64,000 bases of DNA from Mobula hypostoma (lineage: Eukaryota). Where the stretch lies: positions 68,202,001 to 68,266,000 of the forward strand of contig NC_086108.1 in assembly GCF_963921235.1 (NCBI RefSeq), read 5' to 3'. A program made the position numbers and the translations under genes. How positions within the stretch are numbered: position 1 is the stretch's first letter; every line of letters begins with the position of its first letter. Positions 1 through 64,000 of this stretch are shown one piece after another. The notes under the pieces are model-generated. The model did not search any database and was not told the origin of the DNA. It saw only the letters and a program-made list of their open reading frames with translations.

Positions 1-850
1 AAATATATTTCCTCCAATGATAATGGCTCATTGAGTTTTGCTTTGAGATCAGGAGAAAGCGAAGGAATATTTAAACTATTTAAGAAATACTCACCAGAAA
101 TGCTATCATTTAAAGATTCAGAGGAATATAGTCGAGAATAATAATTCTTGGATGTATCATTAATTTCAGAATGATTCAAAGTAATGTTCCCATTTCCCAT
201 TCGAATTTTAGTAATTTGTTGTTTAGCTTTAGAGCGTCTTAGTTGATTGACTAAAAATTTACCAGATTTATCACCATGAATATAAAACCCGCTCTTACTT
301 TCGAGAAGTTGGCATTCAATTGGATGAGTGCAAATAAGGTCAAACTTAGTTTGAAGTTCCACTCGCTTCTTGTACAGTTCCGGATTTTTGGTCTGAGCAT
401 ATAGTTGGTCGGTTGCTTTTATTTGACTGACCAGATCTAATTGCACTGTATAGGTCTTTCTTTTTAAATTCACAGTATATGAAATTATTTGACCCCTTAG
501 ATACGCTTTCATGGCATCCCAGACAACCTGAGTTAAGGTTTCAGATGACATGTTAATATCTAAAAAAAGTTATTTGGTCCTTCGTAAATTTTATAAAATC
601 ATTATCTGACAACAGGGTCAGATTAAAATGCCAGTGTTTATACATTTGAGGGAGACAAGGAAAAAATATGGACAGGGTAACTGGGGCATGATCTGAAATC
701 AATATACTCTGATAATCACAAGTGCAGACAGATGGAATCAGCAGATTATCGATTAAAAAATAATCGATTCTAGTAAAAGTATGATGGATATGAAAAAAAA
801 TCTCTCTCACTTGGATGAAGAAAACGCCAAACATCAGAGATACCATAATT
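1..850 (-). mobile_element. L1-clade LINE ORF2 fragment (end of APE endonuclease plus linker), runs off the window start
   Basis: ORF 553..846 has TRIDYFL..SDHAPV..WHFNLTLL; further along the minus strand VVWDAMKAYLRG and FYIHGDKSGK, typical L1/Tx1 ORF2 motifs; frame is broken. Confidence 0.85.
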
Positions 851-859
851 AGAAAGGAA

Positions 860-1460
860 AGACTGAATAGGCCTTTTGGCCCATCAAGTCCATGCTGATT
901 ATTAATCTGCCCAGAACCAATGCACCTGCAACATAGCCCTCCATACCCCTCCCATCAATATACTTAGCCAAACTTCTCTTAAGTTTCGAAATGGAACCCA
1001 CATCCACCACTTACTCTGACAGCTTGTCCCACACTCTCACCACTCTCTGAGTGAAGAAGTTCCCCCTCATGTTCCCCTTAAATATTTTAATAGTCATCCT
1101 TAACCCATGACTTATAGTTCTAGTTTCACCCTATGCCAGTGGAAAAAGCCTGCTTGCACTTACCCAATCTACACCACACCTAATGTACAGCTCTATCAAA
1201 TCTCTACTCATTCACCTGTGCTCTAGGAAATAAAGTCCTAGCCTGTTCAACATTTCCCTAGAAGAAAGTCATAGCCTGTTCAATATTTCCCTAGAAGTTA
1301 GGTCCTCAGGTCCCAACTTGTAAAGTCTCTTTCAATCTTATTGATAACTTCTCTGTACGTAGGTGACCCAGAACTGGACAGAATACTCCAAATTAAACCT
1401 TATGCAAAAACCGCAAACATCTTACACAAACTTCCACATAACATCCCAGTTCCTGTACTC
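860..1460 (-). mobile_element. Degraded CR1 LINE 3' fragment
   Basis: Reverse-complement similarity to the CR1 3' region at about 5800-6360. Confidence 0.75.
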
Positions 1461-1935
1461 AATACTTCTATACAATAGAAAGTTCTAAAATAGAAAATAG
1501 ACGCCAATTTGGAAAGCTATTAACTAATTATGGTTATTTTTAATCGCATAATTTTTCAAGGCAATTGGATATTCAGATAAAAGCTTCCAAAGCATGAGGG
1601 GTGGCAGTTTCACAGTCAGAATCAGGTTAATTATTACTGACAGATGTCGTAAAATGTGTTGTTTTGCAGCAGCAGTCCCCCTTAAATGTGTGTCTTGAGG
1701 AGTGGTTCCTTCAATTGTGAATTGGCTTCCCATCTGATCCTAAAATGGAGCATTAAAACAGATGAGCATTTTGGTCCAGGGTTGTATTTAGAAGTTCACA
1801 AAGGATTGTGATCTTCAATTGTAAGATTAATGCAATGGTACAGGTGAACTTCATCAAATGCTGCCATGTCTGGAAAGCTGTAATACACTAATGTAAACTC
1901 CAGTGGAATATCAGGCTGGAACTCAGCACTATGGC

Positions 1936-3872
1936 TATAAGGCCATAAGATCATAAGACAGAGGAGCAGAATCAGGCCATCTGGCCCATCAAGTCTGCAG
2001 CACCATTCCATCATGGTTGATTTATTATCCCTCTCAACCACATTCTCCTGCCTTCTCCCCATAAACTTTGACACCCTACAAGAACCTATCAACCTCTACT
2101 TTAAATATAACAAATCACTCAGCCTCCATAGCCATCTATGCCAATGAGTTTCACAGATCCACCACCCTCTGGCTAAAGAAATTCTTTTCATCTCCATTCT
2201 AACTAAATATCCTTCTATTCTGAGATATGCCCTCTGGTCCTAGACTCACCCATTGCAGGAAACATCCTGTCCACGTCCAGACTGTCTAAGCCTTTCAATA
2301 TTCAATAGGTTTTAGTGAGATTCCCCCTCGTTCTTCCACAGTCCAGCAAGTATAGGCCCAGAGCCACCAAACACTTCTCCTACTTTAACCCTTTCATTCC
2401 TTGGATCACTCTCATAAACCCTCTCCTAGGCCAGCAGATCCTTTCTCAGATAAGGGGCCCAAAACTGCTCATCATATTCCAAGTGCAGTCTGACCAATGC
2501 CTTTTACAGCATTGGCATTACATCCTTGCTTTTATATTCTAATCTTCTTGAAATGAATGTTAACATCGTGTTTGCTTTCCTTACTACCAACTCAACCTGC
2601 AAGTAGTTAATTTTTAGGGAGTCCTGCATGAGAACTCCAAGTCCTATTGTACCCCTGATTTTTGAATTTGATCCCCATTTAGAAAAAATTCTATGCTTTC
2701 ATTCATTCTGCCAAAAAGAACGACCATACACTTCCCTACACTGTATTCCATATGCTTCTTTGCCCATTCTCCTAATCTGTCTAAATTCTTCTGCAGACTT
2801 CCTGTTTCCCCCACCTCACATCTATCTTTATCCTCTACAAACTTGGATACAAACCCATCAATTCCTTCATCAAGATCATTGAGATTCTGACCTCTGTTGA
2901 ACACCACTATCTGCAAATGATCCCTTTATTGCCACTCTTTGCCACTTGTCAGTCAACCAATCTTCTATCCATTTCAGCATCTTTCCTGTAATAGCATGTG
3001 TCCTTCTCTTGCTTAGCAGCCTCATGTGTGGGCACCTTATCAAAGGCTTTCTGTAAATTCAAGTAAACAACATCCACTGACTCTCCTTTGTCTATTCTGC
3101 CTGTTATTTCCTCAAAGAATTCCAAATGATTTGTTAGGCAAGATTTCCTCTGAAGGAAACCATACTGATTTCGCTCTATTTTATCATATGCCTCCAGGTA
3201 CATTGAAACCTTATCCTTCTCAATGGACTCAAACGTCTTCCCAATCACTGAAGTCAAGCTACCTCGCCTATAATTTCCTCTCTTTTGCCTCCATCCTTTC
3301 TTAAAGAGTGGAGTGACATTTCCAATTTTTCAGTCCTCCTGAACCATTCTAGAAGCTAGTGATTCTTGAAAAATCATGACTAAGGCCTTCACAATCTCTT
3401 CAGCTACCTCTTTCAGAACCCTAGATGTAGTCCATCTGATCCAGGTGACTTATCTACCTTCAGACCTTTCAGTTTCCCAAGCACCATCTCCTTAGTAATC
3501 ACAACTACATTCACTTCTGTCTCCTGACACTCTTGAATTTCACAGTGTGTCTTCCACAGTGAAAACTGATAGAAAATAACTGTTTAGTTTGCCCTGTCAT
3601 TTCTTTTCCCCATTACCACCTATCCAGCATCATTTTCCAATGGTTCTTTATCTACTCTTGCTTCTTTATATATCCGGGAAAAAAACTCTTGGTAACCTCT
3701 TTTATATTTCTGGCTAGCTTACCTTCATATTTCATCTTTTCTCTCCTTATTGTTTTTTATTCGCCTTCTGTCGGCTTTTAAATACTCCCAGTTCTCTAGC
3801 TTCCTGCTAATTTTTGCTTTATTAGAAGTACATGCCCTCTCTTTTGTTTATGTGCTGTCTTTAACATCCCTT
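1936..3872 (-). mobile_element. CR1 LINE, 5'-truncated and degraded (RT plus 3' end)
   Basis: ORF 2949..3257 (QYGFLQRKSCLTNHLEFFEE..VDVVYLNLQKAFDKVP); short ccataaga-type tail repeats near 1936-1960. Confidence 0.9.
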
Positions 3873-3879
3873 GCAATAG

Positions 3880-4155
3880 AACACTCTGATGGCAGAAATA
3901 TATTGGCCTGATTTGAAGTGCAGTTTTTCTGGGGCGGCTTCTAAGCTTTTAGTATACAAACAGCAACTCAGTAAAGGAGGCTGCTAAGGTTCTTGTGGAG
4001 CTAAACAAGGTTTCGCTCCCAGATGAGCTCAATGCCTTTTATGCTGGCTTTGACCTTCAAAACATGGAGGCACCTTCATGAACTACCACAACCCCTGATA
4101 ATCCTGTGATTTCAGCTTCTGAGGCCAACTTGAGAGCTCCTTTCATGAGGGTGAG
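3880..4155 (+). mobile_element. Rex1/Babar-like LINE internal fragment
   Basis: Translates to LPDELNAFYAGFD, a motif I associate with the region preceding the RT in Rex1-like ORFs. Confidence 0.5.
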
Positions 4156-4157
4156 CT

Positions 4158-4482
4158 TACTTCTTTTCACCTGCCTATCACCTTCCCCTGGGAACCTTCC
4201 TCCTTCCCTTTCTCCTATGGTCCACTATTCTCTCCTGTCAGATTCCTTCCTCTCTAGCCTTTTTCCTTTCCTAGCCACCTAGCTTCACCTATCCGCCTTC
4301 TGGCTGTTCGACTTCCCCTCCCTCCACCTGTTTAATCTGTTGTCTTCCTCCTCCCTTTCCAGTCCTGAAGAAGGATCTTGGCCTGAAACATTGACTATTT
4401 ATTCATTTCCTGACCTGCTGAGATCCACCAGAATTTTGTGTGTGTTGCTTTGGATTTCCAACACCTGCAGAATTTCTCGTGT
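4158..4482 (+). mobile_element. Penelope-like element 3' UTR/pseudo-LTR fragment
   Basis: Pyrimidine-rich tract homologous to the sequence after the GIY-YIG ORF at 9410-9690, followed by a hammerhead-like motif. Confidence 0.75.
4361..4396 (+). ncRNA. Degenerate minimal hammerhead ribozyme motif (Penelope pLTR)
   Basis: agtc-CTGAAGA-agg atcttgg cct-GAAA-catt-gact: stem I, core, stem II and GAAA present; cleavage triplet mutated. Confidence 0.65.
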
Positions 4483-4516
4483 GAATGCATCATTTATTAT
4501 GTGTTCATGTGTTCAT

Positions 4517-6365
4517 CTTGGCAGTCAAAGTGAAGGATAATCCAAAGAGCTTTTACAGGTATATTAAGAGCAAAAGGATTGTAAGGGATAAAATTGGTCC
4601 TCTTGAAGATCAGAGTGGTCGGCTATGTGCAGAACCAAAGGAAATGGGGGAGATCTTAAATAGGCTTTTTGAGTCTCTATTTACTAAGGAAACTGGCATG
4701 AAGTCTATGGAATTGAGGGAATCAAGCAGTGAGATCATGGAAACTGTACAGATTGAAAAGGAGGAGGTGCTTGCTGTCTTGAGGAAAATTAAAGTGGATA
4801 AATCCCCGGGACCTGACAGAGTGTTCCCTCGGACCTTGAAGGAGACTAGTGTTGATATTGCGGGGGCCCTGGCAGAAATATTTAAATGTCGCTGTCTACA
4901 GGTGAGGTGCCAAAGGATTGGAGAGTGGCTCATGTTGTTCTGTTGTTTAAAAAAGGATTGAAAAATAATCCGGGAAATTATAGGCCGGTGAGTTTAACGT
5001 CGGTAGTAGGTAAGTTATTGGAGGGAGTACTAAGAGACAGAATCTACAAGCATTTGGATAGACAGGGACTTAATAGGGAGAGTCAACATGGCTTTGTGCG
5101 TGGTAGGTCATGTTTGACCAATCTATTGGATTTTTTCGAGGAGGTTACCAGGAAAGTAGATGAAGGGAAGGCAGTGGATATTGTCTACATGGATTTCAGT
5201 AAGGCCTTTGACAAGGTCCCGCATGGGAGGTTAGTTAGGAAAATACAGTCGCTAGGTATACATGGAGAGGTGGTAAATTGGATTAGACATTGGCTCAATG
5301 GAAGAAGCCAAAGAGTGGTGGTAGAGAATTGCTTCTCTGAGTGGAGGCCTGTGACTAGTGGTGTGCCACAGGGATCAGTGCTGGGTCCATTGTTATTTGT
5401 CATCTATATCAATGATCTGGATGATAATGTGGTAAATTGGATCGGCAAATTTGCTGGTGATACAAAGATTGGAGGTGTAGTAGACAGTGAGGAAAGTTTT
5501 CAGAGCCTGCAGAGGGACTTGGACCAGCTGGAAAAATGGGCTGGAAAATGGCAGATGGAGTTTTATACAGACAAGTGTGAGGTATTGCATGTTGGAAGGA
5601 CAAACCAAGGTAGAACCTACAGGGTTAATGGTAAGGCACTGAGGAGTGCAGTGGAACAGAGGGATCTGGGAATACAGATACAAAATTCCCTAAAAGTGGC
5701 GTCACAAGTAGATAGGGTCGTAAAGAGAGCTTTTGGTACATTGGCCTTTATTAATCAAAGTATTAAGTATAAGAGCTGGAATGTTATGATGAGGTTGTAT
5801 AAGGTATTGGTGAGGCCGAATCTGGAGTATTGTGTTCAGTTTTGGTCACCAAATTACAGGAAGGATATAAATAAGGTTGAAAGAGTGCAGAGAAGGTTTA
5901 CAAGGATGTTGCCAGGACTTGAAAAACTCAGTTACAGAGGAAGGTTGAATAGGTTAGGACTTTATTCCCTGGAGCGTAGAAGAATGAGGGGAGATTTGAT
6001 AGAGGTATATAAAATTATGATGGGTATAGATAGAGTGAATGCAAGCAGGCTTTTTCCACTGAGGCAAGGGGAGAAAAAAACCAGAGGACATGGGTTAAGG
6101 GTGAGGGGGGAGAAGTTTAAAGGGAACATTAGGGGGGGCTTCTTCACACAGAGAGTGGTGGGAGTATGGAATGTGCTGCCAGATGAGGTGGTAAATGCAG
6201 GTTCTTTTTTAACATTTAAGAATAAATTGGACAGATACATGGATGGGAGGTGTATGGAGGGATATGGTCTGTGTGCAGGTCAGTGGGACTAGGCAGAAAA
6301 TGGTTCAGCACAGCCAAGAAGGGCCAAAAGACCTGTTTCTGTGCTGTAGTTTCTATGGTTTCTAT
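4517..6365 (+). mobile_element. Young 5'-truncated CR1 LINE
   Basis: ORFs 4485..4961 and 4886..6292 are one frameshifted ORF2; 3' tail ttctatggtttctat. Confidence 0.95.
4886..6292 (+). pseudogene. CR1 ORF2 reverse transcriptase (468 aa open), catalytic FADD changed to FAGD
   Basis: NYRPVSLTS, QHGF, MDFSKAFDKVPH, GVPQGSVLGPLLF, KFAGDTK. Confidence 0.92.
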
Positions 6366-6367
6366 AA

Positions 6368-8272
6368 AATCCATGAACAATCAGTGAAGAATGACGCAAA
6401 ATGCTCATTTAGTTTATCTGCCATCTCCTTGGCCGTTATTATTTCTCCGGCCTCATTTTCTAGCGGCTCTACATCCACTCTCTTCTCTCTTTTAATTTTT
6501 ATATATTTGAAAAAGTTTTTCTATTCACTTTGGTTTTGTTTGCTAGCCTGCTTTCATATTTCATCTTTTCCCTCTAATGATTCCTTTAGTTGCTTTCTGT
6601 GGGTTTTTTAAAGCTTCCCAATCCTCTGTCTCCCACTCATTTTTGCTTTGTGTATGCCCTCTCTTTTGTTTTTACACTAGCTTTGGCTTCCTTTGTCAGC
6701 CGCGGTTTGTAATATTTTGCCATTTAAGTATTTCTTTGTTTTTGCAATACATCTATCCTGCTCCTTCCTCATTTTTCCCAGAAACTCATGCCATTGCTAC
6801 TCTGCTGTCATCCCTCCAGCATTTCATTCCAATTTACTTTGCTCAGCTTTTCTCACATACTATTCCTTTCCACCACTGAAATACTGCTACATCAGACCTT
6901 ACTTTCTCTCTATCGAATTTCAAGTTGAACTCAACCATATTGTGATCACGGTTTCCTAAGAGTTCCTTTACCTTAAGCTCCCTAATTGCCTCCGGTTCAT
7001 TGCATAACATCCAATCCAGTATAGCTGATCTCCTAGTAGGCTCAATGACAAATTCCTCTAAAAAGCCATCTCATAGGCATTCAACAAACTCACTCTCTTG
7101 AGATCCATTACCAACCTGATTTTCCCACTCTACCTGCATGTTAAAATCTCCCATGACTATCATAACATTACCCCATTGACACGCCTTTTCTATTTCCCTT
7201 TGTACTCTGTAGTCCACATCCCAGCTACTGTTTGGAAGCCTGTATATAAATGCCATCAGGGTCCTTGTAGTTTCTTATCTCAACTGACAACCTGCCCACT
7301 CTGCCTACCTTCCTACCCTTTTGATACAATGTGTAACCTTGGACATTCAGCTCCTAACTACAACCATCCTTCAGCCACGATTCAGTGATGACCACAACAT
7401 CATTCCCAACAATCTGTAAAAGTACAAGATCGTCCACCTTATTTCTTATATTCCGTTCTTTGAGGTATATCACTTTGAGTACTGTATTTGCTACCCTTTT
7501 TGGTTCTGCATCACTAATTCACTGATGCTCACCCTACTGGCTGCAATTTTGTCCTATCATCTGCCTGCCCTTCCTGATATTCCGACTGCATGCTATCTTT
7601 GCTTTTTTTTACCATCCATTCTATCCTGACTGTCTTCACTCCAGTTCCCATCACAATGCCAAATTAGTTTAAACCCTCCCCAACAACCCTAAGAAACCTC
7701 CCCCACAAGAATATTGGTCCCCCTCAGGTTCAGGTGCAACCCATTCCTTTTGTACAAGCTGTACCTCCCCCAGAAGAGATCACAATGACTCAAGTACCTG
7801 AAGTCCTACCCCCTGCACCAGCTTCTCAGCCATGCACTTATCTGCCAAATCATCCTGTTTCTACCCTCACTGGCACGTGGCACAGGTAGTAATCCAGAAA
7901 TTACTACCCTGGTGTCTTGCTTCTCAGATTTCTGCCTAGCTCTCTAAATTCTCTCTTCAGGAGTTCTTTGCTTTTCCTTCCTATGTCATTGGTACCAATA
8001 TTTACCAAGACATCTGGCTGCTCTCCTTCCCCCTCCAAAATGCTGTGGACATTATTCAAGACGTCCCTGACTCTGGGAGGCAACATTCCATCCAGGTGTC
8101 CTGTTCATGTTCACAGAATCTCCTGTCTGTTCCTTTGACTATTGAGTCCCTGTCACTCCTGCTCCCCCTTTCCCTTCTGCACCATGGACCCATGCTCAAT
8201 TCCAGTCACCTGGTCTCTGTGGCATTCCCCTGGGAAGTCATCCTCCACAAGAGTATCCAAAACTGTATACTT
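6368..8272 (-). mobile_element. CR1 fragment: ORF1 esterase end, APE endonuclease and linker
   Basis: ORF 7904..8086 (VNIGTNDIG) and ORF 7071..7256 (IYRLPNS..MGDFN). Confidence 0.88.
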
Positions 8273-8999
8273 ATGATATGCGTTACGTGTGCTGTGCACT
8301 ATGTGCAATTGTCCGCACTACGTTTTGCACCTTGGCCCCAGAGGAACACTGCTTCGTTTGGCTGTATTCATGTGAATGGTTGAATGACAATTAAGTTTCA
8401 ACTTAATAATACAGTAATCATGAGGGTCTTTAATCTGCATATAGACAGGCAATAAAAGAGTGAAGGGGAAATTCATGCAATGTTTCAAAGCAGTTTCAAG
8501 ATCAGTATGCTGAAGAACAAAAGAGGCAATGAGCTATTTTAGATCCAGAGTCATGCACGATGAAGGAATTATTAATAATTTTCTAGTTAAGGGGCCTTTA
8601 GCAAAGAATGAGTATAACATGAGAGAATTCCATACAAACACTGTACGTGATTTATTTAAATCTGAAACAAAGGGATTAAATCTAAAGAAAGCAAACCACT
8701 ATGGTATAAGGCATGAAGTACTTAAAGGTACTATTTATTCATTTAATAAAGGGGAAGTATAATTTTAAAAAAATGACTCCAACTTCCTGGACCAAGCGTT
8801 TAAAAAATAATATATAATTTACAAATACAAAAACCTGACAAGACTATGGTCCATTCGTGAAGGAAACATGAAGAATTATGTTCTTTGTCTCAGGAAGTAT
8901 GAAGATTAAGTTGATACTGAAGGAAACAATTTTTAATATTGCTTAAAAAGAGCAATCAGCTTAAGCACAAGAGATTGTAAAGATGCCTGGAAGTCCAGA

Positions 9000-9690
9000 G
9001 CAACACTTATCCATGCAAGTGGCAGAAGTGCTACACCTGCCCATTCACCTCCTCTCTCACCTCCATTAAGGGCCCCAGACAGTCCTTCCAGGCGAAGCAA
9101 AACTTCACCTGCCAATTTGTTCAGGGCCGTCTACTATATCCAATGCTCCCATTGAGGCCTCCTGTACATTGGTGAAACCTGACATAGATTGGGGGATCGC
9201 TCTGAGCACCTTCACAACATCCTCAAAAGGCAGGATTTCCCAGTGGCCAACCATTTTAACTCCATTCCCCATTCTCACTCTGGCATGTTGGTCCATGGCC
9301 GTCTCTTCTGTCACAATGAGGCCATATTCAGGAAGGAGAAGCAACACCTCATATTCTGTAAAGGTAGCCTCCAACCTCATTGCATGAACACTGATTTCTC
9401 CATCTTCTGGTAATTTCCCCCCTCCCCATTCCCTCTTTTTCAATTCTCCACTCTTACCTCCTCGCATCCCTGCCTATCACCTCCACGTGGTGCCCTTCCT
9501 CTTTCCCTTTCTCCCATGGTCCACTCTTCTCTTCTGTTAGACTCCTTCTCCAGCCCTTTACCTTTTCTCCATATCATCTCTCAGCTTCTTACTTCATCCT
9601 CCCTCCCCGACCCAGCTGGCTTCACCTATCGCTGTGTAGTTTGGTGTCTTTCCCCCTCCCCCACCACCTTATTTTGGCATCCTCCCCCTT
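9000..9690 (+). mobile_element. Penelope-like element: GIY-YIG endonuclease remnant plus pyrimidine-rich 3' UTR
   Basis: VYYIQCSH*GLLYIGET*HRLGDR and PVANHFNS..QHLIF..GSLQPHCMNTDFS. Confidence 0.85.
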
Positions 9691-9759
9691 ACAGAAATAT
9701 ACTAGAAACAAGATAAATTTTATCAGTTATATATAATGAGTCAAGAAAACCAAAGTACC

Positions 9760-9870
9760 GAGAGCAACACATGCAAAATGCTGGAGGAACTCAGCAGGCC
9801 AGGCAGCATCTATGAGAAAAAGGTACAGTCGACATTTTGGGCTGAATCTCTTCAGCAGGACTGGAGAAAA
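9760..9870 (-). repeat. Inverted Penelope pLTR piece with degenerate hammerhead (9826-9863)
   Basis: Minus strand cagtc-CTGCTGA-agagattcagccc-AAAA-tgtc-gactg. Confidence 0.7.
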
Positions 9871-10244
9871 ATACCTAGAAATTGAATTCAACTTGCTCTG
9901 ATGTACTAAATTAGTGCTAAATTTAGCCTTCCTATCCAATTGTGAGAGTTGAAAAAATAAATTGCTAAGTTAGTAAAATTTGTCTTTCTAAAATCATAGG
10001 AGTGTTTTGCTTTTTCTCACTTTGCTTCATTACACTCATGTATTCAAACAGCAGCAATATAGACAACATATACAGCAGAATGAGGCCATCATTGAAATGA
10101 AGGAAAATGGAGGAGATTGTGAAATGCAGCCCACATCAAATGTAGCGAAAAGTTCCAGTAGTGCTCTCTCACACAGAAATAATCTGCACAAGCAGCACTG
10201 TGAACAGACAGGCATAAACAGAAAGCAAAGCATCTGTGTCTCAC

Positions 10245-10345
10245 AGAGCAACACACTCAAAAGCATATGCTGGAGGAACTCAGCATGTCAAGCAGGAAAT
10301 GAATAAACAGTCGACGTTTTGGGCGGAGACCCTTCTTCAGGACAG
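10245..10345 (-). repeat. Penelope pLTR piece with hammerhead-like motif (10308-10345)
   Basis: Minus strand ctgtc-CTGAAGA-agggtctccgccc-AAAA-cgtc-gactg. Confidence 0.7.
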
Positions 10346-12171
10346 CATCTCACTGAGGGCATCTTAAATCACATCAAGTTGGTGACTTGGTCCACAATTT
10401 GTTCCTTGTTTTCAGAGAAAACCAGAGTTTGTAGATTGCACTTCATTAATGCCATATGTGCTTGTAATTCTGAGTATCATGTGCATTGATGGCATCACCA
10501 TGTTCTTGAATGATGCTGATAAGACAACACTCCTCTAGGATAAATCACAATAATATATTACAAATTCCATACCTAGTGGGCCTTCCACCAGGATTTATTG
10601 CAATTGCTCTAAAATATGCGCAAATATATTTTATGTGCAATTTACACCTAAAAAGACAAATTCACCTAATTTCCAGATTAAGTAAGTTTATTAATTTTGT
10701 CATGTGCATATTCAAACAGTTGGATAATTAACCACTGTAAATCTGCAGTTTTTTGCAACATTACTACCATTTGGGAGTTCACAGAAGGGCCTTTTCTTGT
10801 ACACCCTAATTACTGCATGTTCAGGTGTTGCATCAATTCATTTGGCCCATGAGTAATGTCAGGTCAGAGAACAAGCTTCAGGCTTCAAACTTTTAATCTG
10901 CCTCCATTATCTCTTATCAAGGTGAAACCACAGGGGAGCAGGGTTTCTGGCAGAGCTGTGATGAGTGAGGAAGCAGCTTATCTATAAAACATATTAATCA
11001 ACTCCAGGCACATTTACAAAGCTAACTTCTGTCTGGACTCCCTGACGCCTAACAAATGGATTCTCTGTCTCTTGGTTCATTCAAATGCCTTTCAGGAAAA
11101 GACATCACCATAATAATTACTGACATTACTGATGCAATTGTAAATTGTTGATAGGGAGCTGTTAGAAAAGCAGAGCATTCTGGGACAGAATGCTATAGAC
11201 TCCCAATATGAATGTCTAATGTGTATAGAAGGAAACCATAAGAAACCAGAATATGATAATGCTTATTCTTGAAATAACTGTTTTAGGAACATAGTGATTT
11301 TATTCCCTCCAACTGTTCCAAACTACAGATTCAGCCAAGTAACCTTAAAAAATGACCTAGTAAACCTGTGACAGACGATGAAGATGTCAACTCTTGATAC
11401 CTTTCAGCAACCTGAAATCTGATATTTATTAAGATCTTTGTTGCAACATACATAACCCTTAGAAAAGTATAAAGAAAATAAATGTATTTGTTAAGTGGGA
11501 TAATTGATCAACAATTTTAAGTATGAATTTGTATTAAGTAGAAAAGAGTGTATACTACATTATCCACTTACTTTTTAAAACACCAATGGTAATCAGTGTA
11601 TGTTCAAAAAATCAGCCGCTATGGTTACTGTTATACAAATTTCTTGAAGTGTTAATGACATCTCATAATATTGGAGGAAATATAATTTCTATTACCATTT
11701 CTTGAAATGCTTTCAAATTCATCAGTAGAATCTCTCATGAAATAATACCAAGAGGTTAGTAAGAGGATAAAATCAGTGAAGCAAGCTAAATTAACTTACC
11801 ATATTCCGTCTTCTTAGTTTCCATATTATTTATGTTAACAATTTATTGAAGGATGTCTGGAAGTATAATGAAATTGTAGCAAGTATAATCTCTCTGTGCT
11901 CAAAATTTGTAATTTTTAATATTGTTTTCTCAGTGATAAAAGTATAGTTTCAATTATCAAGCTCTGGTACTGCCTTTTTCAGTATTTTTATTGGTAAAAG
12001 CAATTATTTATATTAAGGCTCTCCATCCTTTCTAAGTTCATCTTTGTACCTTTACATGGATGATTTTAACAACCAGATGATGGCTTTCAAAACATCTTCA
12101 ATTATATTAACTTGTCAGTAACTCAAAAGAGCCCAAAGCACAGAAATGGCATGAACCATCCTCTCATTCTA

Positions 12172-13087
12172 CAGTGCCTACAAACCCTCTTGGAATTTCT
12201 CATGGTTTATTCTTTTACCACATTGAATCACGGTGGATTTCATTTGGCTTTTTTTGACACAATCAATAAAAAAAGACTCTGGCAAACTCTAATCAAGGTT
12301 TCATTTGAGTTTTTTTTCCCAACAGTGGCTTTCTCTTTTCCACTGTCCCATAAAGCTGCACCTGGTGAAGCACCAGGGCAACAATTGTATGTGCAGTCTC
12401 TCCCATTTCCGACACTGAAGCTTGTAACTCCTCCAGCATTATCATAGATCTCTTGGTGACCACCCTCACTAGTCCCCTTCTTGCACAGTCACTCAGTTTT
12501 TGAAGACAGCCTGCTCTAGGCAGATTTACAGCTGTGCCATATTCTTTCCATTTCTTGATGATTGATTTAACTGTGCTCCAAGTGATATTCAGCAACTTGG
12601 AAACTTTCTTGTATCCATCTCCTGACTTGTGCTTTTCAATAACCTTTTCACGGAAGTGCTTAGAGTGTTCTTTTGTCTTCATGATGTAGTTTTTGCCAGG
12701 ATACTAACTCATCAGCAGTTGGACTTTCCAAGTACAGGTGTATTTTTACTACAATCAATTAAAAGACCTCAACTGCAGACACATCTTCAAAAACAGATCT
12801 CCATTTAACTAATGCTGTAACTTCTAAAACCAATTGTCTACACTAGTGATAATTTGGTGTGTCATTTTAAAGAGAGTGAATATTTATGTTATCAATTATT
12901 TTGTTTCATATTTGTAATTAATTTAGATCACTTTATAGAGATCTGTTTTTACTCTGACATGAAAGAGCCTTTTTCTGTTGATTAATGTCAAAAAAACCAA
13001 ATTAAGTCATTGTTAATCAATGTTGTAAAATAATAAAGCATGAAGACTTCCAAGGTTGGGGAGGGTGAATATTTTTTATAGGCACTG
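12172..13087 (-). mobile_element. Internally deleted Tc1-family DNA transposon
   Basis: TA|CAGTGCCTA...TAGGCACTG|TA termini, imperfect inverted repeats over about 110 bp, transposase N-terminus inside. Confidence 0.93.
12293..12682 (-). pseudogene. Tc1 transposase N-terminal paired-like HTH domain; DDE domain deleted
   Basis: MKTKEHSKHFREKVIEKHKSGDGYKKVSKLLNITWSTVKSIIKKWKEYG...KRKPLL. Confidence 0.9.
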
Positions 13088-13089
13088 TA

Positions 13090-13445
13090 ACCAATGTTCA
13101 TAATTTTTACACCATTGAGAGTGTTCTGACCAGCTATATCACTGTCTGGTACAGGAGTTGCAAGACGGCTGACCGTAAGTCCCTACAAAGGACTGTGAGG
13201 GCTGCTGAGAGGATCATTGGGGTCTCTCTTCCATCCATCAGAGGTAATTAACAGGAGCTCTGCATACACAGGTCACTTATCATTATCAATGATCCCTCCC
13301 ATTTATCAAACAACCTCTTTAACACCCTACCATCAGGCAGGAGGCACCTTAGCATTAAGACAAAAACTGTTAGGATGGGAAACATCTTCTTCCCCTAGAG
13401 TCGTGAAACTACTGAATTCACTGCCACCATTCCAATCTCATCACA
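13090..13445 (+). mobile_element. Rex1/Babar-like LINE 3' fragment
   Basis: Similar to 13850-14190. Confidence 0.65.
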
Positions 13446-13451
13446 TTTGAG

Positions 13452-14382
13452 CTATGCATACCCATGACTGTATGGCTAGGCATAGCCCAAATACCAACTA
13501 TAAATTTGCTGATGATATAACCATTGTTGGTAGAATCTCAGATGGAGACGAGAGGGCGTACAGGAATGAGATATGCCAACTAGTGGAGTGGTGTCGCAGC
13601 AACAACCTGGTACTCAACAACAATAAGACGGAAGAGCTGATTGTAGACTTCAGGAAGGGTAAGACGAAGGAACAGATACCAATCCTCATAGAGGGATCAG
13701 AAGTGGAGAGAGTGAGCAGTTTCAAGTTCCTGGGTGTCAAGATCTCTAACCAGGTCCTAACATATTGATGCAGTTATAAAGAAGGCAAGATAGCGACTAT
13801 ACTTCATTAGAAGTTTGAAGACACTCAAAAACTTCTATGGATGTAACATGGAGAACATTCTGACAGGCTGCATCACTGTCTGGTATTGGGGGAGGGGGGA
13901 TGGTGCTACTGCACATGTTTGAAAGAAGCTGCAGAGGGTTGTGAATTTAGTTAGCTCCATCTTGGGTACTAGCCTACAAAGTACCCAGGACATCTCCAAG
14001 GAACGATGTCTCAGAAAGCCAATGTATATTATTAAGGACATCCAGCACCCAGGACATGCCCTTTTCTCACTGTTACCATCAGGAAGGAAGTACAGAAGCC
14101 TGAAGGCACACACTCAGCGATTCAGGAACAACTCCTTTCCCTCTGCCAACCGATTCCTAAATGGACATTGAACCCATGAACACTGCCTCACTTTTAAAAT
14201 ATATGTCATTTCTGTTTTTTGCACAATTTAAATCTATTCAATACACATTTACTGTAATTAATTTATTTATTATTATTTTTTCTTATTTTTCTTCTTCTAT
14301 ATTATGTATTCCATTGAAGTGCTATTGCTAAGTTAAATTTCAGGACACATGCTGGTGATAATAAAACTGATTCTGATTCTGA
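13452..14382 (+). mobile_element. Rex1/Babar-like LINE: RT C-terminal half and 3' tail
   Basis: YKFADDITIVGRIS..EWCRSNNLVLN..KTEELIVDFRK; HPGHALFSLLPSGRKYRS; tail ctgattctgattctga. Confidence 0.85.
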
Positions 14383-14669
14383 AGAGCTTGTAGCATTATA
14401 CTGTTTTTTTAACTTCTGTTGTAAATGCAACTTCTTATTTGTTAATTTATTTGTGATAATATTACTTTATGTCTTGTGTGTGTGAGAATTATATGTGTTA
14501 CACACCTTGGCTCAGAGGAATGTTGTTACATTTGGCGGTATACATGTGTACTGTTGAATGACAATAAACTGATGCTAAACCTTCTGTTCAGTGGCAAGAT
14601 CTCTGGCATTTTAGTTTAAAGTCACTCTTTCAAAAGTACAAGTATCCAATAATGGCAAAGTTATTCTGT

Positions 14670-15120
14670 ACATAGAATCACAGAGAAATACAGCCAGAAG
14701 CAGTCCCTTCAACCAACCATATTTATGCTAATCATTAAACAGCTAGCTATACTAATCCATTTACCAGCACTTGGGCCATAGTTTTCTAGGTGATTCTTAA
14801 ACTTTGTAGAGTCTTGGTCTTCACTCTCCCCAAAAGGTGTATTTCAGATTCCAACTCACACTCTAAGAGAAAAAAACCTCCAAAGCCCCTCACTTACTCC
14901 TCACCTTAAACTGAAGTTCTCTGGACTTAGACATCTTTGTCATGAGAAATGTTTCTTCCTTATCCCATCTACTTATAATTTTATATGTCTTTATCAGTAG
15001 ACTCCTCGGCCTTTTCTGCTCCAAGGAAAACAGCCCATCCGATCCACTCCCTACTCGTAACTGAAATATTCCATCCCAGACAACATCCTGACATATCTGT
15101 ACCCTTTCCAGTACAATCAG
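14670..15120 (-). mobile_element. Old degraded CR1 3' fragment
   Basis: ORF 14890..15183 resembles the CR1 C-terminus (LERVQ..GLFSLEQKR). Confidence 0.65.
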
Positions 15121-15149
15121 CTCCTGACAAAAATTAGCAGATTCTATTG

Positions 15150-16360
15150 AGCAAATAGTAAATAAGCTAGCAAACAATATCAAAGTGGATAGTAAAAGCT
15201 TTTAAAGTATGTCAAAAAATAAAAGAGAGATGAGGGTAGATATAAGACCATTAGAAAATCAGGCTGGAGAAATAATAACGGGGGACAAGGAGATGGCAAA
15301 TGAACTAAATGAGCATTTTTCATCAGTCTTCACTGTGGAAGACACTAGTGGTGAGACAGAGGTCGAAGGATGTGAGGGAAGAAAAGTGAATGAAGATACT
15401 ATTACAAGGGAGAAGGTGCTCAAAAAACGGAAAGACCTAAGGGTACATAAGTCACCCAAACCAGATGAACTGCACCCAAGGGTTCTGAAAGAGGTAGAAG
15501 GAGGGTTTGTGAAGCCATTAGCAATGATCTTTCAAAAATCATTGGACTCTGGCATAGTGCCAGAGGACTGGAAAATTGCAAATATCACTCCACTCTTTAA
15601 CAAAGGAGAAAGGCAGCAGAAAGGAAATTATACACCAGTTAGCCTGACCTCAGTGGTTGGGAAGATGTTGAAGTCAATTAAGGATGAGGTTATGGAGTAC
15701 TTGGTGACTCAGGACAATATAGGACAAAGTCAACATGGTTTCCTTAAGGGAACATCTTGCCTGACAAACCTGTTGGAATTCTCTGAGGAGATTTCAAATA
15801 GGATAGATAAAGGGGATGAAACTGATGTTGTATATTTGGGCTTTCAAAATGCTTTTGACAAGGTGTCATTCATGAGGCTGCTTACCAAGTTAAGAGCCCA
15901 TGGTATTACAGGAAAGTTACTGGCATGGTTAGAGCATTGGCTGACTGGTAGGAGGCAGCAAGTGGGAATAAAAGGACCCTTTTCTAGTTGGCTGCCAGTG
16001 AGTAGTGGTGTTCCACAGGAGTCAGTGTTGGGACCACTTCTTTTCATGCTATATATCAATGATTTAGATGATCGAATAAATGACTTTATGGCCAAGTTTG
16101 CAGATGATACAAAGATTGCTGGTGAGGCAGGTAGTGGTGAGGAAATAGGTAGGCTGAAGAAGGGCTTAGACAGATTTGGAGAAACGGCAAGAAAGTGGCA
16201 AATGAAATACAATATTGGAAAATGTGTGGTCATGCTTTTTTTAGAAGAAATAAATATGCGGACTATTTTCTAAATAGAGAGGAAATCCAAAAATCAGAGA
16301 TGCAAAGGGACTTGGGAGTCTTTGTCCAGAATACCCTAAAGGTTAACTTGCAGGTTAAGT
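15150..16360 (+). mobile_element. CR1 ORF2 RT fragment
   Basis: ORF 15209..16273 (354 aa) with QHGF, FQNAFDKV, GVPQESVLGP, KFADDTK; same subfamily as about 37200-39000 minus. Confidence 0.92.
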
Positions 16361-16477
16361 CAAGGGACAGTAAAGAATGGAGTCTTTAAAAAGTAAGACT
16401 TTGTGAGTTTTGTAAGCTTTCTTCCTTAAAGGGCATTGTGTCTGAGTTAACTTTTTGTGCACCAGTGTATAAACACA

Positions 16478-17270
16478 GTCATAGAGTTATACAGCACAGA
16501 AACAGGACCCTCTGTCCAACACATCCACGTTAACCAAGGTACCTTTTCTGAGTTAATCCTATTTGCCTGTGTTCTTCTAAAGGCTTAATCTCCATGTAGC
16601 TGCCTAAATGTTGTAATTGTCCCCACATTGACTACTTCCTCTCGTAGTTCATTCCATATACCCACCACTCTCTTTGTGTGAAACTTGCCCCTCAAGTACT
16701 CTTTAAGTCTTTGTTTTTCACCTTAAGGCAATATCCTCGTGTTAGATTCTCCTACCCTGAGAAAACGACTGTGACCATCCACCTTATCTGTGCCCCTCCT
16801 GACTTTATATCCTTCTTTAGTAGCCTTCTACGCTCTGGGATAGAACAGTCCTGCCTATCCAATCCCTCTTTATGACTCAAGCTGTTCAGTCCCCGTGACA
16901 TGGTTGTGAATCTTTTTCTGAGCACTCCCTAGCATAATGATTTCCTTCCCATAGCCAGGCAATCAGAATTGCACATAGCTTTCCAAGTGTGATCTCACCG
17001 ACAATTTGTACAGCTGTAGCATTGCCCCAGCTTTTGTACTCAATAACCTAACCAATGAAGGAAAGTTTGCCAAATGCTTTCACAACACTCTGTCTACCTG
17101 TATCATCACTTTCGGGGAACTATTTCCTTGTACCCCTAAGTGTCCCTGTTCTGCAACACTCTCTAGGGCCCTGCCACGTACAGTGGGAATCTTGCCAAGG
17201 TTTCAGCTCCCAAAGTGCATCACATCACACTTGGCTGAGTTGAATCCCTCAAACTCCTTTGTCCACTTGC
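16478..17270 (-). mobile_element. Old degraded CR1 3' fragment
   Basis: Reverse-complement similarity to CR1 RT C-terminus and 3' UTR. Confidence 0.65.
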
Positions 17271-17363
17271 AATATTATATGGAATTCTACTCACTGAGCA
17301 ATAGGAAGGATGCCATTAAGCTGGAAAAGGTACAGAAAACAATCACAAGGATACTGCTGGACT

Positions 17364-17591
17364 TGAAGCACCTTCAATAACTCCGAAAGACTGAAGTTGG
17401 GTAAAATACTGAAAGGTTTTTATTCGCTGTACAATACGACCTCCATGCTAAGTGTCTGCCCCTGGACTGAGGGGGAGGGGCACGGCGAAACACCTTTATT
17501 CCGGGCTCTGTGGGAGGAGCCACAGGGGCAGTCAGCAGAGGGGCGTGTCCAGACAGTTAACCCAGTTACAACATATATATGGTTTACCACA
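17364..17591 (-). repeat. 3' LTR (228 bp)
   Basis: Direct repeat of 21541-21759; about 14 substitutions and one 9 bp indel by manual comparison. Confidence 0.97.
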
Positions 17592-17609
17592 TTCACCCCT
17601 CCTTTTGTT
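17592..17609 (-). promoter_or_regulatory. Polypurine tract
   Basis: Minus strand AACAAAAGGAGGGGTGAA directly before the TG of the 3' LTR. Confidence 0.9.
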
Positions 17610-17660
17610 AAAAAGAGTCCTGCGGGGTGAAGTGAGTGACAATATTTAAAACAAGTATTT

Positions 17661-18790
17661 TTACAGGTCAAGTCTATCAGGCGGTTGAGTCCGTCGCTGT
17701 GACCTACGTAGCACCGGTGGTGATTGCATCGGTGACGGCGGTTGTGCTGGCTCCGGCCTGACTTGAGGTGCCGGCACGTTAGGTGTTGGTAATCCCGCGT
17801 GCGTGTGCGTCGTGCCTGGTATGGGAGTGTCGTGTGGTGTCTGTGTAGGGCTTGGAGTGCGCGGTGTCCCGTGGGTACATATATCGGTGGGTATGGGGTC
17901 AATAGTCACCACGGAGTGTTCAGGGTAGGGGCCCAATGCTCCTGCGGGCACCAGGTTGCGGATGGAGATCGTGTCCCCCCGCCCAGCAGGTAAAACCATA
18001 TAGGTATACTGGCGGTTCGCATGAAGTAAGTGAACCCTCTCGACGATCGGGGAGTATTTATTGCTCCTCGCATGTTTCCGGAGCAGCACTGGCCCCAGGG
18101 ATGTCAGCCAAGTTGGTAGGGTGGTCCGAGTGGTCAACTTTCTGGGAAAAGAAAAGAGCCGCTCATGAGGGGTGGCATTGGTGGCTGTGCATAACAGGGA
18201 GCGGATGGAGTGGAGTGCCTCGGGAAGGACCTCCTGCCAGTGGGAGACCGGCAGTCCCTTTGATCTGAGGGCTAAGAGTGTGGCTTTCCACACTGTGTCA
18301 TTCTCCTTCTCCACCTGTCCATTCCCCCGGGGATTATAGCTCATGGTCCTACTAGTTGCAATTCCCCTAGCCAGCAGGTATTGGCGCAGCTGGTCACTCA
18401 TAAACGAGGACCCTCTGTCACTGTGGATATAGCATGGGTATCCGAACAGAGTGAAGAGCTTGCGCAGGGCTTTTATAACTGACGTGGTAGTGGTGTCGGG
18501 GCAGGGGATGGCGAAGGGGAACCGCGAGTACTCATTGATAACGTTAAGAAAGTACACATTGCAGTCGGTGGAGGGAAGGGGGCCCTTAAAGTCAACACTC
18601 AGTCGCTCAAAGGGGCGGGTGGCCTTGATGAGTTGTGCCTTTTCGGGTCGGTAGAAGTGTGGTTTGCTCTCTGCGCAGACTTGGCAGTCCCTGGTCATCA
18701 TCCTGATCTCCTCAAGGGAGTAAGGCAGGTTCCAGGCTTTCACAAAGTGGAAAAGCCGGGTGACCCCCGGGTGGCAAAGATCTACATGTA
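17661..18790 (-). pseudogene. Gypsy integrase (HHCC, DDE, Pro-rich tail)
   Basis: CHPGVTRLFH..CQVC; SVDFKGP, HSDRGSSF, GQVEKEN; ends LRRSQRRTQPPDRLDL. Confidence 0.93.
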
Positions 18791-18800
18791 GGGCGTATAG

Positions 18801-20560
18801 TCAGTCAATCTGCGCGCTGGCGCACGTTCCCCGGGATAGGGCATCAGAGGGCTCGTTGAGCTTCCCAGGCCTGTACATCATGTCATAGTTGTAGGTGGAG
18901 AGTTCGATTCTCCACCTCAGAATTTTATCATTTTTGATTTTGCCCCGCTGTTGGTTATTAAACATGAATGCGACTGAGCGCTGGTCAGTTAGCAGGGTGA
19001 ACCTTTTGCCGGCGAGATAGTGCCTCCAGTGCCTAATAGCTTCCACTATGGTCTGGGCCTCTTTCTCCACCGCGGAGTGCCGAATTTCAGGGCCTTAAAG
19101 GGTACAGGAGAAGAACGCCACTGGTCTTCCTGCCTGGTTGAGGGTAGCAGCCTGTGCAAAGTCGGAGGCATCACTCTCTACTTGGAAGGGAATGGCCTCA
19201 TCCACCGCATGCATTGCTGCTTTGGCAATGTCCCCTTTTATGCGGCTGAAGGCCGCGCGGGCCTCGGCTGAGAGGGGGAATGTGGTGGACTCAACCAGGG
19301 GGCAGGCCTTGTCTGCGTAGTTAGAGACCCATTGGGCGTAATACGAAAAGAAGCCCAGGCACCTTTTGAGGGCTCTGAGGGTGTTGGGAAGAGGGAGTTC
19401 CAGCAGGGGGTTCATATGGTCGAGGTCAGGGCCAATGACTCCATTTTCCACAAGACACCCAAGGATAGCAAGTCAGGTGGTCCCGAATACACACTTGTCC
19501 TTGTTATAGGTGAGATTGAAAGCTTTGACTGCTTGGAGAAATTTTTGGAGGTTGTTGTTGTGATCCTGCCGGTGGTGACCGCAGATGGTGATGTTATCCA
19601 GATATGGGAACATGGCCTTCAGTTGGCACTGGTCCACCATCCGGTCCATTGCCCTCTGGAAGACAGATTCACCATTCGTGACACCGAAGGGGACGCACAG
19701 GAATTGATAAAGCCTGCCGTCCGCCTCGAAGGCAGTGTAAGGGCGGTTCTCCCGGCGGATGGGGAGCTGATGGTAAGTGGATTTTAGGTCTATGGTCGAG
19801 TACACCTTGTACTGTGCTATCTGATTGACCATATCCGCGATGTGGGGTAGAGGGTACGCGTCGAGCTGCGTGAACCTATTGATGGTCTGGCTATAGTCCA
19901 CGACCATCCTATTCTTCTCCCCGTTCCGAACAACGACCACCTGCTCCCTCCAAGGACTTGTGCTTGCCTCAATGACCCCCTCCCTGAGCAGCCGCTGCAC
20001 CTCCGACTTAATGAAAGCTCTGTCCCCCGCACTGTACCTCCTGCTTTTAGTTGCCACAGGTTTACAGTCGGGGGTCAGGTTGGCAAACAGCGGTGGGGGA
20101 GGGATCTTGAGGGTGGAGAGGCCGCAAGTGGCGTCGGTAGTGCGGCAGTTGGCATGGTGTTGGGTGGGATGTGCGGGTCAGTGTGTGTGTGTGTGGTCAG
20201 TAGCGGGGTATGTGACATATCTCTGCAAAACTGGGGATTTACGACAGTAATTGGCGGGAGGGGCCCATCATACTTCATTGTCACGCTTTTCAGGTGGCTC
20301 TGGAAGTTGAGCCCCAATAGCACAGGGGCACACAGTTGTTGCACCACTAGCGTCGCTACACAACCCCCCCCGGATGTCTGTTGTATGCAACCCGGAAGCC
20401 ATGGTGACCCTCTGACTTACCGGCCGTATTGCGAGTCCACAATGCTGCACCGTGTCCGGGTGGATAAAACTCTCCGTGCTGTTCGTGTCAAACAGGCAGC
20501 TTGTCCTGCGCCCCTCCACCAGCATGTCCATCATTGACCTTGCGAGCTGGTGGGGAGCGC
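18801..20560 (-). pseudogene. Gypsy protease, RT and RNase H, fragmented
   Basis: LFDTNSTESF (protease), RMVVDYS..DAYPLP..PFGVTN..YLDN (RT), VESDASD..EKEA..TDQRS (RNase H). Confidence 0.93.
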
Positions 20561-20779
20561 TTTGGTCGAGGGTCACTGAAGCCGGAGTTGAGTCGCTGTC
20601 TTGGTCCGGCGCGGTGGGGTGCCCCGTGAGCACCTGTTGGTTGTAGGCGCTGGGAGGTGGCGCCAACCAAGATGGTTGCCCCCATGTCTCGCACATGGTG
20701 GCGGCATGCAGGGAAGATGGCGGCAGGCAAGATGGCGACCCCCATATTTCACACGCACCGCTGCTCGATCCTGCTCGCG

Positions 20780-21514
20780 GTTTGGACTTACAGACCTTGA
20801 CGAAGTGGCCCTTCTTTCCACTGCTGGAGCACGTAGCTTGTCGGGCCGCGCAGTGTTTCCGGGGGTGCTTCTCGAGTCCGTAGAAGTAGCATTTCGCGGA
20901 CTCGCGACTGGCAGCAGCCATGGTCATTTCGCCGGCGGGTTGCAGGGTCTGCGGCGCCCACAAGGCCATCGGGGGATCGCGTGCCTGGAGAGCCTCAGAG
21001 TTATGAAGAGCGGTCTCCAGCGTATTGGCCAGCTCGATCGCCGAACGTAAGGTAAGATCGGCTTTTTCCAACAGCGACTGGCGCACATACACTGACCTGG
21101 TCCCCGTGACGAAGGCGTCTCTCACTAGGAGTTCTGCATGCTGCGCCGCCGTCAGCTCCCGGCAATTGCAGGCTCGCACGAGTGTCCATAGGGCCTGGAC
21201 GAACTCAGCACCTGATTCCCCGGGCGTTGTTGCCGTGTTACTAAGCGGTGCCGAGCATAGACGCTATTTATCGGCCGCAGGTATTGTCCTTTGAGTGCAC
21301 TCATCACGCCATCGTAGTTCGGCTGGTCTCTGATCAGCGAATAAACCCGTGGACTGACCCTGGAGAGTAGAACTCTGCGCTTCGCTATGGGGTCGGTCGC
21401 TTTAATCTCCTCTAGATACGCTTCGAAGCATCCCAGCCAGAGTTCGAAAGCGTTTCCAGCTTCAGGTGTTTGCGGATCGAGGTCTAACTTGTTGGGTCTC
21501 AGAGTGTGTTCCCT
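20780..21514 (-). pseudogene. Gypsy gag with two degenerate CCHC knuckles; presumed start codon reads AGG
   Basis: EHTLRPNKLDLDPQTPEAGNAFELWLGCFEAYL..; CYFYGLEKHPRKHC..CSSSGKKGHFVKVC. Confidence 0.85.
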
Positions 21515-21529
21515 GCTTTAAAATTTATG

Positions 21530-21540
21530 GCGAATAAAAT
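21530..21540 (-). promoter_or_regulatory. Non-tRNA primer-binding site, complementary to the element's own LTR
   Basis: Minus strand ATTTTATTCGC directly after the 5' LTR; no TGG; LTRs contain G(C/T)GAATAAAA. Confidence 0.7.
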
Positions 21541-21759
21541 TGAAGCACCTTCAATAACTCTAAAAGACTGAAGTTGGGTAAAATACTGAAAGGCTTTTAT
21601 TCACTGTACAATACGACCTCCATGCTGAGTGTCTGCCCCTGGACTGAGGGGCAGGGGCAAGGCGAAACACATTTATCCATGAATCTGTGGGAGGAGCCAC
21701 AGGGGCAGTCAGTAGAGGGGCGTGTCCAGACAGTTACAACATATATATGGTTTACCACA
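21541..21759 (-). repeat. 5' LTR (219 bp)
   Basis: Direct repeat of 17364-17591. Confidence 0.97.
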
Positions 21760-23309
21760 GGACTGGACAGCTTGAGTTGTAGTAAAAGATTGGATAAGTT
21801 GTGCTGTTTCTCCTGGAGTATAGGAAGATGTGAGCTGATTTTATAAAGGTTTATAAAATTATGAGGGGATAAATAATCGCAGGCCTAGTATAGGAGAGTC
21901 TAATATAGAGAGAAGAAGTTTAAGTTGAGAGTAGAAAGAGAATCTGAGGGGTATTTTTATTATACAGAGATTGATGGGTGTATAGAGCAAAATGCCAAAA
22001 GAAGTGGTCAAGGTAGGTACAGTTACAATATTTGGACAGGTACGTGGATAGGAAGGGTTTAGAGGGATCTGGGTCAAATGCAGACTAATGGGATTAGCTC
22101 AGAATTGTATTTTGGTTAGTTGGCATGACAAGATGGGTCAAAGTGGCTGTTCGTGCTGTACAAATCTGTGATGCTATGGCTATAAGAGGCTTCATTTGGT
22201 AAGGTTAATGTTGAAGTTCTTAAATTTAACCAATCCCAGTATAACCTAAGCAAACTTCTCCTTTTGTTACAGCCATTTTAACTTATTTTCTAAAGATTGC
22301 ATCACAAGTTACTTCACTGCCATATACTTTTTAAAAAATCTTTCTGAATAAGATTTGTTCAGTCGTCCCCTCCATAAATTAGGGTCAATCCACTTAGTGT
22401 AAAGTTTATTAAAACATTTTCTACATTAATTCAATATATACAAAGCACTTTTAGTTTCAAGAAGGACAGATAAGTGGAATAACTATAAATTGGAATGACT
22501 TTCTTCAGGTTCAACCTTTTACTGGATACTATAATTGCACAAAAAGAAACTTTAAATAAATGAGAGAATTAATAGATATGCAACTTAATTTAACAAATTG
22601 AAAATTGTTTCTTCTTGTATAAAAATGTACAATTCACCACTGACTGGCATATAATGTTAAATCATTTCAAAATTCAATAAAATTCAAAATTGCCATAAAC
22701 AGAATCAATGATCATAAAATTAATATCACCAAATGCAGAATTAAGATTCCTTAATAGTGTGAATATATTATACATTGCCTTTCTGTAACATGCTTGCAAA
22801 TTACATAACTGTAATGTCTTGAAATCATAAGCAGATTATCCTTTTTCATCCATTGAGATGGATCACCAGTATATGCAAGTTTTTTAATGTACATTCCTTA
22901 TGTGTCACCACAAATGAGTCACATTTATCTATATCTTTTGAATTTAACTCTTGAGGAAATATTATTAAGGAATTTCCATCTCTATATCTTTAGTTTGGTT
23001 TAATATAGTTTGCTATAATCTTTAAATTGTCACAAACTAAACCACCAAAGAGCAGGTTAATATCACTGGATATCGGGAAGCTAATGAGTCATCAATTAAA
23101 TATTCACATGATTCACTTCAGACCTTGCACAACTTCAAGATACAAGCTGAGAAGTACAATTATTGCTCGTGCTCTGTTCCTGATAGCAAACTCAGAAATT
23201 TCAGCACAAAGAAACTTCTTAGCAAATTAATAGATGTCACAGTCAAACCTAATATTTAATTGCCCTTGAGAATGTAACTAACACAGCAATATTGTACAAT
23301 ATATCAAAC

Positions 23310-24135
23310 TTCAAAATTCAAAGTAAATTTATAATCAAATTACGTAAATGTATTACCCTGAGATCCATTTTCTTGCAGGCATTTACAGGGAAAAAGAAAT
23401 AAAATTGGATTTTACGCATATCTATACATACGTAAAAACTGAAAACAATCAATAGAAGAAAACACTGTGCAAATAAAAATAATACTGGGAAAATGCATTG
23501 TAAAAAGTTCTTGAAAGTGAGTCTGTAGGTCGTAGAATCAGTGGATGAAGTTATCCATGCCAGTTTACGAGCCTGATGGTTGTAGGGTAATAACAGCTCC
23601 TGAACCTGCTGGTGTGGGACCCTTGGCTTTTATACCTCCTGACCAATGGCAGTAGAGAAAAGGGGGCATGACCTAAATGCTGGAGGACTCTAACGATTGA
23701 TGCTGCTTTCTTGTGGCAGAGCTCCAAGTAAATTTACTCAGTGGTGGGGAGAGTTTTGCCTTTGAAAGACTGAGCCTAATCCACCATGTTCTACAGCCTT
23801 TTCTGTTCCTGGGCATTGTGCTTCCATACCAGTCATGATGCAAACAGTTAGGATACTCTCCACTATAGAAGTTACCCGAAGTTTTTGATAGCATGCCATA
23901 TCTACACAAACTTCCAAGAAAGTAAAAGTGCTGTCGTGACTTCTTTGTGATAATACTTATGTGTTGGTCCTCTGATATGTTAATGCCAAAGAATATAAAT
24001 CTACTAACCCCCTTCTCCTCCATTCCCCAAAGGAAGTCTGGCTCATGGACCTCTGATTTCTTCCTCTTGCAGTCAATAATCAACTCTTTGACTTTGCTGA
24101 CATTGCATGAGAGGTTATTATTGTGCACCATTCAA
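23310..24135 (-). mobile_element. Rex1/Babar-like LINE 3' part, degraded
   Basis: ORF 23673..24131 (NNLSCNVSKVKELIID). Confidence 0.75.
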
Positions 24136-24199
24136 TGTCCTCCTATATACCATGAGACTATCAGGCAAATAGAAACCTGAAGTTGATCTTTTTGCTGAA

Positions 24200-26800
24200 T
24201 AGGGCCATAAGACCATAAGATATAGGAGCAGATTTATGCCACTTGGTCCATTCAGTCTGCTCCACCACTTCCTCATGGCTGATCCATTGTTCCCCTCAGC
24301 CCATTCTCCTCTCCGTATCCCGTCATGCATTGACCAATCGCGAATCTATTAACCTTTGCCTTTAATATACTTAAAGACTTGGCCTCCACAGCTGCCTGTG
24401 GCAAAGAATTCCACAGATTCATCACTCTCTGGTTAAAGAACTTACTCCTTATCTCTGTTCTAAAAGGGCGCCCCTCTATTCTGACGATGTGTCCTCTGGT
24501 CTTAGACTCTCCCACAATAGGGAACATCCTCTCCACGTCCACTCTATTGAGGCCTTTTAAAATTTGATAGGTTTCAATGAGGTCACTGCTCATTCTTCTG
24601 AATTCTAATGAGTACAGACACAGAACCATCAAATACTCTTCATCTAACAAGCCGTTCAATCCTGGAATCATTTTTATGAACTTCCCTTGAACCCTCTCCA
24701 TTTCAACACATCCTTTCTAAGATAAGAGGCCCAAAACTGCTCACAATACTCCAAGTGAGGCCTCACTAGTGCTCCCTAAAGTCTCAACATTACATTCTTG
24801 CTACTATATTCCAGTCTTCTTGAAATGAATGCTAACATCGCATTTGCCTTCCTCATCACAGCTTCAGCCTGCAAATTACCTTTAGGGAATCCTGCACATG
24901 GATTCCCAAGTCTCTTTGCACCTCAGTTTCTGCATTTTCTCTCTGTAGAAAATACTCTACCCTTTCATTTCTTCCACCAAAGTGCATGGCCGTACACTTT
25001 CTAAAATTGTGTTCCATCTGCCACTTCTTTGCCCATTCTCCAAATCTGTCTAAGTCTTCCTGTAGCCTCTCTACTTCCTCAAAATCTACCAGTCCCTCCA
25101 TCTATCTTCATATTGTCTGCAAACTTTGTAAAAAAAAAGCCATCAATTCTGTCATCCAAATCATTGACATACAAGGTAAAAGAATCTACCATAACCCACA
25201 CTCCTATCGCCACTAGTCAACACCAACCAACCAGAAAAGACTTACCTTATTCTCACTCTATATCTCCTGTCGATCAGCCACTGCTTTATTCATGCTAGAA
25301 TCTTTCCTGTAATACCATGTCTTCTGGGACCGTTCCAGAATCTAGTGTTTCTGGAAAGATAATTACTAATGACTCCACAATCTCTTCCATCATCTCTTTT
25401 TGAACCCGGGTGACTTAACTTGCTGTCTGATATTCACTCGAGCCTCTCTTTTACATTTTATGCATCTGAAAAAGCTTTTGGTATCCTCTTTAATACTATT
25501 GGGTAGCTTACTTTTGTATTCCACCTTTATCTTCTTAATTATATTCCTACTGGTTTATGAAGCACTGAATGGTCTCGGGCCAAAGTACATCTCCGATTTC
25601 TTGCTGTATTATAAAACTTCCCCAGCTCTCAGTCGTCTGGGTGGGTCTGCTTACCGTTCTCAGGGTCAAAACTAAACATGGTGAAGCATCTTTTAGTTAC
25701 TATGCTCCATATATTTGGAAAAACCTTCCAGATGATCTGAAGTCTGCCCCAACTTTAAGCTCTTCTAAACCAAGGCTTCAAACTTTTCTTTTCACTATAG
25801 CTTTTAATTAAAATCTCTTGCACTGTAAATTTTATTTCTTTATTTTTAATTGTGATTTTATTTTCTTTAATTTGATGTTTGATTTTTATATTTTGTTTTA
25901 TGTAAAACACTTTGAACTGCCTTGTGTTTGAAATCAACTTGCCTTGTCTTGCCATAATGACTTTTTTAGTTGCCTTCTACTGGTTTTTAAAAGCTTCCCA
26001 ATCATCTAACATTCCATTAATTTTTGCTCTATTGTATGCCCTCTCTTTGGCTTTTATGTTGTCTTTGACTTCTTTTCTTAGCTGTGTCATCTTTCCTCTT
26101 TGGAATGTATATATCCGATGTCTTCCGAATTGCTTCCAGAAAATCCAGACATTGCTGCTCTGCCGTTATCCCTGTCCTGAGAATATAATGATCACTTCCC
26201 CTAAGGGTCCTTTTCCTTAAGCTCTCTAATCAATTCCGGTTCATTGCACAATATCCAATCTAGAATAGCTGATACACAAGTGGGCTCAGCCACAAGCTGT
26301 TCTAAAAACCCATCTCGTATGCATTCAAGAAATTCCCCCTCTTGTGATCCAGCACCAACCTCATTTGTCCAATCTACCTGTATATTGAAATTCCCCCTGA
26401 CTATTGTAACATTGCCCTTTGGAAGGCATGTTCTATCTCCCAATGTAATTTGAAGACCACATCCTTACTACTGTTCAGGGGTCTGTAAATAACTCCCATC
26501 GGTCTTTTTACCCTTGTAGTTCCTTAGCTCTATCCACAATGATTAAACACCTTCTGACACTATGTCACCCTTTTCTAATGACATGATTTCATTTTTTACT
26601 GACAGAGCAAAGCCACCGCCTCCACCTACCTGCCTGTCCTTTCAATACAATGTGAATTCTTGGACATTAAGCCCCCAGCTATAATCTTCTTTCAACCATG
26701 ATTCTGTGATGCCTACAACATCATACAGTACATGCCAATCTTTAACGGTGTGACAAGTTCATCTTCCTTATTCCATATACCACATGCATTCAAATATAAT
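24200..26800 (-). mobile_element. Degraded CR1 with internal deletions, interrupted by an L2 fragment
   Basis: ORFs 24273..24701, 24856..25101 and 26201..26443; ccataaga tail repeats near 24205. Confidence 0.8.
25541..25953 (+). mobile_element. L2-clade LINE 3' end inserted into CR1
   Basis: LLVYEALNGLGPKYISD..GEASFSYYAPYIWKNLPDDLKSAPTLSS..LQTFLF is an L2-type C-terminus; ttgcc tail repeats. Confidence 0.8.
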
Positions 26801-26804
26801 GCAA

Positions 26805-28462
26805 ATAATGGAGCAATTGGAGATTAGTCAGAATGACGTTGTGGACATCACTGAGTTCTGGCTGAAAGAAGGCCATAGTTGAAGCTTAACATCGAAGGAT
26901 ATACTTTCTATCAAAAGGACAGGCAGGAAGGCGTAGGCAGTGGTGTGGCTCAGTTAGAAAGAGGTGGAATTTCATCTTTAGAAAGAAGTGACATAGGGTC
27001 AGAGAATGTTGAATACTTGTGGGTGGAATTTAAAAAATTCCAAGAGTAAAAAACATTATGGAAATTATATATAGGCCTCCAAATAGTACCAGGATGTGGG
27101 GTTGAGATTGCAAAGGGAGCTGGAAAGTGCATGTAATAAGGAAACTGACACGATGTAATGGGGGACTTCAATATGCAAGGGGTTAGGGAAAATCAGTTTG
27201 GTGTTGGATCGCAAGGGGCATTTGTTGAATGCCCACGGGATGTCTTTTTAAGAGCAGCTTATGCTTGAGCCTACTCAGGGAAAGGCTACCTTAGATTGGG
27301 TGTTGTGTAATAACCCAGATTTTATTAGGGAGCTAATGTAAAGGAACCCTTAGGAGGCAGTAATCATAATATCATTGAATTCGTACTGCAATTTGAGAGG
27401 GAGAAGCATAAGTCACATGTATCCATATTGCAATAGAATAAAGGGAATTAGAGAAGCATGAGAAAGGAGCTTGCTCGGGTAGATTAGAGGAGGACACCGG
27501 CAGGAATGATGGCAGAGGAGAGATGGCTGAAGTTTCTGGGAGTAGTTCACAAGATACAGGATAGATATGTCCCACAGAAGAAGTTGTTCTCAAATGGCAG
27601 AGGTAGACAACTGTGGCTGAAAAGGGAGGTTAAGGACTGCATAAAAGCCAAGGAAAGGGCATATAATGTGGCAAAACTGAATGGGAAGTTGGATGATTGG
27701 GGAGTTTTTAAAATCCAACAAAAGGCAACTAAAAAGCCGTAAGAAGGGAAAAGATGAAATATGAGGGCAAAATAACCAATATTATAAAGCAGGATACTAA
27801 AAGCTTTTTCCAGTTATATAAAGAATAAAAGGGAGATAAGAGTTGATATTGAACCACTGGCAAATGGTGCTGGTGAGGTAGTAATGGGGGACAAAGAAAT
27901 GGCAGATGAACTTAATGAGTACTTTGCATCTGTCTTCACTGTGGAAGACACTAGCAGTGGGCTAGAGGTCTCTGGGTGTCAGGAAGCAGGAGTGAGTGCC
28001 ATTGCTGTTACAAAGGAAAATGTGTGAGGCAAACTCAAAAGTTTTCAGGTGGATAAGATACCTAGGCCAGACGGACTACATCCCAGAGTCCTGAGAGAAG
28101 GTTGCTGAAGCGGTAATGGTTGCGTTGGTCATGATCTTTCAAGAATCACTTGACTCTGGCATGGTCCTAGAGGACTGGAAGATTGCAAATGTCACTCCAC
28201 TCTTTAAGAAGGGAGGAAGGCAAAAGAAAGGAAATTATAGGCCAGTTAGCCTAACCTTAGTGGATGGGAAAATATCGGAGTCTATTATTAAGGATGAGGT
28301 TTCAAGGTACTTGGAGATGAATGATACAATAAGTCAAAGTCAGCATGGTTTCTGTAAAGGGAAATCTAGCCTGACAAATATTTTATAATTCTTCGAGGAA
28401 CTAACAAGCAGAGTGGATTAAGGAGTGGCAGTGGATGTCATTTACTTGGATTTTCAGAAGGT
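26805..28462 (+). mobile_element. CR1 fragment (APE to start of RT)
   Basis: ORFs 27506..27742 and 28116..28388. Confidence 0.88.
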
Positions 28463-28464
28463 GT

Positions 28465-30300
28465 TTGCCACACTCATGGATCTCTGTCACACTGCTAGTG
28501 TCTTCTACAGTGAAGACAGATGTAAAGTACCCATTAAGCTCATCTGCCATTTCTTTGTCCCCCATTACTACATCACCAGCATCATTTTCCAGTGGTCCAA
28601 TATCAACTCTCACCTCTCTTTTACTCCTTATATAACTGAAAAAACTTTTGGTATCCTGCTTTATATTATTGGCTAGTCTGCCCTCATATTTCCCCTTTTC
28701 CCTTCTTATAGCTTTTTTAGTTGCCTTTTGTTGGATTTTAAAAGCTTCTACATCACCCAACTTCCTACTCACTTTTGCTACCTTATATGCCCTTTCCTTG
28801 ACTCTTATGCAGTCTTCAACTTCCTTTGTCAGCCACAGTTGCCTACACTTGCCTTTTGAGAATTTCTTCTTCTGTGGGACATATCTATCCTGCACATTCT
28901 GAACTATTCCCAAAAACTTCAGCCATCTCTGCTCTGCCGTCATCCCTGCCAGTATCCTCCTCCAATCCACCTGTTCAAGCTCCTCTCTCATGCCTCTGTA
29001 ACTCCCTTTATTCCATTGCAATACTGATACATGTGACTTATGCTTCTCCCTCTCAAATTGCAGTATGAATTCATATTACAATCACTACCTCCGAAGCATT
29101 CCTTTATATTAAGCTCTCACTAAGATCTGGGTTATGACACAACACCCAATCTAAGATAGATTTTCTCTGACTAGGGTCAAGCACAAGCTTCTCTAAAAAT
29201 CAATCTCGTAGGCATTCAACAAATTCCCTCTCTTGCAATCCGACACCAACCTGATCTTCCCAATCCCCTTGCATATTGAAGTCCCTTATTACATGCCTTT
29301 TCCAGCTCTCTTTGCAATCTTAACCCTACATCTTGGCTACTATTTGGAGGCCTATATATGATTCCCACAATGGTTTTTTCACCACTGCAATTTCTGCACT
29401 TTTTTTTCCCCATTGCATTGGGAAGAGGTCCCTGTGATCCATAAATCTGAACACCTGCCCCTTGCACCACTTCCTCAGCCACGCATTCACCTACCAAATC
29501 ATCCTATTCTTATCCTCACTGGCACTTGGCACTGGCAGCAATCCACAGACTACTAACCTGAAGGTCCTGTTTCTTAGCTTTATACCTAACTCCCTAAAAT
29601 CTCTCTCCAGGATCTTCTCACTTTGTCTACCTATGTCATTGGTGCCATTATGTACCAAGACTTCTGGCTGCTCACCCTTGCCCTTGAGAATGCCATGGAC
29701 CAAATCCGAGACATTCCTGATCCCTGCACCAGAGAGGCAACATACCATCCAGGTGTCCTAGCACACCCATGGTATCTCGTTTCTGTTCCTGGAAACTCCT
29801 ATCAACACTGCAGTCCTCTTCACCTCTCTGCTATTCTGAGTCACAGCACCAGACTCAGTGCCAGAGATCCAGTCACTATGACACTCTTCGGCAGGTTTTC
29901 CCCCTCAAAGGTATCTAAAGTTGTATAACTATTATTGAGGGGAACAGCTACAGGTGTACTCTGGATTGGCTGTGCATATCTCCTCCTGACAGTCACCCAT
30001 TTACCTCTCTCCTGCAAGCTAGTGGTGACTACCTATCTGTAGCTCCCATCTATCACCTCCTCATTCTCCTGTATGAGTTGAAGGTCATCGAGCTGCAGCT
30101 CCAGTTCCTTAATACGTGCCCTCAGGAGCTGCAGCTCGGTGCACCTAGAGTAGGTGTGCTTATCTGGGAGACTGAATGTCTCCCAGACTTCCCACATCCC
30201 ACACAGAGTATAAAATACTGCCCCTGGAGCCATTCTCAATGATCTACTATCTTCTAACAGACAAGGAATGACAAAAACAGAAAGACAGAACCTTAGCAAA
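28465..30300 (-). mobile_element. CR1 5' half (ORF1 zinc finger/esterase, APE, linker)
   Basis: ORFs 30033..30317, 29491..29748 (NGTNDIG) and 28401..29021. Confidence 0.88.
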
Positions 30301-31187
30301 TACTTTACCTCTCCCAAGGCTGATGAGCCAAAGCCATGCTAAACACTGGCACACCCAAAAGAATGCCCTCTCAAAGACTATAGGGTAAAGACAAGCAGAT
30401 GGACCCGAACACTATTCAGTCTGCCAGATTTTTCTTTCCATTGATTCAAACCATCACTTGCTTGCTGCTAGCCAGGATCTGTCAGATCTCACAAAGCAGG
30501 CCAGCTGCCACTGTCCTCATTCACCCTCATGCTGGATACTGGTCAAGAAAATTATGCTTGAGGGCAAGTTCAATTGTGCGCATCTCTGCTGACTGTGACA
30601 TGCATCGCAGTCCTCTCCACACTTGTAGCTGGCCTGACATCTGCAATTGAATCGTGAAGAACTTTCTGACTGGTTGCATCACCACCTAGTAGTGTGGCAT
30701 CAAGATGCAAGATCTAAAAAGGCTACAAGGTTGTGGACTCACCTCAAACAGCATTCATCATCAAGAAACCTCACCATCCAGTACTTATTACTAACTTAGT
30801 ACAAAAGCCTGAAGGCCCACACTCAACATTTTAGGAACAGCTTCTTCCCCTCCACCATCAGATTTCTGAATGGTCCATGGACCCACAAACACTACTTTGC
30901 CATTCCTCTTTTGTACCATATGGGTCAGAGTTCTATGTGTGCAGGAAGAACGATGACTGATGACCGCATTGGTTCACATAACGCTGAGACTGGAGTTTTA
31001 GGGTTAGTGTTTGGGGTCCTGTCATTGGCGAGGCAGGAGTTTGAGCCTGATGTTCAATGGCTGATCAGTCCTTGGGTGAATAAATGAAGGACCACTTGCT
31101 TGAAGACCCAAAAGGATTAAAAACAATTAAAGAACATAAACCATTCAAGGACAATTAAAAAGTCATTAAACAAATCCAAAAATGCAA

Positions 31188-31625
31188 ATTACTTATTTAC
31201 TTACTTTTTACTGCCGATTACTCTGCTGCTGTTTAGGACAGCAATGAAGATCCTCCATCCTCAGTGATGATAAGGGCTTCATTCATCGTGCCAATAGCTT
31301 CCTCTCAGTTTTCACTGCTATCAGCCATGCAGATTCCAGGTGGAGACTCAAGAATGCCATCGCATGCAGATGCAAAGGATTCTTCATTGCTGTTTCCCTA
31401 ACAGTTTTGTTTGACCAGTCAGGGTTGTCCACCCTGAGCTGGACCCCCAAATCTGGATGACCGGTGAACTACTCTTAGTCTGGCCCTTACCTTTTGATCT
31501 GTTTGGTTTGGGGGTCACTTCCAATAGCCAAAACATATGACCCTGACCCCAGCCAGCAGAGCTCTCCCGATCATTGAGCCAGACTAACCTCCAGACAATG
31601 ACAAGGTTGTGGTCCTCTTGGAGGA
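31188..31625 (-). mobile_element. RTE-derived short non-autonomous element
   Basis: Minus strand begins GGACCACAACCTTGTC, resembling RTE/BovB 5' ends as I recall them, and ends in (AGTA)n-like repeats. Confidence 0.55.
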
Positions 31626-31664
31626 AATTAACATTTATTTCCCTTGGACCAAGTAACTAGAATA

Positions 31665-32870
31665 CAGAAGATAGAATATAGAAACCTGCAACATATTACA
31701 GGCCCTTCAGCCCACAATATCGTGCTGACCATGTAATCTACTGTAGAAACTGCCTAGGATTACCCTACTGCATAACCCTCTATTTTTCTAAGCTCTTATC
31801 TAAGAGTTTCTTAAAAGACTCTATTGTTTCTGCCTCCACCACCATCACCAGCAGTGCATTCCACACACCCACTACTCTCTATGTGAAAAACTTACCCCTG
31901 AAATCTCCTTTGTACCTACTTCCAAGCACCAAGAACTATGCCAAGTCATGTGAGCTATTTCAGCTCTAGGAAAAAGCCTTTGGCTATACACACGATCAAT
32001 GCTTCTCATCACCTTATATACTTCTATCAGGTCACCACTCATCCTCTGTCGCTCCAAGAAGAAAAGGCCAAGTTCACTGAACCTATTCTCATAAGGCACG
32101 TTCTCTAATCCAAGCAACATCCTTGTAAATCTCCTCTGCACTCTCTCTATAGCATCCACATTCTTCCTGTAATAAGGTGAGCAGAACTTAACACAATACT
32201 CCAAGTGGGGTCTTACCAAGGTCTTATTTAGCTGTAACATTACCTCACGGCTCTTGAATTTAGTCCCAGGGTTGATGAATGCCAACATGCCATACGCCTT
32301 CTGAACAACATTGTCAACCTGCGCAGCAGCTTTGAGAGACCTATGGACATGGACCACAAGTTCTCTCATTCTCCACACTACAAGAGTTTTACCATTAATA
32401 TTATATTCTGTCTTCAAACTTGACCTACCAAAATGAACCACTTCACACTTATTTGGGTTGAACTCCATCTGCCACTTCTCAACCCAGTTCTGCATCCTAC
32501 TGATGTCCCGCTGTACCTCTGACAACCCTCCAGACTATCCACAACACCCCCAACCTTTGTGTCAGCAGCAAACTTACTAAGCACCCTTCTACTTTTTCTA
32601 TCCAGGTCATTGATAAAAAAAGTCACAAAGAGGAGGGGTTCCAGAACAAATCCCTGCGTAACACCACTGGTCACCGATCTCCATGCAGAATATGAACCAT
32701 CTACAACCACCCTTTGCCTTCTGTGGGCAAGCCAATTCTGGATCCACAAAGAAAGGTCTCCTTGGATCCCATACCTCCCTACTTTCTGAATGAACCTTGC
32801 ATGGGGAACCTTATCACATGCCTTACTGAAATCCATATACACTACATGAACTGCTCTACTTTCAGCAATC
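31665..32870 (-). mobile_element. 5'-truncated CR1 (RT C-terminal half plus 3' UTR)
   Basis: ORFs 32414..32842 and 31872..32525; same subfamily as 45721..47019. Confidence 0.92.
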
Positions 32871-34134
32871 TGATATAAAAATATGAAATCTGATATAAAC
32901 CAATGACTTTGAGAGACACTTCAGGATAGTAGGTGTCTATAGAAACATAACGAAGTGGCATATTTTGGCATATTTCCAGTATTTAATGCTTTCTTTTGTA
33001 GATACCAAGATTGCTTTAAACACTGGACAATATTGATATTTCACAGTGTAACCATCAGTGAATTCAGAACTTCCACACATGCATGGGTGACTGTGAGTTT
33101 CCTGAACTTGCAAAAACTGTTCACTAGCAACTTCCAGCTGCACTCCAGTAATGAAGAACAAAATTGTGACTACTTCCTGAGGGAATCAGCTAAAAGGACT
33201 AGTACCAGCCTGGAGCTGATACAAATATCAAGGGTGTGGAATAGTTGAAAAAGGGTGAGGTGAGGACATGTTCATAAGTTTCTATCTTTACTTGTTTATT
33301 TCAATATCTAAATATATTAATTTTAAAATATTTAACTGTCTTAATAGCTTGATTGATTTCAATCGAATGCTTTTGAGTGTCAAAATGAAGTCTTATATCT
33401 GCAAATCTATGATTTTCAAATATATGACCAAAGGCACTGTTAAGAAAAGATGATGAAAAAAAGAAAGTCAATATGAATTACTTGCAACATTTTACTGTTT
33501 GAGTTATTGCTCCAAAGCTTACAATCAATAGATTCATGAGGAGAATAATCGTGATAGTTCACATGAATAGTACTGGCAATGGTTCTCCATATCAAAACAT
33601 TATGTTAAATAAAATATCCTTTCACTCCCTCACAGAAATACTAATCTCTTCCTTTTATAAATAGATTATGCTTAATTTGTGAAATATTCATGTTATAAAG
33701 CAGATACCTAGAAAAAATACATAATATAAATCAACATTCATGTAACATTGATTTTTTATAATTTCTAAAAATTTTGTTTTTGCATCGCATTTAATAATGA
33801 CTATTAATACATTAAAATGGTTCTACATTTATTTCCATTAATTATTGAAAATTCATGATTAAAAATATGCACACTGATGAGATTCCAATCCATCTCACCC
33901 TGCCCAAAATCATAAATTATTAGCCTACATTAATATTAAGTTTTCATTAGTTGTGAAGAAGATAGTAAACTAAATGTGCTACTATGTGCTTACATAAAGA
34001 AGAACTTCAGTTCCCAGTGTACAATGCAGGCAGTTCACCCTGGAACCGGGAGTGACGTTGGAGAGCTGGTCACCTGCGCTCATGTTGGGCTGAATCCATT
34101 GCTGGGGAGTCCCAAGTAAAGATGTGTTAGAAAA

Positions 34135-35205
34135 AAACTTTATTGTTTTCCCGGCGTATATGACAAATTAACTTCTCTCGAGCTTCCAGTTGGGTACAGG
34201 TATCAATTTTAACCAACGTTTCAATGACAAACTCTACCATCTTCATCATTTATACCCCCAGTGTCTGTTCCTCCCGATTCGTTAGTCCTCATCCTATTAA
34301 GTTTCTGCTGTCCCACCTTGTTTACAATTGAATTCTAGTTCTTACCTTCGTCTTCGTTAAAATTCTTTTCCTCTAGTTTTATTTCAATGGCTTCCTTCAC
34401 CAGGCGGCCCCAAAATCTATTGGCACTGCAAAGTAGTTTTGTATTCGCACTGCCAATAGTTTTGTGTCATCAATGTCAAGCCTATGGCCATTGCAAATCC
34501 AGTGTTCTTCTACCACCGATTTCTCCAGGTAACCCAAATGGATACACCTCCATGCTCCTTGATGCGGGTTTCCACTGTGCATGCCATCTGGCTAATATAC
34601 GCCGCTCCACATTCACAGGGAATCCTGTAAGTGAGTCACAGGTCATCCTTGACCTACATAAACTGAGATCCGAGCTTCCTTAAGGTTGTGGATGATACTA
34701 ATCTAGTACTGCTTCAGCAATCCTTCCAAAACCATGGAAGCATAAGGAAGACATAGTAGCAACAGGTTCCTCCTCATTGTTAGGTTTCCTGGTTTTTGTG
34801 TCAGCCCGTTTAAGGGTCCAATTGATTTCCTTCACCTTGTAGACATTCTGTAAGAATGTCATGCATAACCATCTTATTTCCTCATAGAGTCTCTGGGTCC
34901 AAAATAGTTGTCACACGATTAATCAAAGCAGGAAGAACCACTCTACATTGGGAGGTGGAAAGGTGGCTATTATTGTTCAGATACAAGTCCATATGAGTGG
35001 GTTTCCGAAAGACCCCCATGTCCGAGGCTACCACTCAGCTGCCGCCGTAATAGAAAGTCCAGGAATAGGAGGCAATCATTCTTCTCCATTCCATCGTAAA
35101 TTGTATGTTTGACCATATACTGCTCAGATGGTCATGGAACTGTTCAAGTGCCTGGACTCCATGAGGCCACACTACAAAGGTGTCATTGACATATCTGAAG
35201 CAGTG
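34135..35205 (-). mobile_element. Penelope-like element, second family (RT, GIY-YIG and pLTR remnants)
   Basis: FRYVNDTFVVWPHG..IQFTME (PLE-type RT); VYRIPCECGAAYISQ..RIKEH (GIY-YIG). Confidence 0.85.
34211..34249 (-). ncRNA. Hammerhead-like motif, second design
   Basis: Minus strand aTGATGA-a-gatggta gagtt tgtcatt-GAAA-cgtt; first core C missing. Confidence 0.6.
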
Positions 35206-36589
35206 TTTGGGGCAGAAGGGCAATGAACTCAGAGATTTGAGAGATTCACTAGTTAGAAACAAAATAGTTTGCCCAATTTCAAATAATGGGCTCAGAAGAA
35301 GGTTACGCCATGAGAAAGATATATTGATGGAAAAGGCTGTAAATATGTGCAGGGCAGCAGAGACCACAGGGTCTCAAGCAAAGAAGCTACACAGGGCAGA
35401 AAACCAACAGTACCTGCTTTGAAAATAGAGGGGCAAAGCACAAAACATTTTCAAAAAAAAACAGCAAATCAGAGAGGTTGGTACAAACAGCAACTGCAGC
35501 AAATGTGGAGGTTGGCACATTCCAAAGACATGTCCTGCTTATGGAAAGTCCTGTAATAATTGTGGAAAGAAAAATCATTTTGCAAAGTACTGCAAAGCCG
35601 GGGGGCTACCAAGACAAAGGTGCACTCGATTGCTGAGGAAGTCTTTACAGATTCTCTACAAACAGTGAATGTTGGTAAAACAGAATGGATTGTCTGAGTG
35701 ACAATGAGACGGTAATTCCATTCAAACTTTACACCAGAGCCCAGGTGAACCTGTTGTCCATGGATGAATACAAAACGCTCAAAGTAAAGAGCAAGTTTAT
35801 CCAGTGAGGTTAAGAGTGACAAGCTATGCTGGAGAGAACGTACCAATAAAATGGGGCTGCATAGTCAACTTTAGCCACATGGAGCTCAACCAAGAGGCAC
35901 AACTACCGATTATAGAAAAGGAAGTATGGCCAGTATTAGGTCTGAGGGCATATGGAAAGCTCAACCTGGTGTAAAGCGTTTCCGTAGTGGTTTCACGGAC
36001 CAAAGAGGACACACATCACTCATGGAAGAGTACTCAAATGTCTTTGAAGGGTTCAGATTCTTACCTGATGTAACTCGAGAACCTCATAACAGCAATCTTG
36101 AGAGCTCCAGAGAGGACAGGCAAGAGAAGTACAAGAACTCCACCTTCCATAGACATCCGTAACAGCTACACTAGCATGATAGTCAGTATGCCCGTGATGG
36201 ATAGAGTGATCATGATGAAATCTCTTGTCTTGATTCCGTATCATGCAGCTGGTTTCAAAATCTGTCTCTCATTTCAAGACCGGAAATCAAAAAATAGCTT
36301 CATGATCTTTGCTGATGTTGAAGAGGAAAAATAAAAAGGAAGACAAGGAGCCCATGTAACCTCCAAGACTAGAACAACAGCAGCAGTTTAACACATACCA
36401 ACAGGAGGTATTACTATCTATGAAACACAGCCAACAGAAGATGCACTGTGAATTGAATCAGAATCTGTTGGAACTTGTGCAAAGACTCAGTGATCACATG
36501 AATGTAGTCCAGGGCACATAGAGGCAATTATGGTCACATAGCAAGAACAAGAACAGAGATCAACAGATAGGATCTTGACAGAAGAATAA

Positions 36590-39500
36590 GTCCATAAAAC
36601 ACAGGAGCAGTATTAGGCCTTTTGGCCCATTGAGTCTGCTCTGCTATTAAATCACAGCTGATCCGTTTTGCCCTCCTCAGCCCCATTCCCTAGCCTTCTC
36701 CCCATAATCTTTGATGCTATGTCCAATCAAGAACCTATCAAGCTCAGCCTTAAATACACCCAACATCCTGGCCTCCACAGCAGCCTGTTATAACAAACTC
36801 CACAAATTCATGACCCTCTGGCTAAAGAAATTTCTCCGCATCTTGAGCCTGTGTCCACTTTCCCTAGAAGCCCCCACCATGGGAAACATCCTTTCCACAT
36901 CTACTCTGTCTAGGCCTTTCAACATTCGAAAGGTTTCAATGAAAAACGCTCTCACCCTTCTAAATTCCGGTGAGTACAGACCTAGAGCCATCAAACATTA
37001 CTCATATGATAACCCTTTCATTCCTAGAATCATCCTTCTGAACCTCTTCAGAATCCTCTCCAATGCCCGCACAGCTTTTCTTAAATGAGAAGCCCAAAAC
37101 TGTTCACAATACTCAAGGTAAGGTCTCACCGGTGCCTTACAAAGCCTCAGCATCACATCCCTGCTCTTTTATTCTAGATCTCTTGAAATTAATGCTAACA
37201 CTGTATTTCCCTTCCTCACCGCCAACTCAACCTGCAAGTTAACCATTAGGGCACAAAGACTCCCAAGTCCCTTTGCATCTCTGATTTTTGGATTTTCTCT
37301 CCATTTAGAAAATAGTCTGCACACTTATTTCTTCTAAAGAAAAGCATGACAATGCATTTTCCAATATTGTATTTCATTTGCCACTTTCTTGCCTTTCTCC
37401 TAATCTGTCTAAGCCCTTCTGCAGCCTACCTATTTCCTCACCACTACCTGCCTCACCAGCAATCCTTATACCATCTGCAAACTTGGCCATAAAGCTATTT
37501 ATTCCTTCATCTAAATCATTGATATATAGCATAAAAAGAAGCGGTCCCAACACCGACCCCTGCGGAAGATCACTACTCACTGGCAGCCAACCAGAAAAGG
37601 ATCCTTTTATTTCCACTCACTGCCTCCAGCAATCAGCAAATACTCTAAACATGCCAGTAACTTCCCTGTAATACCATGGACTCTAAACTTGATAAGCAGC
37701 CTCTTATGTGGGACCTTGTCAGAAGCCTTCTGAAAGTCCAAACATACGACATCCACCATGTCCTCTATATCTGTACTACTTGTAATCTCCTCAAAGAATT
37801 CCAACAGGTTCATCAGGCAAGATGATCCCTTAAGGAAACAATGCTGACTTTGTCTTATCTTGTCCTGTGTCACAAAGTACTCCATCACCTCATCCTTGAC
37901 AATTGTTTCCAACATCTTCCCAACCACTGATGTCAGGCTAACTGGTCTATCATTTCCTTTCTGCTGCCTCCCTCCTTTCCATGAGACCATAAGACAAAGA
38001 AGCAGAAGTTGGCCATTCGGCCCATCGAGTCTGCTCTGCCATTTTATCATGAGCTGATCCATTCTCCCATTTAGTCCCACTCCCCCGCCTTCTCACCATA
38101 ACCTTTGATGCCCTGGCTACTCAGATACCTATCAATCTCTGCCCTAAATACACCCAATGACTTGGCCTCCACACCAGCCCATGGCAACAAATTCCATAGA
38201 TTCACCACCCTCTGGCTAAAAAAATTTCTTCGCATCTCTGTTCTGAATGGGCACCCTTCAATCCTTAAGTCATGCCCTCTCGTACTAGACTCCCCCACCA
38301 TGGGAAACAATTTTGCCACATCCATTCTGTCCATGCCTTTCAACATTTGAAATGTTTCTATGAGATCCCCCCTCATTCTTCTAAACTCCAAGGAATACAG
38401 TCCAAGAGCAGACAAACGTTCCTCATATGTTAACCCTCTCATTCCCAGAATCATTCTAGTGAATCTTCTCTGAACCCTCTCCAACGTCAGCACATCCTTT
38501 CCTAATTAAGGAGCCCAAAACTGCCCGCAGTACTCCAAGTGAGGTCTTGCCAGTGCCTTATAGAGCCTCAACATCACATCCCTGCTCCTACACTCTATTC
38601 CTCTAGAAATGAATGCCAGTCCACTTTCTTAACAAGTGGAGTGACATTTGCAATTTTCCAGTCCTCTGGCACCATGCTAGAGTCCAATGATTTTTGAAAG
38701 ATCATTTCTAATGCCTCCACCATCTCTAACGCTACCACTTTCAGAATACTAGGGTGCAATTCATCTGGTCTGAATGACTTATGTGCCCTTAGGTATTTCA
38801 GCTTTTTGAACACTTTCTCCCTTATAATAGTAACTGCACTCACACACTTCAACATCTGGCACACTGCTAGTGTCTTCCACAGTGAAGGTTGATGCAAAAT
38901 ACTCACTTAGTTCATATGCCATCTCTTTGTCCCCTGTTATTATTTCTCCGGCCTCAGTTTCTAGCAGTCCTATATCCACACTCATCTCTCTTATTTTTTT
39001 TTACATACATACTCGAAAAATCTTTTGCTACCCACTTTGATATTGGTTGCTAGATTGCTTTCATATTTGATCCCTCTCCTTCCTCATGTTCCTGTTAGTT
39101 TCTCTTTGTAGGTTTTTAAAATCTTCCCAATCCTCTATCTTTCTGCTAATTTTTGTTTTGTTGTATGCCCTCTCTTTTGCTTTTACATTAGCTTTGACTT
39201 CCCTTGTCAGCCACAGTCGTACTATTTTGCCATTTGAGTGTTTGTTCATTTTTTGGAATACACCTGCACTTCCTCATTTCCCAGAGAAGCTCACCCCATT
39301 GCTGCTCTGCTGTCATCCCTTCCAGCATCTCCTTCCAATTTACTTTGGCCCACTCCCCTCTCATACCACTGTAATTTCCACAGATATACTGCTATGTCTG
39401 AATTTACTTTCTCCCTGTCAAAGTTAAAGTTAAATTCGATCATATCGTGATCACTGTCTCCTCAGGGTTCCTTTACCTTAAGCTCCCTAATTCCCTGTGA

Positions 39501-40325
39501 TTCATTACATAACACCCAATCCGGTATAGCCGATCCTCTAGCAGGCTCAATGACAAACTGCTCTAAAAAGCCATCTCATAGGTATTCAACAAACTCATTC
39601 TCGAGATTTATTACCAACCTGATTTTCCCCAGTCGACCTGCAGTTGAACTCTCCCATGACTATCATAACATCGCTTTTTCTATTTTCTGTTGTAATCTGT
39701 GGTCCACATCCCAGCTACTGTTGGGAAACCAATATACAACTGCCATCAGGGTCCTTTTACTCTTGCAGTTTCTCAACTCAACCCACACAATTCAACATCT
39801 TCACACAATTCATCCACACGATCCTATGTCACATCTTTCTACTGATTTGATGCCATCTTTAACAGCAGAGCCACACCACCCTTCTGCCTACCTTCCTATC
39901 CCTCCAATACAATGTGCAACCTTCGACATTCAGCTCCAACTATAACCATCCTTTGGCCACGATTTAATAATGGCCACAACATCATACCTGACAACCTGTA
40001 ATAGTGCAACAAGATCATCCACCTTATTTCTTATTCTCCGTGCATATAGCACTTTGAGTACTGTATTTGATAACCTTTTTTGATTCTGCATCTTTCATTC
40101 ACTGGTACTCACCCTGCTAGTTGCAATTTTGTCCTATCATCTGCCTGCCCTTCCTGCCAGTCTGACTGCATGCTATCTTTGCTTTTTTACACCATCCATC
40201 TTATCCTGAGTCCCCTCACTCCTGTTCCCATCCTTGTGCCAAATTAGTTTAGACCCCCCCACAGATCTAACAAATCTGCCCAGAAGAATATTGATCCCCT
40301 TTGAGTTCAAGTGCAACCCATCACT
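36590..40325 (-). mobile_element. Long degraded CR1 (end of ORF1 to 3' end)
   Basis: ORFs 36788..36994, 37374..37616, 37607..38080, 38595..38906; DGLHLN near 40300. Confidence 0.9.
37980..38619 (-). mobile_element. Younger 5'-truncated CR1 nested in the older CR1
   Basis: ORF 38071..38493 is a clean CR1 C-terminus with its own tail; the host RT sequence resumes on both sides. Confidence 0.88.
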
Positions 40326-40616
40326 TTTGCACATCCTTTTGTACAAGGATGTGAAAGAAATGAACATGTAGGTCAGAGTACTCAAAAAGACACTAATATT
40401 AACGCAGCAAATGAAAGCAAGACATCTGTGGAAACAAATAGCAGACCAAGAAAGATCATTAAACCACACAAAGATGGATTAACAGTAGGGGAATGAATAA
40501 GGGTCAGTATTTGCTTATTACAATTGGTTAATGTAAATATCTATGTTGGAAAGCATTATTGTTTCCTGCAGGTTTGAGGACATTATATTGTGTTGGTTTT
40601 CTTTAAAGGGAGAAGA

Positions 40617-40814
40617 TGTGTTATATGTGAATATAATAAAGAATTCCAGTTCCCAGTGTGCAACATGGGTGGTTTTTCCCAGAGCCAGGACGTTGGGAGC
40701 AGGTCGCACATACTCATGTCAGGCCGAAGCCATTGCTGGATTGTCCCAAATAAAGATGTGTTCAGTTTTTACCCATGCTGCTAAGTTTGTCTTTTATCAA
40801 GAACAAACATAACA
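40617..40814 (+). repeat. 3' LTR of the old LTR element
   Basis: TG..CA ends, internal AATAAA, preceded by PPT, homologous to about 33975-34128. Confidence 0.75.
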
Positions 40815-41853
40815 CTGACGAGCACATCGAGGATAAAGTACCTATCAAGTAAATCGTTGTGCATCTATGGTTTATGTCATGGCTGTAGGAATCATATTGT
40901 TAAGGGAGTTTACTGTATTTAATTGTCATCAGTAAACTGTTTGAACTGGTTATTCTGTTCGCTAACTTTTACTACCAATTTTCACCAGTAAAAAGCCTGT
41001 CTCTCCATACTAATTATTTTGTTCCAAAAATATTCTCTGAAATGCAAGCTGGATAAATGTTCTACATGGCTGAGTATTAAGTGTTCTGCACTTTATAACA
41101 TTTACATTAATGACCTGATACAAAACTCGGATCTGCATTTAGCAATGAACGGCAAAGTAATAGACAAGGATGCTAAAAGCAGACCAATGAAATCAGACAC
41201 TTTGCAAATGCAATTTAACACTGAGGAGAAAATGATTTGTTTTAATTGTAGGATAAAGAAGAGTGTAAATTAGATTACACAATTTGATATACATGTTTGG
41301 AAAGTGGTTCAAAAGTAAATTTATTATCAAAGTACATATATGCCACCATATACAACCCTGAGATTTATTTTCTTGTGGGCATACTCAATAAATCCATAAT
41401 ATAATAGTAACCACAATAGAATCAATGAATGTCCGCACCAACTTGAGTATCTACCCAGTGTGAGAAGGACAATAGACTGCAAACACAATAAGGAATATTA
41501 ATAAATAAATAAGCGATAAATCTTGAGAACATTTTCTTCAGCGGTTTGACTGGGGCACAACTGCTCAAGCGCATGGAAGTCAACCAGTGAGAACAGCAAG
41601 AAGAGTTTAAAAGTGAGAAAAGTTCAAACGGTGACGGTTATTTCTTCAGCGGTTTGAACAGGGCACGACTGTGCAAGCACGTAGAGGACGGACAGTGAGA
41701 ACAGCGAGAAGAGTTTAAAAAGAAGACAGATTTATACAGCGGGCATCGGAATAGAGGGAGACAGAGTAGGAAGGCTTTGGCTCAACGGGGCTTAGACGAT
41801 AAAGGGTCGAGGCAAGGTAAGTTATCTGTGTAGAATACAGACAGAAAGTATGT

Positions 41854-42777
41854 GTGTGGCTGGTTTTCTGTGCATGGTGTCAGATGAGGGAGGTCCAGGA
41901 AACTCCCAGCCTCCCAGACGGCCACACCTGCACCAGGTGCATCGAGCTACAGCTCCTGAGGGACCGCATAAGGGAAATGGAGATGCAGCTCGATGATCTT
42001 ATTCTGGTCAGGGAGAGTGAGGAGGTGATGGAGAGGAGCTATAGGCAGGTAGCCACACCGGGGTCTGGGGAGACAGATAAGAGGGTAACAGTCAGGAGAG
42101 GGAAGGCCAATCGGCAGATGCTAGAGAGTACCCCTGTGGCTATCCCCCTTAACAATAAGTACTCTTGTTTGAGTACTGTTGGAGGAGACAGTCTACCTGG
42201 GGGAAGCAACAGTGGCTGCGCCTCTGGCACAGAGTCTGGCCCTCAGAAGGTTAGGGAAAGGAAAAGGATGGCAGTAGTGATAAGGGACTCTATATTTAGG
42301 GGGTCAGCCAGGCGGTTCTGTGGATGCAGGAAAGAAACGTGGATGGTAGTTTGCCTCTCAGGTGCCAGAGTCCGGGATGTTTCTGATCGCGGCTGTGATA
42401 TCTCGAAGAGGGAAGAAGAACAGCCGGAGGTTGTGATACATATTGGTACCAATGACATGGGCAGGAAAAGGGAAGAGGTCCTGAAAGCAAACTACAGGGA
42501 GTTGGGAAGGAAGTTAAGAGGCAGGACCTCAAAGGTAGTAATCTCGGGATTACTGCCTGCGCTATGTGACAGTGAGTATAGGAATAGAATGAGGTGGAGG
42601 ATAAATGCGTGGCTGAGGGTTTGGAGCAGGGGGCAGGGATTCAGATTTCTGGATCATTGGGACCTCTTATGGGGCAGGTGTGACCTGTACAAAAAGGATG
42701 GGTTGCACTTGAATCCCAGGGCGACCAATATCTTGGCGGGGAGGTTTGCTGAAGCTATTGGGGAGAGTTTAAACTAG
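41854..42777 (+). CDS. CR1 ORF1p: zinc finger, leucine zipper, SGNH esterase-like domain (open frame, probably decaying)
   Basis: CAWC..HTCTRC, LQLLRDRIREMEMQL, VIRDSIFRG (GDS motif mutated), HIGTND, DGLHLN. Confidence 0.88.
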   Translation: MWLVFCAWCQMREVQETPSLPDGHTCTRCIELQLLRDRIREMEMQLDDLILVRESEEVMERSYRQVATPGSGETDKRVTVRRGKANRQMLESTPVAIPLNNKYSCLSTVGGDSLPGGSNSGCASGTESGPQKVRERKRMAVVIRDSIFRGSARRFCGCRKETWMVVCLSGARVRDVSDRGCDISKREEEQPEVVIHIGTNDMGRKREEVLKANYRELGRKLRGRTSKVVISGLLPALCDSEYRNRMRWRINAWLRVWSRGQGFRFLDHWDLLWGRCDLYKKDGLHLNPRATNILAGRFAEAIGESLN

Positions 42778-43855
42778 AATTGTTGAGGGGTGGAAATTGA
42801 ACTGAAGTGACAGAGGAAAGGGAGGTTGACTCACAAATAGAGAAAGCTTGGAGACAGTGCGAAAGGGAGGATAGGCAGGTGATAGAGAAGGAACATGCTC
42901 AGACCGATGTTTTGAGATGTGTCTATTTTAATGCGAGGAGTATTATGACAAAGCGGATGAGCTTAGAGTGTGGATCAGCACTTGGAGCTATGAGGTTGTG
43001 GCCATTACAGAGACTTGGATGGCTCGGGACAGGAATGGCTACTTCAAGTGCCAGGCTTTAGATGTTTCAGAAAGGACAGGGAGGGAGGCAAAAGAGGTGG
43101 GGACGTGGCACTTCTGATCAGAGATAGTGTCACGGCTCCAGAAAAGGAGGAAGTCATGGAGGGATTGTCTACTGAGTGTGGGTGGAAGTTAGAAACAGGA
43201 AGGGGTCAGTAACTCTACTGGGTGTTTTTTATAGACCACCCAATAGTAACAGGGACATTGAGGATCAGATAGGGAGACAAATTCTGCAAAGGTGTAATAA
43301 TAATAGGGTTGTTGTGGTGGGAGATTTTAATTTCCCAAATATTGATTGGCATCTCCCTAGAGTGAGAGGTTTAGATGGAATGGAATTTGTTAGGTGTGTT
43401 CAGGAAGGTGTCTTGACACAATATATAGATAAGCCTACAAGAGGAGAGGCTGTACTTGATCTGGTATTGGGAAATGAACCTGATCAGGTATCAGGTCTCT
43501 CAGTGGGAGAGCATTTTGGAGATAGTGATCACAATTCTATCTCCTTTACCATAGCATTGGAGAGGGAACGGAACAGACAAGTTAGGGAAACGTTTAACTG
43601 GAGGAAGGGGAAATATCAGGCAGGAACTTGGAAGAATAAATTGGAAACAGATGTTCTCAGGGAAACATATGGAAGAAATGTGGCAAATTTTCAGAGGATA
43701 TTTGTGTGGGGTTCTGCATAGGTACGTTCCAATGAGACAAGGAAAGGATGGTAGGGTACAGGAACCATGGTGTACAAAGGCTGTTGTAAACCTACTCAAG
43801 AAGAAGAGCTTACGAAAGGTAAAAAACTAGGTAACGACAGAGATGAGGAAGATTA

Positions 43856-45406
43856 CAGATGTCCCCCGCTTTTCGAACGTTCGCTTTACGAAACCTCACT
43901 GTTATGAAAGACCTATATTAGTTCCCTGTTTTCACTAACAGAAGGTGGTTTCACTGTTACTAAAAAAGGCAGCGCGCGCCCTGAGCAGCCGCTCTCCCCG
44001 GGAACGGCATTCTCACCGGCATTGCTTAAACACGTGCCTGTGAGCAGCAGTTAGCAAGATGAGCTCTAAAGTATAGGAAAAGCCTAAAAGAACTCATAAG
44101 GGTGTTACACTTAGCGTAAAACTAAACATAATTGAGCATTTCGATCATAGTGAATCAAGTAAGGACAAAGTGAGTTTGGCTTGTGGAAGTTGACAGAGAT
44201 GATGTTGAAGAGGTTTTGGCATCTCATGACCAAGAACTGATAGATGAAGAGCTGATGCAATTGGAAGAGGAAAGAATAACAATCAAAACCGAATTCAGTA
44301 GCAAACGGACCAAAGGTGAAATCGTCCAGGAACTGAACGTGAAGCAATTGCGTGAGATTTTCGCTGCAATGATAAAGTACGACTCTAATTTTGAAAGGTT
44401 ACGTCAGTTTAGGGCATATTTGCAGGATGGTTTGAGTGCTTACAAACAACTGTATGATAGAAAAATGCGCAAGGCTAAGCAGTCAAGCAAGCCTTCCACA
44501 TCAGCCACAGCAGACGACGAACCTCGAGCTTCGACATCGAGGCAAGCAGTCATAGGAGAAGATGACCTGCCCGCCCTGATGGAAACAGATGACACCCCGG
44601 TGTCCCACCACCCCAACCACCGGGCTGCGGACAGATACCGATTTGCGGAGAATACAGCGATAGCCGGGAGGCACCCAGCGCATCTTTAAGAAAAAAGCTG
44701 AAATAAACATGCTAATTAATTATGTGCCGGGCAGCACCTAATTAATTAGCTTGTTTATTTCAGCTTTTTTCTTAAAGATGTGCTGGATGCATCCCGGGCA
44801 CCGCTGGACCGCTGCATGCTTCGCGGATCGGTATCGGGTCGCTGCCTAGAGGGTGGGGACCACTGCACCACCCCAACCTCCGACGACTCAGCCTAACACA
44901 CCATCAGTGTGATCGATGTCTTCCCGATTCCTGTAAGTGATACTACACTGTACATAGATTATTTCTACTTTATATCGGCTGTGTATTTTTATGTGTTATT
45001 TGGTATGATTTGGCAGTTTTATAGCCTAAAGGTTACTGGAGAGAGTGTTTCTGCCGATGGCGTTTGCGTGAGATTTTCTGCCAAGAGCGCTTGCGCCGTG
45101 TTTTTGCTGACGGCGCTTGCATGAGATTTTCACTATGGAGAACAGTGCAGGCAATCATTGTAGAGAAGTATTTCTAATTTATATAGGCTGTGTATTTATC
45201 ATATCATTCCTGCTTTTACTATATGTTAGTGTTATTTTAGGTTTTATGTGTTATTTGGCATGATTTGGTAGTTTATTTTTGGGTCTACGGACGCTCACAA
45301 ATTTTTCCCATATAAATAAATGGTAATTGCTTCTTCGCTTTACGACATTCCAGCTTACGAACCGTTTCATAGGAACGCTCTACCTTAAGATGGTGGGGGA
45401 AAGTTG
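43856..45406 (+). mobile_element. Internally deleted Tigger/pogo-like DNA transposon
   Basis: TA duplication at 43854-55 and 45407-08; removal restores host gattataagg; imperfect TIRs cagatgtcccccgc / caactttcccccac; N-terminal KPKRTHKGVTLSVKLNIIEHF joined to C-terminal DDVEEVLASHDQELIDEELMQLEEE. Confidence 0.85.
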
Positions 45407-45720
45407 TATAAGGCTCGCAGTAAGAAGCTTAAGAATGAAATTAGGAGAGCCAGAAGGGGCCATGAGAAGGTCTTGGCGGACAGGATTAAGGAAAACCCCA
45501 AGGCATTCTACAAGTATGTGAAGAGCAAGAGGATAAGGCATGAGAGACTAGGACCAATCAAGTGTGAAAGTGGAAAAGTGTGTATGGAACCAGAGGAGAT
45601 AGCAGAAGTAATTAATGAGTACTTTGCTTCATATTCACTACAGAAAAAGATCTTGGCTATTGTAGGGGTGACTTACAGTGGACTGAAAAGCTTGAGCATG
45701 TAGATATTAAGGAAGAGGAT

Positions 45721-47019
45721 GTGCTGGAGCTTTTGGAAAGCATCAAGTTGGATAAGTCACCGGGACCAGATGGGATGTACCCCAGGCTACTGCGGGAAGC
45801 GAGGGAGGAGATTGCTGAGCCTCTGGCAATGATCTTTGCATCCTCAATGAGGACAGGAGAAGTTCCAGAGGACTGGAGGGTTGCGGATGTTGTTCCCTTA
45901 TTCAAGAAAGGGAGTAAGGATAGCCCAGGAAACTATAGACCAATGAGTCTTACTTCAGTGGTTGGTAAGTTGATGGAGAAGATCCTGAGAGGCAGGATTT
46001 ATGAACATTTGGAGAGGCATAATATGATTAGGAATAGTCAGCATGGCTTTGTCATAGGCAGGTTGTGCCTTACAAGCCTGACTGAATATTTTGAGGATGT
46101 GACTAAACACATTGTTGGAGGTAGAGCTGTAGATGTAGTGTTTATGGATTTCAGCAAGGCATTTGAAAAGGTACCCCATGCCAGGCTTATTGAAAAAGTA
46201 AGGAGGCTTGGGATCCAAGGAGACATTGCTTTGTGGATCCAGAACTGGCTTGCCTACAGAAGGCAAAGAGTGGTTGTAGACGGGTCATATTCTGCATGTA
46301 GGTCGGTCACCAGTGGTGTGCCTCAGAGATCTGTTCTGGGGCTCCTACTCTTTGTGATTTTTATAAATGACCTGGATGAGGAAGTGGAGGGATGGGTTAG
46401 TAAAATTGCTGATGACACAAAGGTTGGGGGTGTTGTGGATAGTGTGGAGGGCTGTCAGAGGTTACAGCGGGACATTGATAGGATGCAAAACTGGGCTGAG
46501 AAGTGGCAGATGTTCAACCCAGATAAGTGTGAGGTGGTTCATTTTGGTAGGTCAAATACGATGGCAGAATATAGTATTAACGGTAAGGCTCTTGGCAGTG
46601 TGGAGGATCAAAGGGATCTTGGGGTCCGAGTCCATAGTTCACTCAAAGCTGCTACGCAGGTTGACTCTGTGGTTAAGAAAGCAAACGGTGCATTGGCCTT
46701 CATCAACCATGGGATTGAGTTTAAGAGCCAAGAAGTAATGTTGCAGCTATATAGGACCCTGGTCAGACCCCACTTGGAGTACTGTGCTCAATTCTGGTCG
46801 CCTCACTACAGAAAGGATGAAGAAACCATAGAAAGGGTGCAGAGGAGATTTACAAGGATGTTGCCTTTATTGGGGAGCATGCCTTATGAGAATAGGTTGA
46901 GAGAATTCGGCCTTTTCTCCTTGGAGTGTCAGAGGATGAGAGATGACCTGATATTGGTGTACAAGATGATGAGAGGCATTGATCGTGTGGATAGTAAGAG
47001 GCTTTTTTCCCAGGGCTGA
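45721..47019 (+). pseudogene. CR1 ORF2 RT domain
   Basis: NYRPMSLTS, QHGF, MDFSKAF, GVPQRSVLG, IADDTK. Confidence 0.92.
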
Positions 47020-47334
47020 AATGGCTAACATGCGATGGCATAGTTTTAAGGTGGTTGAAAGTAGGTACAAAGGAGATGTCAGGGGTAATTTTTTTTTATT
47101 TTTTTTAATGCAGAAAGTGGTGAATGCGTGGAATGAGCTGCCGGCAGTTGTGGTGGAGGCGGAAATTATAGGGTATTTTAAGAGACTCCTGGATAGGTAC
47201 ACGGAGCTTAGAAAAATAGAGAGCTATGGGTAAGCCTGGGTAGTTCTAAGGTAAGGACATGTTCGGTACACATTTGTGTGCCGAAGGGCCTGTATTGTAT
47301 TGTAGGTTTTCTATGTTTCTATGTTTCTAACATA

Positions 47335-48010
47335 AGATGAAGAGCCCTTGAAAATAATTCTGTAGGTTGTGTGAACATTTCAATGATGAGGCAGGTGAAA
47401 TTGAGTAAAGTTATCTCCTTTGATTCAACAGCTTGATGGTTGAGGGGTAATAATTGTTCCTGAACCTGTCGGTGAAGATTCTGAGGCTTCTGTACCTTCT
47501 TCCTGATGGTAGCACCGTGGAGAGCATGATGGGGGGTACTGATGATGGATGCTGTTTTCTTGCAACAACGCTTCATGTAGATGTGCTCAAAGGTGGGGAG
47601 GGTTTTATCAATGATGGATTGGACTGTATCCTCTATATTTTGTAAAGTTTTCCGTTCAAGGGCATTGGTGTTTCCATACCAGACTGTGATGCAACCAATC
47701 AAATGACTCTCCACCACACATCTATACAAGTTTGTCGAAGTTTTAGATGTCATGCCAAATCTTCACAAACTCCTAAGTGGAGGTGCTCTCATGGTTTCTT
47801 TGTAATTGCACTTACATGCCAGGCCTAGAAAAGGCCCCCCCAAGTAATAACACCAAGACATTTACATTTGCTAATCCTCTCCACCGCTCATCTCCGATAA
47901 AGACTAGCTCATAAACCTCTGGTTTCCTGCTCCTGAAGTAAGTAATCAGCTCCTTGGTCTTGCTGACATTGAGGAAGTTGTTGTTATGTTGCCACTCATC
48001 ATGGCTGATC
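47335..48010 (-). mobile_element. Rex1/Babar-like 3' fragment
   Basis: ORFs 47812..48018 (NNFLNVSKTKELI) and 47319..47753. Confidence 0.75.
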
Positions 48011-48011
48011 A

Positions 48012-48376
48012 TCCACAATCAGTACCCTGTTCCTGCCTTCTCCCCATATCCCTTGATTCCTCTGTCTTTAAGATCTCTATCTAACTCTTTCTTGAAAGAA
48101 TCCAGAGAATTGGCCTCCACTGCCTTCTGAGGCAGAGCATTCCACAGATCCACAACCCTTTGTGTGAAAAGTTTTTCCTCAACTCTGTTCTAAATGGTCT
48201 ACCCCTTATTCTTAAACTAAGGCCTCTGGTTCTGCACTCCCCCAACATCAGGAACATGTTTCCTGCCTTTAGCATGTCCAATCCCTTAATAATCTTATAT
48301 GTTTCAATCAGATCTCCTCTCATCCTTCTAAATTCCAGTGTATACAAGCTCCAATCTTTCAACATATGACATTCCC
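48012..48376 (-). mobile_element. CR1 3' fragment
   Basis: LYTLEFRRMRGDLIETYKII. Confidence 0.88.
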
Positions 48377-48558
48377 GCCAGTCTATCGTGAGGTTAACCC
48401 CTACCATTTGCCGGTACCCACTTTCAGCTGGGTGGACTGGAGCAGTGTGTGGTTAAGTGCCTTGCACAAAGACACAACACGCTGCCTTGGCCGAGACTCG
48501 AACCCACGACCTTCAGATCGTGAGCCCAATGCCCTAACCACTTGGCAACACGCCACAC
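48377..48558 (-). mobile_element. tRNA-derived SINE with CORE/Meta-like body
   Basis: A-box TTGCCAAGTGG and B-box GGTTCGAGTC, then GTGTCTTTGTGCAAGGCACTTAACC..GTCCACCCAGCTG..GGGTACC. Confidence 0.75.
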
Positions 48559-48714
48559 TAGCGATGTACAGGACCCTAAATAATAGGGAATAGATTAACT
48601 CCAGTTTATTCTCAATTTAATATATTTATTAATCAATTCATTCTATCTCACACAAGCTTGAGAATTCTCTTTTGATTCTTAGAGCTATTATCCTTCATTA
48701 AGGAGTAATTTGTA

Positions 48715-48896
48715 ATATCAAATTACTTGACAGCATGCCTTTGGGATGGGGGAGAAAACCAGAGCACCCAAAGGAAACCCACACACCATAGGAGAGAATG
48801 TGCAAACTCAGTGTAGATAGCACCCGGTGTTGGGACTGAACTTGAATCCCCAGAGCTGTGAGGCAGTTGCAATTCCTGTTGCACCATTGTGCTGCC
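48715..48896 (-). mobile_element. V-SINE (HE1-like), degraded
   Basis: tRNA-like head followed by GAGTTTGCACATTCTC..GTGGGTTTCCTTTGGGTGCTCTGGTTTTCTCCC, the V-domain pattern. Confidence 0.8.
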
Positions 48897-48901
48897 ACTT
48901 A

Positions 48902-48927
48902 CAGTACTGTGCAAAAGTCTTAGGCAC
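48902..48927 (+). repeat. Left TIR of a Tc1/mariner-type MITE
   Basis: TA|cagtactgtgcaaaagtcttaggcac; 24/26 inverted match to 53102-53127. Confidence 0.9.
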
Positions 48928-48928
48928 A

Positions 48929-51900
48929 GATTTGAATAGATCGGCAGAAAGCCGTTGATTAGACAATCAAGATTTGAATAGCTCAGACTCAGCAGAAAGC
49001 AGCTTATTGGGCAGCTGAGGTCAGGTGACCAAACATTTTGAAAAGCTCAAACAGATAAATAGAGGGATAGCTCAAGCAAAGTGGCCAATGCGTGAGTGGG
49101 CCAGTGAAGGAGTGGCACTTTGAGGCTTTGACGGGAAGGAGCGGAGGACAAGCTAGCTCGCAGTTAGTTTTTACAATGTCTCCTGAGACGGTGATGTGCC
49201 TCTCATGTGAGATGTGGCAGTCTTGGGGGAACTCCCCTCTCCCGCAGAGTCACATCTGCCAGAAGTGCATACGGCTGGGCAATCTGGAAGACCGTGTAAG
49301 GAATCTGGAGCAGCAGCTGGATGACCTTCGACTCATAAGGAGAATGAGGCAGTCATAGATGAGAGCTACAGGGAGTTAGTCACACCTAGGCTGTTGGAAG
49401 TAAGTCGTTGGGTGACAGTCAGAGGGGGGGGAAGCAAAGGTGAGCAGACAGGTAGTGCAGAGCACCCCTGTAGCCATTCCCCTGAATAATAAGTTTACCG
49501 TCCTGGATACTGTTGGCGGGGACGACCGACCAGGTGTGAGCCACGGTGGCAGGGCCTCCGGCACTGAGTCTGACCCTTGGTGCAGAAGGGTGGGACGGAG
49601 AAGAGGAGAGCTGTCGTCATGGGAGACTCTATAGTCAGGGGAGCAGACAGCAGATCTTCTGGACATGAGAAGGACACCCGCATGGTTTGTTGCCTCCCGG
49701 GTGCCAGGGTCCGGGATGTCTCTGACCGGGTGCACGACATCCTGGTATGAGAGGGAAAGCAACCAGAAGTTGTGATACATGTTGGGACCAATGACATAGG
49801 CAGCAAGAGGGATGAGGTCCTGAAGTGTGAGTTTCGGGAACTAGGCAGAAGGCTGAAGAACAGGACCTCAAAGGTGGCGTTCTCAGGATTGCTGCCAGTG
49901 CTACGTGACAGTGATGGTAAGAATTGGAGGAGATGGCAGTTGAATGCGTGGCTGAGGAGTTGGTGCAGGGAGCAGGGTTTTAGATTTTTAGATCATTCGG
50001 ATCTCTTCTGGGGAAGGTTGGACCTGTACAGATTGGATGGGTTACACCTGAACTCGAGGGGGAGCAATATCCTTGCAGGTAGGTTTGCTAGCATGGTTCA
50101 GGAAGGTTTAAACTAATTTGCGAGGGGGATAGGACCCAGAGCGATAGAGTAGTGAAAGAAGTGCATGGAGTAAAGCCAGATCTAACATATTGAGAGGCTT
50201 TGAGGAAAGAGAAGCAGAATAAATGGTGTAAAGACAGTAAGGTAGAAGGGCTGAAATGTGTGTACCTCAATGCAAGAAGCATCAGGAACAAAGGTGATGA
50301 ACTGAGAGCTTGGATACATACATGGAATTACGATGTAGTGGCCATTACAGAGACTTGGCTGGCACCAGGGCAGGAATGGATTCTCAATATTCCTGGATTT
50401 CAGTGCTTTAAAAGGGATAGAGAGGGTGGAAAAAGGGGAGGAGGGTGGCATTACTGGTCAGGGATACTATTACAGCTACAGAAAGGGTGGGTAATGTAGC
50501 AGGATCCTCTTTTGACTCAATATGGGTGGAAGTCAGGAACAGGAAGGGAGCAGTTACTCTATTGGGGGTATTCTATAGGCCCCCTGGTAGCAGCAGAGAT
50601 ACAGAGGAGCAGATTGGGAGGCAGATTTTGGAAAGGTGCAAAAATAACAGGGTTGTTATCATGGGTGACTTTAACTTCCCTAATATTGATTGGCACCTGA
50701 TTAGTTCCAAGGGTTTAGATGGGGCAGAGTTTGTTAAGTGTGTCCAGGACAGATTCCTGTCACAGTATGTGGACAGGCCGACCAGGGGGAATGCCAGACT
50801 AGATCTAGTACTAGGTAATGAACCGGGTCAGGTCACAGATCTCTCAGTGGGTGAGCACCTGGGGGACAGTGACCACCGCTCCCTGGCCTTTAACATTATC
50901 ATGGAAAAGGATAGAATCAGAGAGGACAGAAAAATTTTTAATTGGGGAAAGGCAAATTATAAGGCTATAAGGCTAGAACTTGCGGGTGTGAATTGGGATG
51001 ATGTTTTTGCAGGGAAATGTACTATGGACATGTGGTCGATGTTTAGAGATCTCTTGCGGGATGTTAGGGATAAATTTGTCTTGGTGAGGAAGATAAAGAA
51101 TGGTCGGGTGAAGGAACCATGGGTGACAAGTGAGGTGGAAAATCTAGTCAGGTGGAAGAAGGCAGTAGACATGAGGTTTAGGAAGCAAGGTTCTGATGGG
51201 TCTATTGAGGAATATAGGGAAGCAAGAAAGGAGCTTAAGAAGGGGCTGAGAAGAGCAAGAAGGGAGCATGAGAAGGCCTTGGCGAGTAGGATAAAGGAAA
51301 ACCCCAAGGCATTCTTCAATTATGTGAAGAAAAAAAAGATGACAGGAGTGAAGGTAGGACCGATTAGAGATAAAGGTGGGAAGATGTGCTTGGAGGCTGT
51401 GGAAGTGAGCGAGGTCCTCAATGAATACTTCTCTTCGGTATTCACCAATGAGAGGGAACTTGATGATGGTGAGGACAATATGAGTGAGGTTGATGTTCTG
51501 GAACATGTTGATATTACGGGAGAGGAGGTGTTGGAGTTGTTAAAATACATTAGGACAGTTAAGTCCCCGGGGCTTGACGGAATATTCCCCAGGCTGCTCC
51601 ACGAGGCGAGAGAAGAGATTGGTGAGCCTTTGGCTAGGATCTTTATGTCCTCGTTGTCCACGGGAATGGTACCGGAGGATTGGAGGGAGGCGAATGTTGT
51701 CCCCTTGTTCAAAAAAGGTAGTAGGGATAGTCCGGGTAATTATAGACCAGTGAGCCTTACGTCTGTAGTGGGAAAGCTGTTGGAAAAGATTCTTAGAGAT
51801 AGGATCTATAGGCATTTAGAGAATCAGGGTCTTATCAGGGACAGTCAGCATGGCTTTGTGAAGGGCAGATCGTGTCTAACAAGCCTAAAAGAGTTCTTTG

Positions 51901-53088
51901 AGGAGGTGACCAGGCATATAGATGAGGGTAGTGCAGTGGATGTGATCTATACGGATTTTAGTAAGGCATTTGACAAGGTTCCACATGGTAGGCTTATTCA
52001 GAAAGTCAGAAGGCATGGGATCCAGGGAAGTTTGGCCAGGTGGATTCAGAATTGGCTTGCCTGCAGAAGGCAGAGGGTGGTGGTGGAGGGAGTACATTCA
52101 GATTGGAGGATTGTGATTAGTGGTGTCCCTCAAGGATCTGTTCCGGGACCTCTACTTTTCGTGATTTTTATTAACGACCTGGATGTCGGGGTAGAAGGGT
52201 GGGTTGGCAAGTTTGCAGACAACACAAAGGTTGATGGTGTTGTAGATAGTGTAGAGGATTGTCAAAGATTGCAGAGAGACATTGACATTGAGAAGTGGCA
52301 GATGGAGTTCAACCCAGAGAAATGTGAGGTGGTACACTTTGGAAGGACAAACTCCATGGCAGAGTACAAAGTAAATGGCAGGATACTTGGTAGTGTGGAG
52401 GAGCAGAGGGATCTGGGGGTACATGTCCACAGATCCCTGAAAGTTGCCTCACAGGTGGATAGGGTAGTTAAGAAAGCTTATGGGGTGTTAGCTTTCATAA
52501 GTCGAGGGATAGAGTTTAAGAGTCGCGATGTAATGATGCAGCTCTATAAAACTCTGGTTAGGTCACACTTGGAGTACTGTGTCCAGCTCTGGTCACCTCA
52601 CTATAGGAAGGATGTGGAAGCATGTGAAAGGGTACAGTGGAGATTTACCAGGATGCTGCCTGGTTTAGAAAGTATGCATTATGATCAGAGATTAAGGGAG
52701 CTAGGGCTTTACTCTTCGGAGAGAAGGAGGATGAGAGGAGACATGATAGAGGTGTACAACATAATAAGAGGAATAGATAGAGTGGATAGCGAGCGCCTCT
52801 TCCCCAGGGCACCATTGCTCAATACAAGAGGACATGGCTTTAAGGTAAGGGGTGGGAAGTTCAAGGGGGATATTAGAGGAAGGTTTTTTACTCAGAGAGT
52901 GGTCGGTGCGTGGAATGCACTGCCTGAGTCAGTGGTGGAGGCAGATACACTAGTGAAGTTTAAGAGACTACTAGACAGGTATATGGCGGAATTTAAGGTG
53001 GGGGCTTATATGGGAGGCAGGATTTGAGGGTCGGCACAACATTGTGGGTCGAAGGGCCTGTACTGTGCTGTACTATTCTATGTTCTAT
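48929..53088 (+). mobile_element. Apparently full-length, young CR1 LINE
   Basis: 5' UTR repeats, frameshifted ORF1 49176-50116 (CLSC..HICQKC, HVGTND, DGLHLN), ORF2 50200-53027, ttctatgttctat tail. Confidence 0.96.
50200..53027 (+). pseudogene. CR1 ORF2 APE-RT; one frameshift near 50445, 860 aa open, FADD changed to FADN
   Basis: YLNARSIRNK, AITETW, YRPP, GDFNFP, SDH, then RT motifs. Confidence 0.95.
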
Positions 53089-53101
53089 ATATATAGTTTG
53101 G

Positions 53102-53127
53102 GTGCCCAAGACATTTGCACAGTACTG
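53102..53127 (-). repeat. Right TIR of the MITE
   Basis: gtgcccaagacatttgcacagtactg|TA. Confidence 0.9.
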
Positions 53128-54894
53128 TATGAACCAATGTAGCACAGAGAGTTCGTAAATTTGGTGAGAGCAAAGAATGTTGGGATTGGCAAGGGCAAAG
53201 TACCATGGAATGGGTGTGGGACAGGAGGCAAAGAAGTGCCAGTGGTGGAGGGTGGCATGGGTGGAGTCGCACTCAGCCCTGAGACACCTTGCAAGGTAAT
53301 TTGATTCCAAACAATTGGTTTATTGATCATTACAGAATGTTTCTCTGGTGCTTCCTGCACCCCCTCCTCTTCCCTCCCCCTTTCCCAACTATGATTCCCC
53401 TCTCCCTGCCCCCTTCCCACTCTTTGTCCACAATACAGACACATATCAGAATCTGGCTTATCATCAGTCGCATATGTCATGGGATTTGTTTTTTTGCAGC
53501 AGCAGTACAGGGCAATACATAATATATATACCCAAAACTTCTGCATAGTACTATACATACATACCACTGGTAGTGACAGAAAATTATCAGTAAAATGTGA
53601 CAAATAGTAAGGTTTTGTATCAGAAAGTACCAATTGTTTTATAAAAACAATATTGGCAATGAGCAGTTAGAATAAGGTGTAGTAAGCATCTACTAAATGG
53701 TCAATAATCAATAAATCTATTGGTAGCAAGGCATTTATCTTCCAACTCAACAGCAATGTTGCAAAGGTATCTTTTCTTCTAACGCCTGAGAATAAACTTC
53801 ATAAATAAAAACAATTGTTTTTTAAGTTGATTTTTAAATACACCAAAAAATAATGTAGATCAAATACCATTGTTCTAAGATCAAACATTTGATAGTCCAT
53901 AGTGTCAAACATTAACAACTGGATCTGACAGAACTGTCAAAACCTGCTGAATTCTTCTTCACCATTGCATCACTATTGATATTGGAAACAGATTTAAGGG
54001 TAGGTCCAGCTGTTTTATTTATGGTTATCTGAATGTAGATTTTAGTAAATAGAATTTTAAATTCTTGTTGATTGAAAAGACTGTAATGACTAGTAGCTAC
54101 TGCAAAATATTTACCCACTTCATAACCCCAACTATAGCAATTAAAACTTTATGCACAAATATGTCTAAGTGATTATAATTTTACTCCATTGAATCTTGCA
54201 ATTTCATTTTAAGATGTCTATTAAGATGTGTTTTTTAAATAACACTACAATATTGAAAATAATTGATCATATTTTAAACTTCATTGAAAACATTTATGTG
54301 GGCTTTTAAGTTCAGATCAAATCATGTAATAATGGAAATGGTCACATTAACAATTGGATTTTAAGTGAGTGCTTGCCAACATATTTTTTCTTAAATTTGT
54401 GGAATTGGCAAGTATAAAATTACAGGGGCAGGTTACTTCTGTAGTCAAGTGTTTTGTAGTGACTACGAGAAAGATTCAGAATGCATTATTGTTTCCCAGC
54501 AACACTCACTCACTCACTCGCTTGCTTACTTGCATCAAGAAGCAAAGGTCTGGATGTGACCTGATTTCCCAAATACTACTTTCACTTACTGGTTAAGGAA
54601 AGAGCGGCAGAAATATCCCAGGAAATTACCTGGCTAAACAGCTTTGGAAAAGTAGCACTGGCTTTCCACGATAATTTCCTAACATTGTGGAGACTGGTTG
54701 TGTAGGAAGTAAGTTATGGGGAGTGTTACGTGAAAATATCAGGAAAGGATCTAGGCGTACAATTTATGATTTGTCAGAAACATTATTAAGAGGATATTAA
54801 TTAGATGATTGTAATGGGATAGCATATTATGCCTCAATAGTTGAAACCACCAGAGTGATGTTGGAAAGTTAAAGCAGGTATCAACCTCGGGATG

Positions 54895-55300
54895 GATAAA
54901 CAAGAGACTGCAGATTCTGGAATCTAGAGGCAAAAATGAACTATTGGAAGAGCTCCAAGTCCAGTGGGTCAAGCAGCATGTGAAGAGGGTAAAGGAATCG
55001 TTTATGTTTCAGGCCGACACCCTGTATTAGGGCTGAGAGTCAAGAAAGAAGGCAGCTGGTATAAATTTGAGGTGGTAGACTTGATATCACTGGGTCGTAG
55101 ACTACTCAGATGGAATATGAGGCTTTGTTCATGTAGTTTGCATTGGGCCTCACCCTAGCAGGAGAGAAGTCCACAAGGGACATGTTAGGGTAGGATTGGG
55201 AAGGGGAGTTGAAAAGGCTTGCAACTGGGAGTTCAGGGTTGACCATTTTAGACAGAGTGCAAATGCTCTCCCAAGTGGTGATATGCTATTGGTCTCACTA
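54895..55300 (-). mobile_element. Old Penelope-like fragment with very degenerate hammerhead (about 54998-55035)
   Basis: Reverse-complement similarity to 9150-9410 and to the pLTR pieces. Confidence 0.65.
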
Positions 55301-55609
55301 ACATATTCTAATATGGTTAATAGAATTTCAGGCAGGTGACTTGATTAAAACATTATATGCTGTTGGACATTGTTGCATCTGTCCTGTGGCATCAGTGCAT
55401 TATCATATTGGTGCAAATTTGCCTGGAGCAATTTCAGCCTGTGGTCTTCATCTCTTATCTGAACATGCCCATTTAAGCACAAAAGTTTGGAAACTCCAGT
55501 CTAGAATAATGACAAATTCCATGAGTGAATCAAATTATCGGCAAGTGAGTGATTCAATGACTCTAACATTCCAAGTTAGTGTATGCAGAAATAACTCATA
55601 AAACGGGAC

Positions 55610-56345
55610 ACGAGGAACAGGCCCTTCAGCCCACTGTGTCTATGTTGACCATGATACCAATCCAAATTAATCTCTTCTGCCTGCTCAAGGTTGATATCCT
55701 TTCAGTCCCTGTTCATGTGCCTGTGTCAACATTTCTTTAACAGCTCTATCATATCTACTTGAACAACTTCTGGGAGTTATTTCCGGGCACCTGTCACACT
55801 CTGTGTAAAATAAACTTGGTTGTCCTTAAGATACTTCCCCTCTTATCTCAAAGCTATTGACATTTCCACCCGGAGGAAAAGACTCTATCTATCCTATCTA
55901 TGTCACTCATCTTTTTATACACTTCTAACAGATCACTCTTTATCCTCCAAAGCACCACAGAACAATCTGTAGTTCAATGCTCCTAATGATCCTACCATTT
56001 AATGTATACTTTCCTTTTGTACTTTACTTTTCCAAGAGCAATATCTCATAATTGTCCAGGTTAAATACCAGCTGTAATTTCTCTACCTACATTTCCAACC
56101 ATTCTATAACATATTATATGGAATTCTTTGGCAACCTTCCTCACTGTCCACAACTCCACCAGCTTTTATTTTGTCTGCAAACTTATTAATCATCCCATCT
56201 ACCTTTTCATCCAAATCCTTTATATATGCACAAGCTAATTTTTAATCCACAGATCACAAGTACCTCAATCTTCTGGATCAACCTATATGAGGAACCTTGT
56301 TGAAAACTTCACTAAAGTCCATGTATACATAATTTATCTATTTTC
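55610..56345 (-). mobile_element. Old CR1 fragment
   Basis: MDFSEVFNKVPH and KFADK remnants plus a CR1-like 3' UTR. Confidence 0.65.
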
Positions 56346-56769
56346 CCTGATCAGTAATGCATTCCCCCCCCCCCCCCCGCCAACCTCTAACATCCCTCTC
56401 TACACATTTGAAACATCTGAATCCTGGAAAAATTAGCTATCAACCGTACTCTTCTGTCAACCAATAGCTGGTAATAGCTACAACATTGTACTTTTGTGTA
56501 CTAATCCTGGCCTTAAGGATTATACACATCCTTAACACATCTATTACACATAATACACATAATTTGTTTTATTTTATGTGTATTCTATTTTACACATAAC
56601 ACATATTCCATTGAAATACATACACCTCAAACTATCAGCCCCATCATGTTCATCAGTTCTTATCATCTTGGTCCAACCAGTCCTTACTTGAGCTAACCTC
56701 TTCCTTTTAAGATTCAACTTGAAATGGTATAATGTTATTTCCAGCACACAAATGTAAAAGAGAACAAAA

Positions 56770-57258
56770 TAGTTGTTACTCCAAATCCAATGTACCAATG
56801 TAAAGAAGGGTTTGAGTGGTGTGAGTTCTCCTAAATTCGATAACTATCTCCTTTGCCCTGTTGACATTAAGGAAAAAATTAGTTGCCTGGCGCCAAGCCT
56901 TGAGCTGTTCCACCTGGTCTCTGTAGGCTGTCTCATCGTTGTTGGTAATGAGCTCCACCAATGTTGTGCCATCAGCGAACTTGACATTGTGATTACTCAG
57001 GTGTCTGACTATGCAGTCATATGTGAACAGAGCATACAGCAATGGTCTCAGTACACAAACCCTTGGGAGGTCTCGTATTGGAGCACACCCCACCGATGGG
57101 AGGGAGGAGCCGTTGTGCATCCTTATCTGAAGTCTTTTGGTTAGAAAGTCCAACACACATTTGCACAGTGGTGCATTTAGATCGAGGAGAAAGAATTGGT
57201 TCGCCAAGATCTGTAGGACAGCAGTGTTGAATGCCAAACTGAAATCCAGAAACATCTT
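56770..57258 (-). mobile_element. Rex1/Babar-like RT fragment
   Basis: FLDFSLAFNT..CVLRPLLYALFTYDC..VKFADGTTLV. Confidence 0.85.
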
Positions 57259-58081
57259 CTGCTCAAACTATAATATCTATAATTCTATAATAAATTAAGT
57301 TAGTTCTTGCTGGGGGATATCTGATTTTAAATTAAAAGAGTAAATTGTGCTTGCAAATGATGATGCATTTTTAGTATTCTTTTTGAGAATAAATATATAA
57401 ATTGAAAGAGAGAGTCAATTCTATTCAGCTCTTTCCTAAATTAACCGTTTGAAGGTGCAATACAAAGTCCTGAAACAATCAAAGTCTAGAAGGAAGATGA
57501 CATGGCTACTGAAGAAACTCACCCTGTCAACTGGAAACCAGAGATCATCAAGAGGAAGAGATCTTAAGAAATTCATTTCTTGCAGTTTTGTTTTCCATCT
57601 GGCTGGAAATGTTTCAAATTTAGTTTATCTTGGTTATACATTGCATCCTATAATAAATTGTACAAATCTGGAAAAAAAAGGAAGTTCTGAATACTGACAA
57701 CTCATTAGAGTGGGAAATTAACTGAAAGTTCACCATTCATACACTGCATTATTACACAATCAAATATTTCAGTGATTCCAAAATACTAAACAGTGATTCT
57801 ATTTTAAAAACTAATTCAATATTTATACCTATTCTATTAATATAATACAGATTATAAAACTGGAAGAAAACTAGTCTCATTCTGTTTTAGGTGTCAAAGT
57901 AGTCTATCCATAACATCAAATTGCCACCAAGCATGAATTCATTTTTATTTTAAAAAAACACATAAGAAATAAGTGTCATTTTGATACTCTTAAAGATCTT
58001 CCTTTATGCAAGTTAACAAGATAATCTAACTTCAGTGGTTTAATACAACCCTTGTTAAGAGAGCATTAACTTATGCATTAA

Positions 58082-58792
58082 GTACCTCGTGTACCTATCA
58101 AAGTGCCGCTGAGTGAATGTCTATGGTCTGCTGCTGTTGTAGCCCATCCGCTTCAAGGTTCAGCATGTTGTCATAGTCATAGTCATACTTTATCGATCCC
58201 GGGGGAAACTGGTTTTCGTTACAGTTGTACCATAAATAATAAATAGTAATAAAACCATAAATAGTTAAATAGTAATATGTAAATTATGCCAGTAAATTAT
58301 GAAATAAGTCCAGGACCAGCCTATTGGCTCAGGGTGTCTGACCCTCCAAGGGGTCAGACTTCTTCTGCACACCACTGCTGTAGCACACGATTATTTGAGT
58401 TACTGTTGTCTTCCTGTCAGCTTGAACAAGTCCAGTCATTCTCCTCTAACTGCTTCATTAAACAAGGCATTTTCACCTACAGAACTGCCTCTCGCTGGAT
58501 GTTATTTTTCTTTGTTTTTTTTTTGTACCATTCTCCGTAAACTCCAGATACTGTTGTGTGTAGTTTCTGAGATAGTCAAACCACTCCATCTGGCACCAAA
58601 AATCATTCCATGGCCAAAGTCACTTAGATCACATTTCTTCACCATTTAGATGTTTGGTTTGAAGAATAACAGAATCTCTTGCCTATGCCTGCATGCTTTT
58701 ATGTATTGAGTTGCTGCCACATGATTGGCTGATTATATATTTGCATTAATGAGTAGATGTACAGGTGTGACTAATAGTGGCCACGAAGTGTA
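58082..58792 (+). mobile_element. Degraded non-autonomous Tc1-like element with a nested short LINE 3' end (about 58170-58352, minus, gtcata tail repeats)
   Basis: Related motifs gtgtacctatcaaagtgccgctgagtg and gtgtgactaatagtggccacgaagtg|TA. Confidence 0.5.
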
Positions 58793-59034
58793 TTTCATCT
58801 GTTTTCCCTCTCGTAAACAAATATGTTTACTGCCTTAGATAAAATGGCATGAATAAATATGGGTAATTACTTTTTCCCAAATGTACCTGTCTTATTTGCA
58901 GTTCAGCCGTAAGTTTTGAAGTCATCCTGTGTTAAGATTAGACCTGTGCCACAGGAAAGTACTGTGCACAATTCAGGTCACAAGAATACAGAAGCAACTG
59001 ACAGCACTAGAGAATGCCTGGAGAAGTCTTAAGA

Positions 59035-60075
59035 GGTTCAGAATGAGAATCAGCATCAGGTGTAATATCACCAGCATATGTTGTGAAATTTGTTGTCTTT
59101 GGAACAGCAGTACAATGCAATACAAAATAATAGAAAAAATGTAAATTACACTAAATATATGTCTATAAAATAGTTAAATTAAATAAGTAGTGCAAAAATA
59201 GAAATAAAAAGATAGTGAGGTGGTGTTCATAGATTCAATGTCAATTCAGAAATCAGATGGCAAAGGAGAAGCTGTGCCTGAATCATTGAGTGTGTGCCTT
59301 CAGGCTCCTGTACCTCCTTCAGGATGGTAGAAATGAGAACAAGACACGACCTGGGTGATGGGGGTTGCTAATGAAGGATACCACCTTTTTGAGGGGTCGC
59401 TCCTTGGAGATGTCCTGGATACTATTGCCATGATGGAACTAAAGCTTACAACTCTCTGCAGCTTATTGTGATCCCGTGCAGAAGCCCCCTCCCATCCCCC
59501 CCCCCCATAACCAGATGGTGATGCAGCCAGTTAGAATGTTCTCCACAATACATTTGTAGAAATTTGCAATTGTCTTTAGTGACATACCAAATCTCCTCAA
59601 ACTCCAAATGAAGTATAGCTGCTGTCATGCCTTCTTTGTAGCTGCATAGATCCTTTGACATCTAGGAACATGAAATTGCACACTCTTTCCAGTTCTGATC
59701 CCTCTATGAGGACTGGTGTATGTTCCCTTGTCTTCCCCTTTCTGAAGTCCATAATCAGTTCTTTTGTTTTACTGAGGTTGAATGCAAGGTTGTTGCTGCG
59801 GCACCACTCACCTAGCTGATATACCTCGCTCCTGCTGAATTCTGCCAACAACATCATCGGCAAATTTATAGATGGCATTTGACCTGCGCCTAGCCACACA
59901 GTCAGGGATGTAGAGAGAGCAGAGTAGTGGGTTAAGCACACATCCCTGAGATGCCAGTGCCAATGTTAAATGTCAGTGAGGTGCAAATGTTATTTTCAAT
60001 CCACACAGATTGTGGCTTTCCGGTTAGGAAGTCAAGGATGCAGTTGCAGAGGGAGGTAAGAAGCCAGGGTTGAAA
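59035..60075 (-). mobile_element. Rex1/Babar-like LINE 3' part
   Basis: ORF 59597..59941 (EWCRSNNLAFNLSKTKELIMDFRKGK), closely similar to 13454..13768. Confidence 0.85.
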
Positions 60076-60144
60076 ATTTAAGTTATCAGGAGAGAGTGAC
60101 TAAGTTGGGAGTGCTTCCTTTGGAATGAAAAGATTTAGAATGGA

Positions 60145-60320
60145 CAACACACACAAAATGCTGGAGGAACTCAGGAGGCCAGGCCAGGACCTGTTGAAGG
60201 GTCTCTGCTCAAAATGTTGACTATGCTCCTTTCCATAGATGCTACCTGGCCTGCGGAGTTCCTCCAGCATTTTGAGGGTGTTGCTTGGATTTCCAGCATC
60301 TGAAGATTTTCTCTTGTTTG
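60145..60320 (+). repeat. Solo Penelope pLTR with an inverted duplication around a hammerhead-like motif
   Basis: Arms 60145-60183 and 60245-60283; motif CTGTTGA-agggtctctgctc-AAAA-tgttgact at 60191-60222. Confidence 0.75.
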
Positions 60321-60439
60321 AGATATGGAACGGTGATCTTATTGAGGCTTGGACAGAATGAAGGACAACTTATTCATTGTGCAGATGGGTAACTTAGCGG
60401 AAACTTTAATGGTATTGGATGATGTTACTTGCAAATTTC

Positions 60440-60698
60440 TCAGAGCTAAAATTGTCCTAATTGCTGCTGCAAAAGGAGGAGGATTGGGCATGGGGCTAGC
60501 AACCCCATCCTGTAATAAACCCAGAACTACAGAATCGCCAACAGAAGCTCCAAAGACCTGATCCCTGGGCAGGAAAGGATACACCAAGAAAACATGCAAT
60601 GCCTGGGGGCAACTTGAAAGACTGCCCAGATCACAAAATTTGGTGAACTGCTATTGGCGGCCTATGCCCAAGTAGGGCTGATGGGCTTAAGTAAGTAA
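60440..60698 (+). mobile_element. RTE-derived short element
   Basis: GGATTGGGCATGGGGCTAGCAACCCCATCCTGTAA (RTE 5' UTR-like) and GGCGGCCTATGCCC..TAAGTAAGTAA (RTE 3'-like). Confidence 0.55.
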
Positions 60699-60799
60699 AA
60701 ATGTATGTAACATGAATATTAGACTACAAAAGATGCATACTTTCCATTTTCACAATAAATTTTATAAATGTAGATGTTTACAGCAAATGAAATGTTACA

Positions 60800-61700
60800 T
60801 TGTAAAATATCTCAAGGCAGATTGCTATGGGATTACTGGACAAAACTCAAGATTAATCCAAAGAAGCAGATGAAATAGTGACCATAGTGGTAGGTTTTAT
60901 TGAGCACTATGTTTTGAAAAGAGGTGGAAAACAAAAGAGGTTTACAAAAGGAATTTCAGACTTTAGGTCCAGAAGAATGAAGACACAGTTGACAATTCAC
61001 AGATATTAGGAGAACAGGATATATATATATACCCAGAGTGGAGGGAGTTAAAGGTAAAAAGCAAAGGTCAAGGTTATGGATCTGAGGAGCTACTTATTTA
61101 ATAAAGGACTGAAACACTTGATATGAATTTTTAAATTGTTTTGTTGATGGAACAGATCCAATAAAGGTCAAAGCATTGGAGTGAATAGGGTTTAGTGCCC
61201 CATTAAAATTGGAGCAGCAGGGATTTAATTCAGCAGAAATTTAATAGAGAATGGATAATGATATCCAGCTTGGAGAACATTGGAACAGTTGGCTTTAGAG
61301 GTAACAAATAATGAATGTATTTTGGTACCAGTTGGGGCAAAGAATAACATGGCACAATCTTTAGAAGGTGGTCTCTGATGCAGAAAATATAGGCTCAATT
61401 AACTGTATCAAAATAATTAACATGTATGTTTAAACAGACTGTTTTTATTACTGTTTATATCTACTGTTTTGGCACAGTAGAGCTGATGTCATCATTGTAC
61501 ATATGAAGTTACCCAGGAGCCAACATGTACACCTTTGTAGATAAGAAATAGGAGAGGGTCAAGGATAATTACTTGAGAGATTCTAAAGTAACAATGTATG
61601 GGAGGCAAATCCATGACATAAGATTCCTTTGCTATGACTTAGTATAAGAATAGAAACAGGTCAAGTAACAATGAAAAATGCCAAGAACAGTCTTTGTGAG
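60800..61700 (-). mobile_element. Very old L2-like RT remnant
   Basis: Minus strand ISQVIILDPLLFLIY and HMYNDD near 61490-61580; outer limits uncertain. Confidence 0.45.
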
Positions 61701-62779
61701 CCAGTACATAACAATTGGTCCAAACACTGGTCTTTCTGCCCAAATCTTTGCATCTTTGAATTAATAACAGGGAAATAAACTAAGGCATCTAGAAATTGGA
61801 TTATTAAAATAAAACTTAGAAGTAGTAATTGATTTTAGCATCCTTAATGTTCTTTCAGAGCTTTCCCGGCACTTTACAGTCTATTAAGCTGTGAAAATAC
61901 TTGCAGAATATAATACATGTTGAAAGTTATTTTGAAATAATTGATTCTTTATATTGCTTTCAGAAATTTAGTACCTCCATAACTTTTGGGTAGGGGGAAG
62001 GCATAAATCTCAATTACTTATTTGAGAAAGTCAGAATTTCTGATGGAAGTGATACACACTGGGTTTCACCTTTGGGATAAGATCTGTCAGTCTCAGAACA
62101 TGCTAATGAAACATTTGCCTTCCTAACAGAAATCATCTGTGATTTCCAGAATTAGGATCACATGACATCAATTCTAAACTCAACCCCTTTCTCCTTGCCA
62201 GTTGTCCTTGAAAATATGATTCATTCAAATCTCCATTCATTTAAATGAAAACCACTTTCCTCAACTGAGAATACTTGTGCAAGATTTTGAAATTTAGGAT
62301 TCATAGTAAATTTAAGATCAAGGGTGTTGGCAGTGGTTGGGTAGTGAAATCATCACTACATTTTTGAGACCTCTATAAAATATTGCATAACATTTTAAAA
62401 TACTGTTTCTCGTAAGATAATTAAGGAGTTTGGATGAGGGTTGCATTATAGTCTTCCCAAGTAGAATTTCAAGACACATAGTATAAATGCTTGAGAAAGT
62501 AAAGGAATAGCAGAAAAATGGAAGCAATTCTAGACTTATCAGACAGCACGAGAAGCTATCCTGGTACTACCCACTCAGTATCAACTTATTCACCATAAGG
62601 AACTTTTTAAAGACTGGATGAAATTGAAAATTTCAAGACTAAGAATGATAGATTTTTGCTGGTGATATTAAAAAGATATAGTTCAAAGGCATGTAAATGG
62701 AGGATATAAATGCCAAGAAAATTAGTTTTTTTGCAGCAGCATACAAGTTATCATTTTATGGTCATAAATGCATTAAGAA

Positions 62780-63520
62780 GAGTGGGGAAGTAAACAAAGC
62801 TTAAGTTGGAAGGGATGATAAGCAAGTAAAGGGTTTGCAATTTCTTGCTAATACTTAAATAATGTAGATTTTAAAATGAGAGTATTGATCTTATAGAAAA
62901 TAATTTGGGGAATTAAAGATGTAAAGTAATGAGATGGGACACAAATTAAACAGATATTGGCCTTCGCTGTAGAGGACAGAAGTAACATCCTAGGTAAAAC
63001 TACAAACTGGGAATTATAAGCAGGAAAAATACCGAAGAAATGGCGCTGAGTCAACTGTTGGAACTGCGTGCTGACAAGACTCCTGATACTGATGGACTTC
63101 ACCTTGGAACCTTAAAAGAAGAGGTTGGTGAGATAGGTGATTTATTGGATTTAATTTTCCAAAATCCACTAGATCTGAGGAAGACTGAAAATGACAAAAC
63201 CAACTCCTTTGTTTCAAAAGGGTGATAGAAATCAGTTAGCATAGCATAAGTAATAGGTTAAAATGTTAAAAGCTATCACTAAAGACATTACAATAGGGCA
63301 ATCAGAAAAATTCAGGGTCTTCAGTCAAAGTCAACATTCTTTAATGGAAAGATAATCGTGTTTGATCAACATATTAGAGTTCTGTGAATAAAAACGGACC
63401 TGATGGATGACCTTTAGATTTCCAGAATATGTTTGATAAGGTGTTGTTGCAAAGTTAATTGCAGAAAATAAAAGTTCATGAGTCAGTGGGGCTTTTTTTG
63501 GTTGACCCACTGATTAACAA
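62780..63520 (+). mobile_element. Very old CR1 RT remnant
   Basis: LRADKTPDTDGLHLGTLKE..LIFQNPLD; DFQNMFDKV. Confidence 0.65.
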
Positions 63521-63564
63521 GATGTAAGGAATGATGTAGGAATCTCTACTATCTATAATTATAA

Positions 63565-64000
63565 AGACAAAATATTCTACAGATGCTGGAAATCCAGAGC
63601 AACACATACAAAATGTTGGAGGAATTCAACAGGTTAGGCAGCATCTGTAGAAATGAATATTTTGGGCTGAGACACTTCATCAGGACTGGAAAGGAAGGGG
63701 GCAAGATACCAAACTTACAAGGTGGTGGGAGGGGAAGTAGAATATGATAGGTGAAGCCAGGTGGGCTGGGAGGAGGAATGAAGTTAGAAGTTGGGAGGTG
63801 AGAGAAGGAATCTGATAGAAGAGGAGAGTGGCCCATGGGAGAAATAAAAAGAAGAGGAGGACCATGGGGGGAGATGATAATCAGGAGAGGAGAAGTAGTA
63901 ATTGGGGGGGGGTCACAGTAGCAAATTGAAGAAGAGGGAAGAGGAGGGGGGGAATTAAGAAATCGATAATCATGTCATCAGGTAGCTAGATGGAATAAAC
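63565..64000 (-). mobile_element. Penelope-like 3' UTR/pLTR with hammerhead-like motif (63655-63688); runs off the window end
   Basis: Reverse complement of the 9390-9690 and 4160-4480 type sequence; cagtc-CTGATGA-agtgtctcagccc-AAAA. Confidence 0.8.

Follow-up and report, generated by a model that had tools for sequence, protein, structure and literature searches.

Complementarity Between the LTR and the Primer-Binding Site Suggests Self-Primed Reverse Transcription in a Ty3/Gypsy Clade of Rays and Other Animals

Introduction

The LTR retrotransposon Tf1 has been demonstrated to self-prime its reverse transcription, and the same is predicted for chromoviruses related to it and for one lineage of plant Copia elements, according to PMC7175516 and PMC6317226. 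Tf1 primes with the cleaved 5' fragment of its own RNA, as described in PMC7175516, and the sequence of its primer-binding site is copied onto the cDNA at its 3' terminus (PMC11042837). In the literature searched, which included the accessible text of PMC3601003, PMC5443660, PMC13524379, PMC2871265, PMC6934838, PMC4600332, and PMC2864245 and extended neither to Repbase and Dfam nor to subscription papers, no self-priming was found in a non-chromoviral animal Gypsy clade.

The window analyzed here is a stretch of 64,000 nucleotides from Mobula hypostoma (contig NC_086108.1, positions 68,202,001–68,266,000), which carries a decayed Ty3/gypsy element of 4.4 kb on the minus strand. The finding concerns the 5' LTR junction of this element, for which a sequence-only reading had proposed self-priming in the manner of Tf1. 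The results support that proposal: a TGG-type primer-binding site, a tRNA match among the 24 host sequences of 4 isotypes compared, and non-conserved complementarity were all not encountered.

Structure of the Element and of Its 5' LTR Junction

The element is enclosed by a target-site duplication AGTCC (upstream copy at 21760..21764, downstream copy at 17359..17363; these and all other element features lie on the minus strand) and by LTRs of the TG...CA type. The 5' LTR (219 bp, 21541..21759) was 93.6% identical to the 3' LTR (228 bp, 17364..17591) outside a 9-nt gap, and a polypurine tract (17592..17609) precedes the 3' LTR. Loose contig ends fall at positions 21541 and 17591 and indicate the same LTR boundaries in other insertions. 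The internal part holds the remains of a single gag-PR-RT-RNase H-integrase frame (17661..21514), which is fragmented and has a decayed start position; its ORF stretches cover positions 21152–21517, 20268–21263, 19473–20177, 19095–19472, 18801–19094, and 17661–18800. Two CCHC-like knuckles were recognized by eye in the coding frame, and a chromodomain is absent. Membership in Ty3/gypsy is indicated by the TG...CA LTRs, the target duplication, and the purine tract, as well as by the domain order PR-RT-RNase H-integrase, which is that of gypsy elements; the best PDB match was the Ty3 RT (E = 3.9e-25). Fragments of non-LTR reverse-transcriptase frames flank the element (window positions 15206–16273 and 24273–25101), and judging by their motifs, we take them to be CR1/L2-like.

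As had been read from the sequence, no TGG follows the 5' LTR. The LTR end is followed by a one-base linker (21540), which is A here and in 24 of the 25 junction types defined below, and then by TTTTATTCGC. The primer-binding site (21524..21539) is complementary to an arm within the LTR (21595..21610), and this pairing extends over 16 nt in well-kept copies; the 11-nt core of the arm occupies 21605–21595 and includes AATAAA at 21601–21596, whereas positions 11–16 of the site are partly decayed in this copy. The perfect 10-nt complement that had been noted in the 3' LTR is real, although its coordinates were one base off (17427–17418 rather than 17417–17426). It lies 54–63 nt upstream of the 3' LTR end, within the 3' LTR copy of the arm (17433–17418), and shuffling of the 3' LTR produced such a 10-mer complement in 15 of 200,000 trials. 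The G-U variant of the 5' LTR is likewise present; it is a CpG-type change in this copy, and most copies have a Watson–Crick pair there.

The segment between the arm and the linker (21541..21594) would form a fold-back loop, with an RCC motif directly after the putative cut (between 21595 and 21594) and an inner helix. This helix, which had been suggested as an inward extension of the stem, was found in the fold of an 86-nt region (−19.1 kcal/mol, z = −3.41; matched by none of 200 shuffles), whereas the z-score was only −0.77 when a 141-nt region was taken. The distance of 26 nt to the gag start had been given correctly, the start codon position itself being decayed in this copy. The copy in the window is a worn example, as the pairing in most other copies spans 14–16 nt, interrupted here and there by single mismatches that fall mostly at one CpG.

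Copies and Control Elements in the Mobula Genome

The search of the 3.5-Gb genome with a 321-bp query yielded 3224 first-look candidates; 40 of these were scored, and 30 copies were retrieved. TGG after the LTR was found in none of the 30 copies. The complementarity was kept across the family, and a sister subfamily in the Mobula genome has compensatory changes that preserve the pairing between the LTR and the site.

Two other groups of elements provided controls within the same genome. Sushi-like chromoviruses with an SH3_Tf2-1 domain (L166–L171, among 150 scored matches) kept a site of 10–11 nt in two of six cases: CA and one base are followed by an 11-nt LTR-complementary site, paired at 11 of 11 positions in L168 and at 10 in L167. 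In the other four sushi-like copies, which are decayed, an LTR-complementary site was not found. Three Gmr1-like elements had LTR complementarity of at most 7 nt. Integrase precedes RT in the Gmr1-like elements (L172–L183), some of their frames exceed 1,400 codons, and a TGG-type site begins about 4 nt past the LTR end; presumably, this site resembles that for tRNA-Pro.

Relationships of the Clade

Named homologues were found in rays (83–91% for most top rows) and sharks and then in insects, cnidarians, and a nematode at 56–62%; the protein representatives at 50% identity numbered 580 at E ≤ 1e-30. No relatives were found in viral contigs, and the Atlas search matched only generic RT clusters. 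Identity of the RT domains to the reference was 41.5% or higher for clade rows and did not exceed 37% for other groups. In the RT tree (62 rows, 200 columns), the clade (100/100), the chromoviruses (100/97), and the Mag-like rows (100/99) were all separate, the outgroup labels resting on domain searches and on by-eye comparison with a published alignment, with no named reference among the rows. The tree of RT, RNase H, and integrase, built from 28 of 46 rows and 501 columns with near-copies and surplus clade rows omitted, agreed with this grouping (chromoviruses 98/94). Sisterhood with the chromoviruses was not rejected by the AU test (p = 0.498 for RT and 0.224 for RT, RNase H, and integrase), and neither was sisterhood with the Mag-like rows (p = 0.29).

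Two assignments were considered and not adopted. Membership in the Tf1/sushi chromoviruses disagrees with the missing chromodomain and SH3_Tf2-1 domain and with an RT that is not nested in the chromovirus clade. The sequence-only reading was right that a chromodomain is absent: at E ≤ 0.05, all 20 long homologues lacked a chromo or SH3_Tf2-1 domain, and none was detected in the integrase frame of the window. Membership in the Mag lineage had first been suspected from motifs, and the trees place the clade outside the Mag-like rows, which were labelled by eye. The YLDN motif of the RT, mentioned earlier, is not diagnostic and was rejected as a marker, as YLDD or a similar motif occurs in many clade members; a literature search for YLDN in connection with a retrotransposon gave no match.

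Pairing Across the Clade

In metagenome contigs, 473 relatives were detected, of which 80 were retained; 49 of them, with a match near the frame start or with long flanks, were examined, and 44 were analysable, the other 5 being too short. When the longest perfect inverted repeat was sought without bias within 250 nt upstream of the frame, a junction stem of 11–19 bp emerged in 32 of the 44 metagenome loci, and in 31 the stem exceeded all 20 shuffles; many of these loci are near-copies from one assembly. When near-copies were counted once, 25 distinct junction types were obtained (20 from metagenomes, 3 from MAGs, and 2 from the subfamilies of the Mobula genome); L041, L042, L059, L063, L073, L074, and L102 had been dropped before this count, their junction being absent or decayed. 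A stem was present in 17 of the 19 RT–RNase H clusters formed at 75% identity, and the clusters of L059 and L074 were those without a clear one.

Positions 1–11 were paired in 273 of 275 cells of the 25 types, with 23 distinct 11-mers and two to four pair types at each of positions 3–11. Positions 12–13 were paired in 22 of 25 types, and the background level was reached from about position 17; the median perfect stem was 14 bp, and the shortest was 11 bp. Compensatory changes thus recur across the junction types as well as in the sister subfamily. An arm was paired with its own site at 10.9 of 11 positions versus 7.25 with the site of another family. Since anchoring of the junctions favored pairing at positions 1–11, the counts over 25 types are partly circular, and it is the unbiased search and the cross-family figure that carry weight. 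Covariation would also be cheap if the site were recopied from the arm in every cycle, and it therefore speaks for a mechanistic link more than for selection.

The stem is set in a fixed frame: a run of A's closes the arm, RCC comes next (C in 23 of 25 types at each of positions +2 and +3 past the arm), and the LTR end CA is followed by one linker base and then by T's. The summed length of the inner helix was 94 versus a shuffled mean of 63.6, and none of 2000 shuffles reached 94 (24 types, L137 omitted); in 10 of 25 single types, this helix was weak (<4 bp). The distance from arm to site was 31–66 nt in the clade versus 174 nt in the sushi-like copies. Taken together, the absence of TGG and the covarying pairing make self-priming likely on comparative sequence grounds.

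Several individual loci deserve mention. L137, which the RT tree places nearest among non-fish relatives, carries T as its linker and lacks RCC after the arm but retains a 13-bp stem. Nine contigs filed under bacterial MAGs (L137–L145) carry this animal retrotransposon, probably through host contamination. One clade member (L054:2094-9696) is nested in another LTR element in which integrase precedes RT and which has a TGG primer site.

Antisense Run-On Loci and Palindromic Insertions

Exact matches to patterns in which the LTR end is followed by antisense LTR past the normal site numbered 43 and 18, and more were obtained when mismatches were allowed, while the reversed control pattern gave no matches. 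A looser pattern that admitted ordinary junctions gave 555 matches, 33 of which were exact run-ons. Loci in which the primer site continues as antisense LTR were mapped in 88 cases (60 of the main and 28 of the sister subfamily). The antisense LTR extended to the first LTR base in 68 of them, nearly so in 5, and stopped earlier in 15. Among the 68 complete run-ons, 36 were free-standing with a complete left LTR, and these had an exact 5-bp target duplication in 28 cases, one with a single mismatch in 5, and none in 3; the others continued antisense into the purine tract (11), were built on a 3' LTR (3), or had a partial left LTR (18). Palindromic insertions of about 405 bp consist of one LTR, the linker A, and the inverted LTR from 175 to 1 (e.g., L204, L206, L207, L211, L217, L239, and L248). 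No description of palindromic insertions of such kind was found in the literature searched. At L212 (C5, near 197.46 Mb), an inverted-LTR run-on comes after a short derivative without coding sequence, in which two LTRs enclose some 330 bp of internal ends.

The palindromes could be formed as follows. Plus-strand strong-stop DNA would carry a copy of the primer and, if the whole primer were copied, would stop at the 5' end of the RNA, near position −51 from the arm end. Its 3' end could re-anneal to the arm at the RNA 3' end and be extended through U3 into the purine tract. Priming at the purine tract would then give a double strand with two U3 ends, and its insertion by integrase would result in a palindrome of about 405 bp.

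RNA Start and Primer Length

In the ray family, TATAAA is located at −82 from the arm end (17 of 22 parsed copies, out of 30), and TCAGTC follows with its A at −51. In the copy studied, the TATA position (21671..21677) is decayed, and the initiator-like TCAGTC (21642..21647) places the predicted transcription start at the A at 21645, 31–33 nt after the TATA box, which is the usual spacing. Contigs from four runs gave no transcript starts, ends, or poly(A) tails. The putative self-primer, from the predicted start to the putative cut, would comprise about 51 nt (21595..21645). The RNA start had earlier been expected at the paired segment, which looks wrong for the ray family, as both the promoter elements and the over-copied sites put it some 40 nt upstream of that segment.

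For a complete run-on, complementarity is sufficient and self-priming is not required; information on the primer comes from the partial cases alone. Six of the 15 partial run-ons ended between +1 and −4 of the predicted start A (rough binomial p = 1.7e-4 for a window set post hoc). A further 7 ended 15–34 nt short of the predicted start, 2 of which may represent chance extensions, and 2 entered U3 (−9 and −106); the endpoints of L205 and L272 involve microhomology or rearrangement. It should be noted that partial endpoints can also stem from later deletions or insertions. The position of the TATA box and the initiator, together with the partial run-on endpoints, suggests that the ray-family primer is probably about 50 nt long, with 15–16 nt paired, rather than 11 nt as in Tf1.

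The following scheme is proposed for the ray family. Transcription would begin at the TCAGTC initiator, and the RNA would fold back on itself. A cut, probably made by the RNase H of the element as in Tf1, would fall immediately behind the poly(A) hexamer (AAUAAAA run). A 5' fragment of about 50 nt would be left, and its last 15–16 bases would prime DNA synthesis at the 16-base site after the 5' LTR, while the short stretch from the cut to the poly(A) site would be used for strand transfer. A predicted side effect is that the 5' poly(A) signal would be buried and the 3' one open. We infer the start, the cut, and the nuclease from the features described above, and initiator start, fold-back, cut after AAUAAAA, and a self-primer of about 50 nt, taken as one scheme, appear reasonably probable. 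That LTR-derived RNA of some kind acts as the primer is highly probable.

The strongest competing explanation is priming exactly as in Tf1, with the RNA starting at an A 11 nt before the cut, a primer of 11 nt, and positions 12–16 serving another function, for example pairing to the RNA 3' end. In the clade as a whole, 19 of 25 types have A at −11 and 21 of 25 have G at −10 relative to the arm end, and YAGY is found at arm positions −12 to −9 in 12 of 25 types versus 0–2 in other registers. A TATA box at a common position was not found in invertebrate families (13 LTRs, 11 of them from outside the Mobula genome); instead of TATA at the ray spacing, these families have A at −11, which fits an 11-nt primer. 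The shortest perfect stems, of 11 bp, agree with such a primer, as do the layout of CA, one base, and 11 nt in the sushi-like elements of the Mobula genome and the alternative starts that PMC5341516 reports for Tf2. Against it, the TATA box and initiator of the ray family lie 40 nt further upstream, where the partial run-ons cluster, and pairing stays high beyond position 11, the median perfect stem being longer than such a primer. An 11-nt primer is thus considered unlikely. YAGY at 11 nt before the putative cut is retained even in the ray family, though its start is predicted further upstream.

Poly(A) Signal and Other Possible Primers

AATAAA or ATTAAA was found within the arm in 17 of 25 types and in the loop in 3 of the other 8. 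In one well-kept copy, the 5' hexamer was predicted to be paired (0.99–1.0), whereas the core of the 3' hexamer was predicted to be open; in the copy studied, the AATAAA of the 3' arm is likewise predicted to be unpaired at the RNA 3' end. The earlier suggestion that the stem masks the 5' poly(A) signal therefore holds as a prediction for this family, in which masking is plausible from the modelled fold, but it does not generalize: as a clade-wide rule, it was rejected, since 8 of 25 types have no AATAAA or ATTAAA in the stem.

The hexamer is also central to an explanation in which the primer acts in trans, namely, that genomic RNA stays uncut and is primed by short transcripts of 5' or solo LTRs whose 3' end is set by the LTR poly(A) signal and then pared back to the duplex by host nucleases. 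The primer 3' end would then coincide with the hexamer in the 17 types mentioned, LTR copies are plentiful (3224 first-look candidates), and the same run-ons of about 50 nt would be expected. However, the intramolecular fold is predicted to fill the site fully, the arm has no hexamer in the remaining 8 types, and the conserved RCC and inner helix beside the arm suggest a structure recognized in cis, so that this explanation appears quite unlikely.

Another reading takes the stem for a regulatory hairpin, acting in poly(A) occlusion, packaging, or translation, while a host RNA or protein of another kind primes. The predicted pairing of the 5' AAUAAA with an unpaired 3' core would suit such a function, and so would the start of Gag 14–50 nt past the site in most types. 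The stem, however, starts one base past the LTR end, precisely where a primer must end; moreover, its sequence varies freely, so no single host RNA would fit it, and it persists where the hexamer is missing. This reading is very unlikely. Priming by a tRNA, a tRNA half, or another conserved host RNA, with the LTR match incidental, is barely credible: half-tRNA primers are described for plant Copia lineages in PMC6317226, and the comparison covered 24 host tRNA sequences of 4 isotypes, taken from 20 stretches after a genome search with 60 best matches, but the best match to the primer site among these was 7 nt, no Rfam match was found in the window, TGG was seen in none of the 30 copies and none of the 25 types, and 23 different 11-mers, each fitting its own LTR, could hardly be supplied by a conserved host tRNA.

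Discussion

With covariation as support, the results extend probable self-priming to a large clade that lacks a chromodomain and has named homologues in rays, sharks, insects, cnidarians, and a nematode. In Repbase, some families of animal Gypsy elements are described as self-priming, so a prior description is possible. New here are the class of palindromic insertions and the run-on hints of a primer of about 50 nt. By means of over-copied primer sites, the length of the primer and the start of the RNA can be mapped in the genome sequence alone, and the run-ons explain palindromic mini-insertions that repeat annotation would take for odd solo LTRs. LTR finders based on the primer-binding site would probably overlook that of this clade. 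If the proposed scheme is true, the architecture differs from that of Tf1, with a long primer whose end coincides with the poly(A) signal, and the elements would be independent of host tRNA and of control by tRNA fragments.

A wider picture may be put forward tentatively, although it is rather doubtful as a whole. In it, a pan-metazoan Gypsy clade would have invented self-priming independently of Tf1/sushi; in rays, a capped primer of about 50 nt would end on its own poly(A) signal, one helix both priming and silencing the 5' poly(A) signal, and the elements would scatter palindromes of about 405 bp whose aborted forms record the RNA start.

Two groups of known elements resemble the clade in ways other than the primer. 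The Mag lineage (Mag, SURL) shares, as compared by eye, two adjacent CCHC-like Gag knuckles and an extra residue after the DY motif of RT, as well as short LTRs and a single frame; Mag elements are tRNA-primed. MolGy and PolGy of molluscs and annelids (PMC6238403, PMC8556966) are large unplaced metazoan Gypsy clades, and the present clade may belong to one or the other; four motifs of RT or integrase were absent from the readable supplements of these two papers, and the word PBS is missing from both main texts.

The plant Copia TAR lineage (Houba, Osr-1) is similar in that its self-priming is predicted from LTR complementarity, according to the accessible text of PMC6317226, and it differs in superfamily, domain order, and host kingdom. 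Since it lies outside the chromoviruses, repeated origins of self-priming have a precedent. The Tf1/sushi and Tcn1 chromoviruses of fungi, fish, and mosses share with the present clade the Gypsy domain order, the predicted self-priming, and, as observed in the sushi-like copies of the Mobula genome, a one-base linker followed by an 11-nt complement, whereas the present clade is separate from them, fully supported, and set on a long stem in both trees.

The closest likeness is to Tf1 and Tf2 of Schizosaccharomyces pombe and Tj1 of S. japonicus, which have a post-LTR site complementary to their own LTR and no tRNA site. The adjoining inner helix recalls the structure known as U5-IR, and in both systems the end of the DNA receives the sequence of the primer site. 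Meanwhile, proteins of the present clade have neither SH3_Tf2-1 nor chromo domains, and primer cleavage has been demonstrated in Tf1, whereas we infer it in the ray family. Thus, the element probably works like Tf1, yet it is not a Tf1/sushi chromovirus. The Tf1 primer is 11 nt long, while that of the ray family is probably about 50 nt, with 15–16 nt paired, and would end on the poly(A) hexamer.
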